A stretch of 64,000 bases of DNA from Simkaniaceae bacterium (GTDB lineage Bacteria > Chlamydiota > Chlamydiia > Chlamydiales > JACRBE01), in the NCBI GenBank assembly GCA_022763045.1, contig JALEGI010000003.1, positions 12,289 through 76,288 of the forward strand. The letters run 5' to 3'. The notes below the pieces were generated by a model, which was given only the letters and a program-made list of their open reading frames with translations, was not told where the DNA came from and did no database searches. The position numbers were made by a program, and so were the translations under genes. Positions 1-64,000 of this stretch are shown in pieces. Every line of letters starts with the position of its first letter. The first letter of the stretch is position 1.

Positions 1-267
1 GAGTCCTATTCACAGATTATCCAAGACTCCGCCCACTACCCAAAGGTACATGAGCGCTATGATTGCTTGGAGATGGCAGAGGCAATTGTTAGCGAGGAAA
101 TGCCCTTCACCGTTCTATACCACTGGAATAACGTCTACCTTAAACAACCTTATATTAAAGATCTCTATATCCACCCTACTGGCGGCTTTCATCTCTATGG
201 AATACACTTTGATCAAGATACTCTTGCCGAGTGCCAAAACCAGTTCGATGAAAAGGACGATCTTTAA
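1..267 (+). CDS. C-terminal fragment of an OppA-like peptide ABC transporter substrate-binding protein (runs off window start)
   Basis: Frame 1 is open from base 1 (ESYSQIIQDS...EMAEAIVSEEMPFTVLYHWNNVYLKQPYIKDLYIHPTG); aligns by eye to the C-terminus of the next ORF (EAERLLAKYSPMSTICHKNYLYSRNPRLKGVYISPIG). Confidence 0.75.
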   Translation, partial: ESYSQIIQDSAHYPKVHERYDCLEMAEAIVSEEMPFTVLYHWNNVYLKQPYIKDLYIHPTGGFHLYGIHFDQDTLAECQNQFDEKDDL

Positions 268-270
268 TCT

Positions 271-299
271 TTGCAAATAATGCCTTATCGAGATATTGT
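271..299 (+). promoter_or_regulatory. Putative sigma66/70 promoter for oppA
   Basis: TTGCAA-N17-TATTGT. Confidence 0.45.
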
Positions 300-323
300 A
301 GCGTTTTTTAACACTGGAATTGC

Positions 324-1937
324 ATGAGTCGCATCTTAGTCCTTCTGCTTTTGTGTTTTAGCCTATCTAGCTGCTCTCCCTCAAAAGAGACAAAGCATGT
401 TAAAAGATTGCGCTTGAATACAACTGTAGAGCCGCCCTATTTTGACCCAACAAAGAATGGGGACACACTCTCTTCAATGGTCCAGTACATGCTCTTCACT
501 GGCCTTACTCAAATGACAGAAGAGTCGATGCGCACACCAGCCCTTGCTCATAAGATCGAGGTCTCTTCAGATGGGAAGGAATATACATTTCACTTACGTA
601 AAAGCTACTGGTCCGATGGGACGCCACTTACTGCCCACGACTTTGTCTACGCCTGGAAAAAAAGTCTAAACCCCGATTTTCCAGCACCAAATGCCTTTAT
701 GTTCTATCCCATTAAAAACGCTGAGGCAATAAAGAAGGCAAAAAAGCCCGTTTCTGAACTCGGTGTTCGAGCAGTTGATAAACACACTATTGTAGTCGAG
801 CTTGAAAGACCAACCAACTATTTTCTCGAGCTCACAGGTTTTTGCAGCTTCTTCCCAAATCCGATTAAGGAAAAGGACCGCTGCTGGACAGCTCGCTCAA
901 AGGAAAAATTTGTCTCAAATGGCCCCTACTACGTGAGTGAATACAAGCGCGGCCACCATCTTCTTCTCAAGAAAAACCCCTACTACTTCAATCAAAAAGG
1001 GGTCGACATCGATGAGATTGAAATCTCATTCGTTGCAAATGCCATGTCTGCCTATGATATGTACCGAAAGGGAGATCTCGATTTTATTGGACATCTCTTC
1101 ACCCCCATTCCTGTCGATTGTTTCCAGGAATTGACCCGCTCAGGCGCTGCAGAGACAGCAGAGGTGGCAAGCTCAATTATTACGATGTTTAACGTTGATG
1201 CATTCCCCTTCAACAATGTCAAAATGCGCCGCGCCTTTGCACTTGCAATTGATCGGCAAACAATCGCCGACCACATTTTGCAGCCCGGCGACACTCCCTC
1301 ACGCTCTCCCCTCCCGCAGGTCCTAAAAGATTACGATTTATCCGATGAACTCACCCTCTTTGATCCAATTGAGGCGCGTAAACTCTTTAACGAAGCCCTT
1401 CAAGAGCTTGGGATTAGCAGGAAAGAGCTTAAGCACTTTAGACTTCTCTATACTACATCTCACGATATGAACTCTCGACTTGCTCAAGCTCTGCAACGGA
1501 TGTGGAGTGAAGTTTTAGATGTCCATGTTGAACTTGAAGGGTATGAATTTAAAATATTTCTCGATAAAGCCTATAAGCACGACTTTCAATTTTCTCTCTC
1601 AAAGTGGACAGCGCAGTATGCAGATAGCTTGAACATTTTAGATCGTTACCGCTCGAAAAAGAATTTACACAATACGACCAACTGGGAATCTAAAGACTAC
1701 AAAAATGCTGTAAATGCGGTCCGAAGCTGCACAGACAGAGAGAAACGGATGGAACTTGTCAAAGAAGCAGAAAGGCTTCTTGCAAAATACTCACCGATGT
1801 CGACGATTTGCCACAAAAATTATTTATACTCAAGAAACCCCAGACTCAAAGGAGTTTACATCTCGCCAATTGGTTCTGTTCACTTTGAACGGGCAAAATT
1901 ACTTGATTGTCATACCAAAACGGCGCAAACTGAATAG
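324..1937 (+). CDS. oppA: Oligopeptide ABC transporter substrate-binding lipoprotein (family 5)
   Basis: Lipobox LSSC; YTFHLRKSYWSDGTPLTAHDFVYAW, NGPY and RRAFALAIDR motifs. Confidence 0.93.
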   Translation: MSRILVLLLLCFSLSSCSPSKETKHVKRLRLNTTVEPPYFDPTKNGDTLSSMVQYMLFTGLTQMTEESMRTPALAHKIEVSSDGKEYTFHLRKSYWSDGTPLTAHDFVYAWKKSLNPDFPAPNAFMFYPIKNAEAIKKAKKPVSELGVRAVDKHTIVVELERPTNYFLELTGFCSFFPNPIKEKDRCWTARSKEKFVSNGPYYVSEYKRGHHLLLKKNPYYFNQKGVDIDEIEISFVANAMSAYDMYRKGDLDFIGHLFTPIPVDCFQELTRSGAAETAEVASSIITMFNVDAFPFNNVKMRRAFALAIDRQTIADHILQPGDTPSRSPLPQVLKDYDLSDELTLFDPIEARKLFNEALQELGISRKELKHFRLLYTTSHDMNSRLAQALQRMWSEVLDVHVELEGYEFKIFLDKAYKHDFQFSLSKWTAQYADSLNILDRYRSKKNLHNTTNWESKDYKNAVNAVRSCTDREKRMELVKEAERLLAKYSPMSTICHKNYLYSRNPRLKGVYISPIGSVHFERAKLLDCHTKTAQTE

Positions 1938-1943
1938 CCTCAT

Positions 1944-4034
1944 ATGAAGAGTGATTTTTTAGAGATAGAGACCTATTATCACCATCCAGATGAGGGAGCT
2001 GAGGGCTTTAACCTGTTCAAACACGCTGTCCAAAAGCAGATCGAAATTCTACTCCCAGATGCTCTGCGTGAGATTGAAGATGAGGAGCTTTTCTATAAAG
2101 AGATGCAAAAGCAGATGCCAATTTTGAGCTGGTCTGCCTCTTCGAAAGAGCCCTACGCTGTGCGCTTTAGCTGCATGTGCCCCTCTGCCTACACACATGG
2201 TGTTGGTCGTTTCTTGGCAGACATGTGTAGTCGCTGGTTCATCCCTGGAAAACAACTTCCCCTTGTTAGCGTCAATACAATGGCCTTCAACTTCAAAAAG
2301 GCGCCTTGGCTGCAATGCCTTGCCCTTGAGCTGATTGCTCCAATCGGCTCGAAAAAGGATCTAGCGATTGTCAAATCAAGTATTGAAGACTTTATGCGTG
2401 AAATGCGCCTAATTATCATGGTCGTTCAACACGCCCGCTCGATTGTCTCTTCAAAACCACTCACACTCCCTCAGAAAAAGCTGCTAATCGAGGAGAATAT
2501 CTCGACACTCATCGATCGCCCCTCGACTGAGCTTGACCTCAGTAGCTTTGACCAGATGCACCACTTCCTGATCAAAGTGATGGGTGAGCAAAAAATGTCG
2601 AAAATCCAAGAGAATATGGCACCTTTACAAGAGGCAAAGCCGCAAATCTTCGATCGCGATATTTTCAATGAACTGCAACTCTACCTTGGACTGTTTAAAG
2701 ATCGCTTTGTCGCGCTTCGCGACATGAAGCATTTAATCCGAATCATCTCCTACAAATACCTCTTCCGCAAAACAATTCAAAACGCCCAAGCGCACATGCC
2801 AACCCAGCGCCACATGAGTGTAAAAATCGTACCAACGAAACTCGAAACAACAGGGGCATCGCGGCCCATCTTGGGAGTCATTGTTGGGATGAACCTCATT
2901 AAAGAGAACGAGCTCTTCGAAGAAAGGCATGTGATGCGCGCGCTTATGAATCTTCTCGAAGATATCGAGCTCGTTCAAGACTCTGTTATACTCGATCGCA
3001 GGGCGCCTTCACAGGTTCGCACGCTCTACCTGGAAATTGCCAAGATTGATGGTAAACCCTTTTCTGCATCTGAGCGCAGGCGCGTCAAACTCGAGCTCTC
3101 AACTCAATTAAAGACCTCCGTTGAGAGCGCAATTAACCCCATCTTCATGCCTAAAAATGAAGAAGAGGTAATGCGCAACATTGTCACGCTTTCAAACCAA
3201 CTTAAGTATGCAAGTGACATTCCACAGGTTATTATTAACTTTCAAAAGCAGAGCGAGAGTCACATCTCTTTCACAATCGTTTTGCTCCGGCTTATCAAAC
3301 GCGACGCTCTACGGTTCAAAGAGCTTCTTTCGAAACGAAAAAGTCCCTACCTGATCGATAAAATCGACTCCAAAATTGTCGGGCAATTGCGTAAACGATT
3401 CCCGAAAGAGGCGAATGTCTTTGAACTTCATCTCAAGAAGCAAGACTTTCTACGCAGCGATTTCTCACTTGATCTCTTTGAAGCGCGTCGTGAAGTCTTT
3501 CAAACGCTGACAAACCTTGTTGGCGAGCTGCGCGACTACAACGGTGGGATGATCTCCAAACAGGCTGAGGTCTTCAATATATTAACCAAACTTTTGGATA
3601 AGAGACAAAAGACCAATGACTTTCTCCTTAAAACTTTCTTCTATTCGATCACACCAAGCTACATGCAAAGCCTTCTCGACCCTAAACTATTGAAGATACT
3701 CTTCCAGATGGTCACTAAAACTGTCCACCACGACTACAACCACGCTCCTCACAGAATCGAAATGAAACGTGAAAAAGGGTATTTTTTCTGTACTCTTGGC
3801 TGCATTAACCCTGCGCTGCGCAATCATATCATTGAACGTGTTGAGACCTTGGATTTCTATGAAAATGATTTAACTAGCTGCTCACTTCACACCTATGACA
3901 TTGCAATGCTAAGCTACCTTATCAAAGAGGGCGACTCGTTTGAAGACAAACGATTAGAGGAGACAATTCAACTGGGGATCAATGAATGGGAAGGAAAAAT
4001 AAATGTCGAACTATCGCGGTCACACACTCTTTAA
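1944..4034 (+). CDS. Hypothetical protein, 696 aa (probably Chlamydiota-conserved)
   Basis: Long ORF tightly packed in operon; no family motif recognised with confidence. Confidence 0.8.
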   Translation: MKSDFLEIETYYHHPDEGAEGFNLFKHAVQKQIEILLPDALREIEDEELFYKEMQKQMPILSWSASSKEPYAVRFSCMCPSAYTHGVGRFLADMCSRWFIPGKQLPLVSVNTMAFNFKKAPWLQCLALELIAPIGSKKDLAIVKSSIEDFMREMRLIIMVVQHARSIVSSKPLTLPQKKLLIEENISTLIDRPSTELDLSSFDQMHHFLIKVMGEQKMSKIQENMAPLQEAKPQIFDRDIFNELQLYLGLFKDRFVALRDMKHLIRIISYKYLFRKTIQNAQAHMPTQRHMSVKIVPTKLETTGASRPILGVIVGMNLIKENELFEERHVMRALMNLLEDIELVQDSVILDRRAPSQVRTLYLEIAKIDGKPFSASERRRVKLELSTQLKTSVESAINPIFMPKNEEEVMRNIVTLSNQLKYASDIPQVIINFQKQSESHISFTIVLLRLIKRDALRFKELLSKRKSPYLIDKIDSKIVGQLRKRFPKEANVFELHLKKQDFLRSDFSLDLFEARREVFQTLTNLVGELRDYNGGMISKQAEVFNILTKLLDKRQKTNDFLLKTFFYSITPSYMQSLLDPKLLKILFQMVTKTVHHDYNHAPHRIEMKREKGYFFCTLGCINPALRNHIIERVETLDFYENDLTSCSLHTYDIAMLSYLIKEGDSFEDKRLEETIQLGINEWEGKINVELSRSHTL

Positions 4035-4458
4035 TCTCTGCGTAGCGCTCCCTCTACTCATTGCAGTTGGCGTCTACTTTTTTACCTCTTCTAATGAGGA
4101 GCTCCTTGTCTTCTCTGGGGTTTTTACCTACACCACTCTCTTTATGAGTCCCGACATGGATGTTGCCAACAAGATCAAACTGCTCTCTGTTAGAGGCATC
4201 CTTTCCATTCCCTTTCGCCTCTACGCCTATTTTTTTCGCCACAGAGGAATCTCTCACTCTGTCCTTTTTGGCTCACTCACTCGCATTTTATGGCTTCTAG
4301 GTTGTGCAGCTGGCATTTTTTTTCTTGTCTATAGCTCACTTCCTACACAAAAAACTCTATATAAGTTTTACTACCTTCATCGCGACTTAATTCATCTAAC
4401 AGTTTTAGCTATTGTACTTGCCGACTTGTGTCATTTACTCCTCGACTTGAAAAAATGA
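4003..4458 (+). CDS. Membrane protein with putative metal-binding His motifs (DUF2227-like)
   Basis: GH near N-terminus, SPDMD, HRGISH and C-terminal HLLLD motifs; hydrophobic helices. Confidence 0.8.
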   Translation: MSNYRGHTLFNLCVALPLLIAVGVYFFTSSNEELLVFSGVFTYTTLFMSPDMDVANKIKLLSVRGILSIPFRLYAYFFRHRGISHSVLFGSLTRILWLLGCAAGIFFLVYSSLPTQKTLYKFYYLHRDLIHLTVLAIVLADLCHLLLDLKK

Positions 4459-4470
4459 GAATTTTATACT
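4442..4470 (+). promoter_or_regulatory. Putative promoter directly upstream of ABC ATPase start (leaderless-type)
   Basis: TCGACT-N17-TATACT, 7 nt before ATG 4478; no SD. Confidence 0.5.
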
Positions 4471-4477
4471 TTTTCAT

Positions 4478-5368
4478 ATGACCGCACTCAAGATTAAATC
4501 TCTTGTCAAACGCTACGGAAAGCTTGTAGCCGTTGATAACGTCTCATTTGAAATCGAAGAGGGAGAAATCTTTGCCCTCTTGGGTCCAAATGGGGCAGGC
4601 AAAACCACAATCATTTCGAGCATTACTTCCCTTGTGAATCCAACGTGTGGAGAAATTGAAATTTTTGGTCATACTGTAGAGAAGGAGCCAAGAATTGCTA
4701 AAAGTATGGTGGGCTGCGTCCCCCAAGAACTTGTAAATCACGGCTATTTTAAACTCTATGATGTCTTGAAATTTCATATGAACTACTATGGAAATCGAGT
4801 TGATCCTACCTATATCAAGTATTTAATGGAGAGACTCGATCTTTGGATCCATCGAAACAAGTTAGTGCGCGAGCTAAGCGGTGGAATGAAAAGGCGCATC
4901 TTGATCGCAAAAGCGCTGCTACACAAACCCAAACTTCTTCTCCTAGACGAGCCGACAGCAGGAGTAGATATTGAGCTTAAAGATACGCTCTGGTCTTTTG
5001 TCAAGGAACTGAAGGCAAGTGGAGTATCCATCTTGCTCACAACGCACAACTTGGAAGAGGCGCAAAATCTCTGCGACCGCGTCGGTATCATTGATCATGG
5101 AAAGCTTTTGAAAGTCGCTCCACTCTCCGATATGCTAAGTAATTTGTCAAAACGCTCAATCTCTATCCAACTTGAGTGTCAAATCCCGGCCATAGTCCAT
5201 CAATATCTACAGACTCAGGAAAACAACCAACTTGTATTTGCTGTCCCAAGCACCTTTAGCCTCAAACAATTACTTGCTGAGATAGATCTAGATGTTGGAA
5301 CTATAAAAGATGTACACATTCGAGAAGGAAACTTAGAAGATGTCTTTAGAAACGTCCTCAGTAGCTAA
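4478..5368 (+). CDS. ABC-2 type exporter ATP-binding protein
   Basis: Walker A GPNGAGKT, LSGGMKRR signature, LLLLDEPT. Confidence 0.95.
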   Translation: MTALKIKSLVKRYGKLVAVDNVSFEIEEGEIFALLGPNGAGKTTIISSITSLVNPTCGEIEIFGHTVEKEPRIAKSMVGCVPQELVNHGYFKLYDVLKFHMNYYGNRVDPTYIKYLMERLDLWIHRNKLVRELSGGMKRRILIAKALLHKPKLLLLDEPTAGVDIELKDTLWSFVKELKASGVSILLTTHNLEEAQNLCDRVGIIDHGKLLKVAPLSDMLSNLSKRSISIQLECQIPAIVHQYLQTQENNQLVFAVPSTFSLKQLLAEIDLDVGTIKDVHIREGNLEDVFRNVLSS

Positions 5369-6152
5369 ACCCAATTATTTTATTCAAATTTACGGCCTGA
5401 TGTCGCGAGAGATCATGCGCTTCATGAGCGTTCCATATCAGACGCTTGCAGCGCCAATTATTTCAAGCCTTCTATATATCCTTATCTTCGGCATAAGCCT
5501 TGGAAATGCAATTAAGGATCAAGATGGCGCCTCGTATCTTACCTTCCTGATCCCTGGCCTTATCACAATGACCCTATTGCGCAACGCTTTCGATAACGCC
5601 TCAAGCTCAGTAGTCGCAGGTAAATATGTCAATGAGCTTCAAGATTTGAGAGTCGCCCCTTTCTCTACCTCACAAATTCTTTGGGCAATAAGTGGCGCCT
5701 GTTTTATACGAGGCCTGATTGTTGCTACATTCACGTTTCTAGTGGGTGAGGCTTTTATGTACTTTCAGATGAAAACCCTACTCACTTTTTATAGCTTCAC
5801 TCATGCAATTTTATTTATATTAATTGGAGGCCTTTCATTCAGCAAGCTTGGCCTAGCTGTAGCTATTCGATCGACCTCTTTTGAACATATTGGGATGATC
5901 AACTCTTTTGTTCTGACACCGCTTGTCTACCTCGGTGGGGTCTTCTTCTCACTTGACAACCTCCAGCCATTTTGGCAAAACATCTCAAAAATAAATCCGA
6001 TTCTATACAATATCAATGGAATTCGTTACGCTATGACAGGAGTCTCTGATGTACCTCTGGTCCAAGCCTACGCAGTGACGATTGGCTTTGGCATCATTTG
6101 CCACTTTTTGGCGCGATCAGGACTCAATCAGGGAAAAAATTACGTGAGATAA
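5340..6152 (+). CDS. ABC-2 type exporter permease (YadH-like)
   Basis: YLTFLIPGL, PLVYLGGVFF, NPILY motifs; about 6 TM; overlaps the ATPase gene. Confidence 0.9.
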   Translation: MSLETSSVAKPNYFIQIYGLMSREIMRFMSVPYQTLAAPIISSLLYILIFGISLGNAIKDQDGASYLTFLIPGLITMTLLRNAFDNASSSVVAGKYVNELQDLRVAPFSTSQILWAISGACFIRGLIVATFTFLVGEAFMYFQMKTLLTFYSFTHAILFILIGGLSFSKLGLAVAIRSTSFEHIGMINSFVLTPLVYLGGVFFSLDNLQPFWQNISKINPILYNINGIRYAMTGVSDVPLVQAYAVTIGFGIICHFLARSGLNQGKNYVR

Positions 6153-6154
6153 AA

Positions 6155-8014
6155 ATGACTAAAACTGAAAAGCCCTTCGGGACTTGGGACTCTCCCATCT
6201 CAGCTGAACTTATTGTCCAAGATGCTAAACGACTAGGGCAAGTCCTTACAGATGGACGCGACATCTACTGGTTTGAGGGCAGACCCTCTGAAGGGGGGCG
6301 CAATGTCATTATGCGTCAATGCCAGGATAAAATGGAGGAGATTCTTCCCGCTCCCTACAACGCGCGCACTCGTGTTCACGAATATGGCGGCGCCAATCTC
6401 ATTGTTTCAAATGGCAAGATCTTCTTTTCAAATAACGAAGATCAAAAACTCTACCGCCTCGATGGGGAAATCAAACCTATTGCCGAAGGGTACCGCTTTG
6501 CCGATGGCGTTTACGACGAAAAGCGCCAAAAAATCTACTCTGTCGCCGAAAAGCATGGCGATGATGTCATCAACTGTCTCGTCTCAATCGACGTCGAATC
6601 TGGGAAAGTAACACCAATTGCTGAAGGATGGGACTTTTATGCAAGTCCACGCCTGAGTCCTGATTGCAGCCGCCTCACCTGGTTTGCCTGGAATCAACCC
6701 AATATGCCCTGGGATAGCTCTGAGGTTTTTCTAGGCACGCTGAGTGATGACGGCACACTAGAGACCCAAGAAAAGGTCGCTGGAGGAGAAAACATCTCAG
6801 TTGCAGCGCCAAGTTTTTCTCCTGAGGGTGACCTCTATTTTGTCTCAGATGAATCGGGGTATTGGAACCTTTACCGCTACAGAGGGGAAATTGAAGCTAT
6901 TCACAAGATGGAGGCTGACTTTGCAACTCCCCACTGGTGTTTCGGCGTTAATCCCTACACGTTTTTTGAGGGGCACATCATGTGCACCTATACAATCAAG
7001 GGTACAGATTATCTCGCTATGATCGACCCCGAAACCCACGATTTCAATCCGATAAATCTTCCCTACACAGTCATCCGCGACCTTCACTCGGCCCAAGACA
7101 AACTTGTATTCCTCGGAGGTACCCCAACAGAGCCATCAGCTGTTGTCACACTTGACTTCAACACACTTAAATTAAACCGGCTGAGAGAGGCAGCTTCTGT
7201 CAATATTGACCGCAAGTATTTCTCACAGCCTGAAACAATTGAATTTCCGACTGAAAACAATAAGACTGCCTTTTGTTTTTACTACCCCCCAACAAATCCC
7301 GACTTTGAACCGCCAGAAAACACCGCACCTCCTCTTGTTATGCGCTGTCATGGCGGCCCAACTGGCCACACAGTCTCGAGCTTTAACATGGTCGTTCAAT
7401 ACTGGACATCGCGCGGCTTTGCCTATTGCGATTTGAACTATGGAGGGAGCACCGGCTTTGGTAGAGAATATCGCGAAAGGCTCAAAGACAACTGGGGAAT
7501 TGTCGATGTCGACGACGCATGTAATGCGGCAAATTATCTAGTAGAAGTTGGTAAAGCCGACCCACGCTATCTTGCGATTGCTGGTGGAAGTGCCGGAGGC
7601 TACACAGCGCTTGCAGCTCTAACCTTTCGAGATACTTTTTCTGCAGGAGCGAGCTACTACGGGGTCTCAGATCTTGGCATGCTAGCACAAGACACGCATA
7701 AATTTGAAGCGCGCTACCTTGATGGACTCATTGGGCCATACCCAGAGCGCAAAGATCTATACGATGCACGCTCTCCAGCAAACCACACTGACAAGCTCTC
7801 TTGCCCAATTATTCTTCTACAGGGTGATGGAGACAAGGTTGTCCCCCCTTCGCAATCTGAGCTCATGTACAAAGCGTTGCAGGAAAAGGGTATTGAAACT
7901 GAGTATCTTCTCTTTGAAGGAGAACAGCACGGCTTTCGCGGCTCTGATGCAATCAAACGTTCATTAGAAGCAGAGCTCAATTTCTATCGCAAGATATTTG
8001 AACTTCATTGTTAA
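6155..8014 (+). CDS. S9 family peptidase (acyl-peptide hydrolase/dipeptidyl aminopeptidase-like)
   Basis: PFGTWDSPI N-terminus, HGGP, GGSAGGY nucleophile, QGDGD and EQHGF; start placed at ATG 6155. Confidence 0.93.
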   Translation: MTKTEKPFGTWDSPISAELIVQDAKRLGQVLTDGRDIYWFEGRPSEGGRNVIMRQCQDKMEEILPAPYNARTRVHEYGGANLIVSNGKIFFSNNEDQKLYRLDGEIKPIAEGYRFADGVYDEKRQKIYSVAEKHGDDVINCLVSIDVESGKVTPIAEGWDFYASPRLSPDCSRLTWFAWNQPNMPWDSSEVFLGTLSDDGTLETQEKVAGGENISVAAPSFSPEGDLYFVSDESGYWNLYRYRGEIEAIHKMEADFATPHWCFGVNPYTFFEGHIMCTYTIKGTDYLAMIDPETHDFNPINLPYTVIRDLHSAQDKLVFLGGTPTEPSAVVTLDFNTLKLNRLREAASVNIDRKYFSQPETIEFPTENNKTAFCFYYPPTNPDFEPPENTAPPLVMRCHGGPTGHTVSSFNMVVQYWTSRGFAYCDLNYGGSTGFGREYRERLKDNWGIVDVDDACNAANYLVEVGKADPRYLAIAGGSAGGYTALAALTFRDTFSAGASYYGVSDLGMLAQDTHKFEARYLDGLIGPYPERKDLYDARSPANHTDKLSCPIILLQGDGDKVVPPSQSELMYKALQEKGIETEYLLFEGEQHGFRGSDAIKRSLEAELNFYRKIFELHC

Positions 8015-8158
8015 TTTAATATAAAGAGAAGCGGTTCTAAATGGTTATTAGAGAGATATTTGATTTCTCTTTTCTACCTTTTTTCAAATTTTAAAAAAGA
8101 ATCGCATTCTCTCAAACTCCCCTTTAAGCTATACTCTCTCATCTCTTAAAGGTGAAAG

Positions 8159-9613
8159 ATGAAAAAGTTAGCTTTCTCGATATTGCTCATTACTTCTCTC
8201 TTTTCAGATGAGGGAATGGTTATTAACTTCCCCTCAGTCAAAGCAAGCGAATTAGTAAAATTTGTGAGCCAAGTCGCGCAGGTGAATTTTGTCTATGATG
8301 AGAATGATCTCGACTTTCAGACAACACTCATTTCAGGTCGTCCGGTACTTCCAAGCGAACTTCTGAATGCAACCGTTGCAGTTTTAAAAAAAAACAGTCT
8401 GAGAATCCATGAAGATGCTGGCTATATCCACATCCATAAAGATCCGAGCAAGTCGCCCAACCTTCCCTATACCTCAATTGGAAAAGATCGCTTTCAGCTC
8501 TATAAAATCCAATATTCCAAGGGCATGGAGATTTTAACAGCCATCCGGCAAATTGCAAAAAATGTCACAGAGGATGCAGCACTCACTAAGGCAGTTGATT
8601 CCATTCATTGGCTCGAGTCGAGTAACTCACTTATCTTCACAGCAGACAGTGCAACAGCAGATCAAGTTGTCCATCTTATCGAAACTCTAGATCGCCCACA
8701 AAGACAAGTTTTCATCGAGGTACTTGTTCTTGAGACGGATATGAAGACAGGCCTTGACCTGGGACTTGAGTGGAGCGCCGTAGGAAAGTACAAAGACCAA
8801 TTAGGCGCTGGTTTAGGCAATTTCCCTGCTCGTAATGGCGGCTCGCAGCTAGCTAAAACGCTTCAGACAGTCTCCTCGCGTACAGGGTCTGATATTCCCT
8901 TAAGTGAGGGCTTTAACCTAGGCGTTATTGGCGATCTGATTCTATTTAAAGGCAAAGCTCTTGTCTCTCTCGGCTCGCTTCTCTCAGCGCTTGAGTCTGA
9001 TGGCCAGAGCAGCGTGGTCTTGCACCAAAAGGTCTTAACTCAAGACAACAAGCAATCAAAGATCTTTGTTGGCGACAATATCCCCTTTGCTGGATCAATT
9101 GTCGAAACCGTTGGCAATTCCCAGCAGACAACGTCAAATATCGATTACCGAGATGTCGGAGTAAGTCTCAATATCACTCCTTATCTTGGAAAGAAAGACA
9201 TCATCACTTTAGAGCTTGCCGAAGAGATCACAGAAGCTCTCAATTCACCAATGGTGAACTCCAAATCTGTAAGCGGGATTCAGACAACAAAGACCAACAT
9301 GGTGACTCGAGTCCACGTCCCCGATCGCCATTTTTTAATTCTGAGTGGAATGATGCGTAACGCCAAATCGCAAATCACACAAGGTGTCCCATGCCTTGGG
9401 GCTATTCCAGGACTTGGTGCTGCGTTTAGCAAAGACACCAATCGCAATGACAAGCGAAATATCGTCGTGTTTGTCAGACCCCATATAATCGATTCACTTG
9501 AAGATATGCAGGTCATCACGAGCAGTAGTCGAGATGAGTTTTTAGAAAAAGCTCCACCTCGCATACAAAAATCGCTTGAAGTTGACTTGCCAAGCATCAA
9601 TAATGCGCATTAA
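8159..9613 (+). CDS. Secretin (type II/III secretion outer-membrane ring; CdsC/GspD-like)
   Basis: Signal peptide; N-domain INF...VKFVSQ, LDRPQRQVFIEVL, YRDVGVSLNITP, VPCLGAIPGLGAAF, VVFVRPHII. Confidence 0.9.
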   Translation: MKKLAFSILLITSLFSDEGMVINFPSVKASELVKFVSQVAQVNFVYDENDLDFQTTLISGRPVLPSELLNATVAVLKKNSLRIHEDAGYIHIHKDPSKSPNLPYTSIGKDRFQLYKIQYSKGMEILTAIRQIAKNVTEDAALTKAVDSIHWLESSNSLIFTADSATADQVVHLIETLDRPQRQVFIEVLVLETDMKTGLDLGLEWSAVGKYKDQLGAGLGNFPARNGGSQLAKTLQTVSSRTGSDIPLSEGFNLGVIGDLILFKGKALVSLGSLLSALESDGQSSVVLHQKVLTQDNKQSKIFVGDNIPFAGSIVETVGNSQQTTSNIDYRDVGVSLNITPYLGKKDIITLELAEEITEALNSPMVNSKSVSGIQTTKTNMVTRVHVPDRHFLILSGMMRNAKSQITQGVPCLGAIPGLGAAFSKDTNRNDKRNIVVFVRPHIIDSLEDMQVITSSSRDEFLEKAPPRIQKSLEVDLPSINNAH

Positions 9614-10863
9614 TGATACGTATTAAAACGACCCTCCCAATTTTGGTGGTGCTCTTTTTGAGCTACTTTGGCTATTCGATGGGGCTACCGCTCTATCCAG
9701 CCCTACTCTTTGATCCCGATAAAGGGATGCTAGTAAGTAGCTATCCTCAGTGGCTACGCAGCGTGCTAATTGGATTTTTAAGTGCGATGTATCCACTTGG
9801 GCAATTCTTTGGAGGCCCTCTTCTCGGGAAACTCTCGGACAAATATGGAAGGCGCAATGTCCTTCTCTACTCATTGATTTTGATCATCCCCACCTACATG
9901 ATTTCGGCCTTTGCGATTAACATGAAAAATATCTTACTCTTCTTTCTTGGAAGGCTGACATGCGGTCTTTTTGAAGGGATTGTTGTGATTGGAACAGCTG
10001 CCATGGCAGATATTAGTGACAACCACAAAGATAAAGTTAAAAATTTCGGATGGCTCATCACAATCTCGAGTACAGGCTACATCTTTGGACCAATTGTCGG
10101 TGGGCTCCTTGCAGACTCAGAGACGGCAAGTTGGTTCACCTACAGCACACCCTTTTGGTTAGGAGCTTGGCTCACTGTTCTTGCATGGTTCATCGTGTAC
10201 TTTCTATTTGAGGAGAGCCTTAAAACCTTTGTGACAAAACGTATAGACATTCCAGACATGCTCTTTTCACTCTACAAACCCCTTACAAGACCTAATTTAA
10301 AAAACGTCTTTTTCGCAAACTTCAACCTCTTTCTCTGCATCTTTTTCTTCTTCTCGTTTTTCCCACTGCTTTTGATGACCCAATACGACTTCAATGTAAC
10401 GCTACTTGGTGAGGCGACGGGCTATCTCTCGATTCCCATCTGTATCGCGCCCCTATTTTTTCCCTACTTATCCAAACATTTCTCTCCAAGGCAAATTGCA
10501 GCACTTGCAGGCTTAATTCTAGGCGTCTTTATTTTAATCATCTTGGGACTCGACAACTCTATGCTCCTCTTTATCACGCTCCTACCCCCTGGATTTGCCA
10601 TAGGGGTGAGTTTTTCGTATTCTGCTCTCATGGTCTCCGATAGGGTTGCAGAAAATGTGCAGGGTGAATCTTTGGGCGCTAACCAATCAGTTCTGGTTTT
10701 TGCAGAGATTGTGGCAGGTGTGGTTGGAGGATTTCTTGCAGCCACTTGGGTTAAACTTCCGATGATTATTGGCGCTTTAACAGCAATCTTTGCTGCAGTC
10801 TGGCTTATTTGGAAGGTACTGGATCCCCCTTCTTCTCAACCTGACCGGCCTTTTCCCGAGTAA
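9613..10863 (+). CDS. MFS transporter (DHA1/TetA-like)
   Basis: Motif A GKLSDKYGRR, GPIVGG, about 12 TM; TAATG-coupled to the secretin gene. Confidence 0.9.
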   Translation: MIRIKTTLPILVVLFLSYFGYSMGLPLYPALLFDPDKGMLVSSYPQWLRSVLIGFLSAMYPLGQFFGGPLLGKLSDKYGRRNVLLYSLILIIPTYMISAFAINMKNILLFFLGRLTCGLFEGIVVIGTAAMADISDNHKDKVKNFGWLITISSTGYIFGPIVGGLLADSETASWFTYSTPFWLGAWLTVLAWFIVYFLFEESLKTFVTKRIDIPDMLFSLYKPLTRPNLKNVFFANFNLFLCIFFFFSFFPLLLMTQYDFNVTLLGEATGYLSIPICIAPLFFPYLSKHFSPRQIAALAGLILGVFILIILGLDNSMLLFITLLPPGFAIGVSFSYSALMVSDRVAENVQGESLGANQSVLVFAEIVAGVVGGFLAATWVKLPMIIGALTAIFAAVWLIWKVLDPPSSQPDRPFPE

Positions 10864-12385
10864 TTCTGTATTTTGCATATAAGAGCAAGAGACACAAAAT
10901 TGCACTGAGAATTGCAATGACAAGAAAAACGTCATTGAAAGAGAGCATCGCTGCCTGCTGATCTGTTGCCCGATTGATCCAAAGCCTTGCCGCATCACCT
11001 TCAAAGCCTGCTTGCATCAGTGTTTTCATTCCATCTCTTAGATTCTCATTAAATGCGCTCATCATTTCCGAGAGTCTTGCATGGTGAAAAATTGTGCGTC
11101 TCTGCCAAATCGTTGTGAAGACCGAGGTGCCAATCGCGCCCGAGACACTTCGAAGAAAGTGAAAAATTCCAAGGCCGTTGTGCATCAGATCACTTGGAAG
11201 ATCCTGAATTACTAGAGCGTTCACTGGAACAACAAAAAAAACAAACCCAACTCCGGTCCAAAACCGGGTGAGAGCGATGTGATAATAGTCGACGTTGGTA
11301 TCAAAATGGGCCGTCCAATACGAAACCAGAGCAAAAATCAGCATGCAAAACGCGAGGGGAATCATCGTGCCAAACTTTGCCACAACTTTTGGCATGAGCG
11401 CTGAAAACATGAGTGGAGCAAGCCCAAATGGGGCAACAGCAAGCCCCGCCCAAAGCGCGTTATACCCCATAAACTGCTGAAGCCAAAGGGGAACTAATAC
11501 GACCATGCCAAAATAGATGCCATAGCCAAAAAACATCTGTATCGAGGCGAGGCGAAAAGAGCGAAATTTAAAGCAGTGCAGATCAAGCAGAGGAAACTTG
11601 ACCACAAGAAGCCAGATAAAGAGATAGGTATAGGAAATCACTGAGATGATCGTAAGTGCAATAATCACGTGGGAATTAAACCAATCCCACTGCTGCCCTT
11701 TATCAAGAACAATTTGCATCGAACTGACGGCGAGGGTAAGCAAGACAAGCCCAAGATAGTCGGTAGGAACCTTTTTTTTGATATCCTCACGATCAATGAG
11801 CAAAATGTAGAGGACAAAGGTCGTTAAAATGCCAAAGGGAACATTAATATAAAAAATCCACGGCCACACATAGTCGACACAAATCCATCCCCCTAAGATT
11901 GGGCCTGCAATTGGCCCAACAACGACAATCATCACCCAAATAGCCAACGCAACTGGAAGCCTGTCTGGGGGATTATACTTCGCTAGCAGCCCTTGGGAGA
12001 GAGGAACTATCGGGCCTGCGCAAAATCCTTGGATAAAACGTCCAATCACAATCATCTCAATACTCACCGAAGCGCCACAAAACCAAGAGAAGAGTGTAAA
12101 AGATGCAGTAGAAATGACAATTACTGTTCTCTCACCGAATCGCTTTACAAGCCAACCCGTTAGAGGAAGACAAATTGCATTTCCAATCGCAAAGGAGGTG
12201 ATCACATAGGTTCCTTGATCTGTAGAGACAGCTAGCGAGCCAGCAATGTAAGGAATCGCAACATTTGCAATTGAGTAATCAAGGACGTACATGAATGTCA
12301 AAAGGGAGATAAAGAGGTTAAAAACAACCCTTTTAGTTCCCAACATGGGATCAGAGACGGCTTGATTCATGGGCGCAGCCATCAC
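10805..12385 (-). CDS. emrB: DHA2 family MFS multidrug efflux permease
   Basis: LDYSIANVAIP, GPILGGW, WIFYINVP, LDKGQQWDWF; about 14 TM. Confidence 0.92.
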   Translation of the reverse strand: MMAAPMNQAVSDPMLGTKRVVFNLFISLLTFMYVLDYSIANVAIPYIAGSLAVSTDQGTYVITSFAIGNAICLPLTGWLVKRFGERTVIVISTASFTLFSWFCGASVSIEMIVIGRFIQGFCAGPIVPLSQGLLAKYNPPDRLPVALAIWVMIVVVGPIAGPILGGWICVDYVWPWIFYINVPFGILTTFVLYILLIDREDIKKKVPTDYLGLVLLTLAVSSMQIVLDKGQQWDWFNSHVIIALTIISVISYTYLFIWLLVVKFPLLDLHCFKFRSFRLASIQMFFGYGIYFGMVVLVPLWLQQFMGYNALWAGLAVAPFGLAPLMFSALMPKVVAKFGTMIPLAFCMLIFALVSYWTAHFDTNVDYYHIALTRFWTGVGFVFFVVPVNALVIQDLPSDLMHNGLGIFHFLRSVSGAIGTSVFTTIWQRRTIFHHARLSEMMSAFNENLRDGMKTLMQAGFEGDAARLWINRATDQQAAMLSFNDVFLVIAILSAILCLLLLYAKYRITREKAGQVEKKGDPVPSK

Positions 12386-12391
12386 AAGCTC

Positions 12392-13579
12392 CTAAAGTTG
12401 CACAGGTGGAGCCCCTAAATCGGGATCCACTGTGTTTTCGGAAATAATCTTCGCAACTAGCGCCTCAGCCCCATCCTCTTGGTCGCGGTAGACAGAGGTG
12501 CGAAAAACAGGACGGGAGCTCGCCTCAGTTGGCACGCGCGTTCCGTATTGATCCTTCGTATCGATATCGACATACATAGAGAGTCCCAATCGGAGAGGAA
12601 AGCGCTCAACCTCAGACTGATCGAGATCGATACGCACAGGCACCCTTTGGACAATCTTGATCCAATTGCCCGTTGCATTCTGAGGAGGTATTAGCGAGAA
12701 GACTGCCCCTGTCCCACCTGCAATACCACTCACGATCCCAGAGTAGATGGCCTCATTTCCATACATATCCGATTTTACAGTGACGCGCTGGCCAATACGT
12801 ATTTGTGAGACATCTACTTCGCGAAAGTTTGCCTGCACCCACATTTGATCAAGTGGAACAATCGCCATCAAATTTTCATCAGGTTCAACAAATTGCCCAA
12901 CCTGAACAAATCGCTGCGCTACGATCCCTGTCTGTGTTGCGCGTATATTACAACGCACAAGATTGACAAAGTTGTGCGTAAGTTCATTAGCCGCCTCTAC
13001 TACAAGAGGGTGCGTTGAAACAGTTGTCCCCTGAATTGCGGTGTAGGCTTGGATCAGCTGCGAGCGCAGGTTAGTAACTTGGTATTTAGCCGCATCTAAA
13101 TTGAGCTCAGAGTGGATAAAATCCTCTTTACTCACTCCCCCCTCGCTGACAAGAGCCCTTCTATTGTCATAGTCCACCTGCGCTTTGATTACCTTTGTTT
13201 TCGCTCGTTGCAACTGAGCGTTGAGCTGAATTACCTTTTCAAACATCTCAGTGACATTGCGCACAGTGTTTGCTAAAACTGCCTTTGAGTGGTCAAGTGC
13301 AATCGTTGCATCTGTTCTATCAAGCTCGATAATAACATCTCCCTCTTTCACGAGAAAGGTCTCATCTGTATTAATCGAAGAGACATACCCCTTGATCTGT
13401 GAGGTTACATTCACTTTGCTACCATGCACGTAGGCATCGTCAGTTTTATCTTCATATCTTAGCCAGATCAGCCAGTAAAAAAATACGAGGATGGCTATTA
13501 CTCCAATCACGACTGCCGCGATGATAAGTGGACGCCCTTTGCCAGGTTTGATACCCTGCTTCACATCTTCTTCACTCAT
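12392..13579 (-). CDS. emrA: Membrane fusion (periplasmic adaptor) protein of efflux pump
   Basis: TDDAYV, WVQANFRE, FSLIPPQNATGNWIKIVQRVPVRI. Confidence 0.93.
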   Translation of the reverse strand: MSEEDVKQGIKPGKGRPLIIAAVVIGVIAILVFFYWLIWLRYEDKTDDAYVHGSKVNVTSQIKGYVSSINTDETFLVKEGDVIIELDRTDATIALDHSKAVLANTVRNVTEMFEKVIQLNAQLQRAKTKVIKAQVDYDNRRALVSEGGVSKEDFIHSELNLDAAKYQVTNLRSQLIQAYTAIQGTTVSTHPLVVEAANELTHNFVNLVRCNIRATQTGIVAQRFVQVGQFVEPDENLMAIVPLDQMWVQANFREVDVSQIRIGQRVTVKSDMYGNEAIYSGIVSGIAGGTGAVFSLIPPQNATGNWIKIVQRVPVRIDLDQSEVERFPLRLGLSMYVDIDTKDQYGTRVPTEASSRPVFRTSVYRDQEDGAEALVAKIISENTVDPDLGAPPVQL

Positions 13580-15030
13580 TTCACTACCTCTTGATAACTT
13601 AAAGATGCCTCGCTTTGATAACCCCCACCAAGTGATTTGATAAGCTCAAGGGTTTTCATGTAGGCGGTCCACTCGCTGCTCAGACGATCAATTTTCTTTG
13701 AGCGTAATACTTGGCTCTCATCAAGCACTGGCAATAGCGTGTCGATCCCAACTGTAAAACGCGACATTTTTAAATCGAAATTGCGCTGCGCGACCTTAAC
13801 TTCATCGACATTTGTCGCTAAAATATCTGAAATCGCCAAGATATCGATAATTCTATCACTCACCTCTCTTGCAGCAGAGAGCATCATCTCATTGAACTTA
13901 TTTGCAACAACGCCAAAACCAGCAACTTTTTCTTTCAGGTTTGCACGTAGTCGCCCACCTGTAAAAATCGGAAGAGAGAGTGTCGGTTTTAAAAATCCTT
14001 GAATCGCATCATGAGAAAAGAGGTTATGGAGTTGAAAGGCTTCAAAGCCCCCTTGAGCCTGCAAATTGATGTCGGGATAAAAAAGCGCTTTGGCAACGCC
14101 AATCTCCTTGGCTGCTGCCTCTATAAGCCAAAGCTGCGCCATCAAGTCGGGGCGTCTTTTGAGAAGATTTGACCCCATGTGGTGAGGCAATTCAAGAACC
14201 TGATATTTATAATCCCAGTGATATGTAATCGGATTTTCATCCTCTGGCCCTAACCCCATCAAAGTATTCAAAGCATGTTTGGAGTTTAAAATATCTTGAT
14301 CAGCTGAATAGATTGCTTTTTTAATGCCATTGACGCGATTTTTTTGCTCAAGCACAGTCATGTAATCAATGGTTTCATTTTTATACTGGAGCTCATTGAC
14401 CCGCAAATAGCGCATCGCATCCTCGAGCTGCTCTTTCAAAAAGAGCTGCTTTTGCATGTAGGCCATTAGAGAAAAGTACTCTTTTGCAACTGAGATTGCA
14501 GTCACAAGCTTGACCTGGTTCTCTTCGGCCTCTTTTGCCTTAGCTTGACCGAGCTTAGCAGCATAGAGATGGCGATTTTTACCCCACAAATCAAACTCGT
14601 ACTTAAAATCGAGGTTGATATCGATAATATTTAGATTTGTTCCGGTTGCACCAGGCAAAAAGACACTCAAGGTATCTTTACTATAGTGCTCCCAATTATC
14701 GTCAAAGTTGAAAAAAAGTGAGGGAAAGAGCTTTGAGCGAGTGACCTTAGCATTTTCAAAGGCTTGCGCGACTTTTGATTGCGCGCTTTTCAAAGAAGGG
14801 TTATTTTTAAAAGCAGTTTGGATACAGGAGGTGAGTTGAGGATCGTCGAATAGAGTCCACCAATCCTCTTTTGGGCCTGAACCGATTGTGAATAGATCGC
14901 TTGCACAAGCAGCTTCTGCAAGGGGCTCAAGGTCGACAATCTCTTCCGGTTTTGCCGCAGAGGTGTATTGAGGTCGCGAAACGCAACCAGCAACAACTAA
15001 GGCTGTAAAAATGAGGATGATTCGATACAT
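13576..15030 (-). CDS. Outer-membrane efflux lipoprotein (NodT/TolC family)
   Basis: Lipobox VAGC after ATG 15030; WWTLFDDPQL, YEFDLWG, RRPDL, LPIFTGG, KSLGGG. Confidence 0.92.
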   Translation of the reverse strand: MYRIILIFTALVVAGCVSRPQYTSAAKPEEIVDLEPLAEAACASDLFTIGSGPKEDWWTLFDDPQLTSCIQTAFKNNPSLKSAQSKVAQAFENAKVTRSKLFPSLFFNFDDNWEHYSKDTLSVFLPGATGTNLNIIDINLDFKYEFDLWGKNRHLYAAKLGQAKAKEAEENQVKLVTAISVAKEYFSLMAYMQKQLFLKEQLEDAMRYLRVNELQYKNETIDYMTVLEQKNRVNGIKKAIYSADQDILNSKHALNTLMGLGPEDENPITYHWDYKYQVLELPHHMGSNLLKRRPDLMAQLWLIEAAAKEIGVAKALFYPDINLQAQGGFEAFQLHNLFSHDAIQGFLKPTLSLPIFTGGRLRANLKEKVAGFGVVANKFNEMMLSAAREVSDRIIDILAISDILATNVDEVKVAQRNFDLKMSRFTVGIDTLLPVLDESQVLRSKKIDRLSSEWTAYMKTLELIKSLGGGYQSEASLSYQEVVK

Positions 15031-15085
15031 AACTACACCAACCTTTCGAATAACCAATAAATACTTTTTTGCATAGAGATATTGT

Positions 15086-17320
15086 TTGAAAAAAGAGCAT
15101 CTAACTTTAATAAAGTGTGGAATTGAAAAAGAGTCATTGAGAGTGACAAAAGATTTCTCCCTCTCAAAAGAGCCTCATCCAAAATCGCTCGGTGAGAAGC
15201 TAACACACCCCCTGATCACAACTGACTTTGCTGAAATGCAAATTGAATGGACAACGCCCACCTTCCATTCACACGCTGCCCTAATGCGATTTTTTAAAGA
15301 CCTCTCAATCTACACGCAAAAAAAGGTGCCAAATGAGTATTTTTGGCCGCTTAGCATGCCACCAAAACTCCCTAAAAAATGTCAAGATTGGGTGGCAAAA
15401 TACGGCAATAGCCACTCTGCTAAAAAGAAAGAAAGTTATCGCCATGGGCTTTGCAAAGCGTATGGCTCGCACATGCAAATGATCTCTGGTTTTCACTACA
15501 ACTTCTCAATGCGCCCGGCATTTTGGAAAGCACTACACAAAGAGCGGCAGAGCAATAAGTCTTGCAGACAATTTCAAACAGATACCTATCTCGGTCTAAT
15601 TCGCAACTATATTAGAGATGGCTGGATCATTACCTATTTATTTGGAAGCTCACCCTCCTCAGATCCATCATTTAAAGATCTGCCTGAATTTCCCTATGCT
15701 ACATCGCTCAGAACATCAGAGCACGGCTACCAATCAAAAAGTCAAGATGCACGCCCTATTACCTTTAATTCTGTATCAGGCTACGTGAAAGAGATCCGTG
15801 AGGCAATTGCCCGTGGTCAGTTGCAAATTGAAAATGAGCACTATAGTTTAATCCGGCCAAAATGCCTTCCTCGAGAAGAGCTCAATCAAACCGATGCTAT
15901 TGCCACAAGGGGAATAGAGTATGTTGAGCTGCGCGCACTCGATCTCGATCCCTTTTCCCCTCTTGGCATCTCAAAAAAAACGCTCGACTTTCTTCATTTA
16001 TTTCTCCTTCATCTCCTTCTCTCGGAGAGCCCCAACTTGACACACAAAGCGCATAAGAAATCACTTGATTTTCAACATCAAGTGGCAATTGAGGGGAGAA
16101 AAATGGAGCTGAAAAGCAAGGCGGAGCCAATTTTTACTGCGATGCGACCACTTGCTATAAAACTTGGCATGGTCAAATTACTAGATGAGATGTGGTTGCG
16201 CTTCGAAGATCCCTCTAAACTCCCCTCGCAAATAATCGCCTCAAATGACTTTTTAGAGCTTGGAGCTACACTTTGCAAAGAACACTACAAAACCCTAAGC
16301 AAAGGCAAGCTAGAACCCTCCCAGAGAAGGCGCTTTGATACATTTACCAAAAACTCAATTGAGCTCTTTGATCTGCTTGAGAGAGCAGAAAAGATGGAGG
16401 CTTCAACACGCGTTTTAATTGAAGAAGCAATTCGCAGGCATGTAAAGGTCGAAATTCTTGATAAAAAGGCGTGTATTTTGCGCTTGGGTGGTCAAGAGCT
16501 AGTTAAACAGGCAAGCTGCACCTCACAAGACAGCTACATCACGCCACTACTGATGGAAAATAAACATGTGACTAAGCTTTTACTTGATGAGCAAAATATA
16601 CGCACACCTTTAGGGATGCATTTTAATTCACTTACAGAAGCGCTCTCGCACACACCCCCAAGTAAAACTGTTGTCGTGAAACCCAACACCACAAACTATG
16701 GACTTGGAGTTGAACTTGTGGAGCCAAAAGAGTACAAAGCCGCTCTTAAACGAGCCTTTGCATTTGGGGAAAGTGTGCTTGTTGAGGATTTTATTTCTGG
16801 GAGAGAATATCGATTTTTAGTCGTATCAAACAAGGTTGCAGGGGTAGTGCGCCGAGATCCCGCAAGTGTGATTGGAAATGGCCATGATACAATCAAGACG
16901 CTCGCAAAAGGCAAAAAACGCCCCATCAAACTTGGGCCAGATGAAAAAAAGCATCTCCTATCTCAAAATTTAACAGCAGAATCGATCCCTAAGGAGGGGG
17001 AAAAGGTCTTCCTGCGCTTCAATTCGAATGTCTCAACAGGTGGCGAGGCAATCGATTTTACCGATCAGGTTGCTAATGAGTATAAAAGGATAGCGATTCG
17101 AGCGGCGAAGAGTGTCGGAGCAAAAATTTGTGGCGTCGATATGATCATAAAAAGTCCACATAAGCCAGGCAGTCGCTATGCAATTATCGAATTGAATTTC
17201 AATCCCGTTTTGTACTTTCACCAAGAGCCAGATGTCGGCCACCCAAGAAATGTAGCGGGAGCAATTTTAGACTGCATAGGCTTTGGCTTTGAACCCATCA
17301 CCAAAAGAGATTGCTGTTGA
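15086..17320 (+). CDS. gshAB: Bifunctional glutamate-cysteine ligase/glutathione synthetase (GshF/GshAB)
   Basis: GIEKESLRV, HPLITTDFAE, WPLSMP, ISGFHYNFS, EYVELRALDLDPF, then ATP-grasp with MENKHVTK, VVKPNTTNYGLG, SNVSTGG, IIELNFNP; TTG start. Confidence 0.92.
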   Translation: MKKEHLTLIKCGIEKESLRVTKDFSLSKEPHPKSLGEKLTHPLITTDFAEMQIEWTTPTFHSHAALMRFFKDLSIYTQKKVPNEYFWPLSMPPKLPKKCQDWVAKYGNSHSAKKKESYRHGLCKAYGSHMQMISGFHYNFSMRPAFWKALHKERQSNKSCRQFQTDTYLGLIRNYIRDGWIITYLFGSSPSSDPSFKDLPEFPYATSLRTSEHGYQSKSQDARPITFNSVSGYVKEIREAIARGQLQIENEHYSLIRPKCLPREELNQTDAIATRGIEYVELRALDLDPFSPLGISKKTLDFLHLFLLHLLLSESPNLTHKAHKKSLDFQHQVAIEGRKMELKSKAEPIFTAMRPLAIKLGMVKLLDEMWLRFEDPSKLPSQIIASNDFLELGATLCKEHYKTLSKGKLEPSQRRRFDTFTKNSIELFDLLERAEKMEASTRVLIEEAIRRHVKVEILDKKACILRLGGQELVKQASCTSQDSYITPLLMENKHVTKLLLDEQNIRTPLGMHFNSLTEALSHTPPSKTVVVKPNTTNYGLGVELVEPKEYKAALKRAFAFGESVLVEDFISGREYRFLVVSNKVAGVVRRDPASVIGNGHDTIKTLAKGKKRPIKLGPDEKKHLLSQNLTAESIPKEGEKVFLRFNSNVSTGGEAIDFTDQVANEYKRIAIRAAKSVGAKICGVDMIIKSPHKPGSRYAIIELNFNPVLYFHQEPDVGHPRNVAGAILDCIGFGFEPITKRDCC

Positions 17321-18570
17321 ACATTAAAACTGAAATTATCGCCGGACTTACCACCTTCTCCTCGATGGTCTATATCATCTTTGTCAATCCATCAATTTTA
17401 CAAGAAACAGGGCTGGATTTTGGGGCCCTAATGGTGGGAACAATTCTCACGACCGCTTTCTCCTGTCTTTTTATGGGTTTTTACTCAAACCAGCCCATTG
17501 CAATTGCCCCTGGGATGGGAGTAAGCGCTTTTTTCACCTACACAGTGATTTTGCGTCATGGCATGCCCGTTGGCATGGGACTTGCTGCCGTTTTCCTCTC
17601 AGCGCTGATTCTTCTTATTTTAAATCTCCTTGGCATCCGGGCTAAAATTTTGAATAGCATTCCGCGCCCATTAATTAAGGGAGCTGTTGTAGGAATAGGT
17701 CTTTTTCTTATTATGGTTGGCTTAAAGCAAATTGGGATTGCTGCGCCTTCAGAGAGCGGGATGCTTGTCTTTAATTCCCCTTTCACTCTCCCCTCTCTAC
17801 TGACCGGAATTGGAGTAATCTTAATTGGAGCCTTACTCTACTTCGAAGTGCGCGCAGCCTTCATTTTAGGCATTTTAGCTCTCTGGGCAATTTCTCTGAT
17901 TTTTGGGATGACTGAATGGCAAGGGCTGATTGCATCGCCTCCCTCACTTGAACCCAACTGGATGCGGATTGACTTTGGCTCAATTTTTACTCGCTACTTC
18001 CCCCATATATTTTTCTCAATCTTCCTCGTCACCCTTTTTGACTCATCAGCAGCTCTGATTGTGCTATCACGTATGCTCTATCCTGATGGGAAAATGCCCA
18101 ATCAACGCCGCTGTTTGACCCCTGACACCTGTGGAAGTATGCTCGGCTCATTAATTGGCGTAACATCTATGGCCATTCACCTCGAATCTGCCGCTGGAAT
18201 TAAGGCCGGTGGGCGGAAAGGCTTAACACCCATTATTGTCGCAGCTCTCTTTTTGCTCTGTCTCTTTTTCTATCCTCTTTGCCATTCAATCCCTCATTTT
18301 GCAAGTGCACCTGTGTTGATTGTAATTGGGATATTGATGATTGAGGAGCTCAAAGGGATGGCATGGGGAGATATTACAGATGTGATTCCCATGCTGATTG
18401 CGATATTTGTGATGCCAATTACCTTCAGTATCTACCTTGGATTTGCACTAGGATATGTCAGCTATGCGATCATGAAGCTCATCACTTGGAGGGTGCGTGA
18501 AATTCACTTCTTCACCTGGCTGCTTGCGCTACTCTTTGCAATTCACCTAACGCTAATGACTCTCTTCTAG
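17311..18570 (+). CDS. NCS2/AzgA family nucleobase permease
   Basis: TEIIAGLTTF, YIIFVNP, APGMG, ESAAGIKAGG. Confidence 0.9.
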   Translation: MLLNIKTEIIAGLTTFSSMVYIIFVNPSILQETGLDFGALMVGTILTTAFSCLFMGFYSNQPIAIAPGMGVSAFFTYTVILRHGMPVGMGLAAVFLSALILLILNLLGIRAKILNSIPRPLIKGAVVGIGLFLIMVGLKQIGIAAPSESGMLVFNSPFTLPSLLTGIGVILIGALLYFEVRAAFILGILALWAISLIFGMTEWQGLIASPPSLEPNWMRIDFGSIFTRYFPHIFFSIFLVTLFDSSAALIVLSRMLYPDGKMPNQRRCLTPDTCGSMLGSLIGVTSMAIHLESAAGIKAGGRKGLTPIIVAALFLLCLFFYPLCHSIPHFASAPVLIVIGILMIEELKGMAWGDITDVIPMLIAIFVMPITFSIYLGFALGYVSYAIMKLITWRVREIHFFTWLLALLFAIHLTLMTLF

Positions 18571-19525
18571 CCTGGCGCTCAAGTGCTAAGTCAATGAGCT
18601 CTTCTATCAAATTAGAGTAGCTGATACCTGAGAGCGCCCAAAGTCTTGGATATGTCGATGTTTTTCTAAAACCTGGAAGTGTATTGACCTCGTTTAAAAA
18701 GACCCTCTCTTCTCCATCCAACAGAAAATCGATGCGTGAAAAGCCCTCACACCCTAAATTTCGGTAGGCCTCAATAGCAAGCTCTTGAATTTCCGCTATT
18801 TTATTTTGACTGAGCTCTGCCGGGATTTGAAAGACTACGCCATTTGGATCGAGATACTTCGTCTCATAGCTATGAAAGGCGCCTTTGGGAATCACGCGGG
18901 CAGGCAGTGAGACCTTCGGGTTTTTATTACCTAAAACGGCAATTTCGATCTCTTTACCGCGAATCTCTTGCTCAATAATAATTGAATCATCATAGCGCCC
19001 CGCTAGATCAAGCGCCTCTTGCAGTTGCCTTGCGCTTTTGACGCGTGAGATCCCAACTGATGAGCCTGAACGATTGGGTTTGACATAGATCACCTCACCG
19101 AGCTTTTCGGCAAGAGCGTCATAACTTTGCCCTGAATAGAGAAGCCACTTCGGGGCTTTCAGCCCTGCGAGCTTGCGCGTGAGCGCCTTATCGTAGCAAA
19201 TTGCCGATGTACGCAGATCGGGACCGACAAAGGGGATATTAAAGAGGGAGAAATACCCCTGCATGGGCCCATCTTCACCAAAAGGGCCGTGTAAAATTGA
19301 GAAGGCCACATCGAGCTTGCGACTCTCATATACCTCTCTTTCTCCCAGCTCGGGGGCATCAAAATTAGGCGTCCCAATCAGGTGAAACCACACCCCATTT
19401 GGATCGATCCAGACAAGGGTCACCTCATACTTACTTCGGTCGATTTCCTCATAGATGGATTTTGCTGAGGCGCAAGAGACCTCGTGTTCAAACGATTTAC
19501 CTCCAAAAAAAAGGCCCAGTTTCAT
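18512..19525 (-). CDS. ddl: D-alanine--D-alanine ligase
   Basis: FGGKSFEHEVS, HGPFGEDG, GSSVG, YETKY, NEVNTLPGF. Confidence 0.93.
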   Translation of the reverse strand: MKLGLFFGGKSFEHEVSCASAKSIYEEIDRSKYEVTLVWIDPNGVWFHLIGTPNFDAPELGEREVYESRKLDVAFSILHGPFGEDGPMQGYFSLFNIPFVGPDLRTSAICYDKALTRKLAGLKAPKWLLYSGQSYDALAEKLGEVIYVKPNRSGSSVGISRVKSARQLQEALDLAGRYDDSIIIEQEIRGKEIEIAVLGNKNPKVSLPARVIPKGAFHSYETKYLDPNGVVFQIPAELSQNKIAEIQELAIEAYRNLGCEGFSRIDFLLDGEERVFLNEVNTLPGFRKTSTYPRLWALSGISYSNLIEELIDLALERQARRESLALGELQRVAQAAR

Positions 19526-19549
19526 CTACTTCTCCTTTAATGTCTCACT

Positions 19550-19558
19550 TGTTACAAT
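19550..19558 (+). promoter_or_regulatory. Extended -10 element before sua5 (leaderless-type)
   Basis: TG-t-TACAAT, 6 nt before ATG 19565; no SD. Confidence 0.45.
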
Positions 19559-19564
19559 TTCCCC

Positions 19565-20473
19565 ATGAAATTAGAAGATGCTGAGAAAATCCTCAAAAAT
19601 AAGGGCATTATTGCCCTGCCGACAGAGACTGTCTATGGTCTAGCAGCTCTCGCTAGCTGCAATAAAGCAATTGAAAAAGTTTTTTCAATAAAAAACCGCC
19701 CTAAAAACAATCCTATGATTGTCCATGTCGCTAACTTAAATCAAGTCAAAAGTTTAATTACAAACCTCCCTCCCCAAGCTGAAAAACTCATAGAAGCGCA
19801 CTGGCCAGGACCGCTTACGCTCATATTACCGGCAAATCTAAGCGCAAGCTCAGATCTAGTCAGAGCAGGTCAACCAACTCTTGCCATCCGCATGCCAAAC
19901 CACCCACTTACGCGAAAGCTTATTGAAATGACAGGCCCCATTGTTGCCCCCTCTGCTAATATCTCTGGCCGCCCCTCCTCAACACAAGCCTCCCACGTTA
20001 CACTCGACTTCGGTGAAGATTTCCCTATCTTAGATGGAGGCGCTTGCCAAGGAGGGGTTGAATCGACAATTTTAACCTTTGATGGAGAGTGGAAAATTGC
20101 ACGTCTCGGATCACTCAGCGCGGATGAACTGGCTAAAACTTTAGGCTATAAACCCACGCTAGCTGGTAAAACAGCCTGCCCAGGCAATCTACACAAACAC
20201 TACAGCCCAAGCGCAAAAATTCACCTCGCAAAGTGCCCGCAAAACCACCCTGCAATTCTTGGCTTTACAGAGAGAAAATACACATGCGAAAGGCTCTTGC
20301 ACCTCGGTTCAATAAAAAATCCAAATGAGCTTGCATTTAATCTCTACGAGAAGCTAAGAGAAATTGATAGGGCCACAATAGAAGAGATTTGGATCGACGT
20401 CGACTTTCCAACTCATGGTCTCTACCAAACAATTCATGAACGTCTAAGCAAAGCAGCCGCTAAGGAGAGATGA
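19565..20473 (+). CDS. sua5: L-threonylcarbamoyladenylate synthase (Sua5 type)
   Basis: PTETVYGL, KNRPKNNPMIVH, APSANISG, linker PG...HYSP. Confidence 0.93.
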   Translation: MKLEDAEKILKNKGIIALPTETVYGLAALASCNKAIEKVFSIKNRPKNNPMIVHVANLNQVKSLITNLPPQAEKLIEAHWPGPLTLILPANLSASSDLVRAGQPTLAIRMPNHPLTRKLIEMTGPIVAPSANISGRPSSTQASHVTLDFGEDFPILDGGACQGGVESTILTFDGEWKIARLGSLSADELAKTLGYKPTLAGKTACPGNLHKHYSPSAKIHLAKCPQNHPAILGFTERKYTCERLLHLGSIKNPNELAFNLYEKLREIDRATIEEIWIDVDFPTHGLYQTIHERLSKAAAKER

Positions 20474-20901
20474 TGACGCGAGCCAAAAAGGGTGACACTG
20501 TTCAAGTGCACTACACAGGAAAAATAGCCACCGGAGAAGTTTTTGATTCGTCTCTTGAGAGGGAACCTCTAGAGTTTTGCATTGGCGAGAGAAAACTCAT
20601 CCCAGGTTTTGAAGAGGCGCTCGTTGGCATGCAGCTTGGTGAGAGCAAAACAATTACTATTGCGAGCCACAAGGCCTACGGAGATCACGATGAAACGCTT
20701 GTTTCTAGTGTTGACCGAAACCTTTTGCCTAAAGAGCTACCGCTAGAAGAGGGAACAAAACTCCAGATAGGTGATGAAAACGAAATCCCTACAATCGTTA
20801 CAGTGACAAAGATCAATGAAGAGCAGGTGACGTTAGATGCAAACCACCCTCTTGCGGGAAAAGATTTGACCTTTGATATTAAGCTTATCAGCTTTACATA
20901 G
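20470..20901 (+). CDS. FKBP-type peptidyl-prolyl isomerase (SlyD/SlpA-like, no His tail)
   Basis: VHYTG, FDSS, IPGFEEAL, DANHPLAGKDLTF. Confidence 0.93.
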   Translation: MMTRAKKGDTVQVHYTGKIATGEVFDSSLEREPLEFCIGERKLIPGFEEALVGMQLGESKTITIASHKAYGDHDETLVSSVDRNLLPKELPLEEGTKLQIGDENEIPTIVTVTKINEEQVTLDANHPLAGKDLTFDIKLISFT

Positions 20902-20910
20902 TTTCGTAGC

Positions 20911-20978
20911 GCCCAAGCGGAGCTTTTTTAGCTCGCCCTTTTAGCTTGTAAAGCGGCTTTACAAGCTAAAATTTGGGC
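20911..20978. repeat. Branched palindromic element including a 33-bp perfect palindrome
   Basis: gcccaa/ttgggc closing stem; gagct/agctc hairpin; ttttagcttgtaaagc-g-gctttacaagctaaaa at 20939-20971. Confidence 0.75.
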
Positions 20979-20994
20979 CAAATGCATATGCCCC

Positions 20995-21023
20995 TTGCCT
21001 ATAATCGAATATTTCTTTACTTT
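20995..21023 (+). promoter_or_regulatory. Putative promoter of TMEM14 gene (leaderless-type)
   Basis: TTGCCT-N17-TACTTT, 7 nt before ATG 21031. Confidence 0.45.
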
Positions 21024-21030
21024 TGTGGGC

Positions 21031-21363
21031 ATGAAACGTAGCTACATCACACTCATTATTTACACTTTGCTCCTCATCTCAGGTGGCATCGTTGGCTTTG
21101 TAAAAGCTGGATCTATTCCCTCTCTTGCAGCAGGTTGCGGCTTTGGCGCCATTTTATCTTTACTTACCTACCAGGTAATCAAGGGTAAGGTGTGGGCAAA
21201 TTATGGTGCCTTCTTTGTCATCCTCTTTCTAGATGGCTTTTTCTGGTGGCGCTACTATAAAACAGAAGCCTTCATGCCAGCAGGTCTGATGCTTTTGATT
21301 AGCTCTGTTGTCCTTTTCATCCTCTACACAGACCTAAAAAAGCAGCTCACAAACGTCTCGTAA
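21031..21363 (+). CDS. TMEM14 family small membrane protein
   Basis: GGIVGFVKAGSIPSLAAG and FMPAGL signatures; start placed at ATG 21031. Confidence 0.88.
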   Translation: MKRSYITLIIYTLLLISGGIVGFVKAGSIPSLAAGCGFGAILSLLTYQVIKGKVWANYGAFFVILFLDGFFWWRYYKTEAFMPAGLMLLISSVVLFILYTDLKKQLTNVS

Positions 21364-21364
21364 T

Positions 21365-21931
21365 ATGCTCATCGTTGCTCTGCTCTCATTTATCTTCTTC
21401 GATACCCTTGCAATCGAATGGGTTAGCTCAACAATATTCTTTAAACATGACATATTTTGGTGGATTAACCATGTGATTGAACTCAAAACGCAGTGTTTTA
21501 TATGGGCAGTATACTTTTGTGTAACAAAGCAAAATAAAGGGCGCACAGCGGCTTTAAATGTGCTCTGTAGTGCTTTCGCATCAATTATCGTTATCTACGC
21601 TCTGAAATTCACTGCCGGTCGAGCCCGACCCGAGCTTTTACTACAATCTGATCTCTTTGGATTTTTCTTCTTCAAACTGCAAAACGCCTACTTCTCTTTC
21701 CCCTCATCACACTCTGCATCTATTGCACTGACTGCATGTGGCTTAGGCTGTTTATTCCAGAAGTGGAAATGGCCCCTACTGGGAGCTGCTTTCATACTGG
21801 GTTTTTCACGGATGATGAGTGGTCATCACTTTCCAAGCGACTTAATTGTTGGATTTTACGTTGCGATTAAGCTTCACGCGATGAAACTATGGGATAGAGC
21901 CTTTACTATATACAAAAGGAGCTCCATATAG
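21365..21931 (+). CDS. PAP2 family phosphatase
   Basis: K...GRARP, SFPSSH, SR...HHFPSD motifs. Confidence 0.88.
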   Translation: MLIVALLSFIFFDTLAIEWVSSTIFFKHDIFWWINHVIELKTQCFIWAVYFCVTKQNKGRTAALNVLCSAFASIIVIYALKFTAGRARPELLLQSDLFGFFFFKLQNAYFSFPSSHSASIALTACGLGCLFQKWKWPLLGAAFILGFSRMMSGHHFPSDLIVGFYVAIKLHAMKLWDRAFTIYKRSSI

Positions 21932-21943
21932 GAGCTCCTTTTT
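21914..21943. terminator. Bidirectional intrinsic terminator between PAP2 gene and hctB
   Basis: aaaaggagctcc-atata-ggagctcctttt(t): perfect hairpin with A and T tracts. Confidence 0.85.
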
Positions 21944-21971
21944 AGGTGTAGGTGCTATAAACTACTAGAGC

Positions 21972-22556
21972 TTATTTTTTTGCAGTCTTACGTCTGCGAA
22001 CAACTCGACGAGTTGTTTTTTTAGCAGCTGGCTTTCTTTTAGCAGCTACTTTTCTCTTAGTAGTTGTTTTTCTGCGAGTTGTTTTGCGAGCAGTTGTTTT
22101 TTTAGCAGCTGGTTTGCGCTTAGCAGTAGTCTTTCTTTTTGCAGTAGTTTTGCGCTTAGCTGTTGTTTTTTTAGCAGCTGGCTTTCTTTTCGCAGTAGTT
22201 TTACGCTTAGCTGTTGTCTTTTTAGCAGCTGTTTTGCGTTTTACTGTTTTGCGCTTAGTAGTTGCTTTCTTAGCAGCTGGCTTACGCTTAGCTGTTGTCT
22301 TTTTAGCAGCTGTTTTGCGTTTTACTGTTTTGCGCTTAGCTGTTGCTTTCTTAGCAGCTGGCTTACGCTTAGCAGTAGTTTTACGCTTAGTAGTTGCTTT
22401 CTTAGCAGCTGGCTTGCGCTTCGCTGTTGTTTTTTTAGCAGCTGTTTTTCTGCGAGTAGTTGTCTTTCTCTTCGCAGTAGTCTTTCTAGCAGCTGGCTTC
22501 TTAGTTGTCTTGCGAGCTGTAGTCTTCTTAGCAGCTCTTCTTCTTTTGACAGCCAT
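21972..22556 (-). CDS. hctB: Histone H1-like nucleoid protein Hc2
   Basis: K/R/A/T-rich repeats (KKTTAKRKPAA); SD AAGGAG upstream; chlamydial context. Confidence 0.85.
   Translation of the reverse strand: MAVKRRRAAKKTTARKTTKKPAARKTTAKRKTTTRRKTAAKKTTAKRKPAAKKATTKRKTTAKRKPAAKKATAKRKTVKRKTAAKKTTAKRKPAAKKATTKRKTVKRKTAAKKTTAKRKTTAKRKPAAKKTTAKRKTTAKRKTTAKRKPAAKKTTARKTTRRKTTTKRKVAAKRKPAAKKTTRRVVRRRKTAKK
22201..22362 (-). repeat. 81-bp tandem duplication inside hctB
   Basis: 22201-22281 and 22282-22362 differ at 2 positions. Confidence 0.85.
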
Positions 22557-22959
22557 GACGACTCCTTATTGCTTTTTTTTGGTTTTAGGAACTTTTTTTT
22601 AGAAGGCTGTGTAAACTTGATACAACAAACCTTCCCTTTTCCTAACTCTAGATATAATTAATTTATTTTAATTTTTGAATACTTTTTTTTAATTTAATTA
22701 TCGTAGTTAAAACAAATTAAACAATAAATCGCCTTGAGAATACGTTCTGAGAGCATTTACAATTTTCGATAAAATTTAAAAAATTTGTTTTTAGTTAATT
22801 AAATAAAACTCACTTTTTTAAAACAAAGACCTTATCCCACTAGACTACAACGAGTTGCGTTATATTTTTAGCTTTTTTACAACCTATTTTACTGAGTCAG
22901 AGCCGGTTAGAGGCATAAAAGTCATACCAAAAATTGAAGATTTTTGCTACATTTTGCGT

Positions 22960-23250
22960 ATGTTTAGAAAAATTCTGACACTTTTGACCACTTTGCTACT
23001 AACTGGAGGATTTGCCGAGATGACTGAACTCAAACTTTACATGCGAAAAACTTGCCCTTTTTGCCAAAAGGTCGCTACCTATCTGAAAGAAAAAGGGCGG
23101 AAAATCGAGATGGTTGACATTGGCGAAGATGATACTGCTCGCGAAGAGTTAATCAAAAATGGTGGAAAACGCCAAGTACCATGCCTCTTCATTGATGGTA
23201 AACCAATGTACGAATCAAACGACATTATCCAGTGGCTTGATAAAAATTAA
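22960..23250 (+). CDS. Glutaredoxin (CPFC) with possible N-terminal signal peptide
   Basis: TCPFC, GGKRQVPCLFIDG, YESNDII; alternative start ATG 23020 with GGAGG. Confidence 0.85.
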   Translation: MFRKILTLLTTLLLTGGFAEMTELKLYMRKTCPFCQKVATYLKEKGRKIEMVDIGEDDTAREELIKNGGKRQVPCLFIDGKPMYESNDIIQWLDKN

Positions 23251-23314
23251 TTGCTTTATTTTTATTTTGGAATCGCGTAACAATGGGGTTTTGCTATCTT
23301 AACGGAAAGGCTCC

Positions 23315-24745
23315 ATGGAGATTGAACAAGGTAATAACAAACGCGTAATTTCTCTCTTTGTCTTAACGATGCTGAACGTGTCGATTATGGCAAGTTTACG
23401 CAACCTCCCACTAGTCGCTGAATTTGGCTACAGTTCAATTTTCTTTTTCTTTTTAGCGGGTCTTCTTTTCTTGATTCCTTGCGCTCTAGTTTCGGCTGAG
23501 CTTGCAACAGGCTGGCCTCATTCTGGTGGTATTTACATTTGGGTGCGTGAAGCTTTTGGTGACCGTTGGGGCTTTTTTGCTATCTGGATGCAATGGGTTC
23601 ATAACGTCACTTGGTATCCCGCAATTCTCTCCTTTGTTGCGACAACTTTGACCTATGTTATTTTTGGTCATGAGGTCGTTAATCGCCTCTATACGTTTCT
23701 TGTAATCATTATCTGTTTCTGGGGAATGACGTTAATGAACTACCTGGGAATTCGCGTCTCTACACTCTTTTCAACGATAGGTGTAATCGGCGGCACCATT
23801 GTCCCTGGCATCTTTATCATCTACCTCGGTGTCCAATGGCTCGCTACAGGACAACCTGCACAAATTCAATTTTCCTGGAATGCTCTCGTTCCTGAATTTA
23901 ATAGCCTTCAAAACCTTGTATTTCTTGGAGGACTCTTTTTAGCATTTGCAGGTTTGGAGGTTTCAGCAGGTTATGCAGGTGAAGTTAAAGAGCCGCAAAA
24001 AAACTACCCTAGATCGATCATCTTTGGCGCTCTTATCACCTTTCTTCTTTTCATGCTTGGCTCTCTTGCAATTGCATTTGTTATTCCAAAATCCAACATC
24101 TCTCTTGTTGCTGGTTTGATGGAGGCCTTCCAGATATTTTTAATACGCTATAACCTGACACCCCTACTTCCAATTCTTGGCATTCTTCTAATTATTGGAG
24201 CTATTGCGGAAGTCAACTCTTGGATTATTGGACCAGTAAAGGCGCTATTTGAAACGGCCGAACATGGAGATCTACACCCGCTTTTCCAAAGACAAAACAA
24301 ACACGGAATGCCTACAAATCTACTACTTTTCCAGGCAATTATAGTAACGCTGGTTGCCTGCGTCTTTCTCGTTATGCCAGATTTAAGCATCTCCTACTGG
24401 ATCCTATCGGCTCTAAGCATTCAAATCTATTTAGCGATGTATCTATTTATGTTTGCAGCCGCAATTCGTCTGCGCTACACACACTCTCACGTCGAGCGCG
24501 CCTATAGCATTCCCCACCCACATAAGGGCATGTGGGTAGTTGCCTGCGTCGGGATTTTAGCCTCTCTTTTTGCCTTCCTTCTCGTGTACGTACCACCTGC
24601 GGGCTTTGAAATTGGAAGTCTTCTCTTTTACGAGCTCTTCTTAATCATCGGCTTTGTTGTAATGGCAGCGATACCAATCATTCTACACGCATTTAAAAAG
24701 CCTGAGTGGGACCCAACTCATGAGGGGCACTTTACAAACAAATAG
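23315..24745 (+). CDS. gadC: APC-family amino acid antiporter, GadC-like
   Basis: SLRNLP, IPCALVSAELATGWP, GGIYIWVREAFG, AGLEVSA, SWIIGP, LRYT; substrate inferred from gadB elsewhere in window. Confidence 0.75.
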   Translation: MEIEQGNNKRVISLFVLTMLNVSIMASLRNLPLVAEFGYSSIFFFFLAGLLFLIPCALVSAELATGWPHSGGIYIWVREAFGDRWGFFAIWMQWVHNVTWYPAILSFVATTLTYVIFGHEVVNRLYTFLVIIICFWGMTLMNYLGIRVSTLFSTIGVIGGTIVPGIFIIYLGVQWLATGQPAQIQFSWNALVPEFNSLQNLVFLGGLFLAFAGLEVSAGYAGEVKEPQKNYPRSIIFGALITFLLFMLGSLAIAFVIPKSNISLVAGLMEAFQIFLIRYNLTPLLPILGILLIIGAIAEVNSWIIGPVKALFETAEHGDLHPLFQRQNKHGMPTNLLLFQAIIVTLVACVFLVMPDLSISYWILSALSIQIYLAMYLFMFAAAIRLRYTHSHVERAYSIPHPHKGMWVVACVGILASLFAFLLVYVPPAGFEIGSLLFYELFLIIGFVVMAAIPIILHAFKKPEWDPTHEGHFTNK

Positions 24746-24766
24746 GGCTATGTACATAATATATGT

Positions 24767-26020
24767 ATGTCAGTCCCCCTCCCAGAGAAACTCAGACCTA
24801 AGACCTTTTCAGATGTGATCGGTCAACAGCATCTTCTTGGTGAAAACGGACTTCTGACTAAGGTCGCAGATAAAAAATACCCCATCTCTATTCTCCTGTG
24901 GGGACCCCCTGGATGCGGTAAAACGACAATTGCCCGCCTTTATGCTAAAGCTTTCGACTCCGAATTTATTTCATTTAGCGCTGTATTCAATTCAATCACA
25001 GATTTAAAGAAAATCATCAAAGAGTTTAAAGAGCGCCCCCTATTTAAAAAGAAACTCATTGTCTTCGTCGATGAAATCCACAGATTCAACAAAGCGCAAC
25101 AAGACGCCTTTCTTCCCTACTTGGAAGATGGAACGCTCCTATTAATAGGTGCGACAACTGAAAATCCCTCTTTTGCCTTAAATAATGCCCTTCTTTCAAG
25201 GTTGCGCGTCTTCGAATTACGCCATTTAGATAAAAGCTCTCTTAAAGTTATACTCGACAGATTCCAAACGAATTACGGCATAGAAATTGAACTTTCAGCT
25301 CAAGAGGCGCTTATTGAGCAATCATCTGGCGACGCTAGGCACCTATTAAACTTATTAGAAAATGTCTTAGAATTTTCTAAAGGAAAAAAGGTCGATCTAG
25401 AGGAGTTAAAGGGGCTGCTACAAAAGAGACTACCTCTTTACGACCGCGCAAGTGAAGAGCACTACAACCTTATCTCTGCTCTACATAAATCTGTAAGGGG
25501 CTCAGATCCCGACGCCGCGCTCTACTGGCTTGTTCGAATGCTTAAAGCGGGTGAAGATCCACGCTTTCTTGCAAGGCGATTAATTCGTATGGCATCAGAA
25601 GACGTTGGTATGGCAGATCCACAAGCTCTTGTGATCTGTAACAATGCAGCAATCACCTATGAGCGCCTTGGCTCTCCTGAGGGCGAGCTCGCACTTGCAG
25701 AGGCCACAATCTACCTAGCTTTAGCTCCCAAAAGCAACGCCACCTATCTTGCTTATAAAAAAGCAGTTGCAAAAGTTGAAGATTCAGGACACCTCTCACC
25801 TCCCAAGACAATTTTAAATGCGCCGACTAAGTTGATGAAAGAGAGCGGCTACGGCGAGGGCTACCTCTATGACCACGACCAGCCTAATGGATTTTCTGGA
25901 CAGAACTATTTTCCAGACGAGTTTAGCTCAAGACCTAAATTTTATACCCCTGTTAGTAGGGGGTTTGAAAGAGAAATGGAAAAAAGAATTAGTTATTTTG
26001 ATAAATTAAGAAATAAATGA
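24767..26020 (+). CDS. rarA: Replication-associated recombination protein A
   Basis: WGPPGCGKTT, DEIHRFNKAQQD, GATTENP, SALHKSVRGSD, SEDVGMAD, APKSN. Confidence 0.96.
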   Translation: MSVPLPEKLRPKTFSDVIGQQHLLGENGLLTKVADKKYPISILLWGPPGCGKTTIARLYAKAFDSEFISFSAVFNSITDLKKIIKEFKERPLFKKKLIVFVDEIHRFNKAQQDAFLPYLEDGTLLLIGATTENPSFALNNALLSRLRVFELRHLDKSSLKVILDRFQTNYGIEIELSAQEALIEQSSGDARHLLNLLENVLEFSKGKKVDLEELKGLLQKRLPLYDRASEEHYNLISALHKSVRGSDPDAALYWLVRMLKAGEDPRFLARRLIRMASEDVGMADPQALVICNNAAITYERLGSPEGELALAEATIYLALAPKSNATYLAYKKAVAKVEDSGHLSPPKTILNAPTKLMKESGYGEGYLYDHDQPNGFSGQNYFPDEFSSRPKFYTPVSRGFEREMEKRISYFDKLRNK

Positions 26021-26026
26021 TATAAA
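25998..26026 (+). promoter_or_regulatory. Putative promoter of structured RNA
   Basis: TTGATA-N17-TATAAA with TG extended -10. Confidence 0.45.
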
Positions 26027-26029
26027 TAA

Positions 26030-26172
26030 GTCAAAGGGGAAGTTTATTTTATCTCGTGTAAAATAACCCTCGGCACAGCTGCCTCTTGGTGAGGCGACAC
26101 GTCCCTTGTGGACATGCTTTTCGCCGGGTCCTCTTCCCTTTTGACACCTCTTCTAAAGAGGTGTTTTTTTTT
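26030..26172 (+). ncRNA. Candidate structured ncRNA or leader (family unassigned)
   Basis: 13-bp closing helix 26030-42/26133-45, three internal hairpins, upstream promoter and downstream terminator. Confidence 0.5.
26144..26172 (+). terminator. Intrinsic terminator
   Basis: acacctctt-cta-aagaggtgt followed by T8. Confidence 0.85.
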
Positions 26173-26180
26173 GGAGTAAT

Positions 26181-27323
26181 ATGAGCGATTTAGAAAGCTA
26201 CACAATTGATATTCGAAGAAAATTACACGAAATTCCAGAATTAAGCTGGGAAGAGGAGAAGACGCTAGAACTCATCCATTCAGAGATCGAAAAAATCCTG
26301 TCCCAATCCCCTTTCGACCATTCGATTGAGGTGAAAAAAGGGGGAATTGTCGTTGATATCAATATCGATCCAAAACTTCCAAGAAGGCTTCTACGTGCAG
26401 ATTGTGACGCCCTTCCAATCGAAGAGAAAACACATCTTCCCTACAGCTCAAAAAACCCTGGAGTGATGCACGCCTGTGGCCACGACTGTCACAGTGCAAT
26501 GCTCCTTGGCGCACTTAAGGGACTCTCAAAACCTAAGTATAACCTGAGGTTTGTCTGGCAAAGGGCCGAAGAGCAGTGCTTCCCGATGTCTGGGGGCTGC
26601 ACACTTGTTAAAAAGGAAAACCTTCTTGACGGAGTTGATGAAGTCTATGGCCTGCACATCATCTCAAATTACCAAAAGGGAACGTTTTATAGCGCCCCTA
26701 CCAAGCTCATGGCAAATTCAGGTTTTTTTGAGATGCGAATAGAAACTGCCGGCGGACATGTGATGAATCCACATATTGAAGCTAATGCTATCGATGTGAG
26801 TGTCGATATTCACACTGCACTTCGTGGACTTCCTGTAAGAGTCCTAGGCCCTATTGAGCAGGTTTCATTCGTCCCTACGATTTCCAAGGCCGGTCAAACA
26901 GCTAACATTAGACCAAGCTCAGTTGACTTGTGCTACTCCTTTCGCAACTTTAGCGATCACGACAACCGTAAAAAGTTTGTTCATGCTTTACAAGAGCGTG
27001 TGGAAAATATTATCAATGGTTATTCCAACGCAAAACTGACTAAGTTTGAGTTTATTGAGGGCTACCCTCCCGTCATCAATGACCCTGAAAGCTATGAAAA
27101 AGTGAATGAGGCGCTACTAAAAGCTGGTTATAAGACTGAGCTTCAATCCCCTCTATTTTGTGGCGAAGATTTTGCCTATTACCTTGAAAAGAGACCTGGA
27201 GCTTTTTGGCTTTTAGGAGCAAAACAGGGAGAGGGATGGGACCACCACACTCCCCTCTTTAACCCTGATGAATCGGCTATGATTCACGGAGTAAACTACT
27301 GGCTCTCTCTCTCATCAGATTGA
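26181..27323 (+). CDS. M20D family amidohydrolase
   Basis: RRKLHEIPELS, LRADCDALPI, MHACGHD, QRAEE, GEDFAYY, HHTP. Confidence 0.93.
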   Translation: MSDLESYTIDIRRKLHEIPELSWEEEKTLELIHSEIEKILSQSPFDHSIEVKKGGIVVDINIDPKLPRRLLRADCDALPIEEKTHLPYSSKNPGVMHACGHDCHSAMLLGALKGLSKPKYNLRFVWQRAEEQCFPMSGGCTLVKKENLLDGVDEVYGLHIISNYQKGTFYSAPTKLMANSGFFEMRIETAGGHVMNPHIEANAIDVSVDIHTALRGLPVRVLGPIEQVSFVPTISKAGQTANIRPSSVDLCYSFRNFSDHDNRKKFVHALQERVENIINGYSNAKLTKFEFIEGYPPVINDPESYEKVNEALLKAGYKTELQSPLFCGEDFAYYLEKRPGAFWLLGAKQGEGWDHHTPLFNPDESAMIHGVNYWLSLSSD

Positions 27324-27583
27324 AACTGCAGGGGAAATCTCTCTTGGTGATCTAGGTTGAGCTCCTCATTAAAGTTTTTCACCATCCAGTTGAACTTATC
27401 CAAAAAGACCTCTAAATCTGGAGCTTCTTTGTAGTGATTCACCTGGTGGTTGAACCACTTGAGCTGATCTTGCAACTTTTCTTTCACAGAAGGTGCCACA
27501 TCTGATTGGTAGAGATAGGAATGCATGTCGTTTCTTTCTTTATCGATTTCAACAAATAAACTTTCCCTATTATTATGTTCCAT
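27296..27583 (-). CDS. Hypothetical protein, about 95 aa, helical
   Basis: ORF with GGAGG SD before ATG 27583. Confidence 0.65.
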   Translation of the reverse strand: MEHNNRESLFVEIDKERNDMHSYLYQSDVAPSVKEKLQDQLKWFNHQVNHYKEAPDLEVFLDKFNWMVKNFNEELNLDHQERFPLQFQSDERESQ

Positions 27584-27719
27584 AAATTCCTCCAAATCTA
27601 TAAATGTTGTAATATCAAAATATAAAAATTACAATCAATACAAACTAACAAAAAAATTCTTGCCATCAACTCCTGGGTTCAAGTAGTATCTGGAAAAATT
27701 TTCTATAACCGGTTGATTA

Positions 27720-28943
27720 ATGAACCTTAAATATCTTCCATTTGTTTTTGCAGCTGCAATCACACTGACTGTCAGTGGTTGCCTTGCAACAGGATATAAA
27801 GGGACATCAACCGCGTTAACAACTGCTGTCAATCAACTCGAAGCGGTAAAAGCAAACGAAATTCTCTTCCACTGGCACCAGCAAAAGTCGGGAGGCCTCT
27901 ATACAACTCACCCGAGTCTAGCGCGTTATATCAATAAAGTGGGCTCAAGACTGGCACGCGTTTCCGACTTCCCAAAACTTCCCTATGAGTTTGTGATCGT
28001 CAACGACCCAGCTCCTCATGCGATAGCCTTTTTGAGTGGAAAAATTGCCATCAACCGTGGACTCCTTTTACAACTGGAAAATGAGGCAGAACTTGCTGCG
28101 GTATTAGCTCAAAATATTGCACTAAGCCCTCTGCTTTATAAGGGAATTCAAGAGAACAAATTTCCACTTTTTGCTCAATCGAGCTCTTCACTCAAAAAGA
28201 TCATCTTACAACAACTTGAATACCAACCCCTTCCTTTTGAAACCGAACTCGAACTCGACGCAAAGGCTGTTGAATACCTATCAAGAGCGGGCTATGAACC
28301 AAAAGCGCTTTTATCCCTACATTTTAAGTTGATGGGAGCAAAGCAGAAGATAAAGAGTTTTAGAGGACTCTCTATTCACCCCTACTCTGACAAGAGAATC
28401 AATGCTACGACAAAACTTCTTCAAGGTTATAATGAAGGTGGGTACTTTGGTAGCTCAACCTATCAAGAAGCGATTAAACCTCTAAAAAATACTGAATCTG
28501 CCTATGACCTTCTTGAAAAAGGCATGCTAGCGAGAGAAAATGAGGATTTTGAGGGGGCGCTGGGTAAAGCAGAGGGTGGACTTACAATTGAGCCACTTGA
28601 AGTCAACCTTCACCTTCTTAAAGGTCAGGCGCAAATGTACTCAAACCGCTTTGAAAATGCTCTACACGCTTTTAACAGAGCAATTCAACTCGATCCCGAG
28701 TACTACCGCTCCTTTTTAGAGCGCGGCATCCTCTTTTTTCAAGAAGAGAAATACACTGATGCCATAGAAGACCTTGAGGCGTCCTACAAACTACTGCCTT
28801 CGCAAGAAGCGGCCTATTTCTTAGCCAAGGCACACAAACAATTGGGCGAAATAGATATGGCAAGAAATTACTTCCAAGAAATTACCAACTACCAAAGTGA
28901 ATTTGGGCAAAAGGCTCAAGAAGAGCTAGAAGCGCTCAGATAA
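27720..28943 (+). CDS. BepA-like M48/TPR lipoprotein with degenerate active site
   Basis: Lipobox VSGC; M48 motifs (GKIAINRGLL, ELAAVLA, HP); HEXXH replaced by QNIAL; C-terminal TPRs. Confidence 0.85.
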   Translation: MNLKYLPFVFAAAITLTVSGCLATGYKGTSTALTTAVNQLEAVKANEILFHWHQQKSGGLYTTHPSLARYINKVGSRLARVSDFPKLPYEFVIVNDPAPHAIAFLSGKIAINRGLLLQLENEAELAAVLAQNIALSPLLYKGIQENKFPLFAQSSSSLKKIILQQLEYQPLPFETELELDAKAVEYLSRAGYEPKALLSLHFKLMGAKQKIKSFRGLSIHPYSDKRINATTKLLQGYNEGGYFGSSTYQEAIKPLKNTESAYDLLEKGMLARENEDFEGALGKAEGGLTIEPLEVNLHLLKGQAQMYSNRFENALHAFNRAIQLDPEYYRSFLERGILFFQEEKYTDAIEDLEASYKLLPSQEAAYFLAKAHKQLGEIDMARNYFQEITNYQSEFGQKAQEELEALR

Positions 28944-29482
28944 ATTCTTGTTTCTCCCCAAGGGAAGGATGCTGGCACTGAATCGATCTCTTTAAAAAGG
29001 GGCTCGCCAACACTCAAAACTTTGACTGGATATTTTTCGAGATGAGTTTTGAGCTCCCTTATTAGATACTCGTTCATACAGGTGCCTGCTAGATAGACCC
29101 AATCTACGCCTTCAAACCGAAGCGTGAGTAGATCGCGATTTTGAAACGCAATACCGCTCAGTTTTAAAAAAGAGACAACCCACTCAGCTCTCTCTATAAA
29201 TTTTGGGTTGTGATCAACTCCAAGAGTCACGCAGCCTGCTATGTGGTGAAAACAAAATGCAGCCCGACCAGTCCCAGATCCAAGATCAATCAGTGAATCC
29301 CCTTTTTTCACTCCAAAATAGTCTATAATTTGCTTCACTACCTCAAGCGGAGTCTCGCCGTAATCATGAAGCAATTTTGCGGCTCGCGATTGGTTAAATT
29401 TGCGCGCACACCGATAGGGGTTTTCCCACAAATAGGCAAGTGATAGCGCAAGGCGAATAGAGTGCGGAAGTAATTTTACCAA
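28916..29482 (-). CDS. Class I SAM-dependent methyltransferase
   Basis: YGETP, LIDLGSGTG, GVD. Confidence 0.85.
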   Translation of the reverse strand: MVKLLPHSIRLALSLAYLWENPYRCARKFNQSRAAKLLHDYGETPLEVVKQIIDYFGVKKGDSLIDLGSGTGRAAFCFHHIAGCVTLGVDHNPKFIERAEWVVSFLKLSGIAFQNRDLLTLRFEGVDWVYLAGTCMNEYLIRELKTHLEKYPVKVLSVGEPLFKEIDSVPASFPWGETRIYLSASSSS

Positions 29483-30447
29483 TTAATTGTTTGCCCAGGG
29501 TCTACAACACGAAAGGCAAGCGGATTGATGTTTGACTCTGCCAAAGAGAGATAGAGATCATAGGGCGGCTGCTCCATCCCTTCACCTGAGAGACAAAATG
29601 TCTTCCAATGCATCCCTAAACTCAGCTTTGACTTCACATCCTTGTGAATCTGAACCGCCTTGTCAGGATCGATATGAACAGGCGCCATAAACTCATGTGG
29701 GACATACGTTCCAATGGGAATCAAACTTAAATCAATATCGCTGAACCGATCGCCAATACGTTTAAAATCAACTGGATTATACCCAGTATCGCCCACAAAA
29801 TAAAGGCGTTTTGATTTTTTATTTCCCCTTTTGAAATCGAGCACCCATCCCGCCCAAAGAGTATTGTTTTGATGCCACCCCCCTCGTCCAGAGAAATGTT
29901 GGCAAGGCACAGCAGTTGCGGTAATTTTTAATGCCTTTGAGTCAACAACTGAGTGCTGCCACCAGTGGTGCTCATTGACATTGTAAATCCCCCTTCGGTG
30001 AAACCAGCGCTCTAGACCGACAGGTACAAGCCAGAGCATATTTGGGAAGCGCTCTTTAAGCTTTTTCACGCTCTTAGAGCAGAGATGATCGTAATGGTCG
30101 TGACTGACAACACATGCATCGATCTCTGGCAGATCCTCAATAGAAATTGCAGGAGCATGGTGGCGCTTAGGCCCAAAAAAGCGAAAAGGCGAACAGCGCT
30201 TGCCCCAAATTGGATCTGTTAAAATCCTAAAACCATCAACTTCAATAAGAAATGTGCAATGGTTGATCCAGGTAATCTGAGGCTCCATCTCATCGAGCCT
30301 CTCACTTGGATTGGGATACGAAAACCCCTTCGGCGGGCGCGGTGGAGGAAGCGCATCTTTATACCCTCCAACTTGCCACCAAACGATATCGACCAATCGT
30401 TTCTTAATGTCTTTAACGTGAGGGTTTTTGTATCTCTTTTTAAACAT
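29476..30447 (-). CDS. MBL-fold hydrolase, NAPE-PLD/RomA-like
   Basis: SHDHYDH, QHFSGR, GDTGY, IPIGTY, MHWKTF. Confidence 0.9.
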   Translation of the reverse strand: MFKKRYKNPHVKDIKKRLVDIVWWQVGGYKDALPPPRPPKGFSYPNPSERLDEMEPQITWINHCTFLIEVDGFRILTDPIWGKRCSPFRFFGPKRHHAPAISIEDLPEIDACVVSHDHYDHLCSKSVKKLKERFPNMLWLVPVGLERWFHRRGIYNVNEHHWWQHSVVDSKALKITATAVPCQHFSGRGGWHQNNTLWAGWVLDFKRGNKKSKRLYFVGDTGYNPVDFKRIGDRFSDIDLSLIPIGTYVPHEFMAPVHIDPDKAVQIHKDVKSKLSLGMHWKTFCLSGEGMEQPPYDLYLSLAESNINPLAFRVVDPGQTINW

Positions 30448-30511
30448 ATTACACTGTTATTTTACCAAAACAAACTAACATATATAATATGTAATTACAA
30501 AAGTCTACATT

Positions 30512-32029
30512 TTATTTAACAATTAAAGGAATTGATTCTGTTATTAAATCTGGACCATAAAACTGGATTGGACCTGGAAAGCGATAATCATCTGCGTATT
30601 TCCATGACTCGCGCTTTGAAGAGAAGCTTTTAAATGGGGCTCCATTGAGGTCAACTAAGGCTTTTTGGATGACAGGCTTCATTTTACCCTTACGCTCCTC
30701 CACGCATAGAAGGGAGGTGATAGGAAGAGCTGCAACTCCCCACTTTTCTATTGGTTGATGAATGTCTGTAACGCAAGCCATATAGCCAGTTTTTCCATGC
30801 GAGAGAATCACTCCAGCGCAGCTACCGAGCGCATAGCAATAATTAGCATCAAAGTGAGAGGGCAGCCCGCAGCGCCCCTCGTAGCCAAAAAAATGTTCTA
30901 CGGGTGAAAAGTTCTCAATCGTGAGCTCTTTTTTCACAAGCTCTAAGATGAGCTTTTCTGTTTGGATATGTGAGACTTGAACATTCCCATGAGGGTCGCG
31001 ATCCATTTGTAGCTGCTCTTGAATTGCAGAGGGTAAAGCGTGCAGCACCTTTTCTCCCTCTTTTGATAGCTCGCCTCGATTTAATTCTAAGATGAGCGAC
31101 TTAAGCTCGGGAATAAACTCAATTAATCCTTCCGGAATTAAAACGACGCCGTAATTTTTTCCCTCTCTAGCACGTTTTTCAATCATTTCCGCGAGCTCTT
31201 TTATGAGCTCACTGAGAGCTTTACCCGAGTGCTCGATCTCTTCAGATATAAAGGTGTAGTTGGGCTGCGTGCGCAGCGCGCACTCTAGAGCGATATGCGA
31301 GGCGCTGCGTCCCATAAGTTTAACGAAATGGTAGTATTTTTTTGCAGAAATTGCATCTCGAGCAATGTTTCCAATCATCTCCGAATACGTTTTGGTCGCA
31401 GTATCAAAACCAAAAGAGATTTGGACATAGGGATTTTGCAAATCACCATCAATTGTCTTGGGGACCCCAACAACATTCACCTGTGATCCTAAGTATTCTG
31501 CAAGTACTGCTGCATTTGTATTTGAATCATCCCCGCCAATAACAACCAGTGCTTCGAGCTTTAAACTCTCAATCGTCTCCTTAGATTTTTTTAATTGCTC
31601 TTCACTCTCAATCTTGGTGCGTCCAGATCCGATCATGTCAAATCCACCTTGATTACGGTAGCTAGCAATAAACTGAGAAGTTAACTCTTTGTAGTGCCCG
31701 TCGACAATTCCACCAGGGCCGCCCAAAAAACCAAAGAGCTTGGAGCCCTTTGGAAGAGAGTCAAAAAGGCCAGCAATCACATTGTGCCCACCTGCAGCTT
31801 GGCCACCAGACAAGACAACACCCACTTTTAAGGGTTTACGCTCAATTGAGTCACCGGTGGAGCCTTTTAAAATTGGAGCGCCAAAGAGTGTGGGGAATTG
31901 CTTTTCTATTTCTTCTTGGTGGGAGATACATGTTGTTGATTTTTGCCCCTCGAGCCTTACCTGATCGATATTTTGTAGTATTTTTGGCAATTTTGGCGCT
32001 TCACTCGCTCTTTGCTCACATAAATCCAT
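30512..32029 (-). CDS. pfp: Pyrophosphate-dependent phosphofructokinase
   Basis: SGGQAAGGHN, GGDDSNTN (PPi-type Asp), PKTIDGD, KLMGR, GYEGR; start ATG 32029 overlaps the sdaA stop. Confidence 0.95.
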   Translation of the reverse strand: MDLCEQRASEAPKLPKILQNIDQVRLEGQKSTTCISHQEEIEKQFPTLFGAPILKGSTGDSIERKPLKVGVVLSGGQAAGGHNVIAGLFDSLPKGSKLFGFLGGPGGIVDGHYKELTSQFIASYRNQGGFDMIGSGRTKIESEEQLKKSKETIESLKLEALVVIGGDDSNTNAAVLAEYLGSQVNVVGVPKTIDGDLQNPYVQISFGFDTATKTYSEMIGNIARDAISAKKYYHFVKLMGRSASHIALECALRTQPNYTFISEEIEHSGKALSELIKELAEMIEKRAREGKNYGVVLIPEGLIEFIPELKSLILELNRGELSKEGEKVLHALPSAIQEQLQMDRDPHGNVQVSHIQTEKLILELVKKELTIENFSPVEHFFGYEGRCGLPSHFDANYCYALGSCAGVILSHGKTGYMACVTDIHQPIEKWGVAALPITSLLCVEERKGKMKPVIQKALVDLNGAPFKSFSSKRESWKYADDYRFPGPIQFYGPDLITESIPLIVK

Positions 32030-33408
32030 TAACACTCCACATTTCCAACTGATACGGCAAGCCCTCCAATGGAGGTCTCTTTAAATTTGTGATGCATCTG
32101 CTCGCCCGTTTCACGCATGGCAGCAATCACCTCGTCTAGTCTAACTTTGTACTCGCCTTGAGTTTTAAGAGCAAGTCTTGAGGCATTGATCGCCTTGAGT
32201 GCGCCCATTGTATTGCGCTCGATACAGGGAATTTGAACAAGACCGCCAACTGGATCACATGTAAGCCCTAGATGATGCTCCATTGCTATCTCTGCAGCAT
32301 TTTCAATCTGCTCATTGGTCCCTCCAAGCGCTGCTGTTAAACCTCCTGCTGCCATTGAGGCGGCAACACCTACCTCTCCTTGACATCCCATTTCGGCCGC
32401 TGAGAGAGAAGCGCCAGCTTTGAAAAGAGAGCCGATTGCAGTTGCTGTTAAAAAAAAGCGAATGACCCCCTCGCGCTTGTACTGAGAAACAAACTTTTCA
32501 TAATAGTGCAAGACAGCCGGAATAACCCCAGCAGCCCCATTAGTTGGAGATGTAACCACGCGATGACCTGCCGCATTTTCCTCATTTACCGCAAGTGCGT
32601 AGAGTGAAACCCAATCAAAAATTTGCGCCGGATCTTGTGAGCGCGAGCGCTTCAAAGAGCGGAAGAGCTCAGGTGCGCGCCGCTTCACATTCAGCCCACC
32701 AGGCAATATGCCCTCTGTTGCAAGCCCCCTTTCAACACTCTCTTTCATCACACTCCAAATGCCCCAGATGCCTTTACGCACACTCGATTCCATGTCAAAG
32801 GCCATTTCGTTTTCAAGGACGACCTCCCAAATCATCTTGCCTGTATTTTTACAGTGTTTAGAAAGTTCGGCATAGGTTGAATACGGAAATGGTACAATAA
32901 AATCCGTCGAGCCCTCTTTTCTTACCTGCTTTACCTCTTGATGCGAGAGAATAAACCCTCCACCTGTCGAGTAATAAACCTCTTTGTGCAAGGTGCTACC
33001 CGTCTCAGACTTTGCGGTGAAACGCATTGCATTGGAATGGTAGGGTAGCCTCTTGCCCTTTTCAAAAATCATGTGTTGGGTAAGGTTAAAAGCGATCTCT
33101 TTTTCACCAAGCAGTTGGAGCTTTTTTGCATTTTCGATCGCATCGACAATCCCCATAATCCTAGAAATTGGGACATTTTCTGGAGAGTGGCCTTCAAACC
33201 CAAGTAAAAGAGCGCGATCGGTTCCATGACCATGGCCCGTCATCGCAAGAGACCCAAAGAGCTCAACAACAAGCGTTTGCGTCTGATGTAGCTTCCCAAG
33301 ATTCTTAAGCTTAAGAAGAAAGGATTTAGCAGCTCGCATCGGCCCCACTGTGTGGGAGCTAGATGGACCAATTCCGATAGAAAAAAGATCAAAAAGACTA
33401 GTAGACAT
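32029..33408 (-). CDS. sdaA: L-serine ammonia-lyase (Fe-S)
   Basis: GIGPSSSHTVGPM, PTNGAAG, GCQGEVG, EHHLGLTCDP, PCIERN. Confidence 0.96.
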   Translation of the reverse strand: MSTSLFDLFSIGIGPSSSHTVGPMRAAKSFLLKLKNLGKLHQTQTLVVELFGSLAMTGHGHGTDRALLLGFEGHSPENVPISRIMGIVDAIENAKKLQLLGEKEIAFNLTQHMIFEKGKRLPYHSNAMRFTAKSETGSTLHKEVYYSTGGGFILSHQEVKQVRKEGSTDFIVPFPYSTYAELSKHCKNTGKMIWEVVLENEMAFDMESSVRKGIWGIWSVMKESVERGLATEGILPGGLNVKRRAPELFRSLKRSRSQDPAQIFDWVSLYALAVNEENAAGHRVVTSPTNGAAGVIPAVLHYYEKFVSQYKREGVIRFFLTATAIGSLFKAGASLSAAEMGCQGEVGVAASMAAGGLTAALGGTNEQIENAAEIAMEHHLGLTCDPVGGLVQIPCIERNTMGALKAINASRLALKTQGEYKVRLDEVIAAMRETGEQMHHKFKETSIGGLAVSVGNVEC

Positions 33409-33508
33409 TAGATTACTTAATTATCACAAAGCAAACATCATACGAAATCCTTCACTCTTCTGTAAATCATTTTTCTAGACAAAGAACGTTAATAATTTTT
33501 TTTAATTT

Positions 33509-33537
33509 TTGAGATTTAACACTAAAACATATATACT
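33509..33537 (+). promoter_or_regulatory. Putative sigma66 promoter
   Basis: TTGAGA-N17-TATACT. Confidence 0.6.
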
Positions 33538-33564
33538 TGTATATAAACATTAAATTTTAGAACT

Positions 33565-34467
33565 ATGTCAGTTACTTCGTCATATAACAGCGCTGTGGAG
33601 GCTTTAGAGCAGCAGCTCAAAGCAACCTCATTGCACCAAGCTCTTGGCGTTGAAGTAAAGGCGACTCTTCCAAATATTCTTGATGCACATCAAAGATTGC
33701 ATGAACAGGTGTCTGAGCTCTCAGAAGTAGCTGATACATCCTTTCTACAGTCACGGACAACTGAGCTATACACTCAATGCTACGAGCGTTATGTCATGAA
33801 AGACCTTTCCGAGAAGTTAGCAGAAACTCCTACGACCTCCATTCCAACCTACGCGTATGTCCTTAGAACATATCAAAACTTCCCCCTCTTTTTGAAAAAT
33901 ATCATTACAAGCAGTTTTGGTGATTATGCGCGCAGTGAAGTCCTAACCCCTCTTGCCGCTGAGGTCACCTCGAAAGACTCAGTCGCTGAAAAAGTAAAAG
34001 CTGCTTTTGAATTAATAAAGCCCTACCGCGTAGACAACTTGATTGTAGCCCTACTCCGGGAAAGTATTAGCTCCATCATAGAGAAACCAATTACAATCCA
34101 TGATTTTCAAGAGGCCGGAATACCTACTGAAGATTTAGTATTTTTCTTCAAACAACATGCCGCACCTACTGAAACTAATGCAGCAGATACACCGTACGAA
34201 TCAATCTCTTTTTACAACAGGGTTTTTTCAAACGACCCTATTGATTCAGAGCTACCTAAACCAATTGGAATACTAGCGCCAGCCACCCCAGTTCCAGAAA
34301 GCGATATTCGTTCGAGCAGAAGATCAACTGCAGCCACTCGTGGGAAACCCTCTCCTGACCTTAGACCTAAGACAGCACCTAGTAAAATAGAAGAATTTTC
34401 CCCGCTACCCTCCCCTCGGATGACCCGTTGCACTTCAACTGGCCGTCTTAACATAAAACCCCTTTAG
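33565..34467 (+). CDS. Hypothetical protein, effector-like (S/T-rich N-terminus, disordered P/S/R tail)
   Basis: 300-aa ORF with own promoter; no family recognised. Confidence 0.75.
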   Translation: MSVTSSYNSAVEALEQQLKATSLHQALGVEVKATLPNILDAHQRLHEQVSELSEVADTSFLQSRTTELYTQCYERYVMKDLSEKLAETPTTSIPTYAYVLRTYQNFPLFLKNIITSSFGDYARSEVLTPLAAEVTSKDSVAEKVKAAFELIKPYRVDNLIVALLRESISSIIEKPITIHDFQEAGIPTEDLVFFFKQHAAPTETNAADTPYESISFYNRVFSNDPIDSELPKPIGILAPATPVPESDIRSSRRSTAATRGKPSPDLRPKTAPSKIEEFSPLPSPRMTRCTSTGRLNIKPL

Positions 34468-34477
34468 CACCAATTTC

Positions 34478-36537
<2,060 letters not shown>

Positions 36538-36713
36538 CTCGGCCCACATCAACCACTTACGTAAATCCAGTTTGTAAGAGATTGATTTTCTGCAAGATAC
36601 ACTTAATTACACTCTTTTTTTGAACCTAAGAGGTTGTCATGAGCCGATTAAAAAAATGTTGAGTGAAATAGGCAAAAGGGACATATTAAGCTATTATTTG
36701 AAAAAGGTGGAAT

Positions 36714-38243
36714 ATGGAAGAAAATCCCTTTCAGGAAATCGGTCATGGCGATCGAACCGTCAAACCGTGTATTTTAGTCATTTTTGGGGCAACTGGCGAC
36801 TTAACTGCGCGTAAGCTAGTACCTGCGATTTACAACCTGAAACGGGAGGGCCAACTCCCCTCACATTTTGCCTGCGTTGGGTTTGCTCGTAGAGAAAAGA
36901 CCCACGATCAATTCCGCGACGAGATGGAAAAGGGCATTAACAGCTTCTCGCGCGTTAAACCTGTAGACAAAGATCTTTGGAGTAACTTTCATGAGCAGCT
37001 CTACTACCACCAAAGCGAGTTTAGCGAAGATGATGGCTATCAGAGTTTAAAGAAATTTCTTGAAGAGCTCGATGAAAAGCTAGGGACCCAAGGAAATCGC
37101 GTTTTTTATCTCTCCACTCAGCCAAGTTTTTTTCCAACAATTATCGAAAAGTTGAAGAAAAATGGGCTGATTTACAACACAGATGATGAGCGCTTCTCGC
37201 GCGTCATTATCGAAAAGCCCTTTGGGCATAATCTGACCTCTGCAAAGGAGTTGCAAACAGATCTGATGCAACACCTCGATGAACAGCAGCTCTACCGTAT
37301 TGACCACTATCTTGGAAAGGAGACGGTGCAAAATCTCCTTGTTTTCCGCTTTGGGAATTCTCTTTTCGAGAATATGTGGAACAATCGGTATATCGATCAT
37401 GTTCAAATCACCGTTGCTGAAAATATTGGCATCGGTACCCGTGGAAGGTTTTACGAAGAATCGGGCCTTTTGCGAGACATTATCCAAAACCATATGATGC
37501 AACTTCTCAGTTTAGTTGCGATGGAGCCTCCAGTAAATTTGACTGCTGAGGCAATTCGCGATGAGAAGGTAAAAGTCCTTCAAAGCATCTCTCCATTCAA
37601 TGAAAAGACCTTTGAGTCCCACGCGGTACGGGGCCAATATGGTCCTGGATTTATTGAAGGTGAGGCTTGCAAGGGATATCGCGAGGAAGAAAATGTCGAT
37701 CCAAAATCGCAGATTGAAACCTATGCGGCTCTGAAGCTCTACGTGCAAAACTGGCGTTGGGCTGGCGTTCCTTTCTACTTACGTGGAGCTAAAAGAATGC
37801 CTAAGCGGGTGACTGAAATTTCCGTGCGTTTTAAAGATGCTCCGGGTATTCTCTTCCACCAGCCAGGGCAAAAAAACCGACCTAACGTTTTGGCAATTCG
37901 AATTCAGCCAAATGAGGGAATTGCCCTGAGAATGAACTGTAAAGTTCCAGGCCCCTCTAGCCCCATTCAACCCGTAACAATGGATTTTCGCTACGGACAA
38001 TTTTTTGGGATGGCGCCACCAGAGGCCTACGAACGATTGATTTGTGACTGTATGATTGGCGACAATACTCTCTTTACGCGAGAAGATGAAGTATTCAACT
38101 CTTGGCGGATTTTATCTCCCCTACTCGAATATTGGGAAAACAATGTCCCAGACGACTTCCCCAACTACCAGGCAGGAACTTGGGGCCCTGAGTCTGCGGT
38201 TGAACTACTTGCACGCCACAAGAGAAAATGGAGGCTACTGTGA
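36714..38243 (+). CDS. zwf: Glucose-6-phosphate 1-dehydrogenase
   Basis: GATGDL, IEKPFG, RIDHYLGKE, QNH. Confidence 0.98.
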   Translation: MEENPFQEIGHGDRTVKPCILVIFGATGDLTARKLVPAIYNLKREGQLPSHFACVGFARREKTHDQFRDEMEKGINSFSRVKPVDKDLWSNFHEQLYYHQSEFSEDDGYQSLKKFLEELDEKLGTQGNRVFYLSTQPSFFPTIIEKLKKNGLIYNTDDERFSRVIIEKPFGHNLTSAKELQTDLMQHLDEQQLYRIDHYLGKETVQNLLVFRFGNSLFENMWNNRYIDHVQITVAENIGIGTRGRFYEESGLLRDIIQNHMMQLLSLVAMEPPVNLTAEAIRDEKVKVLQSISPFNEKTFESHAVRGQYGPGFIEGEACKGYREEENVDPKSQIETYAALKLYVQNWRWAGVPFYLRGAKRMPKRVTEISVRFKDAPGILFHQPGQKNRPNVLAIRIQPNEGIALRMNCKVPGPSSPIQPVTMDFRYGQFFGMAPPEAYERLICDCMIGDNTLFTREDEVFNSWRILSPLLEYWENNVPDDFPNYQAGTWGPESAVELLARHKRKWRLL

Positions 38244-39310
38244 CATCAAAAATGGTTGTTCACCCTGCTGAAATTGAGGAGAAACTCGTCTCCATTTGGG
38301 ATGAGATGCAGGGCTCGGGAAAGATGCGCGCTTGCCTGTTTAACCTAGTGATCTATTCAAAAAAAGATCAGCGGGCTGCCTATCTTCAAAAGGTTGCCCA
38401 AAGTATCATTCAAAAGTTTCCCTCGCGGATTCTCTTCATTACTGAAGACACGGACAAAAGCGAGGGCAACCTCGTGTCGAGTGTCTCTGTCCTCAATGCT
38501 GAAGAACAAATCTATTGCGACTGGATTGATATTGAGGTCAGCGGCGATTTTCACAACCGCGTTCCATTTGTGATTCTCCCCCACCTTCTGCCTGATCTAC
38601 CAATTTATCTTGTTTGGGGTGGCGACCCCTGCTCTATTGACCCAGTAACTTTAAAAATCGAAAAGTTTGCCTCCAGAACGATTTTTGACTCGGAGACCTC
38701 TTGCGACATGTCGGCGTTTGCTAAAGCGACCCTTGAGCATCAGAAAAAAACTGGCTGTGATATTGCCGATCTAAACTGGGCAAGAATTGAGAGCTGGCGC
38801 CATCTTTTCGCCTCACTTTTCTATAATGGGCAAAAGCGCTCAGAGCTTGCAACTGCAAAGAAGATTATTATTCAGTACAACTCAAGAGAGACAGACTTTT
38901 TCTGTCATACGAAGACCCAAGCCATCTATCTTTCCACATGGCTTGCAACAATCTTGGGCTGGCAATTTTCAAACAAATCTGAAAGTGGCAAGGATTTAAC
39001 TCTCACATTTGGTGAGGTCGAAGTGGTAATTACACCCGATCTATATGACTCTCTTCCCCCGGGACGCATCCTATCTGTTGAAGTGCAGTTCAATGAAAAT
39101 GATAAACTCAAGCTACATAGGCAAAAAGATGCTCCCCACCAAGTCGATATCGAGACGTGTGAAAAGGATGTCTGTAAAATCGCCTCAAGAATCATTTTTG
39201 AAAAAGAGAGCTCAGGATCATCGCTTGTCAATGAAGTGTGTCACCCTGGAACCTCAAGCCACTACCTACGCGTTCTTGAAATGCTACTTTTGATGGAGCT
39301 TGATAAATAA
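38228..39310 (+). CDS. opcA: G6PDH assembly/effector protein OpcA
   Basis: LFNLVIY, PSRI, LLPDLPIYLVW, DLNWARI..WR; located between zwf and pgl. Confidence 0.88.
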   Translation: MEATVTSKMVVHPAEIEEKLVSIWDEMQGSGKMRACLFNLVIYSKKDQRAAYLQKVAQSIIQKFPSRILFITEDTDKSEGNLVSSVSVLNAEEQIYCDWIDIEVSGDFHNRVPFVILPHLLPDLPIYLVWGGDPCSIDPVTLKIEKFASRTIFDSETSCDMSAFAKATLEHQKKTGCDIADLNWARIESWRHLFASLFYNGQKRSELATAKKIIIQYNSRETDFFCHTKTQAIYLSTWLATILGWQFSNKSESGKDLTLTFGEVEVVITPDLYDSLPPGRILSVEVQFNENDKLKLHRQKDAPHQVDIETCEKDVCKIASRIIFEKESSGSSLVNEVCHPGTSSHYLRVLEMLLLMELDK

Positions 39311-39312
39311 GT

Positions 39313-48929: not shown

Positions 48930-50591
48930 CTGTGGAGCTCTTTTTTCAAGATCCTGAATTAGATTCTCGACAACCTTTGGAAGTCCCTTCGAAGAATCGA
49001 GTACGATTTCAGCGTTAACAGGTATCTCATAAGGATCAGAAATTCCTGTAAACTGTGTGATCTTACCCTCTCTTGCCAGACGATAGAGTCCCTTTACATC
49101 CCGGTCTTCGCATACTGTAAGAGGCGTATTAACAAAAACCTCTATGTATTTTCCTTCATTACTAATAATCTGGCGATTCGCTTGGCGATCTTCTTCATAG
49201 GGAGCAATGTTAGCACACAAGCAGATCCCGCCGCTTTTTACAATAAGTGAGGCAACATAACCAATGCGTCTTACATTAATTGAGCGGTCCTTTTTTGAAA
49301 AACCGAGCCCATTTGAGAGATATTTACGAATGTTATCTCCATCTAAAATCACAACGGGTTTACCAGAAGTTGCATTGATGCGCTCTTCTAAAGCCTTACA
49401 AAGAGTTGTTTTGCCAGATCCTGATAGTCCAGTTAAATAGACGCAAACACCCTCTGATTTTCTGAACTCAGACTTTAAAATTTTGATCACTTCTGGAAAT
49501 GAAAACCAAGGGGGGATGGGGAGATTTTCTTTGAGCATGCGACGAAACTCTGTTCCAGAAATGCGCAATGCTGAAGCATCTTCTGGAACTTCATCTGCAG
49601 GGAAATATCCCTTGAGCTCAGGGACATAGACAATCTCTTTAGAGGTCACAATTTGAATTCCAAGGTCGTCTTTGTATTTTTTCAGCATGCTATGAGCTGC
49701 ATAGGGGTGAAAAAAAGGTGTTCCATCTGAGCGGCGTACAGAGGGCCCTGCATGATCGCGTCCAACAACAAAATGGGTGCATCCGTAATTTTTTCGAATT
49801 TGCGCGTGCCATACAGCTTCGCGAGGTCCTGCCATTCTCATTGAGAGTGGAAGTAGTGAGAGTTTGACAGAGTTCTCAGGATAGTACTGAATGAGCGCTT
49901 TGTAACACTCAATGCGTTTGTTTGGCTCGATATCACCAGGCTGTGTGATTCCAACAACAGGTTGCAAAAGCAATTTCGCATCTTCGCCAGCTTGGCCCAT
50001 GCAATAGCGTGTCAAAGCAAGATGACAGCGGTGAAGAGGATTGCGTGTTTGAAAGCCAACGACTTTCTTCCAACCGCTCTCTTTGATCATCTGACGGCAC
50101 TCAGCAGGTGTCAAACGGTACTCAGTATGACTAAAATGTCTAGGTGAGGCGACTTTTTTTAGACGACCAGTAAGGTAATAACTGTCGCGGTAAGATAAGA
50201 TACGCGAAATATAGGGATGACACGGTTCGGTAGATCCAAAAACGGATAGACATTCTTTTTCTACATCAGGTTGATACATCTCTTCGATTGTTAGCTCTGC
50301 AATGGGGAAATGCTCATCATCGCAAAGAATCACACCACGACTTTGACCAATTTTATCCCTTTCGGTTTGCGTGATTGGCAAGACGATTGGCATTGTCCAA
50401 AGTTTTCCATTCAAAAGGCGGCAATTATCTAAAACGCTATGATAATCTTTTTCACTTAAAAAAGTGTCAAGCGGATCAAACGCTCCGTCTATTAACATTT
50501 CTAAGTCGCAGACAAGGCGTTTATCAAGTTTTATTGAAGGTGTTGCAAAGCAAAAGGCAACAGACAGAAGAAATAATAGGCACGTTTTCAA
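48915..50591 (-). CDS. sat/cysC: Bifunctional sulfate adenylyltransferase/adenylylsulfate kinase with N-terminal signal-like peptide
   Basis: CDLEML..GAF.PL, FQTRNPLHRCH, GPREAVWHA, GRDHAG, GLSGSGKT, LDGDNIR, DVKGLY, FTGISDPYE; TTG start overlaps upstream stop. Confidence 0.93.
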   Translation of the reverse strand: MKTCLLFLLSVAFCFATPSIKLDKRLVCDLEMLIDGAFDPLDTFLSEKDYHSVLDNCRLLNGKLWTMPIVLPITQTERDKIGQSRGVILCDDEHFPIAELTIEEMYQPDVEKECLSVFGSTEPCHPYISRILSYRDSYYLTGRLKKVASPRHFSHTEYRLTPAECRQMIKESGWKKVVGFQTRNPLHRCHLALTRYCMGQAGEDAKLLLQPVVGITQPGDIEPNKRIECYKALIQYYPENSVKLSLLPLSMRMAGPREAVWHAQIRKNYGCTHFVVGRDHAGPSVRRSDGTPFFHPYAAHSMLKKYKDDLGIQIVTSKEIVYVPELKGYFPADEVPEDASALRISGTEFRRMLKENLPIPPWFSFPEVIKILKSEFRKSEGVCVYLTGLSGSGKTTLCKALEERINATSGKPVVILDGDNIRKYLSNGLGFSKKDRSINVRRIGYVASLIVKSGGICLCANIAPYEEDRQANRQIISNEGKYIEVFVNTPLTVCEDRDVKGLYRLAREGKITQFTGISDPYEIPVNAEIVLDSSKGLPKVVENLIQDLEKRAPQLFKR

Positions 50592-51121
50592 AGGTCACTC
50601 AGCTCTTTTTTAGTTATACTATTTGCCTCTGAGACCACCTCCTGGAAGGTGTTTGCTCCAGAGGTCACATTTTCAATTGATTCGGCGAAAATATGAACCA
50701 ACTGAACAATAGTTGCAACTAAAAAGTCAAGCGCGCAATTATTTATTTCAGCACCAAATTCAAAGCGAACATAGTGAAACACTGCACACTTATCGGTTTC
50801 ACTGAGTTTGAATCCGGGAAAGAGCGCTGTTTTATTGATCAAACTACAAAGTCTAGCAAGGTCACCAAAACGCGCTTCAGTGCATTCGTAGGGAAAAGGC
50901 GTAACAAAATTTAAAAAGGAGTAAGAGACCACTCCCCCCTTGTCTTGAGTCACCTGCTCTGTAGTGAGATAAAGCTGAAGCGTGAGATCTCTCCCAGTAT
51001 GATCTTGCCCAATCATGATAAAAATAATATCACTTGGAAAGTTTTCATCTTTTAATTGGAGCTTTGCGTCGTAGCCAGAGTCGATGAGAAATTGTTCGAT
51101 AGCAGACAATCTGAGATACAT
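50588..51121 (-). CDS. CesT/YbjN-fold protein, probable type III secretion class I chaperone
   Basis: Small and acidic; FPY...DLARLCSLINK...PGF.L.E pattern and C-terminal amphipathic helix; adjacent to effector-like gene. Confidence 0.6.
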   Translation of the reverse strand: MYLRLSAIEQFLIDSGYDAKLQLKDENFPSDIIFIMIGQDHTGRDLTLQLYLTTEQVTQDKGGVVSYSFLNFVTPFPYECTEARFGDLARLCSLINKTALFPGFKLSETDKCAVFHYVRFEFGAEINNCALDFLVATIVQLVHIFAESIENVTSGANTFQEVVSEANSITKKELSDL

Positions 51122-51131
51122 AAAGCGCTCC

Positions 51132-53144
51132 TTATTTAAAGTACATATCTAGAAAAATATCGGGATTGGTCATAAAAAGCTCTTGGTTTTCCCGCAATTG
51201 TAATCCCATTAAGCGAAATAGAGCCTGAACCTCACCAGCATCAATCCCTTTTTGACGCATTTTTTCTGAAATCGAGAGAATCATTTTCTCTTTTTCTTGG
51301 ACCATTTCGCCAGTTGTTACCAGAGCTATTTGTTTTTGATGGGCAGGTGTGAGCACCCACCTTTTATATCCGTAGTGCCCTGAAGATGCGACAAACCCAA
51401 GAGCAACAAAAGCGAGAACTGCGATGGCAATTCCACCAGTAGATGCCCCAATGGCAGCAGCACTGAGCAGAAGAAAGAGAGAAGAAATTGTAAAAATCAC
51501 TGTCGTCGCAAGAGAGAGCTTTTGGTTTTTAATTTGATTTCTTAGCCTACTAGAGTCAATAAATAATTTTCGATCCTCTAGTTGAGTAAAGTCTTGCACC
51601 ATTTTACTTGAGGGATATGTTTGAGCAAGAGCGCGCATCTTCTTAACTCTGAACTTGTTTTGCTTAATTTGTGCTACAGTATTTGAAATATCAGAAAGTA
51701 GCGAAGCAGTCGAGTAAATGCCTGCAATAAGCCCAAGACCTGCAGCTCCAATGCCGACTGCTGCAAAAATGGGCAATGATGAAGAGGCTATTGTTCCAGA
51801 GCGAATGGCATTTAAAACAGTCGCCGTTGAGCTCACTGTAAAAGCTGCACTCACGAGACCCGAAATGGGACGGTCCATGAGCTCATTGGAGTAGGCCTCT
51901 CTCTCTTTGTAAACCTGGTCAAAGGCCTCAATCAACTGAGCGCGCACTTGAAGAGAAATTCTTAGATGATCTTCCGAAATTTTCAGTCGATTTTGATGTG
52001 CCTCAACTTCTCGAGGACCCGCACCAACCTCTTGAGATTTAAGCTTATCGATCTCAACGCGCAAATGATTGATTGCCCCATTGACCCGATGCTCCACCCC
52101 ACGTAGCAGGCGAATTTGATCGCTCAAATTTCGCATGCGAGAGCGCGCTTTTCGAAAGCGCCAAACAGAGTAGATTGTTGAAGCGAGTCCTGTTGCAAAA
52201 AAAATGCTCGAGCTACCAACTGAGAGCTGGGCCGAATGAGTCGCTGGCGCTCCACGACTACCAAAACCGAGGTGTCCATGTGTGTAGCGAGCTCGAGATG
52301 CCAGGCCCATACTAGTTGCTGCCATGCTAACATGACCCATAATGCGCTTCTTGTCAAAAACCAGCTTTAGCACCTTTTGCGCATAAGAAATATCTTCCGA
52401 AAATGGCCCACTAGATTGCTCCATTTGAGCGAGCTGTAGCTGCTCGCCCATCAGAAAATCGTCTGCCCGCTGCAGTCGAACCTGCTCAATTGTTTGTGGC
52501 ATTTGATCACTAAAAACTCTCTTGAAGGCGTAAAAGCTCGCGTTGAGGTGGAGAATAATCTGGTCGACCTCTTCCTGTGGTATGATTGAACAATAGAGTT
52601 CATTGTTGCCAATCTCATGGGGGCGAGACAAATCACGATTGAGAGCATTGAAGATATCAAAGAGTTTTAGGACATGCTCTTCGGAAAAAAACTTTTGAGC
52701 ATCAACACTACTTTCTCCGCGCCCCTGCGCTAAACCTGTTAACATACGCATCCCCTCATCGAGATAGCTAGTTAAAAGCTTTGCCTTTTCATACAAAAGG
52801 GCTCTTTGAGAAATTTTCTTTAAATCGCTTCCCAGGTTGCGAAGTCGAGTGAGCCTCTCGTGAATGGAATCAAGCTCATCAGGCTCTGCATTTGAGCAGC
52901 AAACAACTCCCCTCTCGATAGACTCAATACGCGCACGTACGGCCTGCTCCTCTCTTTGAAAAAGTTCACTAATAGAGCTTCTTGAGATTTCCCGGCTGCC
53001 AATAATTGCTTGGAACCTGCCCCCCACACGCGCTTGCATTTGAGAAATTTCACTTCTTGCAGTTGAAACAAGAGTATCTTCGTGCCCCTGGAGCTCTCGA
53101 GCGCGGCGTATCCGCTTAGGGGCTATTTCAGTTCTATCAGCCAT
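51132..53144 (-). CDS. Coiled-coil protein with bilobed hydrophobic domains (Inc/translocator-like)
   Basis: No Sec signal; G/A/S-rich hydrophobic hairpins alternating with coiled coils. Confidence 0.7.
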   Translation of the reverse strand: MADRTEIAPKRIRRARELQGHEDTLVSTARSEISQMQARVGGRFQAIIGSREISRSSISELFQREEQAVRARIESIERGVVCCSNAEPDELDSIHERLTRLRNLGSDLKKISQRALLYEKAKLLTSYLDEGMRMLTGLAQGRGESSVDAQKFFSEEHVLKLFDIFNALNRDLSRPHEIGNNELYCSIIPQEEVDQIILHLNASFYAFKRVFSDQMPQTIEQVRLQRADDFLMGEQLQLAQMEQSSGPFSEDISYAQKVLKLVFDKKRIMGHVSMAATSMGLASRARYTHGHLGFGSRGAPATHSAQLSVGSSSIFFATGLASTIYSVWRFRKARSRMRNLSDQIRLLRGVEHRVNGAINHLRVEIDKLKSQEVGAGPREVEAHQNRLKISEDHLRISLQVRAQLIEAFDQVYKEREAYSNELMDRPISGLVSAAFTVSSTATVLNAIRSGTIASSSLPIFAAVGIGAAGLGLIAGIYSTASLLSDISNTVAQIKQNKFRVKKMRALAQTYPSSKMVQDFTQLEDRKLFIDSSRLRNQIKNQKLSLATTVIFTISSLFLLLSAAAIGASTGGIAIAVLAFVALGFVASSGHYGYKRWVLTPAHQKQIALVTTGEMVQEKEKMILSISEKMRQKGIDAGEVQALFRLMGLQLRENQELFMTNPDIFLDMYFK

Positions 53145-53180
53145 AACTCCCTCTATAGAGTTTATGCCGAAAAATGTAAA

Positions 53181-54248
53181 CTAAGAGGGGCCAAATGGGA
53201 TAAGAGAAGTGAGAAGCTCTTCTTTATTGATTTTAGCAATCCAAATTTCGGAGTCATCCTTCCCATAAACCAGATAAATATATCTGCCTTTTTCAACAAA
53301 TCCCCCTGGGTAGATCACGCGTTTCCAGTACCCTGTGGGGGCATAGAGATTCTTTGCCATCAAAGGATAGGGTGAAATATGCGTGACTACAAAAGGAGGT
53401 TCCTTCGAGTAAATTGCGGCTCCCATGTAGTAGTGCATCATCTCTTTGCGCCTTGATACGGGAGAGCGAAAGGCCTCAGAAGTATGAAAAAAGCTCAAAT
53501 AACCCTCTTTAACTTCAATAGCAGGACTTCCTCCTCTGAAAGCGCCCCACTTCCACCGCTGTTTTTCTCCTGTTAAATAGACTGGCCTGCAATTTTCCTC
53601 ATACGAAAGGACCTCATGGGGGACGATGCTGTAGGAAAAAAAGAGGCGATCATTCTTAACAAATGGAACCCAATTTTTCTCCCATTTTTGTGTATAATAT
53701 CTCTGAGGGTGACGCAGTTTGATTGGCTTTTCAACACTAAAAACTCCATTCTCACAAACAAGCTTTGCAAGGTACATGTCACGCCTGGCATAGGGAAGCG
53801 AACTGACAATATCCATGTTATCGTTATATATGAGGTAGTAGTCGCCCCCCATTTTAAAAATTCGTGCATCTTCAGCCTGAGACTGGATTGAGCAATAATC
53901 TCCCCGAACCGGGATGCGTTGGGGAGAGCCAACAATTTGAAACTTATGATTGAGGCGAGCACAGGCGATATAAGAAACCCAAGGATCATTGATCATATCA
54001 GGAGTATCGCGAAAAACTAGAAGGTAGCCTCCTTCATAATCAATAATCGAGGGATTATAGCCATTTGGATAGCCTGGAATTTCAAGGCGCCAAAAGTCGT
54101 CGATAATAGATTGACTTCCCCTCTTGAATTTTCCTGACTTATCGCGATAGGCATGGCGCTCTGCTTGAGAGTGCAGATCAAGTGGGCGACGACGCAAGGC
54201 AGATAAATTTGCAGTTAGTATGAGCGTTAAAAAAAGAAATCGTATCAT
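53181..54248 (-). CDS. Secreted beta-propeller carbohydrate-active enzyme (GH130/GT91-like)
   Basis: Signal peptide; YNPSI, EDARI, EKNWVPF, RGGSP, FFH, VIYP.G, YG..D. Confidence 0.7.
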   Translation of the reverse strand: MIRFLFLTLILTANLSALRRRPLDLHSQAERHAYRDKSGKFKRGSQSIIDDFWRLEIPGYPNGYNPSIIDYEGGYLLVFRDTPDMINDPWVSYIACARLNHKFQIVGSPQRIPVRGDYCSIQSQAEDARIFKMGGDYYLIYNDNMDIVSSLPYARRDMYLAKLVCENGVFSVEKPIKLRHPQRYYTQKWEKNWVPFVKNDRLFFSYSIVPHEVLSYEENCRPVYLTGEKQRWKWGAFRGGSPAIEVKEGYLSFFHTSEAFRSPVSRRKEMMHYYMGAAIYSKEPPFVVTHISPYPLMAKNLYAPTGYWKRVIYPGGFVEKGRYIYLVYGKDDSEIWIAKINKEELLTSLIPFGPS

Positions 54249-54257
54249 AACGCTGAG

Positions 54258-54286
54258 AGATTACCCTGTCATCATGTCACTGTCAA
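54258..54286 (-). promoter_or_regulatory. Putative promoter (near-leaderless)
   Basis: TTGACA-N17-TAATCT, 9 nt before ATG 54248. Confidence 0.6.
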
Positions 54287-54336
54287 GTCAACACGCTCAT
54301 TTGCAAAAATGTTGGCAATTCTGTTAGAGGTGAAGT

Positions 54337-54492
54337 ATGATGGCTCTACTTTTTATCCTCTTTTCTCTAGCAATTGGCTTTGCTCTTTTTCGTAAATATT
54401 GGGCATGTCTTGCAACATCACTTCTCACACTCATATTGTGTGCCCTTATGTTCATCTATCATGCAAACCAAGCGTTGGGGATTAACTTTTGA
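54337..54492 (+). CDS. 51-aa two-TM protein (DUF5993-like), missing from the ORF track
   Basis: MMALLFILFSLAIGFALFRKYWACLATSLLTLILCALMFIYHANQALGINF; GAGGTG SD; TTGA overlap with dsbB. Confidence 0.75.
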   Translation: MMALLFILFSLAIGFALFRKYWACLATSLLTLILCALMFIYHANQALGINF

Positions 54493-55004
54493 TCCGATAT
54501 AAACTCATCCAGTTTCTCAACGCCCTTTGGATTTTAATACTGCTTGTTGTTTTAATCGGCGCCTACATCTATCAAATTGTCGAGCGTGAAAATCCCTGCC
54601 CGTTGTGTGAACTCATTCGTCTCTCCATGATCTGCGTCTCTATTGGACCAATGCTCAATTTGCGCTTTTGCCCCCATCCACGCCATTATGCACTCTCTCT
54701 TGCCGGAGCAATTTTTGGGGGTTGCGTTGCAATAAGACAAATTTGTCTGCACATTTGCCCCGACTTTACTACATATGGAGTGCGCGTCTTTGGAATGGAG
54801 CTCTACACTTGGGCTTTTATTGTCTTTGGATGCTCAATTGTTGCCGCAACTATTCTCCTTGCTCTCTACAGGAGCTCTGACTCTCAGGTGAAACACGAAA
54901 CGGGCTACTTCGAATGGATTGTGATGATCGCGATGCTTATCATTGCGATCTTAAATATATTCACAGCCTTTGCAATCTGTGGCTTTACCGCTTGCCCACG
55001 ATAA
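54489..55004 (+). CDS. dsbB: Disulfide bond formation protein B family
   Basis: PCPLC, RQICLHI, GMELYTW; TM pattern. Confidence 0.88.
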   Translation: MIRYKLIQFLNALWILILLVVLIGAYIYQIVERENPCPLCELIRLSMICVSIGPMLNLRFCPHPRHYALSLAGAIFGGCVAIRQICLHICPDFTTYGVRVFGMELYTWAFIVFGCSIVAATILLALYRSSDSQVKHETGYFEWIVMIAMLIIAILNIFTAFAICGFTACPR

Positions 55005-55614
55005 ATTCAATGGGGCTCTCGCACACCTCAACAAAGACGCGACCTTCATGCTCCCATATCACTTTTTTACCCTCAATCGCACCTTTCATATCGGTGACAT
55101 AAAACGAGAGATAGGGCACTCCCTGCAGTACTTTAGGAGCGTCAGATTCAGGCTCGCGCCACTCAATGCCATACTCTTTTGACTTGCGCGCTTTGCCTGG
55201 GAGCACAAAGGCGCGGTATTGATAAATTTCACTAAATGGCGTTGGAACAACGCGATCCCCAATGGCCCGCTTGCAAAGCTCTTCATCGTCAATTTTTGTC
55301 TCGATTAGCTCAACTAAAGCCCCCTCGACATCAATGACCGTTGAGCGAAAATCTTTGATTGGGTAAAAAGGCTCCATTAAAACTGGATAGTCTTGAATCC
55401 TCTTGTCCATGTCATCGACTTGGAATGCAATATGTGGCTCTACCAAAATCTTAGGATGAAAGGGCGCGCCCTGATCAAAACGGAGCCATTGAATGCGAAA
55501 GTCGTTATCCCCATATCCAGAGGAGTACATCTTCCAATCTTCAATATACACCTCCCCTTCGCGCTTTTTGTTAGTGGGGACTCCTAGATGGTGATATTTC
55601 AATTGAGCCACCAA
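54985..55614 (-). CDS. VOC/glyoxalase-fold protein with internal duplication
   Basis: HHLGVPT...PHIAFQVDD...VELIE, repeated as PYLSFYVTD...PIEFI. Confidence 0.7.
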   Translation of the reverse strand: MVAQLKYHHLGVPTNKKREGEVYIEDWKMYSSGYGDNDFRIQWLRFDQGAPFHPKILVEPHIAFQVDDMDKRIQDYPVLMEPFYPIKDFRSTVIDVEGALVELIETKIDDEELCKRAIGDRVVPTPFSEIYQYRAFVLPGKARKSKEYGIEWREPESDAPKVLQGVPYLSFYVTDMKGAIEGKKVIWEHEGRVFVEVCESPIEFIVGKR

Positions 55615-56066
55615 ATGGCAAAGTTAAGAGTCGATGCATAGGCTGTCCATAAAAAGTAGGGAACTTGTAAAATTCCCGCTACTCGATCAAGACGGTAGTA
55701 CCAAACAGTCATGATCCCAATCAAAACGAGTAAAATCACAATGTTAATGCATGCCATTCCAGGCTGGTGCATGCCAAAAAAGAGCCATGACCAAAGACCA
55801 TTAAAAAATAGCTGCACGAAGAAGAGAATATAGGCTCCCATCGGCGCCCTTTTGCGAAAGACAAGCCAGACCGAGATGGCCATCAAAATATAAAGTGCTG
55901 TCCAGACAGGGCCAAAAACCCAACCAGGAGGCGTCCAAGCAGCTTTTTGCAGTCCCTGATACCAAGGTTTAAGTGATGTAAAGGTGACTCGAGAAGAGAT
56001 CCATTGCACAAAAACAACTGGTAGATACCAGAGAATAAGGTAGGGCAGGCCACGATGTTTTTCCAT
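55599..56066 (-). CDS. tspO: TspO/MBR tryptophan-rich sensory protein
   Basis: WYQGLQK..WTPPGWVFGPVWTALY, QL.FN.LWS.LFF, PYFLW. Confidence 0.95.
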   Translation of the reverse strand: MEKHRGLPYLILWYLPVVFVQWISSRVTFTSLKPWYQGLQKAAWTPPGWVFGPVWTALYILMAISVWLVFRKRAPMGAYILFFVQLFFNGLWSWLFFGMHQPGMACINIVILLVLIGIMTVWYYRLDRVAGILQVPYFLWTAYASTLNFAIWWLN

Positions 56067-56106
56067 AGCTTAGTTGTACAAGATTTGTATTTAAAACCCA
56101 ATTTAT

Positions 56107-57411
56107 GTGATGATTTTTTGCATGACAAAGCCAGCTATTGTAGTTTTAGACCGTAATCTCAGAACCCACGATAACCCTTGTCTTTTTGAAGCTGCCAAAA
56201 GCAAAAAGCCAATTATCGTCGCCTATCTCTACGATGAAAAATTCTCAAGACCTCTAGGCTCTTCGCACAAATGGTGGCTCCATCACAGCTTAACGGAGCT
56301 ACAAAAAAAACTTCCCTTAGTTCTATGCAAAGGAGAGCTCAACCCACTCATTGAAAAGAGCGGTGCTGATATGCTCTACTGGAATAGACCCATTGACCCC
56401 GGTGCCCGCAGCAAATTTCAAGCAATTACCAAATCTGCCCCACACCTCACAGTAAAAGAGTGCACCCCAGATTTACTCATTAAACCTGAAGAGCTTTTAA
56501 CTGACACGGGCGGCTACTACAAAGTATTCACACCTTTTTGGAAAAAATGCTTAAAACACATCAATGAAACCAACGAAAATAGCCTACCAAAAATTCACTT
56601 TGTCTCTGAGATAAAGGGAGATTCGCTTGAATCTTGGAAACTTCTTGATGGACTCATTTGTGAAAATTTAGACCAGTATTGGGAGCCAGGTGAAGAGGGG
56701 GCAAAAAAGAGGCTTGAAGAGTTTATACCAAAGATTGAAGAGTATCGAGGAAAACGCGACATCATGTCCTGTGAGGGCACCTCAAAACTCTCTCCCCACC
56801 TGCACTGGGGAGAAATTAGCATTCGAGAGGTATTTAATAAAACGCAGGGATCAGAAACATACATCAGTGAACTCGGCTGGCGTGAATTTTCCTACTACCT
56901 GCTACACCACTTTCCAGATCTTCCAAAGAAGAATTTCAATCCAAAATTCAATCAGTTTAAATGGGACAACTCAAAAGAGCACTTTGAAGCTTGGAAGATG
57001 GGACAAACTGGCTATTCGATGGTTGATGCAGCGATGCGCGAACTTCTTGAGATGGGGTGGATGCACAATAGAAGCCGTATGATTGTCGGTTCATTTCTAG
57101 TGAAGGATCTATTGATTGATTGGAGACAAGGAGAAGAGTGGTTTTGGGACCTATTAGTCGATGGCGATCCTGCTCAAAATGCCTTTAACTGGCAATGGAT
57201 TGCCGGATCAGGGGCAGATGCTGCCCCCTTCTTTCGTATCTTTAATCCGACAACTCAAGGTGAAAAATTCGACCCAGAGGGAATCTACCGCTCAAAGTAT
57301 ATCCCTGAGTATAACGGAGCTTTTGACTACCTACTACCAATTGTCGATCATAAAAAAATGAGAAATGAGGCCCTAGAACGGTATAAACTATGCAATGGCA
57401 GCGAGCAGTAG
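56107..57411 (+). CDS. phr: Deoxyribodipyrimidine photolyase (CPD type)
   Basis: RNLRTHDN, YKVFTPFWK, TSKLSPHLHWGEIS, WMHNR.RM, WQWIAGSGADAAPFFRIFNP; start may be 56122. Confidence 0.94.
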   Translation: MMIFCMTKPAIVVLDRNLRTHDNPCLFEAAKSKKPIIVAYLYDEKFSRPLGSSHKWWLHHSLTELQKKLPLVLCKGELNPLIEKSGADMLYWNRPIDPGARSKFQAITKSAPHLTVKECTPDLLIKPEELLTDTGGYYKVFTPFWKKCLKHINETNENSLPKIHFVSEIKGDSLESWKLLDGLICENLDQYWEPGEEGAKKRLEEFIPKIEEYRGKRDIMSCEGTSKLSPHLHWGEISIREVFNKTQGSETYISELGWREFSYYLLHHFPDLPKKNFNPKFNQFKWDNSKEHFEAWKMGQTGYSMVDAAMRELLEMGWMHNRSRMIVGSFLVKDLLIDWRQGEEWFWDLLVDGDPAQNAFNWQWIAGSGADAAPFFRIFNPTTQGEKFDPEGIYRSKYIPEYNGAFDYLLPIVDHKKMRNEALERYKLCNGSEQ

Positions 57412-58041
57412 TGCTGCTAAAATCGAGATGACCACTTTGGAAGCGACTCTTTTGGTAAGCTTCCCCATTAGACGTGGAAACTTCTTTTTCAAAAATCGAG
57501 TGACAATATTTGAGCCATCAGAGGGATTTGCCAGCGCAAATTTAACATCCTCTTTAGTCAACTCTCCCCTTTTATCCTCTTTCAGCGCTTGTCTGACGAG
57601 CTGAGCAATATCTTCAACCTCTTCAGAGTAAAAACTTGCCCCTTCGATATGAATCGGATTGACTACCCAACCTGTAATTCTTTCAAGCTCACTTGCCGTC
57701 TCACGTGGTGATAGTTTAACCCTATCATCAACCCTTGGTGGATCGTCAAGAACTCTCTGCTTTGCATGACATGCAAGTTTGAGTATCGGGTTTTCTCTCA
57801 CAATATGCGCTTTGCCATGCATAGCTTGCAAAGCCTTTTGTGAAGCTTCATTTACCTTACCACGAACCTTCATTCTCTCCACAACACGGTTGCGTGTTGT
57901 GGCGCGTCGAGTAGAGCGAAACGGTTTAAGAGCGCCCATTGCGACGTTATTTGTATTTTGCTGAGCCTCAGTCGCTTTTGGCATTCGATTGAGCAAGCTA
58001 ATTGAATCGTGCAAGGGATTATTTGTTACAACTGCGTGCAT
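57388..58041 (-). CDS. Hypothetical basic protein with single C-terminal TM anchor
   Basis: Ends KRVASKVVISILAALLLAAIA; no N-terminal Sec signal. Confidence 0.7.
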   Translation of the reverse strand: MHAVVTNNPLHDSISLLNRMPKATEAQQNTNNVAMGALKPFRSTRRATTRNRVVERMKVRGKVNEASQKALQAMHGKAHIVRENPILKLACHAKQRVLDDPPRVDDRVKLSPRETASELERITGWVVNPIHIEGASFYSEEVEDIAQLVRQALKEDKRGELTKEDVKFALANPSDGSNIVTRFLKKKFPRLMGKLTKRVASKVVISILAALLLAAIA

Positions 58042-58185
58042 TTTTTACGCCTACATTAAACTTAGTTATATTAGTCCTAAGTTCATTATATCATAGTTCA
58101 AATTATAATTATATATAATTGAAAGCATTAATCACATCTTATTGAAAATTAGACAATTGGAATTAAGGCTTTGCAGAGGGGGGGC

Positions 58186-58292
58186 GAGCTCGTTTTCTAC
58201 CCGACTGTAACATGCTCTTTTGCAAACGGTTAATGTTCGTTGTGGTAGCATGCTTATTGAACCGACACTAAATGAGAATTGGAGGCGAGCTC
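58186..58292 (+). other. Rod-like folded intergenic element (candidate ncRNA)
   Basis: 58186-97 pairs with 58281-92 (GU-rich); catgct/agcatg inner helix; central asymmetric bubble. Confidence 0.35.
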
Positions 58293-58298
58293 AGATCA

Positions 58299-64000: not shown

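Follow-up and report, generated by a model that had tools for sequence, protein, structure and literature searches.

A likely small non-coding RNA gene after rarA in a Simkaniaceae genome, and the chlamydial RNA family to which it probably belongs

Chlamydiae have few known regulatory RNAs, and the literature searched describes none outside the genus Chlamydia. Bacterial Y RNAs, the partners of Ro60, are built on a 5'–3' stem with variable inner domains, and 6S RNA forms a rod with a central bubble and measures 160–200 nt. In lactic acid bacteria 6S lies after rarA (PMC8414754). The chlamydial RNA IhtA (PMC3469542, PMC4355289) is ~110–140 nt long and intergenic, with a promoter in the 3' end of the upstream gene and its own terminator; its three stem-loops stand side by side, its gene is located between sctC and tRNA-Thr, and its target sequence is CAUGGCG. 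Orphan structured RNA motifs from comparative screens (PMC8632094) are covarying, clade-restricted, intergenic and without an assigned function, and the sole chlamydial genome in that screen was Chlamydia pecorum.

Here we describe a structured element downstream of rarA in a Simkaniaceae genome. It is like IhtA in being chlamydial, in size, in its intergenic position and in the placement of its predicted promoter and terminator, but it has a closing helix with nested junctions, follows gadC–rarA and carries no anti-CAUGGCG seed; identity with IhtA was rejected, since both tRNA-Thr genes lie on other contigs and the RNA has no such seed. The properties listed for orphan motifs apply equally to the family described below. 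Like 6S RNA (RF00013) and the chlamydial 6S-like RNA, the element is single-copy, closed by a 5'–3' helix and followed by a U tract; however, it is branched where 6S is a rod with a bubble, and it matches neither RF00013 nor a chlamydial 6S-like model (R1). Its overall layout recalls bacterial Y RNAs, but it has no Rfam match, and this assignment was dropped with a TROVE protein present in one of five carrier genomes and absent from the source genome. The literature searched, from which subscription papers and bioRxiv supplements were excluded, contains no description of such an RNA, and an earlier report, especially of the 6S-like RNA, is possible. On sequence comparison, this is likely a new structured RNA family that is clade-restricted and matches nothing in Rfam.

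The rarA–M20 spacer

The window is the whole stretch of 64,000 nt that was analysed, taken from a chlamydial genome of 1.8 Mb that is 95% complete (G000). Its relevant features are as follows:

23315..24745, + strand: gadC-type amino-acid antiporter gene, the conserved upstream neighbour of the RNA locus
24767..26020, + strand: rarA (MgsA-family AAA+ ATPase), whose last codons overlap the predicted promoter
25998..26026, + strand: predicted sigma66/70-type promoter, read by eye: TTGATA 25998–26003, 17 nt, TG 26018–19, TATAAA 26021–26; predicted start near 26033
26030..26145, + strand: RNA body, closed by P1 (26030–42 with 26133–45)
26044..26066, + strand: P2, an AU hairpin, a variable arm across the RNA family
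26069..26128, + strand: conserved core, with P3 (26069–74 with 26123–28), junction 26075–80, P4 hairpin 26081–95 and P5 hairpin 26101–13
26143..26172, + strand: intrinsic terminator hairpin and U tract, immediately 3' of P1
26173..27323, + strand: Shine–Dalgarno sequence (26173–76) and M20 amidohydrolase gene (26181–27323), likely expressed by read-through; divergent from the RNA in relatives

The element lies in the 160 nt that separate the stop codon of rarA (26020) from the start of M20 (26181). All helices named in a preliminary description of this DNA were found in place, and the body is exactly 116 nt long, with a P1 of 13 bp that includes one G–U pair. Folded by itself the body reaches -44.4 kcal/mol (z = -4.99) and none of 200 shuffled sequences was as stable; with the terminator added z is -4.43. 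Pair probabilities lie mostly above 0.9 in P1, P2, P5 and the terminator (>0.99 in the last) and at 0.75 in P3 and P4, and for the inner domain a second fold is predicted at about 24%. Judged by GC-adjusted stability alone the element ranks 62nd among the 287 intergenic regions of the genome, because many of these contain a palindromic repeat. By these model-based measures the predicted fold of the window element is real.

The signals around the fold fared unequally. The strong terminator described earlier, with a U tract abutting the M20 Shine–Dalgarno sequence, was recovered as a hairpin (26143–65) followed by nine T (26164–72), and GGAG (26173–76) and ATG (26181) come straight after it; the scan that calls it finds one site against 1.2 expected per kb, and this call alone is therefore not significant. 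The promoter, given as TTGATA-17-(TG)TATAAA, is visible by eye, but a strict scan returns no sites, the last base being A and not T; its -35 and TG fall within the last codons and the stop codon of rarA. No terminator lies between rarA and the element. Neither the region nor the window has an Rfam match, in agreement with the earlier failure to recognise a riboswitch, SRP or tRNA consensus. Comparison with sequencing runs revealed no variant within the element; two reads of run X2 are identical to it, and run X1 may derive from the source of this DNA. Taken together, the predictions make it likely that a small non-coding RNA gene lies here, with its own putative promoter and terminator.

Two further observations concern the surroundings. 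A perfect TTGACA stands at 26141–26146, across the junction of P1 and the terminator and without a -10 partner. A histone H1-like gene of Hc2 type (21972–22556, minus strand, 194 aa; a weak match below the cut-off) lies 3.5 kb from the RNA.

A structured RNA family beside rarA

A structured element was found downstream of rarA in several families (51 loci read, 31 and 20 more; 101 genomes with rarA), and a model, R2, was built from the aligned elements of 10 relatives with the window excluded. After context checks 43 members were kept, at 43 loci in 43 genomes of six families (f1, f8, f11, f28, f43 and f47), which may be Simkania- and Rhabdochlamydia-like lineages. In a phylum sample of 149 genomes R2 matches 20 of 22 in f8, 11 of 17 in f43 and the one genome each of f11 (1/1) and f28 (1/1); a single putative match was obtained in f5 (1/19, E 0.01) and none in f35 (0/26), f32 (0/17) or f30 (0/14). 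Matches inside ORFs away from gadC or rarA were dropped (G144 at E 1e-4, G077, G001:C29, G130, G113, G096, G023, G003:C8, G050:C2, G025, G075, G134:C1:1091755 and G157), the 43 also leave out weaker R2 matches together with G238, G239, G243 and G245, and G210 (L321) was omitted from the alignments. Other searches yielded little: BLAST of the region against 41 genomes gave chance or rarA matches only, the best same-family match falling inside a gene, and scans for M20 in genomes and metagenomes brought up mostly genes from outside the chlamydiae, with no model match at the two closest loci (L222 and L223). For eight member loci Rfam 15 yields no family at E ≤ 1.

A RarA tree with 29 rows, two of 31 having dropped out, places all 10 rows from carrier families together on one side of a branch (87/92) that is neither rejected nor established, and on sequence grounds the RNA family is likely confined to one chlamydial clade.

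The covariation that the preliminary description had named as a check was found in the core helices of the family once homologs were collected. An unfitted 10-row alignment has 98.3% of cells paired, with changes on both sides in 7 of 12 pairs, and a fitted 32-row alignment has such changes in 9 of 12. The covariation was reached by 0 of 500 shuffles, a result not to be read as a probability, as related sequences can beat shuffles; slid controls gave at most 0.13 against 0.49. In the core consensus CUC.. pairs with ..GAG in a helix, the junction bases A, C and A hardly vary, and the hairpin reads GYCUC-UNAUA-GAGRC; the arms P2 and P5 vary widely across the family, P2 from 24 nt to more than 130 nt. 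In f43 (L302–L312, L115–L117) the P2 arm forms a three-way junction of its own, which bears a conserved hairpin with a five-base loop and gives the RNA two similar domains.

The position of the family on the chromosome is fixed, and it is independent of the neighbouring genes. Among the 43 members 34 converge on rarA, five on gadC and one (G046) is co-oriented with rarA, three being without context; M20 is divergent from the RNA in all 11 loci that include it (of 33). An extended -10-like motif, TGnTA[AC][AC]TT, precedes the RNA in 19 of 33 loci and occurs in 0/33 on the other strand, and a downstream U tract is present at 30 of 33 member loci. G011 and G105, two genomes in which rarA was not found, retain the RNA, and it also stays in place where other genes insert beside it. 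Translation offers no common thread: an ORF led by a Shine–Dalgarno sequence is found in 10 of 32 members, none alike across families, and a type I toxin or small-peptide mRNA was rejected for want of a conserved short ORF of this kind. With their own signals and independence of neighbours, the members support the earlier suggestion of a stand-alone sRNA, as far as predicted signals can.

Three loci stand somewhat apart. At L042 (2738–3607, G090) an inserted PD-(D/E)XK gene of Rpn type (PF12784) separates rarA from the RNA. After gadC in G001 (L133, minus strand, ~3000–3180) the family architecture can be made out by eye; neither model scores it, and rarA and M20 were not found in this genome. 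G004 has two short pieces, at the end of C68 (L031) and the start of C36 (L140), one resembling the 5' core of the RNA; they are found both after rarA and before M20, with a different relative orientation, which suggests that the locus is rearranged or broken.

Standing of the window copy

That the window copy is a divergent member of this family seems to us probable, the grounds being synteny, a common architecture and a weak match to the core profile. The copy occupies the same gadC–rarA/M20 position as in the same-family genome G003 and in relatives, and it has the architecture P1-P2-P3(P4,P5)-terminator with the helices in family order. Its P4 region is identical to the best member at 15 of 18 positions (median 12 of 18 over the 43). 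A core profile trained on 28 non-f1 members (rows L030, L066, L074, L305 and L309 left out) gives the window core 6.7 bits, a score reached by 12 of 2000 spacer shuffles and expected 0.009 times per such spacer; this amounts to a P of about 0.006–0.009 given the locus and is not significant genome-wide, where 106 sites are as good. Read on the minus strand the element scores 0.3 bits, against 6.7 on the plus strand, and has no terminator. Of 110 genome sites at this score, sixteen pass combined filters for P1, P5 and terminator, as do 34 of the 43 members, and the window site is the only intergenic one among the sixteen; spacer ranges and filters were set after the element had been seen.

The divergence is considerable. 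The held-out covariance models R2 and R3 both miss the window copy; G003 receives only 16 bits from R2 and is missed by R3, and family f1 seems to be evolving fast here. Positions that are nearly invariant in the family are changed, namely the P4 loop (UUGGU here, UNAUA in the family) and one junction A; at this locus the promoter motif of the family is seen only within rarA codons; and the copy is co-oriented with rarA, in contrast to 39 of the 40 members whose context is available, G046 alone being alike. The window copy is likely a shortened, flipped family member.

Possible modes of action

We give a probability of about one half to the reading that the element is a stand-alone RNA gene of ~140 nt that belongs to the family in compact, inverted form and acts in trans through a protein-binding conserved core. 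Transcription, family membership, inversion and protein binding, as we infer them, would combine as follows. The housekeeping sigma factor would start the RNA near 26033 from the promoter inside the end of rarA, and the RNA's own terminator would end it at the U tract. Its fold would consist of the closing helix P1, the variable arm P2 and a core whose helix P3 encloses the short junction, the hairpin P4 and the variable arm P5; the P3–junction–P4 core would offer a surface for a protein to bind, on a scaffold whose arms are free. In this genome the cassette would have turned round, with loss of the AT-rich divergent promoter region upstream of M20; the terminator here would also end gadC–rarA transcripts, and M20 would be fed by terminator read-through. 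Protein binding is proposed because the conserved letters lie in stems and junction, the arms are free to vary, there is no long conserved single strand and no mRNA target stands out. No partner protein was found.

The same RNA family might instead pair with mRNAs independently of Hfq, as IhtA does, a loop or the junction CAU covering the start codon. Such pairing is somewhat unlikely. IhtA makes do with 7 nt and without Hfq (PMC4355289), and its promoter likewise sits in the end of the upstream gene (PMC3469542); by analogy with this 7-nt seed (PMC4355289), the hairpin loops of 5–9 nt could be seeds. CA(U) occurs in the P3–P4 junction of most members and CAUU in the P5 loop of many f8 members, but the window copy lacks the junction CAU and the letters flanking CAU vary. 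No target stood out among 1636 start regions (a weak test in one genome), and the Hc2-like gene ranks 72nd, through the U tail only.

It is unlikely that the window element is the structured 3' end of a gadC–rarA transcript, or an unrelated lineage-specific sRNA, whose likeness to the family is positional only. Its orientation and the failure of both covariance models to find it would fit this, as would the lack of a terminator between rarA and the element and the promoter left uncalled by the strict scan. Five helices and a terminator in family order, the profile P at this locus and the sole intergenic pass through the filters speak against it, and the recognised member G046 has the same co-oriented arrangement.

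We regard as distinctly doubtful that this is a housekeeping-type ribonucleoprotein RNA beside tmRNA, RNase P, SRP and 6S RNA. As such it would bind a nucleoid protein or RNA polymerase and so govern the change between the replicating and the infectious form, and it might replace 6S in f1 and f28. The two-junction fold persists in one clade even where its genomes are reduced; G000 has its tmRNA, RNase P RNA and SRP RNA on other contigs.

The preliminary description also raised a short 6S-like RNA. A shrunken 6S RNA, or a second 6S-like RNA binding the sigma66 holoenzyme, would suit the place after rarA (as in lactic acid bacteria, PMC8414754) and a role that looks vacant, for neither RF00013 nor R1 finds a 6S-like RNA in G000 or its family. 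R1 was derived from weak RF00013 matches in relatives, RF00013 itself exceeding the Rfam cut-off in 0 of 120 genomes; searched across 150 genomes of the order, it finds a 6S-like RNA in 79, with none in f1 (0/5) or f28 (0/4). This RNA adjoins a lipoate-protein ligase gene in seven of ten loci checked (L033–L037, L039 and L315–L318 among the loci). But 14 of the 79 genomes carry both the new family and this separate 6S-like RNA, and the window element is branched, is 116 nt long, has no RF00013 match and lacks all three chlamydial 6S motifs; the 6S reading is very unlikely.

An attenuator or riboswitch for the M20 amidohydrolase, likewise proposed at the outset, is highly improbable. The terminator abuts the M20 Shine–Dalgarno sequence with no separate promoter called, and the core has its 24% alternative fold, but forcing the antiterminator pairing (26130–35 with 26156–61) costs 15.6 kcal/mol at a probability of 2e-11, and both alternative folds retain P1 and the terminator. 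The RNA is not an M20 riboswitch because it faces rarA or gadC in 39 of 43 members and M20 is divergent wherever present (11/11 relatives). A resemblance to riboswitches of the glycine, TPP, FMN, lysine or yybP type was also weighed and dropped for lack of an Rfam match.

The suggestion of a miniature palindromic mobile element has next to no chance: P1 does form a 13-bp terminal inverted repeat and the genome has an abundant palindromic repeat, but the element, checked for dispersed copies, is single copy, bears no likeness to that repeat, has no flanking duplication and keeps a fixed position across families. The repeat itself is dispersed and intergenic, with at least 33 copies (e.g. C9:156690-156880) and none on C11.

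If the inversion holds, the RNA family also offers an example of an RNA gene that has turned round at its locus two or more times. A covarying RNA that 20 of the 22 genomes sampled from one family retain, and that is spread over six small-genome families, is probably under selection and can be addressed directly in pull-down and expression experiments.
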